Shown: piece after piece, positions 1-64,000 of the stretch
Position numbering within the stretch: the stretch's first letter is position 1
Layout of the letters: every line of letters starts with the position of its first letter
Origin: Vicugna vicugna
Taxonomy: Eukaryota
DNA length: 64,000 nucleotides
Reading direction: 5' to 3'
Assembly: GCA_013265495.1 (NCBI GenBank)
Contig: MU058213.1
Location: 1,550,001 to 1,614,000, forward strand
The notes under the pieces: model-generated
Databases searched by the model: none
What the model saw: the letters and a program-made list of their open reading frames with translations, nothing else
Told to the model about the DNA's origin: nothing
Program-made: the position numbers and the translations under genes

Positions 1-77
1 CTCCAACTGGGCGTAATTTCCTCTCTTTTAATCCTATGGTACTTTGCTCATATCCTACATCTTCTAATAATAGTAGT

Positions 78-182
78 GATGAGGATGTTGGTGATGATGA
101 GAAGGAGAAGGAGGATGAAGAGAAGGAGGATGAGGAGAAGCAGAAGCAGATGAAGATGAAGGCAAAGAAGGAAGAAGAGGAG
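78..182. repeat. GA-rich trinucleotide low-complexity tract (GAT/GAG/AAG)
   Basis: gatgatgagaaggagaaggaggatgaagagaaggaggatgag...; explains the acidic ORF 36..353. Confidence 0.85.
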
Positions 183-300
183 GCTTACAGCATGCCATGC
201 ACTTCACATGTATTATCTCATTTAATCCTCACAGTCACCCTAAGAGTTACATCATGTTATCACCTTTTACAGATGAGAAAATTAAGGCTTACAAAGGTCA
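183..300 (-). mobile_element. MIR SINE fragment
   Basis: MIR core: tattatctcatttaatcctcacag...ttttacagatgagaaaattaaggctt. Confidence 0.85.
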
Positions 301-479
301 TTAGCATATGCTATCTCATTCAGGAGATGGTCCTCTCTAACTATAGGAACTGAGTCGTCTTTGCCTCAGGGTCCCTTCTGCCTCTCAGAGTGCCTTACAT
401 CAAGTAGGTTCTCAATGGGTATTTTTTAATTGAGTGGAAGAAGTAATTACCAATTAACTAAGGAGTGCTGTACCTAAGT

Positions 480-903
480 GTAGGGGTTGCTTTTCCATGT
501 TTCTTGCCCCTTCTCTTGATCTTCCTCTTTGGACTTTCATGGCATGGTAGAGATAATGCCCTGTGTTCATACAGGAAGATTACGTGTTCTCCTTTGAGTG
601 AGGCTGTATAACTGCATTTTGTCTGATTGATTATGGGTGCATGTGATGTGCACCTTTTCCAGACCTGGCCTCTAAAACTCCACTGAATCCCTCCCAATCT
701 TCCTCTTTTGAATGTACAGCAGGGAACCCTGAGTCTAGATTGAAGGAGCCTGGATCCCTGACTGCATGGAGTACCCTACCCACCCAACCTAGACCTGCAA
801 TGGACTAGGCATGAAATAGACATAATCTTTTATTATGTTAAACTATTGAAATTTGGGGATTATTACAGCAGCTACTATCCTGATTACTTATCCTGATTAA
901 TAC
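480..903 (+). mobile_element. MLT1 (MLT1I/J-like) MaLR solo LTR
   Basis: gaaggagcctggatccctgactgcatggag and 3' end ttattatgttaaactattgaaatttgggg...tcctgattaatac typical of MLT1. Confidence 0.75.
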
Positions 904-1744
904 CCTTGATGTGGAATCCAGGTCTGTAGGGAAACAAGTCTATCCTACGATTTTGAATGAAGCCTCCTAGATCTCAACTGTGGCCAGGGTGGCTGGGGGT
1001 CAGTATTCTTGAGGTAACAGTCAGCTTAACATGGCCCTGCAAGGAATACCTGTCTTATTATCTCAGATTCCTGACTTAGAGAAAAGGTCCAACTGAGGAT
1101 TTTCCAAATGTCCTACTTAGTGGTATAAAATTTTTCAGATAAAATAACAAGAACAGCAGCAACAATGACGGTAGCAACAAAGCAACAAAAAACTTAACAA
1201 AAGCTTTCTCCCTTCTTCATCATTCTATCCTGCCTTCCCAAATTAGATCTTTTTCTTTCCAAACTGTTTATGATGCTGGAAAATTCTCTGTGGCTTTCCC
1301 GGATGGTTCCAATATCTAAAGATGTCCCTCACCACTGGATTTATTACTGGGCCTCTCTGAGTGAGGTCAGAGGGCATCCCAAGCCCTATATTCTGAAACT
1401 CCTCCTTCTCTTATGTGCTCCATAACTCTCCTTTGCCATTTATTGACATTTGAGACATTTGATCTATGACTGCCTTTCTTTCCCGCCCCCCTGTATCCAT
1501 GCCTTGGTTTCCAGGGACAGCAGGAATATATTATTTCAAGCATGAGGACGAGGCCAACTTGTCTAGGCTCTGTGAGCAAATTATGGGTAGAATTTTGCAT
1601 AGATTGATATTGCGCTTGAAGACTTAAGATTCGACATAGCGTGGGACACATTATTTAGATTCTAGATCCAGCAACCTAAGTCTGGAGTCAGAAATGAGTT
1701 GAAGATCCCCATGGTCCTCTAACTCTCAGCTTGCCTGGTCATTG

Positions 1745-1871
1745 TCTCAGCGGTCCTGTGAGGTAGGTCTCATCTCTGTGTTAGGAGGGACCAAGACTCA
1801 GAGACTGATTGATCACAATGGTGGTAGAATTGGAAATGAAGCCAGGGCTTCTAGCTCTTTCCCCTGCACCA
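1745..1871 (-). mobile_element. MIR fragment
   Basis: cctgtgaggtagg...gactcagaga...ggtagaattggaaatgaagccagg...ctctttcccctgcaccat. Confidence 0.6.
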
Positions 1872-2285
1872 TGACAAGCCCCTCCCTTTATAAAGGACCA
1901 ATTCTAAAAAAAAAATTAGCATTTATAGAGAACATAATTTAGGAAATGCTTTGAAAAGCAGACTGCATCTGAAATTTCTGTTTCATAAAAAGTCAGCTTG
2001 GCCTTACTGCCAGGAGGATCTGCAGACAACACTGCTCAAGGTGGGGATTGGGGAGACCTCTTTTGGATGCTGGCCCTGCTCCTCAAACATCACAACCCTG
2101 GTCAGCTGTGTACTAGGCCAGAAGGGGCTGCTGTGGACTCGAGCACTTGTAAAGCTTTGGTTTCTTTATTCTTACTTCAAATCAACCTTTAATTTTATTA
2201 AATGACTTACAATATTGACTTCAAAAATCATCAGCTCCTAGGCTTTAGGGAGCTGTGTTGATATTGGGAATAGAATAGTCTAGTT

Positions 2286-2664
2286 CTGTGGTTGCTAAAC
2301 TCTGATGTTTGGAGGGGTGCTGGTCCAAGATGGATCTTCTGTTAATGCAGGGAAAATGAGAAAAATTAGAATAATTATGAGAAAATTTTTAAATTTAAAA
2401 AATGAGAAAAATTTAAATGAGAATGAGTAAAGAATTTTCTTAATAAAGCTATTTGCATTTCATTTAAAGGCTTGGCCTTTATTCTAAGATTACATTGTTT
2501 CTGGTTTTTTTGATCATAAAATGATTGTAAGGATAGAATTTTCTTTTAAATTCTTAATTGGTAAAATAAAAAGTTAGAAGCCCTATATTCTTCTCTAAGT
2601 TAAATATATATATTTATATGTATATAAAATACTGGTCCACGAATCAAATGTTTGGAAACTACTC
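2286..2664 (+). mobile_element. hAT-Charlie non-autonomous element (Charlie18a-like)
   Basis: TIR-like ends ctgtggttgctaaac / gtttggaaactactc; internal gaaaatgagaaaaat, cctttattctaagatt, ggtaaaataaaaagtt. Confidence 0.7.
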
Positions 2665-2857
2665 ATTTAGCAGGTGTTTTTCCAGACATAGTAAATCTCT
2701 GTCATTGGGGGAAGTGGGGGTGTCCTTTTGATACGTTATCAGTCTTAGGCAATCAATCTTTATTTTATCTGAGCAAAGTAAAAATTTTATCTTCACCTAC
2801 ATATCAATCAATTCATGTATGAAAGAGCTTTGATCTCCTTTGGCTGTAGAGACTAAG

Positions 2858-2977
2858 CTCTCTCTCTCTCTGTCTCTGTCTTTCTGTCTCTGTCTCTTTC
2901 TCTCTTTCTATCTATATCTATATCTATATCTATATCTAGATATAGCACTCTCTCTCTCTCTAAATATATATATACAT
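2858..2977. repeat. Compound microsatellite (CT)n/(CTATAT)n/(TA)n
   Basis: Direct inspection. Confidence 0.9.
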
Positions 2978-3289
2978 ATGGATCAGAGTTGGCCTTTCAA
3001 AGCTAGGCCACAGGAAATGACTAAGGGCAGTTTAGGTTTTTTGATTCACAGGAATAAAGAATTTGGTTACTGTCAGCTGTAATGATACCAGATCAATTTT
3101 ATTTTTATACCCAATGCAATATTTTTAGTAAAATAATTGAATAAATTATTATGGGACAAGAAGGCAGGGTTTAGGGTCTCTATTACATTTTGTAAATCAT
3201 CGATAGTTAATGTTCCATTAATAAATACCCTTCATTAATAAATTGTATCAAATTAAATTGTATTTACTTTTATATTACATATTATCTGT

Positions 3290-3690
3290 TAAAAAAATTA
3301 GGACTAATTGTAAAGAATTGGTAGCATCCCAGCCAGGAAGTCACCAATACATTCTCTATTGATTGTTGCAAATCTGAATATATAATAGAGTTGGGGAGCT
3401 GGATTCCCAATCATTCACTGTTGTTCAAATAAAACATCACTAACATGCACTTCTTTAAAGCTCACTGTGGTTCTTCTTTGTGACATACAGGGACAATCGA
3501 GAGCATTTTGGTCTTTATTTATTGGGGCTGCATAATCTAATTATCTCTCATTAGTCCCGAGCTGATTATTTCATTTATCTTTGTAAATGTGACAACAAAA
3601 GCCTCACTTTAATTAAGCAGATCAGCAATTAGCTCTTGTTTTATACGAGTTTTAAACATCCTTGTACTAATAGCAGGCAGCATGATTATA
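3290..3690. promoter_or_regulatory. Candidate conserved non-coding element / enhancer
   Basis: Repeat-free; TAATCTAATTA 3533-3543, TTAATTAA 3609-3616, CAGGAAGT 3334-3341; conservation not testable here. Confidence 0.45.
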
Positions 3691-3924
3691 ATCAGAAGCC
3701 CAGGGAAGAATGGTGGCAGAGGACAGTTTGATTTAGAGCCCCATTTAAGTGAAAGCTGTGTAGGCAAAATGGCTCTCCCACAACAGAGGTCCAGAAAGTG
3801 CTGGCCAAACCAGAGGGACAGACTTGAGAGGCCCAGGCCAAGACCTTCTTACCTCCATTTATGATATAGGCAGTGACTTCGTTCCTTTTTTCAAAAAATT
3901 GTATTCATTTGTAATAGTAATTGT

Positions 3925-4112
3925 TATTATTTATCAATCACCCACTGTGCCCCAGGCTTTTCATCTGTTACTTTTACTATATTTATCCTTTTAAAAACTC
4001 GAAATAGCCCTTGAGGTGGGTTATTAACTCATCATCTCCATTTTACAGATAAGCTAGCTGAGGCTTAGAGAGGTTGTCACTTGCCCATGTTTACTAAGCT
4101 AAGGATTGGAAC
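3925..4112 (-). mobile_element. MIR
   Basis: catctccattttacagataagctagctgaggcttagagaggttgtcacttgccca. Confidence 0.85.
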
Positions 4113-4234
4113 ACTTATCTGATTTTGCTACTCTGCAAATTGATTTCTTTTCCTCCATCCCCCTCCTTGCTCCTTCCTTCCTTTTTCTCTATCCTATCCT
4201 TTCCTTTTCCCTCCCCTCTCTCACTCATTTCCTT

Positions 4235-4400
4235 ATGGTATGCCAGGCACTGTGCACTTGGCTGGAAATAGTCAGATGAGCAAGACTGGGCCAGGACCTT
4301 TGGGAAGCTGACAGTGTAATGGACACAGAAACATAGACTAACCATTACAATGCCTGAGACAATGCTAGGAGAAAGCTAGTCAGAAAGGGCACAAACTAGC
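4235..4400 (-). mobile_element. L2 3' fragment
   Basis: tatgccaggcactgtgcacttggctggaaatag...gaagctgacagtgtaatgg. Confidence 0.6.
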
Positions 4401-5034
4401 ATGATTGGGACTTCTAGCTAAATCAATATTTATTAAACTGAATTGGCCTGGCCCTTTACATTATTAACGTTAATCTTTCTCTTCTTTTCCTAAGGAGGAG
4501 ATGCTTCTAGCTGCTCAGAACTCTTCTGATTATTCATAATGGTTACATGCTAATGTTTAATGTAAATGGAACTTAGAGCAGAAGTTGGCATTGTCTACTG
4601 TATGCTACCTTGCAGTCTCATTTAGTTTTTCTGGAATGGTTGGAGGAAGAATGAGGTGAATATGGATTTTTCAGAGGAAGAGAGAAAAAACATGGGAGAT
4701 GAAATAATGCTTGGAAGAAGGAGGAGGAGCTGTGTTTACTTGGAAAGGAGAAGAGAAAGAGCAAAGTGGGGTGACTGGAGGATGGGGTCCTGCCTTCCCT
4801 GGGGATGGGCTGGTGACCAGAAGTACAGAGAATCAAACCAGTTAGGGCCAGGGCAGCTTCCCCAGCTGGGTGGTTGGGCTGATGGGCTCTGGTCCTTGGC
4901 AAGATCCTCACAAGTTCTGACCACATCTCCTTAGAGACTGCAAAGTGCTGCTACTTCTACCTCATACCTGTCACCAATAACCATCCTAAGATTATCAGAA
5001 CTTCTGCAAATGGTTTTAATTAGTAAATTTTTGA

Positions 5035-5235
5035 GTATTATTTTTGTAACAAAAATGCAAAACACTTTATAAGGGCAATCTAATTTTATTTTTACAGTTA
5101 TACTGTGAACCAGTTATCATTCTCTTCATTGTACAGATGAGGAAACTGAGACACATACAGGCAAATTAACTTACCTGGATTCACATAGTTACGGAACTTA
5201 GAATTGAATCTATAATCTTAACCACTACTTAATAA
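5035..5235 (-). mobile_element. MIR
   Basis: cattgtacagatgaggaaactgagacaca...aacttacctggattcacatagtta. Confidence 0.85.
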
Positions 5236-5339
5236 TTGCCACCTTTCTTTAGACTTTATGACCCACAAGTGCACTGGGATTTATAAATTAGGAAAAGATT
5301 TAATTTAGTTATTGCTTCTAAAAGCCCTTCTTTACATGC

Positions 5340-5830
5340 TTTATGAGCTACTGGTTAGGGACTCTTGCTGTTGGCAATAGGGAGCCATTGAAGGATCTAG
5401 ACTGAGATATGACATCATGAAAGCAGTGTTTTAAGATGCATGGAGGATGCTTTGGAAAGAAACAACCCTTAAGTTAGGAATGTTGGCTAGGATGGTATAT
5501 TGGTTATGAGAGTATCTCTATCACAAGGGAATGCAAGCATAATGCAATTGGAGTGGGGGAAAAAATGCCCAGGTGTGAGAAAAATTACAAAGAATGATTA
5601 ATAGGTCCATAATCATAGTAGGAAAAGATGGAAGACAATTACTGTGTTTCTGAGCCTGAATGACTAATAGAAAAACAGAAATTATGTGCAGTTGAATAGA
5701 TGAACTACAGAAAAAAGAATGTTGAACATGGTTACAGGTCTTTTGTGACCTAAGTATGGTTTCAGTAGAATTAGAGCCAATTTGGAGGGGATTAAGGGAA
5801 GACTGGATAGTGAGGAAGCTGGTAGCATGT
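5340..5830 (-). mobile_element. L2 fragment
   Basis: ggcaatagggagccattgaagg; tttctgagcctgaatgact; tttcagtagaattagagcca...gtgaggaag. Confidence 0.65.
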
Positions 5831-5992
5831 AGGGTGTTTTTCAGGCCAGGGAGACAAATGTTTATTTCCAGGTAAAGAATGTTTGGTCCCCTCTCAGTCT
5901 ATCCCTGCCTGAGGAAAGACTTATGGGATGGCAGCCACCATCTCTCCAATCCTGCTCATGAGACTGAAATGCAACGTAAAAATAGGAATCCA

Positions 5993-6093
5993 ATTTGTTT
6001 TATCACCTCTGTATTCCCAGCACCTAGAACAGTGCCTTGTACAGAGTAGGTCCTCAATAAATAATTATTGACCGACTGAATAATGACTGAGTG
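5993..6093 (+). mobile_element. L2 3' end
   Basis: ctgtattcccagcacctagaacagtgccttgtacagagtaggtcctcaataaata. Confidence 0.9.
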
Positions 6094-7491
6094 AAAAACT
6101 GAGGCCAGAACTGCTGGCTCTAGAATGACCTTGGGTGGCAGGGGCCAGGAGCAAGGGAGGTCAAGATGATCACATCAGGTGGCTGGGAATGGGAAGAACC
6201 AGGAGACTGAGGCTGGGTGCCAAAATGAGAGGGGTTGAATTTTATCATTAAACCTTAGGGTTGAGATTGCTAAGGAGAAACAGCAGGAATTAAAATTCTG
6301 TGCCACCAGTGGTACAGGAGCATTGTTAAGAACAAGACTCCTATACCTGAGGCCATTTTTAATCTTACTAGAGGGTTGGCATGTAGAATCTGCTAGAAGC
6401 ATATTCTTCTGTCTGTAACTGAGAGGCCTTTACAGAGAGAGACATACTCGAAAGGTGTGAGTGAAGAATAAGTAGGCATATTTGCTATCCCTTATTATCT
6501 AAGAACCGCAGAGAATAGGTGGTGGCAGAAGTGAGGGGTGGTGGTGTTGGGGTAGTGGATCTTAAGGAACAATAGATTTAGTATTTCTCATCACTTTGAG
6601 TAGGGTCTGGAGTAGGGCCAGGTGGAACTAACCTGACTCTGTGAGTGCTCAAGGCATCTGGGCTATTCATTGTCTACCTAAGGAAGTCAGATGACCAAGC
6701 CAAGAGAGTCTCATTCAAGGTGAATTTCACTGTGGTGCCCGAAGCTCTGAGTGCCTCTTACCAATACAGTAGTTTGGTCAATTAAAAGGCACAGATTTGG
6801 GGACATCAAAGAGAAAGCAGTTGTGAAGTGTCTTGAATTAAGACACTAGCCGGAGGGCATAATTGAAGTCACAAGGCCATGGAGTCACAGCTTGTCATAT
6901 TTGAAAGGAATCTCCTATCTTGTACTCAAATATCAGTAAAAAAAAAAAAAACGAAAATCCAGAAAAATAGTCCTATGAGAGGTGGGAGTGAATGAATTCC
7001 AGGAACAGGGAGCGGCATTCATTCTGACCTGGGGAAGGAGCAGTTGCTCCTCTGAGAAAGAGTGATGAATGAGAGGGTAGGGATCTAGAGAGGAGCTATT
7101 TTGAACTTTAGAGGCAGAAATTACTGCTTTTATATCAAGAAGTAGAAGCTTTATTTACCTCTTTCTCCTTAAATATTGTTTCTCTCCCCTCTTCTGCACA
7201 AGGAGTTTGAGTGGCATGGGGGATATAGGCTTCCACTTGCTCCAATTCACCTCTGCCATTATGCAACACATAAGGGTAGGCTTGCTGGCCAGAGCTAAAC
7301 CAAAGATGGTTACTTTCGGAAATTGAAACTCTAAAGGAAAGGAAATCCTGATTGTAAACACTTCTCAATTTCTTGAATAACAGTTCTCTTACCCTGTTTT
7401 TCAAAAAAGAAAAAAATTAATAGCTTCCCACAAAACAGTATTTCTTCCTAAATGCAACAATGAACAAAGGTTAAATATATATGTTTATGAT

Positions 7492-7516
7492 ACACACACA
7501 CACACACACATACACT
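7492..7516. repeat. (CA)n microsatellite
   Basis: Direct inspection. Confidence 0.9.
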
Positions 7517-9379
7517 ATATGTAGTCCAGGTGATTTTGCCACAACACAAAAAAATAAGAGTTAAACAGTTAAACAAATATTCATGATAATCCTGAGGTGG
7601 GCTCAAAGTCTTTGTTTATACCAAAGCATAAAGTCATAGATGGTATAAAGGCCTGATTGCTTGTCTCCACAAAAACTCAGGAAACTAGACTTTAAAGGCT
7701 ACATAAAATGGATGGAAGTAGATATGCACACTGGCACATTAGGGACAAAAGTCTCCCAAGACCAGAAGACCAAGCTGGCAGGTGCTTAATTGAGGAGAGT
7801 AATGAGTGTAAAGGTTCTATGTTTGAGTGGGTGTGGGGAGGGATCATCAAGCTGCATTGTGAATATTTTGTGCTGGGAGGTAGATATTTTAATTTAGTTC
7901 CCCCCACCCTGGGAATCCATTCAAAGATTTTAGATAAGGTTCAAAGTTGTTAAGTAACTTGCTTGAGGTCATATGGCTTCAAAATGGAAGAACAACACTG
8001 AGCACTCTGGGCTTCTGCTTCCAGATTTCAGGCTCTTTCCTCCCCACTGTGCTGCTCATGCCCCTGACCAGGCCTGTGCTCTGGCCTCCAGGGACCTGGG
8101 GACTGACACTTTAAAAATGCATGCTAGTGTTTCTCACTTTGTTCATTTGCTTACTTCTTCTCTCCAGGTTAGTTCTTCAGCTTAATTCATTTTGGCTTTG
8201 GAGCTTTTTGTAAAACCAGTTATTCCCCCTACTTGGCTTAAGAAATTGTATTCCATTTGATATTTTCTGACCTTACACTTTGGTGGTGGAATAATAGAGT
8301 ATTTTACACAGGAATGAATTGTGCTGCAGTAGATGAATGTGTGGGAGCTCATAAATCAGCAGTGATCCCTGAGGACCATGGAGGGCCTCCTGGCCCTGGC
8401 CAGCGCTCTTTAGACCTCTTCATGCTAATAAAACAGAGATTTCTCTCTGAAGGGCTCCACCTTTGCAAATGACACTCATAATAAGCTTGGAATAGTATTG
8501 CAGTGATAGGTTGTTTACCTGCTGGTAACTGGTAATTTAGCCAGCGTGAAAGGCCTAATGGTCCATCTTCCCCATTTGGAGAATTGAGGTAGAATTTTGT
8601 CTGTGGATGGCCCTGGAGAGAGCCATGCACAAGTAATGTTTTCCAGGTGTATCCTTGCTGAAAATACAGGTGTGTAAAGACATGTAAGATTATTCATTTC
8701 CCAATTTCTATATGAGTTACTTAGCTTCTATGAAAGAGCTTTGTTTTTTAATTTTTTTGACCATCTTGGTAAGTGGGAAGTGGAACAATTTATCAAAATG
8801 GCAAAGAATAGATTATCCTGATTCCTCTTTCTACTAATTATGACACGGAACAATGAATGCTAGTGGGAGAATAGCATGATCATTTAAAACTTGCTTCTTT
8901 TAGTCTATACAGGGTTAATATGAATATATTGTTATAGAGCTTCAGGGGAAAGGAAGGAAAAGAATGCTACTTGTCTAAACTAAGTGATCACAGATAGGGA
9001 TTTTTAAAAAGTGAAGATGGCATGTTAACACAATGGAGAATTATGGAGATATTAAAATAATTAAGAATATTTTTAGAAATAAGGAAAATTTATGTTATAT
9101 ACATAGTGAAATAAAGCAGGAAACCAAGTGTGTTTTCTGATGCTGGGAGCAATATGGAAATACGAAGATACATAAATCTAAGGCAAGGTACAAGGGCTAC
9201 AAGATTAATTTTGGTCAATGGGATTCAGTGTATGGGGTAATTTGTTTTACTACTAGTAAGAACAATCATATTTTCTAATCAGACAATTTTGGTTTTAATT
9301 CATTCTAACAGTAGGATTCCTATAGGCCTGTATAATCACAGGATAGAATAGTTCAGTGTTTTGGGAGTCCGGAGAAGGA

Positions 9380-9625
9380 TTTCCTTCTGCCTGGACGTCA
9401 TATAATTCACACATGGTCTTATATACATTGAACTTTGGCAGGTAAAGATGGAGCTGAAGATATTTCATATGCAGGAAGAGTACAACTGAGGACCTGGAGT
9501 AGGAAAGTGCTGAATATGAAAATGCATGGAGATGATAAAGTGCTTGGTTTGGCAGAAGTATGGGCATGAAAGGGAATGGGGAGAGGTTCTTAAAGAGTAA
9601 ATTAGGGGCAGATTATGGATGGCTC
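9380..9625 (-). mobile_element. L2 fragment
   Basis: gaggacctggagtaggaaagtg...gagtaaattaggggcagattatgga. Confidence 0.55.
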
Positions 9626-9638
9626 ACTAAGTACTATA

Positions 9639-9977
9639 CAGTCCCCTTGTTTGGCAGGTTCCCTCTTTTGTAAAGATCTGTACAATATCTCAAAATGCAA
9701 ATTACTGAATGTCCTCATCACTTAGCAAGCCAGACTCTTCCAGTGCATAAACTCTGCCCTAGCATTAAGCAAAATACTCCTGAAAATTGCATTATCTCAT
9801 TCTATTCACTTTTTCAGCACATCTGTGAACTGGAGCAAATGCATACTATATGGATGATACATAATCTAGTGGTTAGAATAGGTATTGGAACAGCCATATT
9901 TTTAATTTAAATAACAGTAATATTTTGGTCAAGTAACTTACTCCGATGTTGATTTTACTTTCTCAAGCGGAGGACAG
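9639..9977. mobile_element. Possible old Tc1/mariner (Tigger-type) non-autonomous element
   Basis: TA-flanked imperfect terminal inverted repeats ta|cagtcccc ... ggaggacag|ta. Confidence 0.35.
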
Positions 9978-10039
9978 TATTCCTTTATTCCACTAAGGTG
10001 ACCTTCCCTCAACTTTGCAGATGAACTGTGTCCTGGGCA

Positions 10040-10412
10040 TGTCTCTTTCTCTCCATCATCCCAAATACCTCTTATCCTTTGAAGTCAAGTTCAAATTCCA
10101 TCACCTTCCCAAATCTGCTTGCTCTAGTGCATCTGTGTTGTCTTCTTTGCACATTAGCACATTACTTTTTTTGGGTGGAGGCGGGGGTGTACCACATGGT
10201 TAGTAACTAAATTCTGTCTCACATTGTCCTCCACACTCCATGAGGGTAGGTTTTGTTGTTGTTGTTATTGTTTTTGTATTTTTTGATTTTTTTTTTGACT
10301 CAGGCAGACTGGAAGCACCTCTAGTTTAGGATTCATCTCATAGGTGTCTTATGTATTCTGGGCACACAGCAGGGTATATAATTTGTACATATTAAATACT
10401 GGTCAATTCAAT
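10040..10412 (+). mobile_element. L2 3' region
   Basis: cttatcctttgaagtcaagttcaaattccatcacc...ctccatgagggtagg...ctgggcacacagcagg. Confidence 0.6.
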
Positions 10413-10564
10413 GCTTTCAAACAGTCCTTCTGTCTACAGACATTTTACTGGCCTTTGTAATTTTTAATTTTCTTGTTATAACTCAAATACCCAGAATGGA
10501 GTTGATTAGATTACATAGAGTTCATGGCATGCTGTCAACATTGGCCTGTGCAGTGCTCTGTTGC

Positions 10565-10950
10565 TTTTCATTTTATTTTATAATTTATTTCTCCTGTATT
10601 AATTATCCCCAATATTAAATCCCACACTATTACACAGACAACTATTCTTCAGTTTTTAACACTTGTCATTCTAACTACCTTTCATATGTTTATTTCATAT
10701 GCTTATTTATATGCAGTAGTATATATAGTACTGTTTTGTGTATAGATTTTTAAAATGTACTTAATAACATTGGGCTATACATTTATTCTGTTTCATTTGT
10801 TTTGCTGCTTCATTCATGTAGTTTTTTCTAACTCAAGCTCCTTTCTTCTGCAAAGTATTCATCCTGTATGTATTTACTCATTTCTTTTCCTTTCTTTTTC
10901 TTTTTTTTTTGTGATGGACAGTAAGGTGGCATAGCATGGAGATGAACATC
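10565..10950 (-). mobile_element. Old L1 (L1ME-like) 3' end
   Basis: Degenerate L1 3'UTR: acaactattcttcagtttt...gtatttactcatttc...gtgatggaca...gatgaacatc. Confidence 0.55.
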
Positions 10951-10958
10951 TCCTAGGG

Positions 10959-11134
10959 CAGCACTAAGAGAAAAGGAATACCTGCAGATACTTAAAATTT
11001 TCTATAGCCTCATTAAGAAAATAAAAATAAACAGGTGACATTAACTTCAATAATATACTCTATTTAACCTAGTGTACCTAAATATTTCAAAAGGTAATAT
11101 AAAAACACTATTGAGGTACTTCACATTAATTTTT
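10959..11134 (+). mobile_element. MER33 (hAT-Charlie) 5' half
   Basis: ttaaaattttctatagcctcattaagaaaataaaaataaacaggtgacattaacttcaataatatactctatttaacc. Confidence 0.8.
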
Positions 11135-12412
11135 AAGGCTTTATCTTTAGAAAGCAGGTTAAGGTTTACAACAATATTTCCTATACAATTCATGTCCTCA
11201 CACATGGATAGCTTCTCCATTATCAATATCACTCACCAGAATGGCTCATTTTCAACCAAGAATAACCCTACATTGACATATCATAATCATTCAAAGTTCG
11301 TAGTTTACCTTAGGGTTCACTTTTGGTGTATATCCATCATTATAATATAATACAGAGTGTTTCCACTGCCCTGAAGATCCTCTATGTTCTGCCTATTCAT
11401 CTCTCTTCCTCCCACCCCTCCCAACCCTGCTAATCCCAGCAATTGTTGATCTTTTTATTGTTTCTATAGTTTGCCTTTTCCAGAATATAATATAGTTGAA
11501 ATCATATGGTATGTAACCCTTTTAGATTGGCTTCTTTCACTTAGAAATGTGCATTTAAGTTTCTTTCATGTCTTTTCATCACTTAATAGCTCATTTCTTC
11601 TTAGCACTTAGTAATATTCCATTGCCTTGATGTACACAGTTTGTTTATCCATTCACCTACTAAACTACGTCTTGGTTGCTTCCAAGTTTTGGCAGTTATT
11701 AATAGTGTTGCTGTAAACATATGTGTGAGGGTGTTTGTCTGGACATAAATTTTCAGCTCCGTAGGGTAAATACCAAGGAGCATGATTTCTGGATCACATG
11801 GTAACAGTACATTTAAACTTATAAGAAATGGCCAAACTCATTTCTGAAGTGGCTGTGCCATTTTTGCATTCTCACCAGCAATATCTGAGAGTTCTGTTGT
11901 TCTGACATCCTCGTCAGCACTGTGTTGTCAGTGTTCTGGATTTTGACCATTCTAATAGGCCTGTAGTGGTATCTAGTTATTTTAATTCACATTTCCTTGA
12001 TAACTTACGATGTCAAGCATCTTTTCATATGCTTAGTTGCCATCAATATATCTTCTTTGGTGAAGTATCTGTTAAGATCTTTGGCCCATTTTTAAATTGG
12101 GTTTTTTGTTTTCTTATTGTTGGATTTAAGAGTTCTTTGTGTATTTTGGATAACAATGTTTTATCAGATGTATTTTTTACAAATATTTCCCTCCAGTCTG
12201 TGGCTTGTCTTCTCATTCTCTTGACATTGTCTTTCACAGAGTAAATGTTTTTAATTTTAATGAAATTTTTAGTTTATCAGTTATTTCTTTCATGGGTTGT
12301 GCCTCTGGTATTGTATCTAAGTAGACATTATTATACCCAAGTATATCTTCATTTTTTCCTATGTTATCTTTTAGAAATTGTATAGTTTTATGTTTTCCAT
12401 TTAAGTCTATGT
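11135..12412 (-). mobile_element. L1MC1-like LINE-1 3'UTR plus ORF2 C-terminal remnant
   Basis: 3'UTR ccattatcaatatcactcaccagaatgg...tagtttaccttagggttcact; ORF2-like peptides LLGIYP..TAKTWKQP..EWINKL and KRMRRQATDWREIF. Confidence 0.9.
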
Positions 12413-12414
12413 TT

Positions 12415-12570
12415 GTTATATGAAAGGATGCTCTACTTCACTAATACAGAGAAATTCAAATTCAAATTAAATTCCATTTTATACCTATTAGACTGACAAA
12501 TACTAGAAAATATAAATAGAAGGCCTCATACACTCTGCTGGGAATATTAAACTGGTACAGGCACAATTGG
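12415..12570 (+). mobile_element. Old L1 (L1ME-like) ORF2-end fragment, flipped relative to its partner at 10565-10950
   Basis: atatgaaaggatgctctacttcactaat...ccattttatacctattagactgacaaa...ctcatacactctgctgggaat...aactggtaca. Confidence 0.7.
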
Positions 12571-12691
12571 GAGAGAGACATCCACCTAATCAGTAGAAGT
12601 TTTGGTTGAGTGCTTATTAAGAGAAGAGCTTTCTTCTTGGCTTTAGGAAGGTAGCACTAAACAGGACAGACAAGAAGTCTATGTACTATAT

Positions 12692-12820
12692 CTGCACTGT
12701 CCAATAAAGTAGCCACTAGCCACATGTGACTGTGGAGCACTTGAAATGTGACTAGTCTGAATTGAGACATTCTCTAAGTAAAAATATCACATAAAAGACC
12801 TAGTACAAAAATTAATGTGA
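12692..12820 (-). mobile_element. MER33 3' half (inverted relative to its 5' half)
   Basis: ctgcactgtccaataaagtagccactagccacatgtgactgtggagcacttgaaatgtgactagtctgaattgaga is the reverse complement of the MER33 right end. Confidence 0.85.
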
Positions 12821-13235
12821 CAGAAAAAGCATTTGACAAAATCCAGTATCTACTCATGATAAAAACTCTCAGTAAACTAGGAATAGAAGGGAACATTCTC
12901 AATTTAATGAAGACAATCTACAAATAACCTACAGCTAACATACTTAATGGTAAGAAACCTGAAGCTTTTCCACTAAGATCAGGTCCAAGGCAAAGATGTC
13001 TCCTTTCACCATAATATTCCTTTTCAACATAATATTGGAAATCCTTGCTAATGAAATAAGGCTAGAAAATATATAAATTGAGAAGAAAGACCTAAAACTA
13101 TCAGTTCACATATGACATAAGCGATGTATAAAATCTAAAGAATCAACAAAAAATTCTGAAACTAGTAAGTGATTAATAGCAAGATTGTAGGATACAAGGT
13201 TAATATACAAAATTCATTGCTTTCCTGTATAACAA
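12821..13235 (+). mobile_element. L1 ORF2 reverse-transcriptase fragment (flipped part of the L1MC insertion)
   Basis: gaaaaagcatttgacaaaatccag (EKAFDKIQ) ... ggatacaaggttaatatacaaaa (GYKVNIQ). Confidence 0.9.
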
Positions 13236-13236
13236 T

Positions 13237-13615
13237 TTTTCTATTAAGTTCCCTATTTCCTTTCAGGGGAATGAGTCTTATTTGTTCTTGTTTGTTATCT
13301 GTTCCAAATTTTAGACATTGTGAGATTTTTTTCTACCAGTCATCTGTTGAATATATCAAAGTGTGAACAAAAATCCTTATCTTCCATGTAGTCAGTCCAG
13401 CAATTTTTCCCTTCAAGGCTCTGTTCTTGTTTTGTTGGAAATTCTCCTGTTTTTTTGTTCTTCTTCTTCTTTATTTCACTGAGTTTAGCCTTTTCTTACC
13501 TTTTCCTTTTTTTCTGAGTTTATTCTGTTCCTACTCTTATCTAGATTTTTAAGTTAAATTATTGTCACTAACTTTCATTCCTTCTAGTATGTGTGTGTGT
13601 GTGTGTGTGTGTGTA

Positions 13616-13658
<43 letters not shown>

Positions 13659-14330
13659 AAAAAATTAAGACTCCAAATCTCCTTCTTAGTATTGCATTAA
13701 GTATAAGCAATACACTTTGTCATTTAATGCTTTTATGTACCTCATAATTTCCCTGGTCATTTCTGCTTAATCCTAGAGGTTATTTGATAATATGTATTTA
13801 GATTTCTAGACATAAAAAATAAAGGTGTGATTTTGCTATAAATGTTTTTATTGCATTGTAAACAAAAAACACATTATATATGATGCTCATCTTCAGAATT
13901 TATTGAAGTTTTGTTTGTGACTTACTACATGATTAATTTTGTGAATTTTTATATGTGCTCTTAGTGAAGGTTTATTCTATGCCCATTAGCTATATTGTTT
14001 ATATATTTAGAACAAAATTATTTATCATTTTATTTAATCTTTGATTCATCAGTTCCTGAGGGGTGCAATTTATCTATTTCTCCCTGTAATTCTATCAATT
14101 GTTTTATCAATTTTGAAGATATATTGTTGATAACATATTATTTATGATTATTATATATTCTTGTTATGTTATTCCTTTGCTACTGTATAATGATCATATT
14201 TGTTTCTTACTTAACCTTCTTTGTCATGTAAGTTTTAAATTCCTTTTAAAGATACTATATATTCTTAAAATGTTGACTTTTGATTGATGAAGCTAAATCA
14301 TTTACATTTATAATAACCATGGTTTTTTAA
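13237..14330 (-). mobile_element. Highly degenerate old L1 fragments
   Basis: T-rich L1 antisense pattern: cagaatttattgaagttttgtttgtgactt...attaattttgtgaat...tctccctgtaattctatcaatt. Confidence 0.6.
13589..13658. repeat. Compound (TG)n-(TAAA)n microsatellite
   Basis: Direct inspection. Confidence 0.95.
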
Positions 14331-15194
14331 TTTTTTTTTTTTGGCCATGTGGTCTCATGTTTTCTGTTTGCTATATTTCCTTTGTTTTATTTTGTTTTTA
14401 TTTTTCAACTTCCCCTCACATACCCATTTTTTGATTGTCTAGTGGATTGGTTGAATTTTATTTTGCTGTTTTGAGTTATGTTTCCAAACTTATATGTTGT
14501 GCTCTCTCTCCTCGAAAGTATACATTTATATCAAATGTTGAATTGATTCTCTGATTTTTCTTGCTTCATGTTTCTTATAGTCTTCCTAATCTCTCTTAGA
14601 TTATTAACAATGTATGTTTTTACTTCTTATTCTGTTCTGTGAGTTTTGCTACTTCTGGTACAAGTTAACCCATCCATTGGTTGCCTCTCCTTCATAGCTC
14701 TCATGCTTCTCAGATTCTTGTAATGTTTCCATTTTATCTCATTTTTATCCTTTGGGATGTCAGCTAACTTGATTGACAATGTCCTCCTGGAAGATGCACA
14801 AAAATCTAGGCCATACCCTAGGCTCCTTTGAGCGAGCTTAGGGGTCTAGGTGTACTTTAAGAAGGAGAGCCTCAAGTATTCCAATCTGGGTTAAGCCGCT
14901 TCTTTATTTTTACCCAGGTATTGCTCTTACCTACCAGTAGACCACTGTGAAGGGATGAGATGGAAAAATGGAGGAAGGAAGCTCCCCTGCTGCTCAGACA
15001 GATACATCTGTTTCATCATCAATGTCACTGAGAGAGTGAGCTGTGATTGCTACAGTCTGGTGAGTATATTCAGGCTCATGCAGGTGTCGCTTTTGTTGTT
15101 TTGTTTTCAAGAGTATTTTTTTTTTTTTTTGCCAGTCTCTGAGTCTCTGAACATTTCCTTTTATGCTCTGGTCTTACCCAAGGCAAAATAATGG

Positions 15195-15570
15195 GATTGG
15201 AGCACAGTAGAGTGGAAAAGTAATTAGACTAGGAGTGAGAAAAACTGAATTCTAGTTTTGCATCTCTAGAGAGAAGAATTTCTATAGCAATTAGTCTTCG
15301 AAGATGCTAAGTAATTTTATATTAGTATGTGGTCCTATATTTTCTTTCCTTCTCTCCACCCCGAGATTTACCATGCACATCAAGACTAATGAACCCTGCA
15401 GAAACTTGTTGAACTTATTTCATCTAAGATTTCCCAAAATTATTTGACCTTGAAATCCTGTACCTGAAGACAGCATGTTAGATCCTGGGCGACTATTGTC
15501 TGAGAACGAACTTTAGGAAATATTAGTCTGCAAATTCAATTTTCTCATTTATGAAAATTGGACTATGAAT
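15195..15570 (+). mobile_element. MIR interrupted by a MER103C-like hAT-Charlie element (~15275-15527)
   Basis: MIR head agtagagtggaaaag...gactaggagtgag; gagatttaccatgcacat...tttcccaaaattatttgacc...actttaggaaatatt; MIR resumes ttttctcatttatgaaaattgg. Confidence 0.6.
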
Positions 15571-15939
15571 TATATATTGCATCTGTTGTTTATACTGTGT
15601 CACTTCCCCTGTGTCCATTCAGTGTTTTTTTTTCTTGCTGTGTCCTTGCTCCTTCTGATGTCCCAGTTCTTTAGATTGGAACTGCAATTGGCTTAAGGTG
15701 TTATAACCCACCCCCCACATTACTGGCATATTAATTGAGTGGGGTTCTGAGTTTCAGAAAATTTTCATGATCTGACCCAAAGGAGTGATTTACTAATGGT
15801 GGAATTTCAGGCACTGTGACAAGTGCTTGACAAATGTTTTCTGGATCCATGGCGCTTTCTCATTGTCCCTCCAATAATGTCATCTATCTAGCCACCTCCT
15901 TATAAGACCAGAACTATTTTGCTCTAAGTGGAGGGGCAG

Positions 15940-16380
15940 GGAGTTAGCAGCCTCCAGTTACTGATCCTTTCTTTGAACCACTTAATGGATATAAAAGCTC
16001 AACTTTACAAGAGGAACAGTTGTTATTCCCTCGCCTAGATAATGATTTCTTTATCCAAAATGTCCCCTTTGTATCTTCATGACAATAAAATGGGGAAAAT
16101 GGATTTTTTAAAAAAGTAATTACACAATTGACCATGTGATAAATCCACTTAATAGGCAAGAATTATCTGCTTTGGCTGCCTTCACAGCCCAAATTCACAA
16201 AGTAATTTGCAACTCATTCACTGGCATTCAGCTTTATCTCTTAACATGAGACTTGAAATTAGACAAAGTTATAACAAGCTGCATGTCTTTTAGTGAAAGA
16301 TGGTCACCAGGGCTTATCAAGTGAAGCGATTACCTAGTGTGACACCTAACCTGTTGCTACAATACAGAAGGGAGATCCAC
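15940..16380. promoter_or_regulatory. Candidate conserved non-coding element
   Basis: Repeat-free; TAATTA 16117-16122, several GATA sites, TGACACCT 16340-16347. Confidence 0.4.
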
Positions 16381-16849
16381 CTTCCCTGGGTATGACATCT
16401 CCAACCCTCAGGACCTGGGATCCGTTGCTACTTGGGATCTTGTCATGGCAAGTAGATGGAGGGGGATTGGTAGATAGACTCCTTGGGTCTCATACTTGAG
16501 TGAATTACTTAGCTCTTCCTCATCAGTCAGTCAAGGTTCCATTTAAACCAATGTCTTTTTATTATTGACTGTTTGTGTCCACCTGTTTTTCCTGGTAAAG
16601 GTAAGTTATCATTGTTATCATCATTGTGATGGAGAGAAATCAGGAATTATCAGGAAGCAGGTGACCCAGGTAAAGTAGAGAGATGTTGGAGTCAGAAGGG
16701 GAAGTGCTTCTGAGACAGGAATACATTTTTTGACTAAAGTTATATAGTAGCTGTTAGGAATAGCAGTTCACTGTTCTGTTAATATAGTCTCATCTTCATA
16801 CATTAATTAAATGCATGTTTACAATGACATATTCACACTATGACATATT

Positions 16850-17059
16850 CTGTGAGGAATGCTAGAGCTACTACAGCCCTTCAGGGTTGTCTGGAGTTGT
16901 CTGGGTCAAGATGGTCAGACTTTTAGCCTCTGTTGATCAGTCTTAGGAAGCACAGTCCTGGGAAGGAGTGTGACCTTAAAGCAGGCATTTCTCTGCAGCT
17001 GAGGCTGTCTTCCCTCAGCAGAAGGGGGATCTGGGTGGTATATCACAATATCAACTACA
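16850..17059 (-). mobile_element. LTR16-family (ERVL) LTR 5' fragment
   Basis: Reverse strand reads tgtagttgatattgtgatataccacccagatccccctt...aaggtcacactccttccc...gacaaccctgaagggc. Confidence 0.75.
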
Positions 17060-17084
17060 CCATCATGTTTTTGTTGGAAGAATC

Positions 17085-17250
17085 TTCAAGCTATTTAACT
17101 CCTAGGAACCTCAGTGTGCTTTTAGTAAAATGAGGCTAAAAATATGTATTATGCTGGGATTGTTGTAAAAACGTAATTAATTCTTGTTTGTTAATGAATT
17201 TAAAATACAAATACTTAGCACACAGTCTTTCACATAGTAGGTACTCAAGA
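17085..17250 (+). mobile_element. MIR fragment
   Basis: aacctcagtgtgcttttagtaaaatgagg...acttagcacacagtctttcacatagtaggtactcaa. Confidence 0.7.
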
Positions 17251-18659
17251 AATGGTGATGGTGATGATGATGTTATTAAACTGTTAAGGTTCTGAGTATT
17301 AGATAAAAGAACTTGGTCCTTAGTTTCTCTTTTGGTCTCAGATTAATTGTTCTCTTGTCAATGTATCTATGCTTTATATTATCTCAAATCCTTGTTTTAG
17401 AAACTGACAGAGTAATAATCAGACAATGTAAAATTTTTTGATCAAAATATAATTAATCACTTTTAATTATAACTGATATACTGTATTAAACCTATGTTTT
17501 CTATTCTCAACAACTCTTATTATTCTGTAACCTTCTTCCCACCCAAAGCGGTGGCCAGAGCATTCCTGAGCTTATTGCTTCAGGGAAGGGATAATGTAGT
17601 TGAGTAAAAGCCAAATTCTCATTTTTGAGTTTCAATAGCTGAAGTCCTGGCATAAATAATAGATTTAGGAGACTAAGTGATCATTCAGTGTCCATTTGTC
17701 CAAAGTTAGAGGTAATGAAGGGAAGAAGAGGAAACAGAATGGAGTTCAGATCCTGGTAGGCCCTTGGGAAGGGCTTGTATCCTACCATTCCTGCCATGGC
17801 TTGTCTGGGGGAGGGGCAGCTAGGTAAGAGAATCCAAGAGTGGGTTTGCAAAGTACCTTCCTTCTTGAGCATATCTTAGGAAGCAATGAGATTTATAGAT
17901 CTCCCTGTGTGGCCAGTATGGTATGGTAATGGCAAAACAAATGGCTGTGAGCAATGTCCAGGCAGACAGTCCCAGGACAATCTTAAGAGGTTCTCTACTT
18001 CCCAGTATGTCTGGGGAGAGCAACAGAATGTGCACATGTGGCACAGTGTGACTTCGAAACTAGTGGACCTGAATGGGTCTTGTAACCAGGATTGAGATGA
18101 ACATAGCAGCATCTGGATGGCCTATGTATGGACACTGGACAGAACCAGTAGTATCCCAGTGGATGCTACTATAGGGAGATGACACCCGAGGGTCAGGCAG
18201 GTGATTGTTCTCTTCCACTCAACTAGGGATCAAATGTATCCATGGGGAAAAAGAGACTGATATCTTGATTTGGCCAGCTTACCCCAAACAGACTGTAATG
18301 AACTCAACCACTAGCAGAATGGGGCTCCTGTTAGAAGTTATGTTTAGTTACAGAAAAATATAGAAAGACATATTTCCTCACAGCAAAATGTATGGTTTTG
18401 ATATTCATACACTTGAAATGTATTAATCTGTGGAGCAATAGCCTGTTTTCAGGCATTTTGCTTATGTTATCTTACTTGAGCATGGTAACAACTGTCTAGA
18501 GGGCATACATTATTATCTTTATTTTAGAAATTAAGAATTTTTGTGATTTTCTCAAAGTCACAGAAGATAGAAAAAAATACAAACCCTATTAAATGTAATG
18601 TAAGGTCTGGGATTAAACTTACTTTTCTACTAACAAGTACAGATATCTGTAAAATAGTA

Positions 18660-18918
18660 TTTACTGACATTTAATAAGCATCAGTTATATATTAGACACT
18701 GCTTTATATGCTTTGAACAGGATTAATTTATTTAATCCTCATAACAATGCTAGGATACAAGCATTGTATGTTATATTGTCCCCATTATACAGATTAGAAA
18801 ACTGAGGCATAGAGAAGTCAAGTAACATATTCAACATTACACAAACCATGAGTGTAGAATCATCCTTTGAACTCAAACAGTCTGACTCCAGTGCCTACAC
18901 TCCTAACAACTCTTCTAC
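18660..18918 (-). mobile_element. MIR, near full length
   Basis: atttaatcctcataacaat...cccattatacagattagaaaactgaggcatagagaagtcaagtaac...tttgaactcaaacagtctgactccag. Confidence 0.9.
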
Positions 18919-18919
18919 A

Positions 18920-19432
18920 GTAGCAGCTGTTTTGGTTCCCCACTTCTACCTTTCTAACAGACTTCAGTTGTGTTCAGGTATCCACCATACTGTAGCTCCA
19001 TGAGTGGAACCTGATTATTCTAGGTCAGACATGGTGCTCCCATTCTTCTTCCTAGAGCGATCAGTTTAGAGCCCAATTTATGTATGGTATTCCTCTGGTA
19101 ACTCATTGGCTTGAAAGTTGGTGCTTGATCTAAGACAGCTCAGGAAAATTACAGAAAACACTTATATTCCAAGGGTAGGAGGGAGATTGTTTTTCTCCCC
19201 TTTGGATATGCACAATGAAGTAAGCTGCTACTGACAGCCACCTTGAAGTCGTCCATGGACAAGACTCTGGGAAGAATAGGGAGGAAGCCAGAGCCAATAG
19301 AAGTGCAGGGAAGCAGAATTGGAGCTCACCCTTCATCTGCCCTTCCAGCTATAAGGGATAATACATTTTCTCATTATTTATATCAGTTTGAGCAAGACTT
19401 TCTGCTGCTTGTAGCTATAATGCCTGTATTAA
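18920..19432 (+). mobile_element. MLT1J/K-like solo LTR
   Basis: gctgctactgacagccaccttg; 3' end aatacattttctcattatttatatcagtttgagcaagactttctgctgcttgtagc. Confidence 0.65.
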
Positions 19433-20065
19433 GCTCTACTATTTTATCATATAGTTTAAGGAGATGCCTATTGCAGCAATGAGATTCACAATTTAATCCT
19501 GTAGATAGGGTAATGTAACTGCTGTTATTGCTTTGGGAGATACCAATATTCTGTTATTAACAATGTATGAAAGGGAGAATACTTGTGGCAAAGAATATTC
19601 TACCACCAAGATGTAAGAAAACAAATAGACTCTTTTTAAGTTTCTAAGTCCATGTTTCTATACTCAAAGTTGCTATTGTCCCTATGACTTATCATTGTAA
19701 CAGCCCTAAGTCTTCTGCTGTGTTGGTTATATAGGTTTTTCAGGAGTATGACCACTGGAAAGAGTTAGAGGAATATGAAGAAATGCTCCTTTTGCACGTG
19801 TCTGTTTGTGTAATGGGTACCTGTTGAATTGCCGACTACCCAATACCCTTTCCTCTAGGAACTCTTCTTCCCACCTCATCTACATATTTGCAATAAGCAG
19901 TACTCTGTCCTCACAGTGTGACTCCTCTACATGGCCTCAGTTGGTCTGCTCAGAGTTAGTTTCTTCTTTAGGAATTTTGGGACTCATTCTGAAAGAGGGA
20001 GAGGGAGATAAAGAGGCGCGAAGGATGGAGGAAGGGAAAGGAGCAGGGAGAGAGAAGAGGATACT

Positions 20066-20150
20066 GAGAGAGAGAGAGAGAGAGAGAGAGACGGGAGTGG
20101 TGGGGGAGAGAGACTGAGAGAGAGAGAGAAAGAGAGAAGACAGAAGAAAA
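20066..20150. repeat. (GA)n purine tract
   Basis: Direct inspection. Confidence 0.9.
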
Positions 20151-20209
20151 GAAACCAGGCTTTCAGGGAGGAGTACAAACAAAAAAATATACTGTACTGA
20201 TACTTCCTT

Positions 20210-20945
20210 TAATTATTTTCATTTTAAAATATTTTAGATTTACACAAGAATTGCAAAGACAGATCATAGAGTTCACATATACCCTTTATCCAGCTTCCCT
20301 TAATATTAACCTCTTCTATAACCATGGTCCAATTGTCCAAAACTAAGAAATTGTGGCATTAACTAAACTGTAGACTTTATCTAGATTTTGCCAGCTTATC
20401 CAGTAATGTTCTTTGCTGTTCCAGGATCCAATCTAGGATACTACATTAAATTTTGTCATCATTTCTCCATAGCCACCTTCAATTGGTGACAATTTTTTGG
20501 TTTTTTTCTTTTCTTTTGATATTTTGATACTTCTATGAGTACTGGCCAGATATTTTGTAGACTGTCTCATGATTTCGGTTTGTCTGATGTTTTTTTCTCC
20601 TGATTTGACTGTGGTTTTGGGTTTTGGGAAGAATTCCACAGTAGTGGCGTGCCTGTCTCATTGCATCATGTCTGAGGTATGTGCTATCAACATGACATTT
20701 CAGTGGCAAGGATGACCTTGATCACGTGGCTAAGGTGGTGTCTGCCAGGTGCCGCCACAGCTATGTTACTAATGTACCTTTTCTGGATCTGTTCATTAGA
20801 AGCAAGTCACTAAGTCCAGCCCCCTTTTAAGGGGAAGGGAATTAAGCTTTACCTATGGAGTGTGTATCGAAAATGTTGTGGATAGATGTTAAAATCACTG
20901 CAGTAATTAATACATGTTTTAGGAAAGATACTTTGGAACTAGACA
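20210..20945 (-). mobile_element. L1MC4-like 3' end
   Basis: tttagatttacacaagaattgcaaag...ctgttccaggatccaatctaggatactacatt...accttgatcacgtggctaaggtggtgtctgccagg. Confidence 0.85.
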
Positions 20946-21015
20946 CATATCCTCTCCTGTTCATTTCTGAGCCTTGAGTTTTCATTCATTTCTCAAGCCT
21001 GACTATTTTCTTCTT

Positions 21016-21484
21016 TGTGCTGGGCATCTTCCATATGCTCTTCCAGATCCACTCTTCATCCTTCTCCATCCTTCTCCATCCCCTCTCTGCCTTAGAAGAC
21101 TTCCCTGCATTACATCCATGGGGCTTTACTCTCTGGCTTCTGGTTGAGGAGCAGCAGGAGATTTGAGAGGGAAAGAGTAGGGTTCATATATTTTCCCTGC
21201 ACCTTCCAGGAGGGGCCACCTCTGGCTCTTTGTGTCCCTCAAAAGAAGGCAGTCAGATACACATGCTTTTTTCTCCTTCAGGCTCTGGTGACCTTCCTTC
21301 CTTCTTGTCCTTTCTGGTGACAGCTCTATTGCAGCAAGACCAGGGTCCTGCCCTGTTGCTCATTGCTTCCCATATTCCACCTATACCTTTGTTATTAGTC
21401 TCTTTGTAAATAAATCCTCCTTGAATTATCCTCAACTGAATGTGCCATTGTTTTTTTGTTGTTGTTGGGATTCTGACGCATACA
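21016..21484 (+). mobile_element. LTR33 (ERVL) solo LTR, full length
   Basis: TG...CA ends; ccagatccactcttcatccttctccatcc, ctctggcttctggttg, aataaa...tgtgccat...ctgacgcataca. Confidence 0.85.
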
Positions 21485-21669
21485 TTGACCATGGCTTCTA
21501 AGAGACATACTTCCATTATCCTTTTAAATCAATTCCTGAAAGAAAATATTTTCTTTTGTTTAAGTTGCTTTAAGTTGGGTTTTTATTTCTTTCAACCAAA
21601 AGTATCAGAGATTATAATGCTATCTTCTATGTAACTACAACAATAAGCTTTTCGTAACAGTTCATTTTA

Positions 21670-21888
21670 CTATGGGCTTTTATATGCATGCACCCATCTG
21701 AGTCTTGCACTAATCTGTGAAATATCAATCAGGGATATTTGTGCCTACTTTAGCAAATGAGTAAACTGAGGCATGAAGAGGCCAAATATCCTACTCAAGT
21801 TCTCAGAATTAGCATCTGGTAGAGCAGAGACTGGAGTCTAGTTCATCTGGTGATAATCCTGTATTTTTCTTAGAGAATCACCATGCCT
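21670..21888 (-). mobile_element. MIR
   Basis: caaatgagtaaactgaggcatgaagaggccaaat...ggtagagcagagactggagtctag. Confidence 0.75.
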
Positions 21889-22082
21889 TCAGATCTTAAA
21901 TACATATTCTCTACAGCTGTATCTGAGTAATCACTGTCTATAAGCCATAAACCTGCAGACCGCATGCCCATTAGTCTCAAAAGTGATAGAATCAAAGCCC
22001 AAGGCCTAATCTGGTACAGAGAAAAGGAGCTTTAGATTTTATCTTTATAAAATAATACCAGGCATTTGCCCTAATATATATA

Positions 22083-22294
22083 TTATTTCCTAAAATGCAT
22101 CATGAGGAAAACTAGCTTCTTAAAACATCCCTAGCATGAAAGGATTCCTGAGGATCACAAGGCACATTGACATACTAAACGCTCTGACAAAATCTGCAGC
22201 TACTTAGCTCATTTCATTATGTGTAACCAAGTTCTCCTCCCAGACTTCTTTTGAATAGAACCCTTTGGCTATGTCCATACCTTAGGAAGTGCTG
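22083..22294 (+). mobile_element. MER103C-like hAT-Charlie element
   Basis: gatcacaaggcacattgacatactaaacgctctgacaaaatctgcag; right end taccttaggaagtgctg. Confidence 0.55.
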
Positions 22295-23102
22295 GTATAG
22301 AATAGAAATAAAAATTGTATATAAAGCAACATCCAAGTTGAATTTCTCCTCCAAGCAACATAGATTTATAATATCCTAAAAATTGTTTAGCTGGGTCATT
22401 CAAACCACCCCCTGCCACTTTGGCAAGAGACAGACAGCAATGAATGGTCTATTTGGCTAAATCTACTGCCCAAATTCACTGGATAGGAGCCAACTCTAGA
22501 CTTGACTTTGAGTCTATGTAGACCTGTCTCCAACATAATAACTCCTATGTTGCAGAGTGATTTAGAGATAGATTAGGTTTCTTTTTATCCCATGACTTGT
22601 TGTTTCAACCTTGACCTAGTAAAATGGCCCCTTTTCAGGAGGAATTGGTAATGAAATCAGTGCCATCACTCAATTGCATATCCTTCAAAAGGCCAAGAAA
22701 AAAATGAATAGGAGGGATTCTACGAGAGAAATTCCAGTGTAATGTTTTTAGTTATAGCAAGCCAAGGAATTGGACCATTTTGTAAAAATCGCCATAGAAA
22801 ACATGGACTCAAAAGAGCCTGTGAAACTTTTCTTACTCCAAATTTCAATGACAGTACTACAAATAACTTAGAAAATTCCATTTTGAGATGAAATGAGCCT
22901 TTTTATAAGATTATGTTACAGAATTAGAGCATGATACCTGGAAAAAAGCCTAACAGTTCCTGGACCTTCTCTGAACCATTACAGTTGTTCTACATGTGTT
23001 CATGGACCAGTGAATGTGGAGATCTTGTGTTTTCATGTAACTTCCCTTTAGAAAAGCATTCAAAAGTTCTTCTCAAAAACTGAAAAAAAAAAGATTCTTA
23101 AT

Positions 23103-23314
23103 AAATGATTCTCAACTGGAAATGATTTTGTTCCCTAGGGGACATTTGGTAATGTCTGGAAACATTTTTGGTTTTCACTATTTGGTCTGTGTGTGAGGGT
23201 GTTACTTGCATCTAATGGGTACAGGCCAGAGATGCTGTTAAACATCCTACAATGCGCAGGACAGCCCACAATGAAGAATTATCCAGCCAATAGTGTCAAG
23301 GTTGAGAAGCCCTG
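23103..23314 (+). mobile_element. MER20, full length
   Basis: ttctcaactgg...ctaggggacatttggtaatgtctggaaacatttttggtt...ggccagagatgctgttaaacatcctacaatgcgcaggacagccc...ggttgagaagccctg. Confidence 0.92.
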
Positions 23315-23329
23315 CTCTAAAGGGTGTCT

Positions 23330-24900
23330 TGCTTAAATTGGTATCTCTTAAACACATGTACCAGGTCTGAGAACTATTTGCTAATTAAAGCACCTGCATT
23401 TTGATTTAAAATGTATGAGGACAAGGGACTTGAAATTTTGTCTCAAGCTGTTCTGGAAATGTAACCATGTAAAAATAAGCATAAATATCATTCAGCTGTA
23501 CCCTGTTAGTTCTTCAGACATTGGAAATATACTCTCAGAAGCATATAAATTATAGGCCTAGTGTTACCTGATTTAATTTGTGATATGCTCATTATATTCA
23601 TCACAACTACTGACTAAAAATGAGTGATGTTCTCAATGCATGGAAATGAGTAATTTTAGTGTTTGTTTCCCCCATAAAATTAATATCTAGTAATAACTCC
23701 AAGGGAACGACACATAAGCAGGTGAACATGTGCTTGCACACGTGCACACACACAATCACCCATAACGACAATGCAGTTCATGCTGCGCTTAAATTGTTTG
23801 CAAAGTATGAAAGCAATTACAGAACAAATTCCGTTCTCAATCTGCCTCTGTAAAAGGGGTCTGGCTCAGAGGTGCTCCAGAGTTATTTATGGCAGGAGCA
23901 AACAGAAGGGCTTAACTATGCAGATAAACTTCTCTTTCTTTTATGTGAGGCAGCAAAATAAACACCTTAACAGTTCATGGTTCCCAGAGTGCATTAGTTA
24001 ATCGGTCCAATATCATTCTAATTCTCCTTGTAGCTCATTGCATTGGAGCCTGTGAGCAGATAAAATGTGTCTTTAGCTACCATGTACTTATTCCAGTGAT
24101 TCTGTGGTTGATGGATGACTTTCTGAATTTTTGAAACAATGCCAGCCCAGGGCCTCGTGGTAGCCGCACAGCGCCCGAGATCTCTTGTTGTGCTTTGGGG
24201 CACGGGGAGGGAGGGAGGGGGCCTTGCAGTACGAGGTCTGGCTCAGTCATTTTCAAAATCAATACTTGCTCTCCAAGCCTTGGATAATTTAGAGAACATA
24301 ATTCAGAATTCTCCCTTTCAGCATGTATCCTCCATCAAAGGGGTGTTTTCATCCAGAGTCAGCACAATGTTTGTATGACCCAGGAAAGCACAGATAAGGT
24401 TAAAAAGAAAGAAAGAAAAAGTACATTTATTCTTTCCTTGTCTCTTTTTCCAAGCATCTTTTGGGCCCAGCGTGTGTGTGTTTGTATGCCTCATTGTGAA
24501 TATTTCTGTTTAGAACAGAGAACCTAAATTATGGTGTCTCATGGTATTACTTCATATTTGAGGCTTTTGGAGGGGGGTGTTTTCCATTATAAACCCTTAG
24601 CCTAAGGGATGTCAGCCTCAGATAATTTATTCCCAGCAGGTCAGATATAGGATACAAAAATTTTAGCCCAAGGGCTGTTAAATCCTGCTTTTCACCTCAT
24701 TTCAGAAGGTGCCATCAAAGTGGTGTTTTGTTGCAGTGATAAAATTCTGTGTTCCTATGCATAGAAGCAATAGGCTTCATTTGCTTAAAAACCAGTATGA
24801 CACCAATTATTTAATCCTTCAGACTCTATTCACTAGATTGCTCTAAAAAAGGAGCCCCAGTGGAAAACATCTTGGTCATTTAAGTACAAAGAGCTTGAGA
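23330..24900. promoter_or_regulatory. Candidate enhancer block
   Basis: No recognisable repeats; four CAGATAA, HOX-type CCATAAAA/TTTATGG, CACGTG, six CpGs in 24155-24235. Confidence 0.45.
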
Positions 24901-25549
24901 TTTTATAGCAATTTTCCAATACTAATTACATTTCATACTATCTATCATATGCATGGCTTGCAAAACCCTATTGATTTTAATGGATTCTAGTGCATTGGGA
25001 ACATGTTATTTTATGACATGTTATGTTATAGGACCTCTATGAAATACCTAGATCTTAAAATGTGGGCACAGATATACTCTCAATTATCCACAAGTGGATT
25101 ATCCACTTGGTCTATTACCCACAACATATTTTAAATTAAAGTTGCTGTCATTAGGTGACTCAGTAGCCCTAGGCCAATTTCTATCATCAATTTTCTGTGC
25201 TGCTGGAATGCAGACTCATTTTGATAGCCTTTGCTAACATGATTAGTAGGGAAATACTATTAGAGTTGCTGCCAAGAATGTAAACATAAAAGACTTGTGG
25301 GATATGTCTTATTTTTGGATTACCCTTTCACAAATGCTTTCCTTTAGTAGGAAAAATCAAGAGACCAATTACAAACATGGGCTCATTGACATGTTGTAAA
25401 TATAAAGTATCTGGAGAAATAAGCATAGTCTTGCACTGTCTATAAATGATTGATAAAATAGATCAGGCTGAAATGCCACCTGCTTTGTGGAGCCTTTCTG
25501 CATTTTGCCTTTCAGAATTGTTCACCTCTCCCTCTGAGGCAGTTTTGAG

Positions 25550-25905
25550 TTGACAAACAAGAGCATAGGGTTTGGAATTAGAAAAAGCCAGAATTCTGAT
25601 TATATAACATTAGCTGAGTGATCTGGAAAGAGTACTTAACCTTGCTGAACCTCTCATTCCTTATATTTAAAAATAACCTTAATAATATCTACCAGAATAA
25701 TACAATCTATGTAAATTCCATAGCCTGGTGTTTGGCATATACCACACATTCAGTACATACTTGTTTCTTTCCTGTTCCATATCTATTTTTCATTAGATTC
25801 TGAGTTCCTTGGAAGCAGTAGTATTATTTAATTCATGTTTGAACTCCTCAGTGTTTAGTAAATTTTCTTATGTGTAGGATTTAATAATATTTGCTTAATT
25901 AAAGG
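25550..25905 (+). mobile_element. MIR followed by L2 3' end
   Basis: agagcatagggtttggaattagaa...acttaaccttgctgaacctc; cattagattctgagttccttggaagcag. Confidence 0.7.
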
Positions 25906-28900
25906 GTGAATTAAAATTACGTTTTGGTTTTATATCTGAAATAGTAAGATTTTTGAATTTCCACAAATCTGTTAAAATTATTTTTCTGTTAATTTCATAG
26001 AAAGAATGAAAGCTAGATCAATATTTTCATGTATAAATATCAGTGATCAGGCATAAGGCTTTTCTTAAGTAAAATTTTATTCTTAAGAATATTATTAACT
26101 TACGTATATGGCTGTATTATGTGTGTATTATATATGCGTGAAGACCAAATACCAGCTAACAGCAGGAAAGACTCCTTAGCAAATTCATGAATTGTTTTAT
26201 TGCCTTTAGTGCTATTCTCAAGGCTACATGTTGAAACAAAAGTCTTTGACATTATTAAAATAACATGTATTTTAAATTTACTGTTTTTTAATTTTTCAAT
26301 TGGAAACATGATACAACAAAGCTTGCTAGACTTAGAATCTTAGAGAAAGCAAATGTCCTTCGTGTAGTAATTAATTAATCCTGGAAAATCAGAGATTTTT
26401 TTCATTGTTTTACTTAGCCACGAAGTTCAGTTTTCTCTCTTCATCTGTTTCCAGTTGAAGTAAGTACCATAGTCATTCCTTAGATATTTACTTTGCATCT
26501 TCTCTGTCCGTGGTACTGAATTTTTCCTGTTAAGTCGATCAAATATTGCAATGAAATCAACCTGGGATAATAATTATGGTTACATACCTGAGTGCTGGGC
26601 TTTGATGACTGAAAATGTAACAGCAGCATCATTCTTTTCAATGTATTTACTTGTTTAATTTTGAACTCCATACTCATTTCATTTAGATAATTATAGAACT
26701 AATATATGCTTATAAAGTTTGCCACTTATTTAAGGTAATATATTTTTCCTTCGGGTTCATTGATGCCAAAAGTAAAATTGACTGAGTGAACTATTGGATA
26801 TAGGTGACGTTTCAAATCTTTAACTATATTGTGCAAACATTTGTAGGTGAATCTTTGTAAAGAAGCACTCATGTTTGCATATATTTCCAACATCTGCATT
26901 TAGATCAGCAACAAAAACACCAAAGGCATTTAGGCTTTCCCTACTAAAAATGTTTCTTATTTACCTTTTCATTTTGGGCAATTAGATTGAAGACAATATT
27001 CTCCTTTATTTGAGATGCTCTACCTGCAAACGGTGTTACATTCATTCTTACCAACACAGTTCTAAGGAAAAGGACAAATAACCGGATCTCTTGATTGCCT
27101 GCTTGCAACAGCTAAATACATAAGTGCATAGCAACAGTATGTGAATAATGTATCAGAATAAATATGTTCAAGTGCAGTAGGTTGAGTGGATTGTGTAGGG
27201 TCAGCGTCATGAATGGGGGTTAATTTCTGTTCAGTCAGGTGAGGTACAAATGTATCAACTTTGCTGGAAAATGGTTCCAATTGTGGCTGAATTGTCTAGT
27301 TTCCTGCAGGATACAAGCAGCCTATTACTTCATGTTTTAAAAGGCTTGTTCATGTTTGACCATTTGCATGGGAATGAATATAACAGAAGATGGAGACAAA
27401 CATCAGAGATCACACCAAGTGCATCACTGAGGCCAAGTCTGTGTGCCTAAAATTTCTCCAGTAATCCAAGAGACAAAACCCCTTTTGGTCTGGCAGCACC
27501 AGCAGCTGCATGGTCCAATTCACTATTGTAGACTTCACTTCATTACTGATAAGATGATTCAGGATGGGAACAAGAGCTGGCAGTCCTTTGGCTATCTAAC
27601 TCTTCTTAAGCCATGATTGAAGTGAATCAATTTTCAGTGAATTTGGGCTGACAAAAATAGCTGTCTGGAGAAGGCAAGCTGCTGCATGTGTTAATGTAAA
27701 TGATCTAGATTCCTAAAAAGTCTCAAATTAGTCAGGAATGTGCAGGATCCTTTGGTTGAGTGGTAGGTGAGGTGAAGCTATAAAGGAAGGAGGCAGATTT
27801 CCCATTATAGTTTGTGAAAATAACTTCCTCCTCATATTTTTGTAAGTTTACTTATAAACAAGCTAGTTTTAGGGGGCATTTGTATAAAATTATGGTAATA
27901 CGAAATAGGAGTCTTTCTTCAGGCACCTAAGAAAGAGCCCCTAATCACAGGCATTGAATTACTGGGATTTCACTTGGCTTATGTCTTATTTATTTGCGTC
28001 CAAAGATAGGCTTACACTGGTGAAGTTTTCTATGAACAAAATGAGAGAGAGCCATGGTAATTCTGCAAATATATTTAAGTTTTTCAACAAGCCAGATAAA
28101 ATTTAGCAACATCCTACCTGGTACAATTTTTCCACACCCTGATTTTGCTAGGTAATAGCCTCTTTCTCCACTTTACCTGGTTTGGGATCTCACTTACATT
28201 TTCAGTGCAGTAAAATCCACCAAACCTGACAGACTCCAATAAGAGTCGATTCTAAGTTCTAGGTCCCCTGGCTGAAATGGGCTTTTTTGTGCCATGAAGT
28301 TGTATGGAATTGCAACAGCAAAGTAACCTCTCACAAATCAATCCTCCAGTTTTCCCCCAGAAATATGTTAGAATGAGTTTTGATGCAATTGGACTCTCTG
28401 TCCAAATCCGGTAAGGGAGTACCATCTTTGAGCTGCAGAGCTATAGAAAAATAACCTAAGGAAAGTAAGTTTATGTTCCTGATCCAGTCTGTGGTCTCCA
28501 TCACACATATCTTACGGCTATTAGTAACTGAAAAAAGAGAAATCCTAGCCATTTGGCCCCAGATTTACCTGAACATGATTCCAGTGTAGGGACTACATCT
28601 GAGGGCATTGGCAGGAAGGAAGGCAACAGATCATTTGTCCTTGACAGTTCTGCTCTGCAGATTTCTAGAGGCATCTTTTTGGTGAAGTCCCTCACTACTG
28701 AAGATTTATTATCAAAAATTTTTAAAAAGAAAGAATAAAAAAGCAGCCTGTTAAACATTTGCTATGTCTTAGATTCATTAGGTAGAGAGGTGAGACATGA
28801 AAAATCTGATATGTGTCTAGATAAGAAGTAACGAGCTTTGTAGAAAATTCTGTGAAAAGTTGGGAAGTAAATAAGTGCTAAGTTAAAAGAGATAATTTAT

Positions 28901-29661
28901 TAAATTTTATTGAATTGTCTAACACATCTTTTACATTGGTACTATATAGGACAAAGTAAGTTAAGCTGGCTATTAATAAAATCTAGAGGTATTAATTTTT
29001 TTCTGTCTATTGTAATTTGATAGCATTTAAATGTCTCCTTTTATCAAACTTTATCTACAATGCATATATAAGAGTATAACAAGATTATTTTAAGGAACTG
29101 GACATTTTAATTTTTTTCTCTTAGAGAAACTTTATATTTTAGACATCTCCATTATTTTTCCTTAAATGAACTTGCAATTCTTCTTATATTCAAGTAGGAA
29201 ACTGCTTCCAAGTCTCTCTATTTTGTGATATAGGAAAAACTGAAATGCGTTCTGGTGTCTATCCCACCTCCCCGACAACCGGAGTCACTTCGTGGGCCTC
29301 ATATCTCTTAAACCACCTGCTAATCATAACAGTTGCTAATTTGAGCCCTTTTTAGTCACTTCTGGTGACACTGACAATGCCATCTAGTTTGCAGTGGCCA
29401 TGTGGTCAGTCCCCCACCCATCCTAGCAGGCTGCTGCTGCTGTGCCTTTAGCTGGGGTCTCCATTGTTCTCCCGGCCTCTGCTGACCATAAGCAATTCCT
29501 TCTTCCCTAATCTCGGGGGATCTGCTTCTTTCACAATGGGGGCAGGGCCGTTTGCTTTGTGTGCAAGATAATCTTCCCTAGAATTGTTCACATATGCGAA
29601 CATACACATAACAAAACCCGATTCCCTGGATGTAGAAGGATATATGTATTTATATATGGGT

Positions 29662-29665
<4 letters not shown>

Positions 29666-29717
<52 letters not shown>
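29666..29717. repeat. (AC)26 microsatellite
   Basis: Perfect dinucleotide run. Confidence 0.97.
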
Positions 29718-29719
<2 letters not shown>

Positions 29720-29949
29720 TAATATTAGCCATAATGATCACTTATCAATCCTGCCTAGCTATTTTCAAGTCACTCAATAATATCTATTCATTTCAATTAT
29801 TTGGATTTCTTCTTGCCTTGTTTTTAAATTGTGATTTTTTTCTTCTTACATGTGGCAATGGGGATTTTAAGCGTTACTAAGTTCTTTTTCACTTTAAGCA
29901 TCTTGAAGCCCCTGCATACTCTGCCCATGTCTCAGGAAAGCATTTTGGG

Positions 29950-30800
29950 AATGAATTGGAGATGAAGGTAGATGCATGTCCCTGGCTGGAATGAATGACT
30001 AGGAGCTGAGGAATTGATCATCTAAAATCGGCAGGCCTGAGCTCTACTTGGGAGCATTCCTTGGCTGAACAACAGATAAAATTTACTGGATCTCCATGTG
30101 TGAACCTTTGCAGTCGCACTGTGTACTCCACTTTGATGGATTTAAAGCTGGTCATTATGTTACAGGGCAAGTTGTCGCAGAAATAAAAGCAGGTCGTTTA
30201 AACCGGCCATTTTAATCAGGAGACGATGTTACCCTGTTATCATTAAAGCTTGCCATGTGCCATAGAAAGGGATAGAAACATACTCTTGATTTTTAGGGCT
30301 GATTAAAAAAAAAACTGATTTTGTAGGGAGGTAGAAAGGAAGTAATCAATATATATATATTTTTTTCTTTGCCTCAGTAAGCAAGGTGGGTTTTGTAAAC
30401 CCGCTTTAGGATTGTGTCTCTTCTTTTCACTAAAAGGTTGAAGTAAATTAAAAAGCGAAAAACCTCTGCTCTGTCATTTTTGTTGTTCTGCTGGGCACAG
30501 TGATGTTCCTGGGCTACCTAGCACGTCGAGAACGCCCCCTAGGCGTTGGCATATGTCACAGCAGGAAGAAGCGGCGGCTGATGGATAACCAGCTGCTGTG
30601 TGCCTCTGTCCAAATGCACACACAAAGTCCAGGCAGCAGCCCACAAAATGACTGCTCTCTGTGCCCATGTCTGAGGATGGACTTGCAAGTGTCTCCACTT
30701 GCTACAGCAGTTTCATATAGAGGCAGCTCAGGGTGCCCTTCTTTGTGTACTTAGGACAAAATTGCCATGGAGAGTGTTGTTGAAATTAAAATGAAATCTG
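29950..30800. promoter_or_regulatory. Candidate enhancer block
   Basis: Repeat-free; TGATGGAT at 30134 and 30579; six CpGs in 30521-30577. Confidence 0.4.
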
Positions 30801-31039
30801 CTGGCTTCCAGTGGTCCGGGCTGACTGTGCTAAGGCTTTAGGCACATGCTCTGTGGTTCATCCTGGGCCTCTTTGTGCTCTGGTATTTTACTGGACCTGG
30901 CTTTATCTGGGGGGTAGAGGAAAGAGCCCCACTCTGGACATGCTCCTGCTGAGGAAAATTGTCTGCCCTGCAAAAAGCATGAATGCCTCTTTAAATTTGT
31001 GCTCTAAGATCCATGGAAGCCCACCTAGGAGTAAGGAAA

Positions 31040-31142
31040 AGGTCACTGGACTTAGAGACCAAAAATTCCAGTGTTACTTCTGGCTCTGTGGCTTATGAGC
31101 TGTGTGACTCTGGGCAAATCACTTCACCTCTCTGAGCTTCAG
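31040..31142 (+). mobile_element. MIR fragment
   Basis: gagctgtgtgactctgggcaaatcacttcacctctctgagcttcag. Confidence 0.85.
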
Positions 31143-32189
31143 GCTGGTGAAGGAATTTAATCTATATATTGAATGGATTTAATCAGATATTCTCCATGTG
31201 TATGTCCAATTATAAAGTCTCTTTCTGAACTTAATATTGAAGATTTCTGTTTTAAAGTTTGCCAAACAATTACAGAATTCTTGAAAGAGCCAAACTGATT
31301 AAAGAACAGAGTGCATTTGTTTTGGGGGTCAGGTCTACTCACTGCAACCAGCAAAAAGTCAGTTTGATCAGCTCTGTGGTATCTTCATAGCCAACCTAAA
31401 TTCCCATTTGGTGTTAGTCACTCTTCAAAGACTAGCCAGTTGTCCAAATTGAGAAACTTGTCCCTCATTCTGGCCATCACTTTCTGCCCACGTTGATCAG
31501 CAGCTACACTGATCCGAATGGTGGTGCTCTCATTCCCTATTTCATCTCCATTGGTCAATTACCCATTCACTGATGGACAAGTTGTCCTCTATTCATGAGG
31601 TCACTTGTATTCTCTAGGTTACCAGCCTTTGGAGTCACTTTTCTTTGAGGCCAATTCATCTGTAGGTGCTTGTTTATAAAGCTGTCTGGGAAAGACTTGC
31701 TTTTGTTTGTGAAAGCTGCTCTGATGTAAGCAGTTGAAGGGGAGGAGCCTATGTACCTGCTTAGGTGGAGATAACAGGGAACTCACCCAAGAGTTGTTTG
31801 TGGTAGGACTGAGGATGCAGGCCAAGGTAAGAGCAGAGATGGGGGAATATCAAATACCTCAACAATATGACCAGTTTGGACTTTTGGAAAAGTCACACAA
31901 CCACTTACCTATTCAAGGGTGGTAATTTGTCTATCTTTCTAGCAATAATAATGATAATAATATTAATATTTTATTAATAATAATATTAATAATGATAAAA
32001 GTCACTCTCTCTCGGTTAAAACTCTACCCTACTCTCTTAAGCCTCTATAGATTCACCCAAGCTGTTCTGTTTCCTTGAAAACCTAATCTGAACTTGTCTG
32101 TCTGGCAAGGTCTCAGATCAAAAGCTATCCTGAACAGGTATTCTGAACACTCCCAGCAGCCTCTGACATTGCAGTGATATTTTTATTAT

Positions 32190-32472
32190 TTGATCAGGAC
32201 TGATAGTGAGATGATGGGTGTTGGCATGGCTCTACAATTGTTAAAATATTGAACTATTTGTGTTCTGGTTGGTAAGTAGCTGCAATCTGGGCCCCCAGAA
32301 TACCCACATTGCCCTATACTACCCTTTCCTAGCCTCCCCAAGTTCCAGCAACTCAGCAGTTAAGACTTGCCCAGCAGGGGTGGGAATCTCTGGTACCCAG
32401 AAACCATGGCCAGCTTTTGCTAAGTGATTGGCATCTGAATTTTATAGGCTGTTGATTATTTTTAATATCACT
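32190..32472. mobile_element. Old hAT-Tip100-type element (MamRep-like)
   Basis: caggactgatag...ttgttaaaatatt...ctggttggtaagtagc...gctgttgattattttaatatcac. Confidence 0.45.
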
Positions 32473-34829
32473 TAAATCGTATTTGTTCTCATATTTATTT
32501 CTGCCGTTAGACTGTGGGTCTTATTTCCAGTGCCAAAACCATGTAGCACTTGGAACTAAAGTGGTTAATGAAATTGATTTTTTGAGTCTTCTTTTATGTA
32601 CCACACTTCAGGTTAGGTGATTTATATACATGACAAGAAGTTAGTAATATTAATTTCTTTTTCATTTGCATTGTTAGAGAAAACTCAAGGAAGGCTACCA
32701 CCCCCTGTCAAGTAACTCAATCTTGTGTAGCAAGTGTCAAGACTTTTCCTCCCAATGAAGTTAGATTGTCCTAGAAGAGGATGAGCTCCAAGAGATGGAG
32801 GTAAAGAAATGATTTAACCAAGGGGTGTGTGTGTGAGCAACAAGCAGTCAGGCACTGCACCCCAAGGGGTTCAGTCCTTCCCTTGTGTGCTACCTTGATG
32901 TTGGGAGGTAGGCAGAATGTGGGTGATTATTGAACTCTCAGAGCTGTGGCCTTTAGTAGTGGGTAATCTGAGTGCCCTCACTGGCAGAGAGGAAGCTGAG
33001 CTTACTGTCAGTAAATATCCTACATGGTCTTGGACAATGAAACCTCAGGAATGATGATCATAGGCCAGGGTTAGAAGCTCTTCCCCTGTTCTTTAGCACC
33101 ACAAAAGCTCCGTGTTCTTCAGTTCCATAGAGGAATTGAAAAAAAGAACACCAATAATGATTGAGGTTGAATTTCTCTGTACTGCAAAGAGTAGGGGCTT
33201 AGAGCCAAATTTGAGATTTGATTTAGAAAAATAAAGTGATATGACATTTCTTTTATCAGATGGCAAATTCATACCAGTAACACATATATTATTTCAAAAA
33301 AAAGTAATTAGGCTTGAATCTATGGCCCACTTGTTACTATTGGGCCTTGGAGATATAAGTTTCATTCTTTATGGCAAGATTTTTGGTTAACTAGTCCTTT
33401 GGGGTAGGTTTTAAGTGCATGTGGCTCATACTTGTAAAGTTGTCATGTTGTTCCATATTTTTATGTTTTCCTTTTAAAATCTGTAGGAAAATTACTATAA
33501 ATCCCTTAAATAACCTCAGCTGTTAAAAATGTCACATGAATATGAGATCCAAAACCCAATATTTGATCATGAAACCTGATTTAAAAGCTGCAATTTCTTA
33601 GCCATTTCTAAAGAATTGCATGTTTAGGAAAAAATTATTTAAGCTCAACATATAGAAGCAAAAGAATTATTTCTAGGACCTCATTGAATAAAGTAGATGA
33701 TCCTCTTGGTTACACGTGGATTTTGTTTGGCTCAGTTTGACTCATAATATGAGCAGATATCATTTGGGGAAGTGTATGTAGCTGTGACTATCATGTTCTT
33801 GGAATAATTTTTTTTGGAAATTGAAAATATCTAGGAATTAAATTGATCACTTTGGGACAACTACAAAGTTGTTGAAAGCTATCTTTACTTCAAGTCATAA
33901 TAACACCTTATATAAGAACATCTTTACTATTACTAAGAACCTTCACTATAATTCAGAGAAATAATCATGGCAGGTAATATTATACCCATTCATCAGACAA
34001 ACCCAAAGACTGTGTGTTAGGTTTTGGATAATGACACAGAGCTAAAGAAAGTAGTAGAGTTAGGTTGGGTGCAAGCTTAGCCTTCTTATCCTTTCTCTGG
34101 TTCACTGTAATGGATAGGTTATAGAGAATATAGGGATCATGTTGGCTTGGCAAGGAGGGAACTGACAAATTGGGGCCAATATAAGGTCCAAGCCAGCCAC
34201 TGAGCTCCTGTCCAAGGCATATGCTTAGGAGAGCAGCAGTGTCGGGGATGCAAGTCCTGGAACTCATTTGAAACATGGGCAGAGCAGTGCCCAGAACATG
34301 GATTGGCCCAGTATACATGTAATGAAGTGAACCATACCCTTTTCCAAACAGGCTCTGTTGCTTCTAAGGAATGTCTCATCTTTGTTGTTCATGTGTTCCT
34401 CCATTTTCTCTTGGGCTTTAGCCATTCCTTCAGTCTTTTCACAAAGGGTATTTTAGGGGAGGAAGGATCAGCTCATGTGCAATCTCCTTATAGTACAGAA
34501 GACACAGGGAAGAAACACGGCACAGTTAGAGTACAGGGTCAAAGCTTGGGTGCTGCTAGAAATGCACATGAAGGTGGCTTCCTTCTCCTCCTCTGTACTC
34601 CTTCTGCACAGGCTCTTTGTGTCAAAGAGGACACAAGGGCAACTTCAGGAGTCAGCTTTAGATACCATCCTTGGTGGCTCTTAAGGAAGACCAAGGACTC
34701 ATTATGCAGAGCTAATGAAGCCCAAATGTTGTCACAGCTCTTTCTGGTAGGTTACCTGGCACACTGGGTTGCAGTTTTATCAACATAGAAACATAAGGTT
34801 AGTTATGTGATGGTAGGGCAAGAGTCCTG

Positions 34830-35068
34830 GAGGTAGTGTGGCATGGTGAATGAGAGCACAGATTTTTATTCACATTGGCCTAGATTTAAATTCCTTCTGT
34901 AGCATATGGTAGCTCTGTGGTCTTAGGCAAATTTCTTAACCTCTTGTTATCTCATTTTCCTCATCTGTAAAATGGGGATAATAGTGACTACCACACAGAG
35001 CTGTTGGGAGATAAATGAGAGAATGTGTATAATGTACTTGGCATTGTGCTTGGCATGCAAGTGCCCAT
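34830..35068 (+). mobile_element. MIR, full length
   Basis: gaggtagtgtggcatggtg...tcttaggcaaatttcttaacctc...ttcctcatctgtaaaatggggataatag...aaatgagagaatgtgtataa. Confidence 0.92.
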
Positions 35069-36709
35069 CATCATCACCATAAGAGTTCAGGTTTACCGTG
35101 GCAGTGGAATTGAGACTAGGTGACTAGGCTAGGTTTAAAGCATCTCTGGTTATGGTTATAGTGATTGCAGGGGAAAAAAATGAAAAGACATGTCTATAAC
35201 GGTGAGTTGAGTCTGTCCCCTTTGCATACACTGATGCTATAAGCTTTTATGATTCCCTACTAGGAAGGATGATGGTGGGAATGATTCTGTGGTTATGTCT
35301 GACTTGGATATGACTTAGAGTTTGCTGGGAGGACAACATTAGGCCAGATACACAAAACCATCTCCCAAAGACCATATACATGATCTTTTCAGGTTTACAA
35401 AACTTCTTTAAAATTCAAAAAGCTCCCTGAGAAATAAGCAGAGGAAGCATCATTATCTCCATTTGATGCATGGGATACTGATGCTTAAAGAGAATAGAGC
35501 CTGGGAAGTTGCCTAGCACACACTAGATGCTGATTCCCTTTGCCATCAATCTACTGAGAAGTGGCAGAGCCATTTCCTGAGGAGCGACAGCTCAAGGACT
35601 AACAGGACCCTTGGCTCCCGGTCTGTGCTCTGCTCACCCCACGGCTGCCTTTCCAGTGTCTAATTTTGGATTAGGAGAATGCTTTTTTGAACGGTAGAAC
35701 ATTGAGACACAGGTCACTTCTGGTGATCTGGGGAATTCAAACCCTCCACAGGCCCTTTGCTTATCCTGGCCCAAGTTACCTGTGGAATGCCAGGTCTCTG
35801 ATTCCAGATAGAGCACTTGTGTCTTTATTATAACACAATCCTTTTCTGTGGTAACCCATACCTTTTCTGTGTTTGAAATGGCATTGGACTTACATGAGAT
35901 TTCTCACTCAATTGTTGGGTGGTTCAGAAGTTTACAACCTAAGCTCCCTAGAAGTACCTTTAATATGAGTGCTGTAACGTGAGCAGTCATATAGTCTGAT
36001 ATGAGCTGGAAGTTACACGAGTAAATGATCTGGGTCACTCTGACTTGGTTGTGCATAAGATAAGACATTGAGGTTTTCCTCAGAAGAGAAGGTTCTTATT
36101 TATTCTCATTAATTATTCTCCTTCCCCCCCATGAATACATTGGATACAGGATTAAGTGTTTTTCTGCCTACATTGAAAGCTTTGTCTGCAAAAGAGAAAA
36201 CATCATGAAACAGTATAAACATTAGAAACCTATATTTAATTTTTTGGAAGAATTCTAAGTATTTCCCTGCACTTGGCGAGCTGCTGCTTAAAGAAAATTT
36301 TGCCTAAAAATAGATTTGTTCTTGGAAACTGACTTTAAAGTTCTGTCCTGCTTTCTTTTTGCACAGGTCAGATTTCCACAGCCAGGCAATTTTCCAGACA
36401 AGGCTGACCTCATGCTCCTCCTCACCCTTTGTTTTCTGTGGCCTTGTTATCCAGATAACTGCTTCCTTTCTCCACTTCCCTGTAGCTTCTGGCCTCCAGA
36501 TTATCTCTGGGAGAAGCTCTCATTTGGTTGGCAAGCCTTTGAGAATGAATTGATGAGGAGGAGATTGTAGAGCTTTCCACTGGCCCTCCATGGAATCTTA
36601 AACAGTGCTGGGAGCTGGCTCTACCTTGATTCCAAAAGCCACTGTTTCCTCATTTGGCTTTTGAAAGAGCGACGGAACTTCCACTTACTTTTCTTTCCGT
36701 AGTGTAAAA

Positions 36710-36885
36710 TGTTCATTTATTTATTCATTAGTCCATACATTGAACATTCAAATATATATATGAAAAAAATACACACACACACACACACACACACATATTT
36801 TGAGAAGCTACTTTGTGCCTGGCTCTGATGACATAAAGTTCACTGAGGTTAAATTTCTGTGTTCAAGGAGCTCATTATCCAGTGC
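36710..36885 (-). mobile_element. L2 3' end with embedded (CA)n at 36771-36795
   Basis: ttcatttatttattcatt...ctactttgtgcctggctctg...ttcaaggagctcattatccagt. Confidence 0.65.
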
Positions 36886-37739
36886 ATTGTAGGATTCACT
36901 GTTCCCTTCATTGTAGGGAGCGACTTCTTTCCCATTTTCTTAACCTTTATACCCTCACTGCCAGCTCTCTCCTGTATACAGCCTCCAAGACTAAGCTCTT
37001 AATTTGCCCTTATTCCGGGAAGCTCTTCATGGTCATCCCTACTCTATACCCTCCTCTGAACACATGTAATATGTTTCTTTGTATGACTTTTATTTCTATA
37101 TGGATCATATGATTATTTATGTACATGTCAATAATCCTCAACTATAATCATGTTTATATGTAACATGTGCTCAGTAAATGTTTGTTGAATGTTGGACAAA
37201 TGTTTCTATCTTCTATTTCTCTAAAAGCTGCTTTCAGCTGAAGTGAGGTTGAATGCCTGCCAGAAAAAGACACATTAGGTTAGTCCAAGGTTAGTGAAAT
37301 GAAAATCTTGGAAATGACAGTATCATGCCCCTTTGGGGCCATGCTGCCAATCCTGTGCATAAAAATAACGGTGGTATATTGTATCATGGTATCTGGAAGG
37401 GGAAAGGGGGAGAGGGGACTTTTTCTCTTCAATATGTAAAATGGCTTGTCCTTATCCCCTGGAGAAAAGAACTGGGTTCATAAATATAGTAAAATTCCAA
37501 TTTAACAAGCAGAAGGATATAGTCTTCTGGTAAACTGTTAAGCAAAAAATTCATTTTTGTTTCATTTCTTGTTGGAAAGTTTGCCAAAATGTCCACTTCT
37601 GTGGCTCATGAAATACATTAGAGGGGCAATGCTGATAACTGAGGTCTTGCAGTACATTTGTCTCATCATTTTAAACTTTAGTTATGATTGTCCTGTATCC
37701 TGTGTGTGTGAGACTTGCTAGAGGAATACTGGTTTTAGG

Positions 37740-37920
37740 GAGAACTGGGTCTGAGTCTCACGTTCTTTCCTTTCTGTGGGAATTTGGATGGCTCTGAGAG
37801 TCAGTTTCCTCATCTGTAAAAGGGAACAGTGATAACCTCATTTTTCTCTATAGGTTATGATAGGGATTAGATACTATGCAAAAAGCACAGCCTGGCATAG
37901 AGGGCCCAATGAGTATTAGC
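37740..37920 (+). mobile_element. MIR
   Basis: ctctgagagtcagtttcctcatctgtaaaaggg...gcacagcctggcatag. Confidence 0.8.
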
Positions 37921-37951
37921 TTTGATAATAGGTAGTGATGAGGATGTAGTA

Positions 37952-38388
37952 TGTATTAGTTTCCTAGGGCTGCTGTGACAAATTGCTGTAGACTGGATGG
38001 CTTAAGACAAAAATTCTTTCACAGTTCAGAAGGTCACAAGTCTGAAATCAAAGTGTCAGCAGGGCTGGCTCCCTTTGGAGGCTGTGAGAGAGAAACTTCC
38101 CTATGTCTCTATCGCAGCTTCTGGTGGTTCCCAGCAGTCCTTGGTGTTCCTTGGCTTGTAGATGCGTTCCTCCAATCTCTGCCTCTGTTTTCAGCAGCAT
38201 TTTCTTCTCCATGTGTCTCTCTCTGTCTTCTTCTTATAAAGTCACCATCACTGGGTTTAAGGCCTACTCTTTCCAGTATGCCCTCGTCTTAATTACATCT
38301 TCAAAGACTATTTCCAAAGAAGGTCACATTTGGAGATTCTTGGTAGACAGGAATTTGGGGGTGGGAGGACACTATTCAACCCATTGCA
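37952..38388 (-). mobile_element. MLT1C-like solo LTR, full length
   Basis: tgtattagtttcctagggctgctgtgacaaatt...aagtctgaaatcaaagtgtcagcaggg...ccttggtgttccttggcttgtagatg...ggacactattcaaccca. Confidence 0.92.
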
Positions 38389-40229
38389 TAATCATTAAAA
38401 AAAAGGGGGATATAGTCATAAAAACAAAATTTAAAGATATCTGACTGGTGAAGGGCTCTTAATTAGATGGGTCATGGCCAATATAGGTTTATTTATAGTA
38501 GCTATTGGGACTTTTCACAGACTATATTTTATTGACAAGTTCCAGCCCTCAAATTTTGTCTTTGAATAGGTATGTACAACCTTAGAAAAACTGATAATTC
38601 ATGACAAAAATGTTATTTTGCTGATTCACCCATGTTATGATTTAGCTTTCAAAATTTCCTCATTTCAGTTGGCTTTGTGCCATATCTTTATTTAGCATCA
38701 TCAGAGAAATGGAAGTTTTTGGCTAATGAGAGTCTCTAGTAAGTGGGCAGTATCCAGGCAGCTCACTTATGACCAATTCAGGAAGAATTTTAAATACAGT
38801 GAAACTCATGGACACCCTGATGAATGTAATATTGGGTCCTGTTTCAGTGATTCAGAAGGGTGTTGGGGTTATGCTTTAGGGTCATAATTTGAGCAACAGT
38901 TATAACTGCAGTAGAAATATGTGGCTGATGGCTAATAGAAAATTCCCATTAACTGAATGCCAGACTGGACAGGAATAGCTGTACTTCTTTTCACTTACAA
39001 GTTAATAAATAAGTGAATCGGGATTGTAATTAGGCTCACCCTTTTTGCTTTATACTTCTATATTTCTGTCTGTGTCCTGGTTCTTACCCAGGGGTTGTGG
39101 ATGCTATACCAGAGACCAGGGGAGGATTCTCACAGTGGCATGACTTCAGTGTCAGCATAACGGGAATTCTTTCTCTCTGTCCATGTGATCTCCTACGATA
39201 ATTCAGTAATTGCAAATGGAAAAAAACATTATCTTCTATAGACGTATAAGATTTAGTGCTTTAATGCTTATTCAGTGGTTGGGATGCTTAGATGAAATGT
39301 AATACAGCAATACAAAAAAATACTCATTGGAATTTTAGTGGTTTTTTTTGTTTTTGTTTTTTACTAATTTATATTTATTGGCCAAGTCCTGCTGGGACCA
39401 TTAGAATTAGAGTTGTATTATGTTAACATTTAAATCTCTATTTTCAAATGCTTTTGACATGTGGTATATGTTTTCGAGACAGAGGGGATTTCATCTTAAA
39501 TAAAATGTGAGGGAAAAAAACAACCCAATTGCACATCTTTTACTTAAGGGAACCAATGAAATAAGTTAGTGTTTTCAGAGTGTTCTGTACCTCTGTAACT
39601 TAAAAATGATATATTTTTTTAAAAACAGGATTTTGTTAATTTTCACATATCACAACTTTGTATTAGGACTTGGGATATGAAAGCAAAGGAGAATTAGTTA
39701 TTCAGAGGGGGAAACAAAGTCAAACAAAAAGAAATGACCAGTTTGGAATAATTAACGTAGTCACAGATACATCATTTTGCGGATGTCTCAATGTTGATTC
39801 CTAGCATCAGCATAATTTAGTCCCATAGGTTCTTGCTCTGTAGCTTTCCTTGTGGCTATTTCATATGTCATCATTTTAGCTTCTTCTCATTGAATAACCC
39901 CAGCATAAATCCAGGGATCTGGGAAATTTTAGCTTGAATTTAGCCCACCCCAAAGGAAAGGTAGAATATTCTCTCAAGATATTCTTTACATATTTAAATT
40001 CAAAATTTTCCTTTTAGAGCTGCACAGGAAATAGAAAATAAGTCTGTTAGAATCCAAAGACAAGATTTCACCTAAAAATATCTGGATTCTCCGTCTCTTA
40101 AATTCAGGTGCAAGGCTTGTGAGGCAAGGAGGATTGCAAACCTAGACTAGTTATAATTTGTCTGTATGTTTAACATCTTTGCCCTGAAAGACCCCACAGA
40201 GCTGAGCTTACCATTCAAATATATGAGAA

Positions 40230-40870
40230 ATGAGCTCATTCAATTTTAATTGTCATCTTGCTGCATTTAATTATAACGTAACCTGTCTTAACTCATGGCT
40301 GCTGTATAATAAATTCAATTACTTTGGTTTTCCTTTCTATGTATATAAACAAATTTCCAGGGAAAGCAGCGTTGCAAACTTGTGAACAGGGGAAGTGAGT
40401 AACCCTTAATTTTCAAATCATAATCTCATTAGAGCGTGTATGTCTGTGTTTCTGTGCATGTGTGTGTAAAATTTGTTATTCTAAGGAGAAAGGCAACACC
40501 TGTATAATTAGACCACCCTCCTGGGGCCCCGAGGGTGTCCTAATAAAGAAAATTTCATACATTGACGTGCTTCCCATCTCTTCATTTCTTTGTTCTCTCA
40601 CCCTGTTGTTAATAATACCCTGCAGCAAAAAAATGTTTGTGAAGCTAAGGGCTGTCCAGAGAAGAGAAAAGGTCATGATCCCCCTCCTGTGTGTTCATCA
40701 GCAAACGAACACCAATCTGAAAGTAAGAGGATACCTGTCAATATGGAGTGGGCAGGCGGCGGCATACCATCAAATTGAAGGCAGCGAACGCTCACACAGT
40801 TGTACTGAGCGCCACCCTTAACCTAAAATCAATAATCACCAGAGTATTACAATATGAGGTGACTGAATCA
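40230..40870. promoter_or_regulatory. Candidate conserved non-coding element / enhancer
   Basis: Repeat-free; TAATCTCATTA 40421-40431, TAAACAAA 40346-40353, many TAAT cores, five CpGs in 40755-40812. Confidence 0.5.
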
Positions 40871-41774
40871 TAGGGGGTAGTGGTGGAGGGAGAGGATGTA
40901 TGTATGAAGCTTTATAAATGCTAAAAGTAAGGAATGTGGGGCATTTCTCATCATCTTCGGATTTCTAGGATGAGTGTGTTATAGACGATCAAGTGAATAA
41001 AACAGTTGGAGAGCCTAAGGCACCCCATTTTATTAATGTACAGTGTGGCAGGTTTCTTAAACTTCTTCCTCAATGAAATGGTGAAAATCTGCCTGCTTGA
41101 TTTCAGGCCCGAAATTTGAGTGCAGTGAGTAATATTAATTCATGTGTATTTTATTATTATTGCCTTAGACAATTGCATTAACAGTGTATGTGTCATAAGA
41201 TAAATGTCATTCTTATAATAGAGAGGAAAAAAGATCCTTGTAGACTAGATTTTTTTTTAAAAGAATTGAATGAAGAGATACTGTTGTTTACCAGATTGCT
41301 TTAAACAAAGTCCTTTTCCTCTCTTCCCCTGGAACTCTTTGATTTGAGGAGTTGTGTGAGAAAACTCTCCTCTTCCAGGAAGACTTCTGAGATAAGAGAA
41401 GGATTTCCCCATCTGCTGGGTTACTGCCTTAATGCTTACTGCCCTCAGGCTACAGGGATTAATCTAATAGAAAAATTGAATAATACACAGTAAAAAATAT
41501 AGGACTTCAAACAAAAGTTATACAAAACTTGTGTGTTTATAGACTGCTTTCTAAAGGCATATTTGTCACTGCATTGTTTAAGTCCTGAGTAGTATTTCTT
41601 TTGGGAGAGTGTGAACTACAGCAACAAAACTATAAAACATAGTGTTAGAGTAAATGTATTTGGTGATAATGAGTTTTATCTTGCAGTTACTCTTTTTTTT
41701 GCCCTTACCTTTTAGAAGTGGAAATATTTTGCCCTTTCTAGTAATCAACTTGATTTCATTATTTTGTTTTGTTT

Positions 41775-41955
41775 GTCTGTCTATGTATGTACATATGATG
41801 TATGTGTGTATCTATATGTGAATGTGTGTATCTATCCATGTATATATGCATACATGCATGTATTTGTCTGTCTGTATGTATCTGTATATTTATGTAGATA
41901 TGTGTGTATGTATCGGTCCATGTAAATATGTATGTGTGTATGTATCTATCTCTGA
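41775..41955. repeat. Degenerate (TG/TA)n low-complexity tract
   Basis: Direct inspection. Confidence 0.85.
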
Positions 41956-43539
41956 TTCTATTTATTTGTGCTGCTGGCAGCCTAAGAAGTACAGGTTGGG
42001 GGACTTTTCTGCCAGCTATTTTATAAGCAAAACTTAGGCTCTTGCTCTACCCAAATCCAGACTTAGATAAAAATTTAAAAACATTGGATGAAATCAGACA
42101 TTCAAGTCCTATAGGTTTCTGTCAGATAGCTTAGCTAGGCCTTAAAAACAGAACTGAGATGAGACTGTTTGTTGGTCTTGATGTTTTGATGTGCTTGACC
42201 ATTCATAGAATTTAGTCAGTTGATGGAAAATCCCACCTGGAAATTCTCTCTTAATTATTACTTCAAGATATCTTACACTTCCTTTGGTAATCCTTCCTCC
42301 CCATACAGACACCTGCAAACATACACACATGGACAACAATCATACCTCCAGAAACACCTTTATCCACAGCACATTTATGGAGTAAATTTAAAAATCAAGA
42401 ATGAGGAGTCTACCCGCTGCAAATGACTGTTCTGATTTCTCCTCTTAATTTCCAAAAGAAATTCAGAGGCAGAAATGATAATTAATTGTAAAGAATGTGA
42501 TTTGCAATCAAGGAAAATGTTAAGTAGGGAAGAGGTGGGGGTAGAGAGTGAAGACCAACCAAACTAAAACTCTTGCAGAGAAGCTGGTCAGGTATCTCCT
42601 GGGGACCTTTCTGGGTTGCTGGCTAGTACTCTTTGAAGTGTATATGCTGCATTGATGTGTGGGTACCTGGAGCCAGCTAGAATGCCAAATCTATTCTTTC
42701 TTTCTCTCTTGGATAATACAGGAGACCTATTGCAGAGACAGAAGCACAGGCAAAAATCATTGCAACTCTCCTGTTGTGGACCAGATGTTTATTAGAGATT
42801 TGCTATAATTTGCAAGGAGAAATAAGAATACAGTATAGCAACATTGGATGCAATTTAATACCCTAGTTTTAGGGCTGATAAATTTGAAAACACTACGTAA
42901 AAAAATAATGAAAACTCTATTGTAAAATGCACAGGTTTTCTTTATCCTGTAGAGCATAGTTTCTTAGCCTGTACTTCCTGAAGAGTCTTGAGTTTGGGGG
43001 CAGCCTATGTAGTGAGTGCAATGAAAAGGGTCTGCAGCATCCTGGAGACACCTGTGAGTGCCAGTGAAGTTGGAGGAGTGAAGGGGGCTGGGGATGGAGT
43101 TCTCTCTTTCGATTAACAACTGCTTAAGCAGCCATCTGGAGAAAGCTTTTACAGAAAAATTCAGGTCAACCTATACCAGGTCAACTTCTATGCCTTGAAG
43201 AATAAGAATACAGCATTCCCATTCAGCACGTAATACAATGCTCTTCACACAGAAATAAATCAATAAATGCTGTTGACTGGTGACTGACATTACTTAATGT
43301 CTACCCTTTACGTGCCTCAAACTGCTTTGACAGTATTCATTCACTGAATTTTTTCTTTCTTTCTTTCTGAAATCTTTCCCTTCCCCATAATTAAGCAAAT
43401 GAGGTAGAGTTAGGCAACCCTGAGGTTTTTTTTTTTAGGCTTCTCTTCATCACTGACATTGGCCAAGTCAGATAACTTTTATGGACCACAGTTGTTGCAA
43501 AAAACATCCTTCTGCAAGTTATTGTAGTACCACCATTAT

Positions 43540-43715
43540 TGTTACAAGCGATGCTACAAAGGACTGTGCTTAGCACTTTACACACATGGTTTCATTTTAA
43601 TCCTCACACCAAGCAAATGAGGTCAGTGCTATTAATATCTCCATTTTTATAGATGAGGAAACAGGCAGAGAGAAGCTAAGGAACTTGCCTAAGGCCATAC
43701 AGCTGTGATTGGTGG
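43540..43715 (-). mobile_element. MIR
   Basis: ttaatcctcacacc...tctccatttttatagatgaggaaacaggcagagagaagctaaggaacttgcctaaggccatacagct. Confidence 0.9.
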
Positions 43716-44699
43716 GGCAGTTAGTTATTGCGTGTTCAGTTAGATTGTAAGATCTTCAAGAGTTATTTTCTCTCTTTCATATCTTCCTACAGCCCCACTT
43801 ACCCCACATCAACATATACACACACACACACACACTCATGCATGTGTATGTACAGGCACACACCACATCACACCACCTTGCCCAGGGGAGAGCTTTGATA
43901 CATTTCAAGCACTTGAACCCATAAAACTCTAAAACTAAAATCAAATCCACGACACTAATTTAAAGGAATGGCAAATTCAGTCAACCTTAGTGTTATCTTG
44001 AGATATAAATATAACAAAAATTTTACTTTTCCCTCAAAGCATCCCAATTTATATGTGACAAAGTCCCAAATTATATAAGTGACTGGAATGATATAAATGA
44101 CAAGGTTGATTTTCATGTGTAACAAGTATAATTAGTAACATTACTTTATAGTCACACCTCATGTTTTCCTAAATTACTCAACCAGGAGAATATGAGAACA
44201 TCAAATTATTTTCCGAAGGGAATCTCATCTGAGTCGATATTTTATTTTGTTGGAGTCTCTGATAACTATTGACCCATAGATTGATGAACTTATTTGAATC
44301 TGAACCTATATCAGACTTCTTAGAACACACTTCTTAATTAAACTTTTAGAGTAGCTGAGTAGATTCTTTTTTGAATTAATATTAATTGCTTGTCAGCAAA
44401 GAAGACTCTTGGAAACAGACTCTTTTTGGGGGTGATTCAGATGTGAATTTATATGGTACTTTCCCCAAACCACTGCTCTATTAAAAATATAAGTAAAAGC
44501 ATCCCAGTGTATTTGCTTTTTATTAGTAACCCCAAAGAACATATCAGTTACCTTTTTATTCACACTTACATCAGGGCTGAGTCTTCTGGTCTCACCTGTT
44601 CAGATCAATGTTCAATGTGGGATCAGCAGTGTGGATAGAATTGACCTTCCCTGACCTCTTTTCCCTAACATAAACCTAGGAAAATGAAAATCGAAGAAC

Positions 44700-45310
44700 A
44701 CTGGGCGGGCCCTTCAGGCTTTCAGTAATCATGCAAAGATAAAGCCTCTGGCTTGCTCCTGCTGGAGGAAATTTGTCTCCAAAATGCTGTGGCCACGCTG
44801 TCATAGAAACTGATTTCATAGGGAGAAATTTGGATAATCAGCAACCTCCTGGGTGCATGAGAGCTACAGCCTGAAGCAAAGAAGCGTTTGGAGAGAATTA
44901 GCAGCAGAGGATCCCAAGATCAATTCTCCTTCAGAGACAAAACATGTATGATCATGGCCAAGGAGGGCAGGTCTTTTTCTATTATCTTCTCAAAGGGGGA
45001 ATGGGAGGTAGGTGGGCTCCAAGGTGGCCTAGGAAATGAAACACATCTTTCTGAGCTCTGATCAATTGTCAAAGACCTGTTTTTGTTTTTGTTTTTTTCT
45101 TATCCTTCTACGTATAATAACATTTTCTTATCCTGCTAAGAAGGCTTACCTGGCACAGATGACTTCTGAAAAACTACATCATCAGCAAGTCAGCAAGATT
45201 ATTACCTTGTTAATTAAGGTCACTGCTCACTAATAATTTAGCCAATAACATGGTATTTTTTAACAAGGCATTTACTGCATTTATTATTTCTTTTGGCTAG
45301 CACTATAATA
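44700..45310. promoter_or_regulatory. Candidate non-coding regulatory block
   Basis: Repeat-free; TTAATTAAGGTCA 45210-45222, GCCAATAA 45241-45248. Confidence 0.35.
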
Positions 45311-45504
45311 AATACAGTGAAATTTATTAATTTATGAAGCTTTTATCTAATACAAATGCATTTGCCATGGTCTTAAATTTTCTCCAGGTCTTCATATTCA
45401 TATGCTATTGCTGTTGTGTTTTTCTAACTCTGAGATACAAGTTTTCTTTGCTGCTAGTAGCTTCATCTGTAACAATACCTATCTTACAAGACCTTCTAAG
45501 GATT

Positions 45505-46185
45505 AAAGGAGTTGATATATAGGAAATTGACCCAAATACATATAAGAATTTAGCAATGGGGGAAAATAAATTATTTAACACATGGTGTTGAAACAGTTGG
45601 ATAGTTATCTGGAGAAAAATTAAATCTTATTCCTACCACATTACTTACATAAATTTCAGATGATTCAAATATTTAATTATATATTAAATTATTCAATTAT
45701 ATACATTTATTTTTATATTTTTTATATTTTATATATATTTATATATATATATATATATAAAAATGAAACCATAAAATACTGGAAGAAAACATAGGTGCCG
45801 TCTTGAGTAAGACTGCCTTTTGTAAGCATAATGCAAACACCATAACAAAAAGGAAAGATTGATAACTACTGACTACAGTAAATTAAAAAGAAAAAAAAAT
45901 CTACCTAGAAAACAAAGCACCATAAAAAAAAGTTAAAGGAAAAATGTCTTTAATTTACATCACAAAGGGCCTGTTTTCTTCTTATATGAATATTTCCTAT
46001 GAATCAGTGAGATAAAGACCAATAATACCCAAAATAAAAACAGACAAATAATACGAACAGGAAAGGAAATACAAATGGCTCATAACATGTCCAGCCTTGT
46101 TCTTAAGGAGAAAGTTGCAAATTAAAACTATAAAAGAGAATTGCAAATTCAAACCATGATGAGTTAATACTCTTGCAATGTTAAC
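45505..46185 (+). mobile_element. Old L1 ORF2 3' fragment with (TA)n at ~45700-45760
   Basis: aaataaattatttaacacatggtgttgaaacagttggatagttatctgg...ccataaaatactggaagaaaacatagg...gaaaggaaatacaaatggc. Confidence 0.8.
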
Positions 46186-46194
46186 AATTCTGTT

Positions 46195-46990
46195 TATCAA
46201 TAGTTCACATTGTTTAATACATGGATGAGCTATATAGATACATAAATATAATCATATAAAATCACAGAGATATATATGACACAAGATCCTACAAAAGATC
46301 ACATACTGCATTTAGTTGTCATGTCTCTTTATTCTTCTTTAGTATAGAAAAATTCCTCTTTTTTTGTCTTTCTTGGCATTTTTGAAGAGTCAAGGCTAAT
46401 TTTCTTTCAGAATGTTTCCACCCAAATCAAACCTGCATAAGAAGATATACTCAGAGAGCTCTCCTTCCCATCCCTATCCCATTTACTTATATTCCCACTT
46501 ATCCCTATAGGTACTGTTTTCATTATTTTCTGATGTATTCTTCTGGTGTTTTATTTATTTATTTATTTTTTTGCAGAAATAAGAGTAGATAGATATGGAT
46601 AGATGATGGATAGATACAGATATATTTCCTCTTTTTTCATATACAGAAGGTAATGTACTACGTATACACTCTTCTGCACCTTGCTTTTAAATTTAATAGC
46701 ATATACATATCAGTTTATAGAGATCTTTATTCTTGTGAATTCCTGTGTAGAAGCAACATAGTTTATTCAACTAGGATCTAGTGATAGACATATAGTTTAA
46801 TTCTAATATTTTGTAGTCCTAATAATGCTGTAATGAATAAATTTATGTTTATGTTGTTGTAAAAGTAGATCTTCAAGAAAACTATCAAGTTTTGAAACAT
46901 GTTAATAATGTTTCCCTCAAGATGCCATTTGTGTGTATTATGATTTTTTTTATAAGCTCCAGATACTGTTGGCAACCAGTATACATAAAT
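46195..46990 (-). mobile_element. L1MC5-like and L1ME-like 3' end fragments
   Basis: gatcacatactgcatttagttgtcatgtctctttattc; ctcttctgcaccttgctttt...aataatgctgtaatgaataa. Confidence 0.65.
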
Positions 46991-48349
46991 GGCAGAAGTA
47001 ATGGCCAGTCTCTATGTGCCAGACAATTGCTAAGGTTTTTAAATGCTCTCTTAAAATATTATATGGCATTTTATTAGGCAACTCAAGCATAAGTAAAGGG
47101 TATGCATTTTTCTCTCCTTCTTTCAGCTTTTCTGTTAACTTGATATTTATCAAGAAATAAAGGGACATTTAGTGGTCTTAATATGCTTAAAAACAAGTAA
47201 CGGCCACTTTTTAGAAATAATAAACAACCAAAGTCAACTCAAACATTAGTATTTTTGTTAAAGAGAAATCCAAGGACTTTGACTCAATGAGGAAACATAA
47301 TATCAAATCTTCCATTGAATATTTCCCCCCAAATCTGCAGAGACGCTTTATATTTTCTATAGTTTTATGGGAAGCCAGAAAGCTAGAAACACTTTGAGGT
47401 TACCTTAACCTCTATATAAAGTCATCTACTTTTTTTTTTAATAAGTGGTTGGTTCAGAAACACTAGTAGCAACAAATTCTACATGAATTCCATTTACTTT
47501 TGAAAAATTGTGTTTATATCAAGGGCTTGGTTTGGGGAATATTGCTGGTGCTCTGCATATGTCTATTTTCTAAGAATCTGGAGGCACCAGGGGTAGTGGT
47601 GGCAAGAAGCACCACCAGCCACTGGCCTGTCCTGCCACCAGCCTTATTTTCCATCCCGTCCTTTCTCCAACTCCAAGTCTTATGCATTGTTTACTCTCAA
47701 GGGTAGTATCTTCTGTTGAGCAGTGGGGCCATGCTTGCCAGTGAAGGACCTGGAAGTGGAGATGTTGGAGGCTCTGGCAGCAAGTTGGAAGCCAGTGCTG
47801 CCATCTGCATGGCAGTCTCTAGATGCTGACTCCGTTCCAGTCTACATGGTCACAAAAACTTCTCTAACTTACCCTGTCCTCTCCTCTGCCCTCGTGCTAG
47901 TCCAGAGGAGGAACAAAAGCTTCATTCTTACGTTCTCCCAAATTTCTGAATTCTTATCGTTTCCTAAGACCTAGGTTCTTGAATCTCAAATACCAAAAAT
48001 CTGCCTTACCCTACGCTGTGGCATCCCTCCCTGTGGCAATGCATTCAGACTGTCTGACTTATAGGCAAAAGGATAAAGGAGAGTCATATCTGTTAGTATT
48101 TCTAATAATATTAAACATTTCTTTTTGGCCCAATGCCCTGACTTTCTTGTCCCACTCTCCTTACATGCTTCCCCTCCAAACTCTATAAGAAAAGCATTGT
48201 CAGCCAGAAGAGATTAATAAATGATCTTACTTTCAACATTATTATTTACTAGAGGGCTGTGTAACAGCAGGAGGTTTATTTAAGTGTTTTCTAAGCCTCT
48301 TGTGTCCAACCTTCATCTCTCCTCCTTGCTCATTTCTCATCTCAAAGTC

Positions 48350-48530
48350 AAAAGCTTAGTCTTTGGGGACAAATAGAGCTGGCACTAAATCCTGGTTCTG
48401 CAAGATAAATAAGACCTCACACTCACTTTCAACATCTGTAAAATGGGGATAACAATACCTATTTGATAGATTTTTAATTAGGGTTCAATAAAGTATATTT
48501 CCAGTGCTTAGCACAGTATAGGTGATCAGT
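48350..48530 (+). mobile_element. MIR
   Basis: aaatcctggttctgc...catctgtaaaatggggataacaatacctat...gtgcttagcacagt. Confidence 0.85.
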
Positions 48531-49544
48531 ACCTTCTCACTTCTGACTTCTTGCCTATTCTGTTCTCTTTCCAAATAGGCATCTATTGCTGAAATATTAC
48601 AATTAAAAATGATAAAGTAAATAAAAAATAGAATCAAAGGTACCACCCTACAATCTCATAACCATTTTTTACTTTTCTTTTCCCAAGTTTCGTTTCTGTC
48701 CAGCCCTGAAGGATCTCTGTAGTCTTTCATGAAAAAGTTACAGTCTTTGAACAAACTTTCATATTAAAGAGTTCAGTATTCTTTCAGGGTGGCTGGAAGA
48801 ATATCCTCTGTTTTCGTTTCTAAGTCTTGAGATTTCAGAATTTGGGGCAGGACTGTTATGTTGAAGATGAGCGGAGAGGAAAGAAGAGGAAAAAAAGATG
48901 AAATGGAGTGATGGGGATAAGAAAAAGAGAGTTGTAAGGGTAAAGGCATAAGGATTATGGGTTGTCTTGTAAAATAGAACTGATAAAGCATTTTCAAGAT
49001 AGCTTTCTCCTTTTCTTACCCTCTGTACTAAGATAAATTTGCTTTTCAGCTTATGATTATGGATTAATTTATGACTTTCCTTAATTGTCTGAGCAATGCA
49101 GGGTTAATGTCCTGGTAAGGACAAGTTCTCTTTTACTTTATGAGAGCAATCACTTAACGAAAATTAGGCTATTATTTTTTATCTCCCTCTCCTTGGCAAT
49201 GCCTGATACCACAAAACACTTCTGCAAATTTTCCTCCCCTTGTTCTGTGTTGGGGAATAGATCTCTGTTTGGCTTTGATGCTTTGAATATTTACTGATAG
49301 TTGATGACAAGATTAAACTCCAGAAATTTCATCTGATAAATCAGGTTTGAGCAGTATGTCTTCCCAGGGCTGTGAAAATTCTTTCTTGATTGACTGTTGA
49401 TTCTAGGAGAAACTATTGCTAAGAAAGAATTTGGTACCAGAAGAGCCCCAAGGGGTATGGCATCCCTTTCTTTTTCCCAAAGCATTGAACTAGGGCTGGA
49501 GGAAACAAAGTGTTGCCAAAAATACAGTGGGGGACCATAGAGGG

Positions 49545-49655
49545 GCCTGGGGTTGGCTCTAGGCTCTCCTGAGTACTAGCTGTGTGAGTTAGAGCAAATA
49601 CTTATACTTAATTTTAGTTCCCTCATCTGTGGAATGGAGATAAATATACCTATGT
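49545..49655 (+). mobile_element. MIR fragment
   Basis: tactagctgtgtgagttagagcaaatactta...cctcatctgtggaatggagataa. Confidence 0.75.
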
Positions 49656-49743
49656 TGGATTCTGTCACTAGTGATTGATTACTTTTATAAACATTCACTG
49701 GTTTCTACTCCATATCAGACCCTTCACTAGTTTTTCAGGGAAT

Positions 49744-50180
49744 GTCTGGTAAGGTTGGGCTTGCCAGAAGCAGACCCTGAGACAAGGATTTGCATGAAAA
49801 TAATTTATGAAGGAATGCTCCCAGAAGAAACCTATAACAGTGTGGTAGAAACATCAAAGGGAAGGAGCCAAGCAAGGTGTGATTTCAGGGTTTCTGCCTG
49901 ATACCTCAGGGGAACCCAGAGTCTGTCATACCCCAGTATTTGTTCCAACGTGTGGCAAAGAGAGCATACTCTAGTACCAAACAGTCAGTGGCTAAGGGCT
50001 GTCCTGTGGAAGAAGGATGAATATAAACTCTAGATCCTTTCAGGTCTTCATCTGTGCAGGCAAAATGGCTCCAATTGCTTAAGATTAGTCTTCCAAAGAG
50101 GGTTGCAAATGCAAGCTACTAGAAACAGAAGCATACAGAATGCAGAGGAGGAAATCCAGAGATGGTTAAGGGGATTCCAG
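49744..50180 (-). mobile_element. ERVL LTR (LTR16/LTR33 group)
   Basis: ggttgggcttgccagaagcagaccctgagacaaggatttgcatg...gggaaggagccaagcaagg...cagtggctaagggctg. Confidence 0.75.
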
Positions 50181-50184
50181 TGTT

Positions 50185-50525
50185 TTCATAAGGCGGATAC
50201 AGTGGTGAACAAAACAAATATAGTATCTTACCTCATAGGTTTTTATATTCTTAAGAGGAGATACAGAGAAATAAACAAGGGGCACAGGGAAAGGGTCAAG
50301 GAAGTTTTCCCCAAAAGAAGTGATGTCTACTTGATGATTAGGTGCGGATGAGGGGGTCTTCCAGGAAGCAGTTCTGCGTATGTGTGGTTCAGAATTAAGA
50401 GACTGTTGGCATATTTGAGGAACTGAAAGAAATCCAGTCTTGGCTGGAATATACGTGGATGGTGGGAAAGTGAGGGTGTTGAGGAATGATGCTGTGGTCT
50501 CTGATAGTACAGAGCTTGTAGGGGC
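50185..50525 (-). mobile_element. L2 fragment
   Basis: ggatacagtggtgaacaaaaca...tttgaggaactgaaagaaatccagtcttggctggaa. Confidence 0.7.
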
Positions 50526-51104
50526 TGGGTCAGAGTTAGAGGAATTATTGCAAGTTATATGCTCAGTGTCTAGTAGATACTCTATAAATAATAACTAATG
50601 TGAGAAGTAATAGTTCATAGTAGAAGTAGTAGTTATTAGAAGTGCTCCTTCTCCTCCCCCCATCCTTCCCCCATCCTTCCCCCCTCCTCCTCTTCCTCCT
50701 CCTTTACAACTATTACTATTAACTTGGGACCAAAATAAAAGCCTGGCTATGTTAGGCTGTTTATTTACTTATTTATTGTCTGTCTCTCCAGTCAGTCTGT
50801 CAGTTCCACGAAGGTAGGGACTGTATTTTATCCAAAAATTCAGCATTATATATTTGTTAAGTAAATAAATACATGTTTTTGAGCATCTACTACATGCAGG
50901 TACTGTCTAAGATACTGTAGGGGGTCCAAGGATGAACAAAACAGTTTCCATTCTCAGGAGTATATTCATTTATTCACTAAATGGTTATTCATTGAACACA
51001 TTTAGTAGCATGTACTAAACCTTTGCTAGGTTCTAGGAATAGTTATGAGCAAATCACAGGGACAGACATAAGATCCCTGCCCTCATGGAACTTACCATCT
51101 AGCA

Positions 51105-51918
51105 TCATTGTTCTCAACTCAGTATGCACAGTTCTGTCGCATAGGCAGCATATGAAAATTTGTGGAGATGTTTTGGGTTGTCAAAATGTTAGTGGATGCT
51201 GTTGGCATTGTGTAGGCAGAAGTGAGTGAAGCTAGGTGTCCTACAATGCTCAGGACAGACCCATACAATGAAGAGTTATCCTTTATTGCATATGTCTTTC
51301 AATCATCTTGAAGGACAACATTCATGTAGGTGAAAAAATCTCTTTTCATTGAGTCTAGAGATCAGTTCTTTTACATATGAAACTAAAAGTTTTTGTAAGA
51401 TTTTATTTTATATGTGTATATTTTTGTTATGGTAAAAAATGCACAACATAAAATTAGTCATCTTAATCATTTCTAAGTGTACAGTCTGGTAATGTTAAGT
51501 ATATTCACATTGTTATGCAACAGATCTCCAGAACTTTTTCGTCTTACAAAATTGAAGCTCTCTACCCATTAAAAAACACTCCCTAATTCCTTCTTCCCCA
51601 GCCCCTGGCAATTACCATTCTACTTTCTATTTCTATGAATTTGACTGCTCTAGATAATTTACGTAAGTAGAATCATACAGTATTTGTCTTTTAGGGATAC
51701 CTTATTTCACTTAGCAAATGTCCTCAAAGTTTATCCAGGTTAGAGGATGTGTTAGAATTTCTTTCCTCTTTAAGGTGGAATAATATTCCATTGTATGCAT
51801 AGACCACATTTTGTTTATCTGTTCATTTGTTCATGGACACTTGCATTATTTTCACCACTTAGCTATTGTGAATAGTGCTACTAGGAACATAGATGTGCAA
51901 ATATCTCTTTGAGAGCAG

Positions 51919-51949
<31 letters not shown>

Positions 51950-52535
51950 ATTATTATTATTATTTTGGGTATATGCCCAGAAGTAGAATTACTGGATCAT
52001 ATAATAATTCTATTTTTAGTTTTATACTGATTTTTCCTTCTTAAATACAGTTGTAAATTAAGGAAAGATTGCATTTCATTTTGTTTGCAATTTTACCAAG
52101 AGTTGCTCACCATTTAAGAAAAATCACATTGCCAATGGAAATGTTGCTCATGGCATTTAAGTCACCAGCTCAATACACTGGTGACTTAAATACACTATTA
52201 AGTGTATACTCAGTACACTTAAATATACTCAGTACATTATCATATTCACAGCAATTCTGTGTATAATACAGAGTTCAGACTTTTTTTGGTTGTGTCTTCT
52301 AGTATAGTCATGCCCAAGCATTTATATAATAATGTGCACTATTTTGTTAAATATTTTCCTTTTATTTCTCCTTTATATTAAGCTATGCTTACCACATTAT
52401 ATTGTTTTTTTGGAACTATATGTACGGTAAGTTACATAATCTATAAATCTGTTTTCAAGATAGTGAAGTGAAGCTACAAAATATCATTTTAAAAAGGAGT
52501 CATTAGTTTTGAATGGCTTAAATATTCTAAACTTT
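51105..52535 (+). mobile_element. MER20B, near full length, split by an L1 insertion
   Basis: ttctcaac...gtcctacaatgctcaggacag...acattcatgtaggtgaaaaa | gggaagattg-like, ttaccaagagttgctcaccattt, tgtcttctagtatagtcatgcccaagcattta. Confidence 0.8.
51405..52022 (-). mobile_element. L1MB-class 3' end with (TTG)n(TTA)n expansion at 51919-51964
   Basis: acataaaattagtcatcttaatcatttctaagtgtacag...gtatattcacattgttatgcaacagatctccagaac...cccagcccctggcaattaccattctac. Confidence 0.9.
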
Positions 52536-52687
52536 TAAAGTGAACTAAATTCTAATGGGAAACAACTTGAGATACAATGTTTATCACACAAATCAACAAC
52601 AAAAGCTTGAAAACTGCCCTAGTTTTGTAGATTAGACTTGTTAGAGGCTGACAAGTATTTTTATATACATCTAAAACAATGGACATG

Positions 52688-53036
52688 GTGGAAATAATCA
52701 AGATATAATGTCTTAGCAAATTTGATGGTTATAATGCAATATTATTGTCTATAATCACTGTAATGTGCATTAGATCTCCAGGACTTATTTATCTCCATGT
52801 TGCAAATTTTTACCCTTGAATAACATTTCTCCTATTCCTGCACCCCAACCCCTGTTAACCGCCATTTTACTATTTCTTTTTTTGCGTTTAGCAATAGAAG
52901 TACTAGCTAATGCTACAATGGCAATCATATTGCATTATATAAATATATTAAATATTAAATCAATATGTTGTACACCTTAAACTTATACAATTTTATATGT
53001 CAGATACATTTCAATAAAAAATACATTTAAAAAAAA
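52688..53036 (+). mobile_element. Truncated L1 3' end with 5' inversion (antisense 52688-52892, sense 52893-53036)
   Basis: Antisense tcttagcaaattt...cattagatctccaggacttattt; sense ttgtacaccttaaacttatacaa...AATAAA 53013-53018 plus A-tail; TSD-like flanks. Confidence 0.8.
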
Positions 53037-53194
53037 TGGGTCATGTATATGCCTGCATCAAGTAAACTTTTCCCAACTGTCTTCGGTTTCTGTAGCTCAT
53101 CCAAGTAGCTGAAAATGATGGCTCTGCCTTGGTTTTATGCTTTCAAGCATCTGTCAGCATTAATTTTTCTTATTTCCTCTCTTGGTGGTTAAAT

Positions 53195-53582
53195 TGCCAT
53201 TGAACTTTAGCAAGAAGAGCTCACCATTTTGGAAAACCACATGGTGATAACTACTCATCATATCTGGATCTTTAACACAACATTGATATTGTTCTGCATT
53301 GGTAACATCACACTCATGGTGACTCTCCCTATAGGTACGAGCCCCTGACTTCTTCATCATGTGTGCTAGTGCAGGCATCCCATTCATATATTGAAATCTG
53401 TACTACTTTATTATAAATTATTTACTTTTTATTTTTTAATTAAAATTAGAACATTTTGTTGATTTAAAAATATGTAGGCAGGTTATAGTATCTATTAATT
53501 TCATTCAGGCTAATAAAAGATGATGCTAGAGAATATTTTTCATACAACAGAGATTTGGACCTGGTAGGTTTGAGAACCACAG
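53195..53582 (+). mobile_element. Second MER20B-like right half
   Basis: gaactttagcaagaagagctcaccattttggaaaa...ctataggt...ctgacttcttcatcatgt...gtaggcaggttat...ggtttgagaaccacag. Confidence 0.8.
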
Positions 53583-53974
53583 GTCTCACAAACAAATAAT
53601 TATACCAATAACTAATCAATTACATTGTGTTAAACATTATACAGGAAAAGCACAGAGTGACCTAAGCTTACAGTCCAATTTGCGATTTATGACTTGTGCC
53701 CTGAAATAACAATTGCAGTAAGTACTGTGGTCAGCCACTTGCCACGTGATTGGCACCATATCAAAAAGAGCTCATCACTTTTATAAAGAGTCCTGGGTAA
53801 GAAAGAGTGTGACGTCAATTTGGGAGGACTAGGTAGGAGTCTGGCTGTAGCATCTGAGGTGACAGGGCCTAGATGAGTAAGGCACTGTGGTGTGTACAGG
53901 ACTATGAAACATGACTCTTGGGCTTGTGAGCCGCATGGAGAAAAGACACTGTATCCTCAGGAAGACTTCATTTT

Positions 53975-54265
53975 ATTTATTCATGTAACAAGCATTTATG
54001 AAGTATTTTCTATGTGCCCAGCGCTTCTGGAGATATTGCAGGGAGTAAAACAGGCAAGAATTCCTGTCTAAAGATTAACCTGATGTTAAGGGGGCCAGGC
54101 AGTAAACAAATAAACATGTAAATATAGGGTATGTCAAATGATGATAAAGGCTACAGAGAAAGATACGGCAGCATCAGCAGGATAGGGAGGTTGGGGATAG
54201 GATGAGAGGGCTAGTTTATATCAAGTGGTCAGGAAAGGCATCTCAGATAAGGTGACATTTGAGCA
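53975..54265 (-). mobile_element. L2a 3' end
   Basis: tttattcatgtaacaagcattt...gtggtcaggaaaggcatctcagataaggtgacatttgagcaaa. Confidence 0.85.
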
Positions 54266-54379
54266 AAAATGTGGAGCCCCTCACACACAAAGCAGGAGCA
54301 AGCCAGGCCATGAGACTCTTACCTGTTTCCTCTCAATCTCCCCTCAGCCCCTGGCATTCTTCCTGCTACTCCCTGGTTC

Positions 54380-54905
54380 TGGCTCTAGCGTCTCATCCCA
54401 GACAAGAAAAACAGACCTCACCTTTTGTTTTCCTGTTTTTCTACCACCTATGCTTCCTTACACATAACTGCTGCTCATTCCTGCTAGATTATTCTTTCTG
54501 AAATCTGGTTCCAAATATGTGCCTCCTAACGAACCTTTTGAGACCACAGTCACAGAATAAAGTCTAGACTGTTGAGTGTGGCGTTCAAAGTCATCCAGGA
54601 TCAAGCCCCGATAAAACTTTTCAGCTTTTTTCTCTTGCTGTTGCCTTTAACAGAACCCTCCCTCCCCATCCTCTCTAGTGAAAGCAAATTTCTGTTTACC
54701 AAGACTATGCTTTCCTATCTCACCTGGTGGACCTTTCCTTTACCATTCCTTCTTTTTGTAACATTCTTACCGAAGATCTTCCTTCCAAAACCTATCCTTT
54801 AAACTCATGGTATGTATATCCAGAAAGGCTTCCTCATCACCTTAAGAACCTCTGCACAACTCTTTTCCATTTTATATTATGATTTCTCCCCCACTAGATT
54901 GTAAA
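54380..54905 (+). mobile_element. L2 fragment
   Basis: cagaataaagtctagact...gtggcgttcaaagtc...tctcccccactagattgtaaac. Confidence 0.65.
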
Positions 54906-54930
54906 CATGAGCCAGAATAGGAGGGAGTAG

Positions 54931-55162
54931 CAGGGGAGCAAGCTCAACTGCAATTGGAAGCCATGCAGGTAGCATAAAGGAGTGTCCTACTGTGTGAACA
55001 TAGGACAATAGGGTGGGGTGGGGTCCGTGGAGAGCTGGAAAGTACATGCCCTATCTAAAATCACTCACATCTTTATTTATTTACTCTTTTTAAAGGAAAA
55101 CATTATGGCAGCTAAACAAAGCTCATTTACTTAGTCCTTGGACCATGTATCTGTAATTTCTT
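54931..55162 (-). mobile_element. MER102-like hAT-Charlie element
   Basis: caggggagcaagctcaactgc...gcaggtagcataaa...taggacaataggg...ctggaaagtacatgccctatctaaa. Confidence 0.7.
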
Positions 55163-56236
55163 GAGTAAGGGGTATGGAATCAGATTGATATGGACTCAAG
55201 TTCTGGCTGTTTTACTTATTAGATGTGCAAATTTTGGTGGGTTATGTAATTCCTTTGATTTTTGTTTCTTCATTGGTATCTTGAGGGTAGTGATATCATC
55301 CTCATGAGAGCTATAAAAAGTGCTTGGCAAATAGTAGTTGTTTAAATACTCTCTGTATTCCTTCATGCCCAATATGATATGTCAAGCATAAGTGCAATTC
55401 ACACAACAGTTCTCAACAATGGTTTGCTGAATTAAACTGTTCTATACGAGAGAGTAGAGGGTCCAGAGTCAATGGAGAGGATGTCCCAGTCATAACTGAT
55501 AGGAGCATTGAGAGGGAAAATTGAGTATTGGCTAGAGGTATCAGAAGAGGCCTCCTGAAAGTGGTCAGTCTTGTACTGGGCTCTAAAACTGGTTAGGGTT
55601 TAAATGAGTAACTGGAAGGCAGTTAGTGGAATAGCATAAGTAAAGGCTGAGATACGTGAGTGAGGAAGAGGCCATCCTGGTGTCTTTGGTGAGCAATTTA
55701 TTGAAAACATCATTACCACTGGTATATAGGGTTGGATTAAATCAATTAACAGGATCCCATTGTCTTTAGCCTGAGGGCCAAGTACTCTCCCTTCCTCCCC
55801 TTGAGCCTTCTTCACCAAATCCAGTGTGTACCCAAACATTGCTCTGTGCATGTGTGTGTGTGTGTGTTTGTGTTATTTATCAGTATGTAGGCTGTTTACT
55901 TAAGTAGCATTTGATGAAGTTGGTATGTTCCAGGCTTGCTGGTATAAGGACATAGTTGGGAGAATAATGAGTCATTATTATTGAATACCTATGCAATTAA
56001 TCTAGGAAAACCATGTACTTATGTACTATATCACTGAGCAGAGTGAATAGTGAGAGTCTTATGTCCTAGGGGAATGCAGACTTCTTCCAAAGCATTTTTA
56101 AAATGCAAATTTCCTCTGCTTCAATCTGGGTTGCTCATTTTTCATCTGTCTGCTTCTCTACCTCAGCTGAGAACAATGTTCTTCTTTTCAATCCAACAAA
56201 GAAATAGACATTTAATGATGGTAGGAAAAGAAGGTG

Positions 56237-56238
<2 letters not shown>

Positions 56239-56276
<38 letters not shown>

Positions 56277-56500
56277 TGTGTGTGTTTATGTGTGTACATG
56301 ATATTTTTATATATTTGTATAGTGTTTATATATTTGCATATGTGTATATATAATATCTATATATATGTATGTTTCTTATAAAAAGTGAAGTGGAAAACAA
56401 ACACAATTTTTCAGATATATCAAGGAGTTTAATGCATTCATTATATGTATATATACATACATATATCTATGTGTGTATATGTATATATATGTAAATGTAT
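56239..56500. repeat. (TG)n/(TA)n microsatellite cluster
   Basis: Direct inspection. Confidence 0.9.
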
Positions 56501-56544
56501 ACAAATTTCAAATAAAATACTCCAGGATGATTTCCTTAATACAT

Positions 56545-56745
56545 ACTAATATTGCATGTTTAAAATGTGCCAGGCAGAATTGTAAACTTCTGGACATACA
56601 TTAATTCACCTAATCCCCATAGCAAAACTATGAGGTTGGTACTACTATTTAACTCATTTTACAGGCGAAGAGATGAAACACATGAAAATTAGCAAAGTTA
56701 GTAAGTGACTGTAGCTTGCCTCCAGATCATATACTTTTAATTCAA
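56545..56745 (-). mobile_element. MIR
   Basis: tgtgccaggca...taatccccatagcaaaactatgaggttggtactactatt...cattttacagg. Confidence 0.8.
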
Positions 56746-58824
56746 ACATTGGTTTTATGAAAAGACACTTGGCTAAAGAAGACTAGAATTATACTGATTC
56801 TCAGTGGGGTATGTGCATTTTATTTCCCTACAAAAAGTAAAGCCGAGAGCTAAAGGAACTTGGGTTGATAATTCAAGCACATGAATATATTCATCTTAAA
56901 TAACTGGAACATGAAGGCAGAGGTAAACAAATGAATCTTGATATATTGTTTTTGAATTAAAACAGAAATCTCAAACATCGTTAAAAATTCGTCCTAAATT
57001 TTCAAAAAGAGAAATCATCTGCAAAAGAAAAAAATATGGATTATTACCTAAAAGCTGAAAAATATTGTAAAGGAAGAACGAAAACAGCATCTAAAAGATT
57101 TAAAAGTGTAGTGTATCTGACTGTTGGAGGAGCCGTTTGCATAAATGAATAGAAGGAGTTTAGGATGACTCACATTTGTTGGCAGCATTAACATCAACAA
57201 TATATTATAAAAACAATGGGCCAGCCTATCTTTAAAGAAAAAATTTCAAATAAAATTTGAAATACTCAGCTACATAAATTGGAATTTTTTTGTTCCATAA
57301 CAGAATTTACTGGTTGGTTATGATATTAGCTTACCATTTGAAATCTTTTCTGATGTATAAATCTTTATACCCTTATGCTCCAAATGACAAGGCTAGTTTC
57401 CATATTTTATTGATATTTCCATTTATATTGAAACCTCTTTGAAATAGTTTCAGTGAAATAATATTAGGACAGATGCTGTTTTGACTGAATTTTCAAGGAG
57501 GCTCGTTTAAAAGTCCCAGTTACTTCTTATGACTTCAATAGACATAACACAGTTGTCTCACTGGTAATACTTAATTTCAAAAAATCTTTCATAATTAGCA
57601 TACAAACTTGACACATGATTTATGGTCCAAGCATTCAGCATACTTGTTGGATTCAGTGATACCATGCATATTGTTTGTCTCTCACAAACATCAGTTTTTA
57701 CTCGTGGCAGAATTCCATTGTGGAAAATCAGGCTTGAAAAGCACTTTTTAAAAGTTACACTTTAGTATAGAAACAAATATATTGTTCTTTGTTAAGCTGT
57801 ATAATAGTACAACTTAAAGTAGTTCACAAAAAGCATTAAAATACAAACCAAGGAAGGATAAACACTAATTTATAGAAGTCTTTTCCTTTGGCACTTGGAA
57901 GTAATCTCTGCCCATTGCTAGAAAATCTTTTCTTAGCCCAGTGATGATGTGTCTGTACATCATCTACCACAAAGTTTCTCACCCTCAGAAAGGTCTGGAC
58001 TTTGTGGTTCTGCTTCTTGCTTGGGTTCTAGAGCAGCCTGTCTCCTTTTGCAGGAATAGCCTGAAGCCAGGACTATTTTCTCTTCTGTAGTCATGGAAAG
58101 TACTTTTTGAGTCTTCAGATTTCTATATTGTACTTTTAAAGAGTGGATAAAAGTGGACAGTGAAAAAAAATGTTAACCACTTCTAAACAGAACATAAGCC
58201 ATAATTGCCAGAAAGCAGATTTCTCCCATTACGCCTCATGGTCTATTCAGTTCATTCAAGATGTAATTGGAAAACAAATAAAGCAACACCATCATCAGAT
58301 AGACATGAGTGCTTGTCTTAAGAATGTGGTACTGTATGATGTTATATACTTTACTTCCAATGACACTCCTCATTCTTCTCTAGTAAAGTACAATGCTCCA
58401 CCTTTGGCAACCCCATCACCATAATTAAAGTGCATATACTGCCTTCCCATGAGATTCTAAGGAACATTTTAACAACAATTAAGTGCAAAAAATAATACCA
58501 GGTCTGGGAAGCAGGTCCTGCTCATTACCATAATTGTGGACTAATCTGTTTCATTCATGAGCTAGCCGGAGGCAACAACAAAAGCAGGGCATTCAAGATC
58601 TGAATTCTGAGTTCTCCTCTCTACAGTAAAACCGACCTTTGGCAGAAGATTCTTTCCACACTGTTCTCCTTAGTATTCATTAAACAAAAACAAAAATAAA
58701 ATCAAAACCAAAACCAAGCAACCCTCACTAATCTTCAGTGAGACATTACTAAAAGGAGAAAATACTTTTGGAGTCAGAGAAATCTCATTTGGGCAGGATT
58801 TTAGGATGAACCAGCCTTTTCTGT

Positions 58825-58985
58825 CAGCAGCAGAGTGGAATTGTTGGGCTTTGATGTTGGAAAGTACTTGGCTTGACTATCAGCTTTGTCTTGATCAAAC
58901 TGCTCTCTCTGCACTGCACTTTCCTCATCAGTGAAATGGGGCTAATAAGGCTTTCCTTCACAGGACAGTTGCAATGATCACCTCA
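58825..58985 (+). mobile_element. MIR fragment
   Basis: gggctttgatgttggaa...tttcctcatcagtgaaatggggctaataa. Confidence 0.65.
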
Positions 58986-59299
58986 GATATTCCATGACAA
59001 ATGCTGGCTGTCTACCACCATCAACACATGCCTGTTTGAGAATTACCTATATAAGATGTCAGGATTCTGCACAATTGAGGGAAATACTGGTTTTGTTCTT
59101 GCCACAAGGGGCAGCTTGTCTGCTGACAAGCTATGTCTTTTGTGTTCCAGCAGTCTTTTATTGTGCATCAGTATTGTAGCAGAGCATCACATGAGCTGGT
59201 AGAAAGACAGCTGAATGGGAGAATTCATCTTAGAAACTAAACCAACAGATGACTAGGGAGCACTCACTGCTTTTCCAGGGCGTCCACCTCCTTCAACAA

Positions 59300-59870
59300 G
59301 TGTGAATTAGGTGCCTACTATGCACTAGTGTACCAAACAAGAGCTAGGTGACAGTGTGGGCTCTAGATGTGGCTGAGATGTTATCCGTCCTCTCCCCAGG
59401 AAAATGGGGGAGACAGTTCTGAGAACAGGTATAGACAATCTGGTGTGACAAAAATAGTCACTAATCTGTCTGTTACGTATTGGAGGCACAGGCTCTGTAT
59501 TGACATTGGGGAAGCTTCCTGAAGGAATCAGCACTTGAATTTGTCCTAAGGAATAAACAGAATTCAAGAAAAAGGGCATGTGCATAAGCTGGAGGGGCAA
59601 AAGAGCATTATGAAGGAACTTTTTTAGAGTGGTTGAACATAGACAAAATGGTGAGGAGTCTGTGAGTCCTGACTATAAAGGGCTTCCTTTGTCCTTTATC
59701 TAGTAGATAGTGTGTGGGAAGGCTTTGTGGCAGTGGTGCTGGTGATGGAGGAGACACTTACTCATGAGGACTTAAGGAATAGTCAAGCAAGAAGTAATGA
59801 TGACTCACACCAAGACAGAGGCCAGTAGTATTTGCTGTAGGGAGTGAAGGAGAGAGAGAATTCAAGGATG
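59300..59870 (-). mobile_element. L2 fragment
   Basis: gtgcctactatgcac...ggggaagcttcctgaagga...aatagtcaagcaagaagtaatgatg...gagagagagaattcaaggatga. Confidence 0.7.
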
Positions 59871-61283
59871 AAGCCTTTTCATTGAGGTTCGCAGAGCTCT
59901 GTGGGTTCTCAAGAATCTATATAGGGACCACCAGCTCAAAACTATTTTCATAATAGTACAAAGATGTTATTTGTTGCTTTTACTCTCCATTCTGTCACAA
60001 GTATTCAGAAATGTGACATCATTGCTGTGATGGAATATGTGCTTATGTATTTTTGTGTTTCCTAGAATTTTCTAAAATTTAAAATTTTCTAGAATTTAGG
60101 TTTAGGGTAAAAATATGAACATTTTTAGAAATTCACTCAGTATGTTTTTAGTACTGTACCCTTGATAGAGAGCTACACCTGCTGTTTATCTGAAACCTCA
60201 TTAATGTCCACTAAACTGTTACTGTGAAGTTTTTATTCTGCCTGTGTGAAAACACAATAAGAAGTATACTTTATTGTCTTGTTTTGCAATATTTTAAAGA
60301 CATATAGTATATTTTAAATATATATGAAATATACTTTAAGACTTTTATATTTTATCTGAAATACTTTAGAATTAAATAATATTTATTTTAAAATAAAAAT
60401 ACATAATTTATTTTATATTTAAGGATAGATTGTTGGCCTAGAAAGTGGGAGATTAGAAAATTGCCTTTTCAGTCCACAAACCATCTCTATCTAAAGATGA
60501 TGAAAAACATAAAACTGACTATAGGGAGTTTTCTGACTTATGGAAGAGAGGAATCTGGGTGTACCTGTAAACAAGAAACAAAAGTATGATGAGAGATATC
60601 TTTCTACTGGCTGTGGTGATGTTAATAATTAACCTTATTGTGTCAAGTACAATAGAACATTTTTGAATAGTATTATGTCATTTTGAGATGAATCTTTCAG
60701 AGTTTAAAGAAAAAGGAATTGAATATTTTAATGTATATATGATGTCTTTAAAAATTAACACTTTTCTTAAGGTTTTTCAAACTGGGAATGAAATAACCAC
60801 AGAAGCATATCATAGGTAAATTATTGCATTGCCTGGAGATGCACACACAACAGCTGAGGCTAACGCTAATCAAGCTGTGTGTACGAAAAATTGGATTAAT
60901 ATCTCATCTGAAGATTTGTACTTTTGCTGTACAAAATGTTGAGTCTATATTTGTTTGTATCCATCTGACATCAGCGACAACAAATCATCAAAGCTTTTCT
61001 TTTATGTGAAACCTTGGCAACAAACACAAGTGGTGCTGAAATATTCAGAAGTATTGAGTAACTTTTTTTGAATCTCATGGTTTATCTTGGAACAACTGAG
61101 TTGACATTTACACTAATGGTGAAAGGCAGTGGTGGATAAAACTCCAGGCGTCTTCCCACACATGAAAGTAGTACCACCAGTGTTTTGGTAGTCATTGTAA
61201 TCTCTACCATGCGTTTACATTTTTTTAAAAAGCCAGAGTCATTTAAAAATGTCCTTGGTAAAGTTGTAAAATGATTAATGTTA

Positions 61284-61400
61284 TTTTTTATTTTTTTTTA
61301 ATTGAAATATAGTCAGTTATAATGTGTCAATTTCTGGTGTACAGCATAATGTCCCAGTCATGCATATATTTACATGTATTTGTTTTCATATTTTTCGTTA
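61284..61400 (-). mobile_element. Short young L1 3' end (camelid-L1-like) with TSD
   Basis: T-tail then attgaaatatagtcagttataatgtgtcaatttctggtgtacagcataatgtcccagtcat; TSD gtaaaatgattaatgtta 61266-61283 / gtaaaattattaatttta 61401-61418. Confidence 0.8.
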
Positions 61401-62004
61401 GTAAAATTATTAATTTTACAAATCTTAACCCTTGAGTCCATCCATATCTTCATAATGTGCTCTATACTATAGTTGGAAGTATGCACTGAGCCCTTCTGCT
61501 TCATTCTGAAACATGATCATTGCCTCAAAGAAAAGCACTTGTATGATTATTTGAGTTGGGAACTCATCTAGGCATCTTTTCATGGAACATTATTTTTACT
61601 TGAAAAAAATGACTGGGCAAACTATGAGAATTCAGGCTTCACTGTTTGATAGACATTTTCTCTAAAATGAATGAAGTGAATCTGTCACATCAAGGAAGAA
61701 TATGACAAAAGTTAACCTTCACTTGGCTTTAGCAGTGTTAGTAATTTACCTTACTGTGTCATGTGCAACAGAGCATTTTTTAATAGTATTGTGGTACCAA
61801 GTGTGGTGTCATTTTGAGACCACCTTTCAGAGTTTAAAGGAAAAGGAATTGAATATTTTAAATATAGATGTGTTAAGCTCAAGATATTTGTCACCAATAA
61901 GATAAAATTCAAGTTTTCAAACACAGATTAGAATTTTGAAAAGTTCAAATCGATCACCATGAGCTTGAGGACTTCCCAGTTTTTATAGTAAGAAGTGTAA
62001 TTTA

Positions 62005-62300
62005 TTTAAAAGTCTAGCTTATTGAGGCATATTTTACATATAGCAAAATTTATCCTTTTAGGTATGTAGCTGTCTAAGTTTTGGGAAATATATAATCATG
62101 TATTTTCTACCACAAATAGGATATAGAGTATTTCCAACAATCCAGAAAGTCTCCAGCTATTCCTTTAAAGTCAATTCTCTCTTCCCACTCCCAGCCCCTG
62201 ATCTGGTTTTTGTTCCTATACTTTGGCCTTTTCCAGAATATCATATAATACATAGCTTTTTGGGTCTGAGCTCATTTGCTTATCATAATATTTTTGAGAT
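62005..62300 (-). mobile_element. L1MB/MC-class 3' end inserted in Charlie1
   Basis: gcttattgaggcatattttacatatagcaaaatttatcc...cccactcccagcccctg...gccttttccagaatatcatataa. Confidence 0.8.
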
Positions 62301-64000
62301 GAAAGTGGCTTTTTGATATTATATAATAAAATGTGTCAACATTTGATATACATGGCTTGGTGAAGCAATATTTTCCAAATGACCAATCCTGTATAGGTAA
62401 AAAATCCACCCCAAGTGCAAGATAAACCCATGGGTTTTAATGTACTGAGTAGGAAAAGTTCATTGATAAGGTTTCAGATCCCACACTGCACTGTTACTTG
62501 TTGAGTGTAAGTGTAGTATCAGAGAATAGTATTCCTGATTATCTGAAAATGCTATTCAAATATTACTCTCTTCAACTACATACATATCTATGTGGGGCTG
62601 GATATTCTTCATATACTTCAGCCAGAATAACATAATCATTCAGATTGAATGCAGAAGCAGATATGAGAATCCAACTGTCTTCTACTAAACCAGACATTAA
62701 TGAGGTTTGCAAATTTGCAAAACAATGACAGATACCTTGCTAAATTTGGGGTGGAGAAGTATTTATTTTTATAGATAGATGTCATTCATGTTAATATATA
62801 ATATATTCATCATTATTTTAAATAAGTTGATAAATATTTTTACTACTTTTTTTCTAATACAGTAAATATCAAAGTTGTATAATCCACACAAACAAATGAT
62901 CTTTGGGTCCTTGATAATTTTTAAGAGAGTAAAAGATCCTGAGACCAAAAAGTTTGCAGGTTGCTGACTTAGGTGGACTGAAAGGTGCCACTGGAGAATG
63001 AGAATAACTGGACAGGGAAGAAGTTGGGAAGCAAATTTCACCTCTGATTCCTTGGCTCGTAGTAAGATCTAAATATATGGTTATGGAATAAACGAAAGTC
63101 AGATCATAAGCCAATGTAGTCAGGTTAATAAATTCAAGAGAATGAAGTCTCTGAAATGAAGAGATTATTTTATCAAGGACCCATCATCCTCACTCAGAAG
63201 GGTTTGGCTGGTTGGTCCAGCTGCTAACATAGTTGATCTGGAAGAGACTAAGGGTGAGCTGTGATTGTGAGCTGTGGCTGATGGTTGGGTTGAGAGACTA
63301 AGCAAACCCTTCAGATACAATGAAATGTCAAATGCTAATAGAGGGGCAGAGCCCAAGGTCTTTGCAGAAGTGACCAGATTTAGGGAGTCAACTGGGAAGG
63401 ATGGAAGGAGTTTGTGTAATGGAAGGACCAGAGTGACTTGGCCAGCTATTGTTTGGACCAGCAGATCTGGATTTGATCTCAGTCAAATAAGGCTTCTTCT
63501 GAGGTTAACATGGTCCTAAATTAGGTTCTACAACAACAGAATCTCAGTGGGATCCCATGGGGAGTAGAGAGATGGCAAATGGAGGTTGGTGGTGGTGCTG
63601 TTGGAGGAGAGACTGGACAGTGTTGGTTAGGAGTTTTCTCCTCCTATTTCCCCTCTCATTTTACCTTTGGTCTAACTCTAGAGGCTGAGTTTTATTGAGT
63701 CTTTGATCTTTACCAGAGGCCAGGAGTCAGGTTTGGTTGGGGTGAAAGGTGGGATGGGACTGGATAGAGTTTCTCAGTGAAAATGAGCTGATCTTGTGCC
63801 GCCAGCTCCAGCCTCCTGACTTGCTCTTACACACTATACACTTACTGCTCAGTTATTATCCTAGGAGACACTTGATTTATTCTGGAGCAGAGAATTTTAA
63901 ATTGTATGCCCAGTGCCACTGTCAAAATCACATCAACGTCTTTTTTATCCTAAAAATGCAATAAACTTTCCTCTAAATTTGTTTTGTTAAAATAAAGGGC

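Follow-up and report, generated by a model that had tools for sequence, protein, structure and literature searches.

Within a repeat-rich stretch of Vicugna vicugna DNA of 64,000 nucleotides (the window), two parts of what appears to be one LINE-1 (L1) element lie on opposite strands, and a 14-bp sequence that stands at one boundary of the element returns as its reverse complement at the other, raising the question of what turned part of the region around, and whether this happened when the L1 arrived or afterwards. The repeat anatomy indicates that about 820 bp of repeat DNA, comprising the front end of a dead LINE-1 together with neighbouring DNA, has very probably been flipped. The core reading, that an L1 inserted with a direct target-site duplication (TSD) and that its 5' part and about 400 bp of flank were later flipped, holds. 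The flip of the original prediction stands, and deletions at its ends belong to its description, so that the event is unbalanced, an inversion with loss of ~655 bp of L1 at one end and, tentatively, of ~57 bp of host DNA at the other. The features on which this reading is based are collected in Table 1.

Table 1. Features of the flipped region and its surroundings (positions are those of the window)
Feature	Position	Strand	Basis or remark
Inverted segment, 823 bp (contents: older L1 piece, 120-bp stretch, transposon-like 3' half, TSD copy 2, younger L1 5' piece)	12413..13235		Re-inversion gives direct TSD and uniform skew
TSD copy 1, 14 bp	11121..11134	+	At 3' end of younger L1
TSD copy 2, inverted	12807..12820	-	Abuts 5' truncation point of younger L1; profile match begins at 12821
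Left 8-mer	12413..12420	+	12413-12417 probably copied from end of 5' L1 piece; 12418-12420 older L1
Right 8-mer	13228..13235	+	Native end of 5' L1 piece; translation, and profile to 13234
Younger L1 5' piece, ORF2 RT residues ~601 to 745/746	12821..13236	+	Profile and protein comparison
Younger L1 3' piece, ORF2 residue ~965 to end, and 3' UTR	11135..12411	-	Protein and profile comparison
Target element, 5' half	10959..11134	+	Presumed from resemblance
Target element, 3' half, inverted	12692..12820	-	Presumed from resemblance
120-bp stretch inside inversion, L2-like by eye	12571..12691		Weak match
Older host L1 piece, ORF2 from about residue 1091	12418..12570	+	Alignment and profile
Older L1, probable continuation outside inversion	13235..13580	-	AT skew -0.43, anchored alignments
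Older L1, probable 3' part	10565..10950	-	AT skew -0.31; alignments not significant or borderline

When 12413-13235 is reverse-complemented in silico, the two TSD copies become direct repeats at 11121 and 12828, with 1,693 bp between them, and the strand skew of the region becomes one-sided: between 12,000 and 13,599 every one of the 16 bins of 100 bp is T-rich in the re-inverted sequence, and in the sequence as assembled 6 of the 8 between 12,400 and 13,199 are A-rich. The interior of the segment is itself reversed, in that two independent L1 pieces read on the + strand inside it (12418-12570 and 12821-13234). The flipped segment of ~820 bp that had been predicted, and the direct 14-bp TSD expected from re-inversion, are thus confirmed.

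The 14-mer TCACATTAATTTTT (11121-11134) recurs as its exact reverse complement at 12807-12820, and the match extends no further, so that both the exactness and the ends of the pair predicted for the two junctions between L1 and target element (MER33 in that prediction) were verified. It is the sole exact inverted match of at least 12 bp among 158 matches of at least 8 bp found between 10,500 and 13,800. By itself the length of the match is only suggestive; in Markov simulations an inverted match of at least 14 bp arose somewhere in 13 of 200 cases. It is strong evidence nonetheless, because the right copy ends one base before the start of L1 homology and because the chance of finding a copy so anchored at the L1 boundary is 1e-4 to 6e-4 in 3,000 sites. 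The chance that a 14-bp TSD stays intact is 0.10 at 8% divergence and 0.03 at 12%; at the level of decay seen at conserved columns of the two L1 pieces, its survival here is lucky, yet not odd.

Identification of the younger L1 rests on ORF2 homology. Its 5' piece is matched by an L1 reverse-transcriptase (RT) profile at 12821-13234 on the + strand (169.8 bits, a score reached by 0 of 100 shuffles); it begins at human ORF2p residue ~601, and its end translates as A-F-L-Y-N-N, corresponding to the A740-F-L-Y-T-N-N746 stretch of ORF2p, which is read as AFLYTNN in 34 of the 53 printed reference matches. On the - strand the 3' piece places residue 966 at 12407 (E 0.013) and residue 1071 at 12091, with homology from ~12411 leftwards. 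The two pieces are similarly decayed by a measure that is biased low (4 of 76 conserved columns changed in the 5' piece, which also carries 9 indels, vs 8 of 99 in the 3' piece), and they follow each other in ORF2 order without overlap. Absent between them are ORF2 residues ~747-964 (~217-219 codons, about 650-660 bp), in agreement with the predicted loss of several hundred bp of ORF2; with the lost part included, the original length of the element comes to about 2.35 kb. The opposite orientations proposed for the RT part (+) and the C-terminal part of ORF2 (-) are likewise borne out, and the subfamily, which we take to be L1MC with a 3' end at 11135, is named from resemblance. Among 150 representative proteins there was no usable full-length mammalian ORF2p, and the long ones shared about 35-43% identity with the query.

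An older L1, the host of these insertions in the original prediction, had also been said to switch strand, and here one side of the claim is firm. Aligned with the matching region of the younger L1, the sequence from 12418 is equalled by 0 of 300 shuffles on the + strand and by 119 of 300 on the - strand; from 12418 onward a DNA profile matches on + with E 3.7e-7, and protein profiles match 12418-12570 in two + frames (E 0.001 and 0.003). The other side, on - at 10565-10950, gave no clear alignment (29 and 153, and 309 and 84, per 1,000 shuffles scored as high), and its name and extent as older L1 are presumed from resemblance. Both outer stretches are T-rich (AT skew -0.31 at 10565-10950 and -0.43 at 13235-13580), and the wider flanks are T-rich also (-0.13, -0.18). 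For the outer host piece on the - strand, free local alignment remained at chance level (78 of 200 and 164 of 300 shuffles), a protein profile gave E 0.6 and a DNA profile no match; one reference was equalled by 1 of 200 shuffles, and a 19-bp match that runs in the opposite orientation by 1 of 300. When the alignment was anchored, position 13235 was placed 57 bp upstream of the start of the flipped host piece in 4 of 4 alignments, with 171, 68, 51 and 33 of 1,000 shuffles equal or better, and because so many shuffles match the anchored score the host deletion of ~57 bp at the outer breakpoint is a tentative reading. Farther out, 13690-14500 is T-rich (skew -0.29) and by eye resembles the L1 endonuclease region on the - strand; searches with 14042-14326 (-) gave no L1 match. 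If the endonuclease reading of 13690-14500 were true, the host L1 would have lost much of its middle.

The target element is transposon-like, and we take its parts at 10959-11134 and 12692-12820 to be the halves of a MER33 copy. In the re-inverted sequence the halves join to 291 bp once one TSD is removed, and the first 7 bases of the half at 12692 match those at 10959 in 6 of 7 positions, the agreement to be expected of decayed terminal repeats once one half has been turned round. Flanks of 8 bp on either side of the joined element share 3 of 8 bases and thus show no transposon TSD; the shared bases of 10951-10958 and 12684-12691 are only TAG, at positions 4-6, which is not significant, although a hAT-type target site would presumably look like this after decay. 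When reference copies were sought for the transposon or for mammalian L1 DNA, viral contigs returned 0 matches, plasmids none and metagenome contigs one, limited to a 25-bp stretch (L001:597-620, which agrees with 24 of 25 bases of the transposon-like end at 12709-12733 and with nothing else, probably by chance). Between the older L1 piece and the transposon-like half, the stretch 12571-12691 matched 1 of 7 in-window L2-like references at a level reached by 1 of 200 shuffles; a profile of 11 L2-like pieces found nothing in it, and in the re-inverted sequence a search for L2 continuing across the transposon found no match.

At the breakpoints themselves, TTGTTATA at 12413-12420 is the exact reverse complement of 13228-13235, and again the match extends no further. 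On its own this 8-mer is unremarkable; inverted matches of at least 8 bp are not enriched between 10,500 and 13,800 (the 158 seen compare with 163 expected), and a match of at least 8 between two 31-nt windows occurs in 96 of 5,000 shuffles and in 87 of 5,000 random window pairs. Of the inverted breakpoint repeats proposed originally, the sequence match therefore stands and the notion of a pre-existing repeat falls, the 8 bp being better read as mostly a product of the event. A single further base, 12412, lies between the homology of the 3' piece, which ends near 12411, and the left 8-mer. In the homologous place the younger L1 has AAGC before the three host bases (AAG CAT in the window's own homologue), and K or R is found at that codon in 33 of the 34 printed references. 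On the simplest reading, the left 8-mer would combine 3 shared bp with 5 bases for which the end of the RT piece served as template. The five bases could also be in part drifted host sequence, TGT TAT being one change from CGT and one from CAT. The outer junction would share AT (13235-13236), provided both placements are right. From the junction strings, the copied bases stop at most one base from the boundary between the flipped piece and the large deletion, and because of this coincidence one event with several switches is favoured over a staggered cut followed by a separate deletion. A hairpin already present between the two ends was considered and rejected, since without the copied bases 73 of 500 other 20-mers pair equally well; recombination between long inverted repeats was likewise rejected, the longest exact match between the breakpoints being 8 bp, 3 of them within host homology.

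The sequence of events that we consider likely is an ordinary insertion by target-primed reverse transcription and then, separately, a flip during break repair or at a stalled fork with template switches at short homologies. A 5'-truncated L1 of about 2.35 kb would have inserted with its direct 14-bp TSD, and the later event would have flipped about 820 bp. Read in the sense of the L1, synthesis would have left the outer host DNA for the end of the 5' L1 piece at the two shared bases AT (13235-13236) and traversed that piece in reverse, followed by the TSD and 400 bp of flank; it would then have switched back at three shared bases (TAT), copied five more bases, giving rise to the 8-bp inverted repeat, and finally jumped ~655 bp onward into the 3' L1 piece. 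Such a course would leave an inversion that has lost DNA at both ends and gained a short templated insertion. Template switches are described in PMC7954356 as often generating perfect inverted repeats. That the flip came after the insertion had been asserted in the original prediction, and a later flip is favoured because the flipped TSD meets the RT piece by its 5' end, which is the geometry of a finished ordinary 5' junction; the claim is probably right and short of certain, because L1 integration can itself invert flanking DNA and leave a TSD-like overlap. The accompanying premise, that flanking DNA is never inverted by L1 insertion, is contradicted by bioRxiv 2024.12.14.628481, whose text describes an inversion of 917 bp of genomic DNA where an L1 had inserted in an experimental clone, and four such inversions from tumours. 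Three of the four show a TSD-like overlap of 4-15 bp, and in one the inverted piece holds genomic DNA as well as L1, with a TSD-like overlap of 15 bp.

A flip during L1 integration itself is accordingly the rival that has to be weighed most closely, and we hold it to be unlikely, with a minor share of the probability. In one version the non-priming end, already joined to the L1 5' piece, would be resected or broken, fold back and join the first-strand product in inverted orientation, at a cost of ~655 bp of L1; in the other a second primer 400 bp away would copy the RNA, and the freed flank would be trapped between two cDNAs. The outward signature would be that of the class described in bioRxiv 2024.12.14.628481, a reciprocal-end inversion with a TSD-like overlap of 4-15 bp; one breakpoint lies in the new L1 and the other ~400 bp from the target site, within resection range; and L1 insertions with short templated pieces of local origin are on record (22 cases in bioRxiv 2024.08.27.596794). 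The tumour class is rare as reported (4 cases among more than 6,000 events in 10 genomes, only 1 of the 4 with a flip that includes L1), but so is the alternative. The geometry also speaks against integration: a twin-primed piece flipped in this way would be expected to share the sense of the 3' piece and to meet the TSD by its 3' end, whereas the observed 5' piece is antisense and meets the TSD by its 5' end. The gap of ~655 bp is also far above the typical one, and the intact 8-mer, whose chance of staying intact is 0.26 at 8% divergence and 0.13 at 12%, mildly favours a younger flip.

The remaining explanations are each improbable. Two staggered double-strand cuts, with an overhang of 8-9 bases filled in to make the inverted repeat and the ~655-bp deletion arising separately, would account for one property of the 8-mer, since a filled-in staggered cut leaves an inverted duplication of the sequence of one side and the duplication here is native to one side only; the independent deletion would have had to begin no more than one base from where the duplicated bases end, and the other breakpoint shows (tentatively) loss and not duplication, so that this course is quite improbable. 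That the arrangement is an assembly artefact or a chimeric read is, on internal grounds, very improbable: both breakpoints do sit in repeats, but these are old and diverged and by self-BLAST have no close copy in the window, the 64 kb contain zero N, and the junctions are precise to the base, with two deletions and a short copied stretch. For 8001-17000, between 0.89 and 0.95 of 982 words are present in 19 of the 24 listed sequencing runs (7 studies, 3 organism labels), a presence that is silent on orientation, as junction words make up less than 1% of the word set. Least credible of all is that nothing was inverted and that separate L1 and transposon fragments of mixed orientation happen to be accompanied by a chance 14-bp match. 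Simulations of this AT-rich region do produce such inverted matches, at the rate given above, and the transposon halves are identified by presumed resemblance; against this stand the anchoring of the 14-mer one base before L1 homology, the ORF2 order and similar decay of the two L1 pieces, and the repair of TSD and skew together by a single flip. An ordinary insertion followed by a separate flip thus continues to be preferred.

Several known systems resemble the arrangement in part. Twin priming, as set out in bioRxiv 2024.08.27.596794, joins the TSD to the 3' end of the inverted piece and leaves the L1 pieces touching, with a median internal deletion of 14.5 bp, and in PMC12016303 the cDNA ends lie within 20 bp in 132 of 287 insertions. 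The present element is like a twin-primed, 5'-inverted L1 in having a 5' piece antisense to the 3' piece and an internal gap; unlike such an element, it has TSD copies that are reverse complements of each other, about 400 bp of flank (12413-12820) between its pieces and a gap of ~655 bp vs that median of 14.5 bp, and plain twin priming was rejected on the TSD orientation and the intervening flank. With the events of bioRxiv 2024.12.14.628481, as far as its text describes them, it shares an inversion of about 1 kb beside an L1, on the side away from the poly(A), with the TSD-like overlap inverted, and with one of those cases the inclusion of L1 in the flip. Those events are somatic or from cell culture and are known to coincide with insertion, whereas the present one is read from a single genome and is undated; junction homology is 2-3 bp here vs 14 bp in clone H7, and the L1 piece here meets the TSD by its 5' end, the L1 orientation in PD0270a not being visible from the text of that report.

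Outside mobile-element insertions the closest relatives are human germline inversions. Among 733 of these in a cohort of 1,019 people, PMC12350158 counts 12 with two flanking deletions and 159 with one, and its account ascribes such inversions to replication-linked, MMBIR-like processes. The present flip is like them, as they are described there, in its sub-kb to kb size, in having no long inverted repeat at the breakpoints and in the loss of DNA at both ends (one deletion here being tentative); it differs in being an old event in another mammal, deduced from the repeat anatomy of one sequence without an un-flipped allele. Short-range template-switch inversions and microinversions in apes (PMC7954356, PMC8755829), in the descriptions given, likewise have two switches around a reverse-copied stretch and a short inverted repeat at the edge, and so, by the account in PMC11724301, do the templated insertions that arise by fold-back at yeast DNA breaks. 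In PMC8755829 the microinversions are reported as 17-33 nt and mostly clean, whereas here there are ~820 bp, a third jump and a large loss.

Elsewhere in the window further old repeats were seen. Two stretches, 60620-60748 and 61736-61874, form a direct duplication of ~130-140 bp with 76% identity, within a region of about 59,900-62,900 that we take, from its resemblance, to be an old DNA-transposon fossil and that is interrupted by L1 3' ends. One short L1 3' end on the - strand, at 61288-61400 and presumably of camelid type, has a best direct flank match of 7 bp (61266, 61401) and no clear TSD. By eye, 52640-53035 holds two L1 3'-type pieces, first on - and then on +, the second ending in an A-rich tail; this is a possible twin-primed or nested insertion, with no flanking direct repeat longer than 7 bp. 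Old C-terminal fragments of L1 ORF2 lie on the + strand at 45480-46900 (three short profile matches, with 0 of 100 shuffles as high) and are followed by a T-rich, L1-like stretch apparently on the - strand, a possible second orientation switch. The stretches 23800-24400, 30000-30700 and 40200-40900 do not look like repeats and by eye resemble conserved non-coding elements.

No exon was recognised within the 64-kb window and no gene in the flipped stretch, and the locus looks like a neutral scar in dead repeats. As a DNA-repair scar the flip is of an ordinary and familiar kind; it adds one more case to an established class and shows no sign of a function. In the literature searched, which had most subscription journals outside its reach, no earlier description of the present structure was found, nor any paper on an inverted target site duplication with retrotransposon inversion or on germline inversion of genomic DNA at L1 integration.

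As a single locus the flip matters little; once dated, it could serve as a rare phylogenetic marker. Its method may be of wider use, in that an inverted TSD combined with a split L1 makes a small inversion readable from one genome. Should the flip have been made at integration after all, which we think doubtful, it would represent an inherited germline case, of great age, in which flanking DNA was inverted by L1 integration, a process that was found described only in tumours and cultured cells, and inverted TSDs would then be a searchable fossil signature by which such events could be counted across mammalian genomes. A screen for inverted TSDs, with checks of the orthologues, would reveal whether flanking DNA is inverted by L1 integration in the germline too, as it is reported to be in tumours and cell lines.
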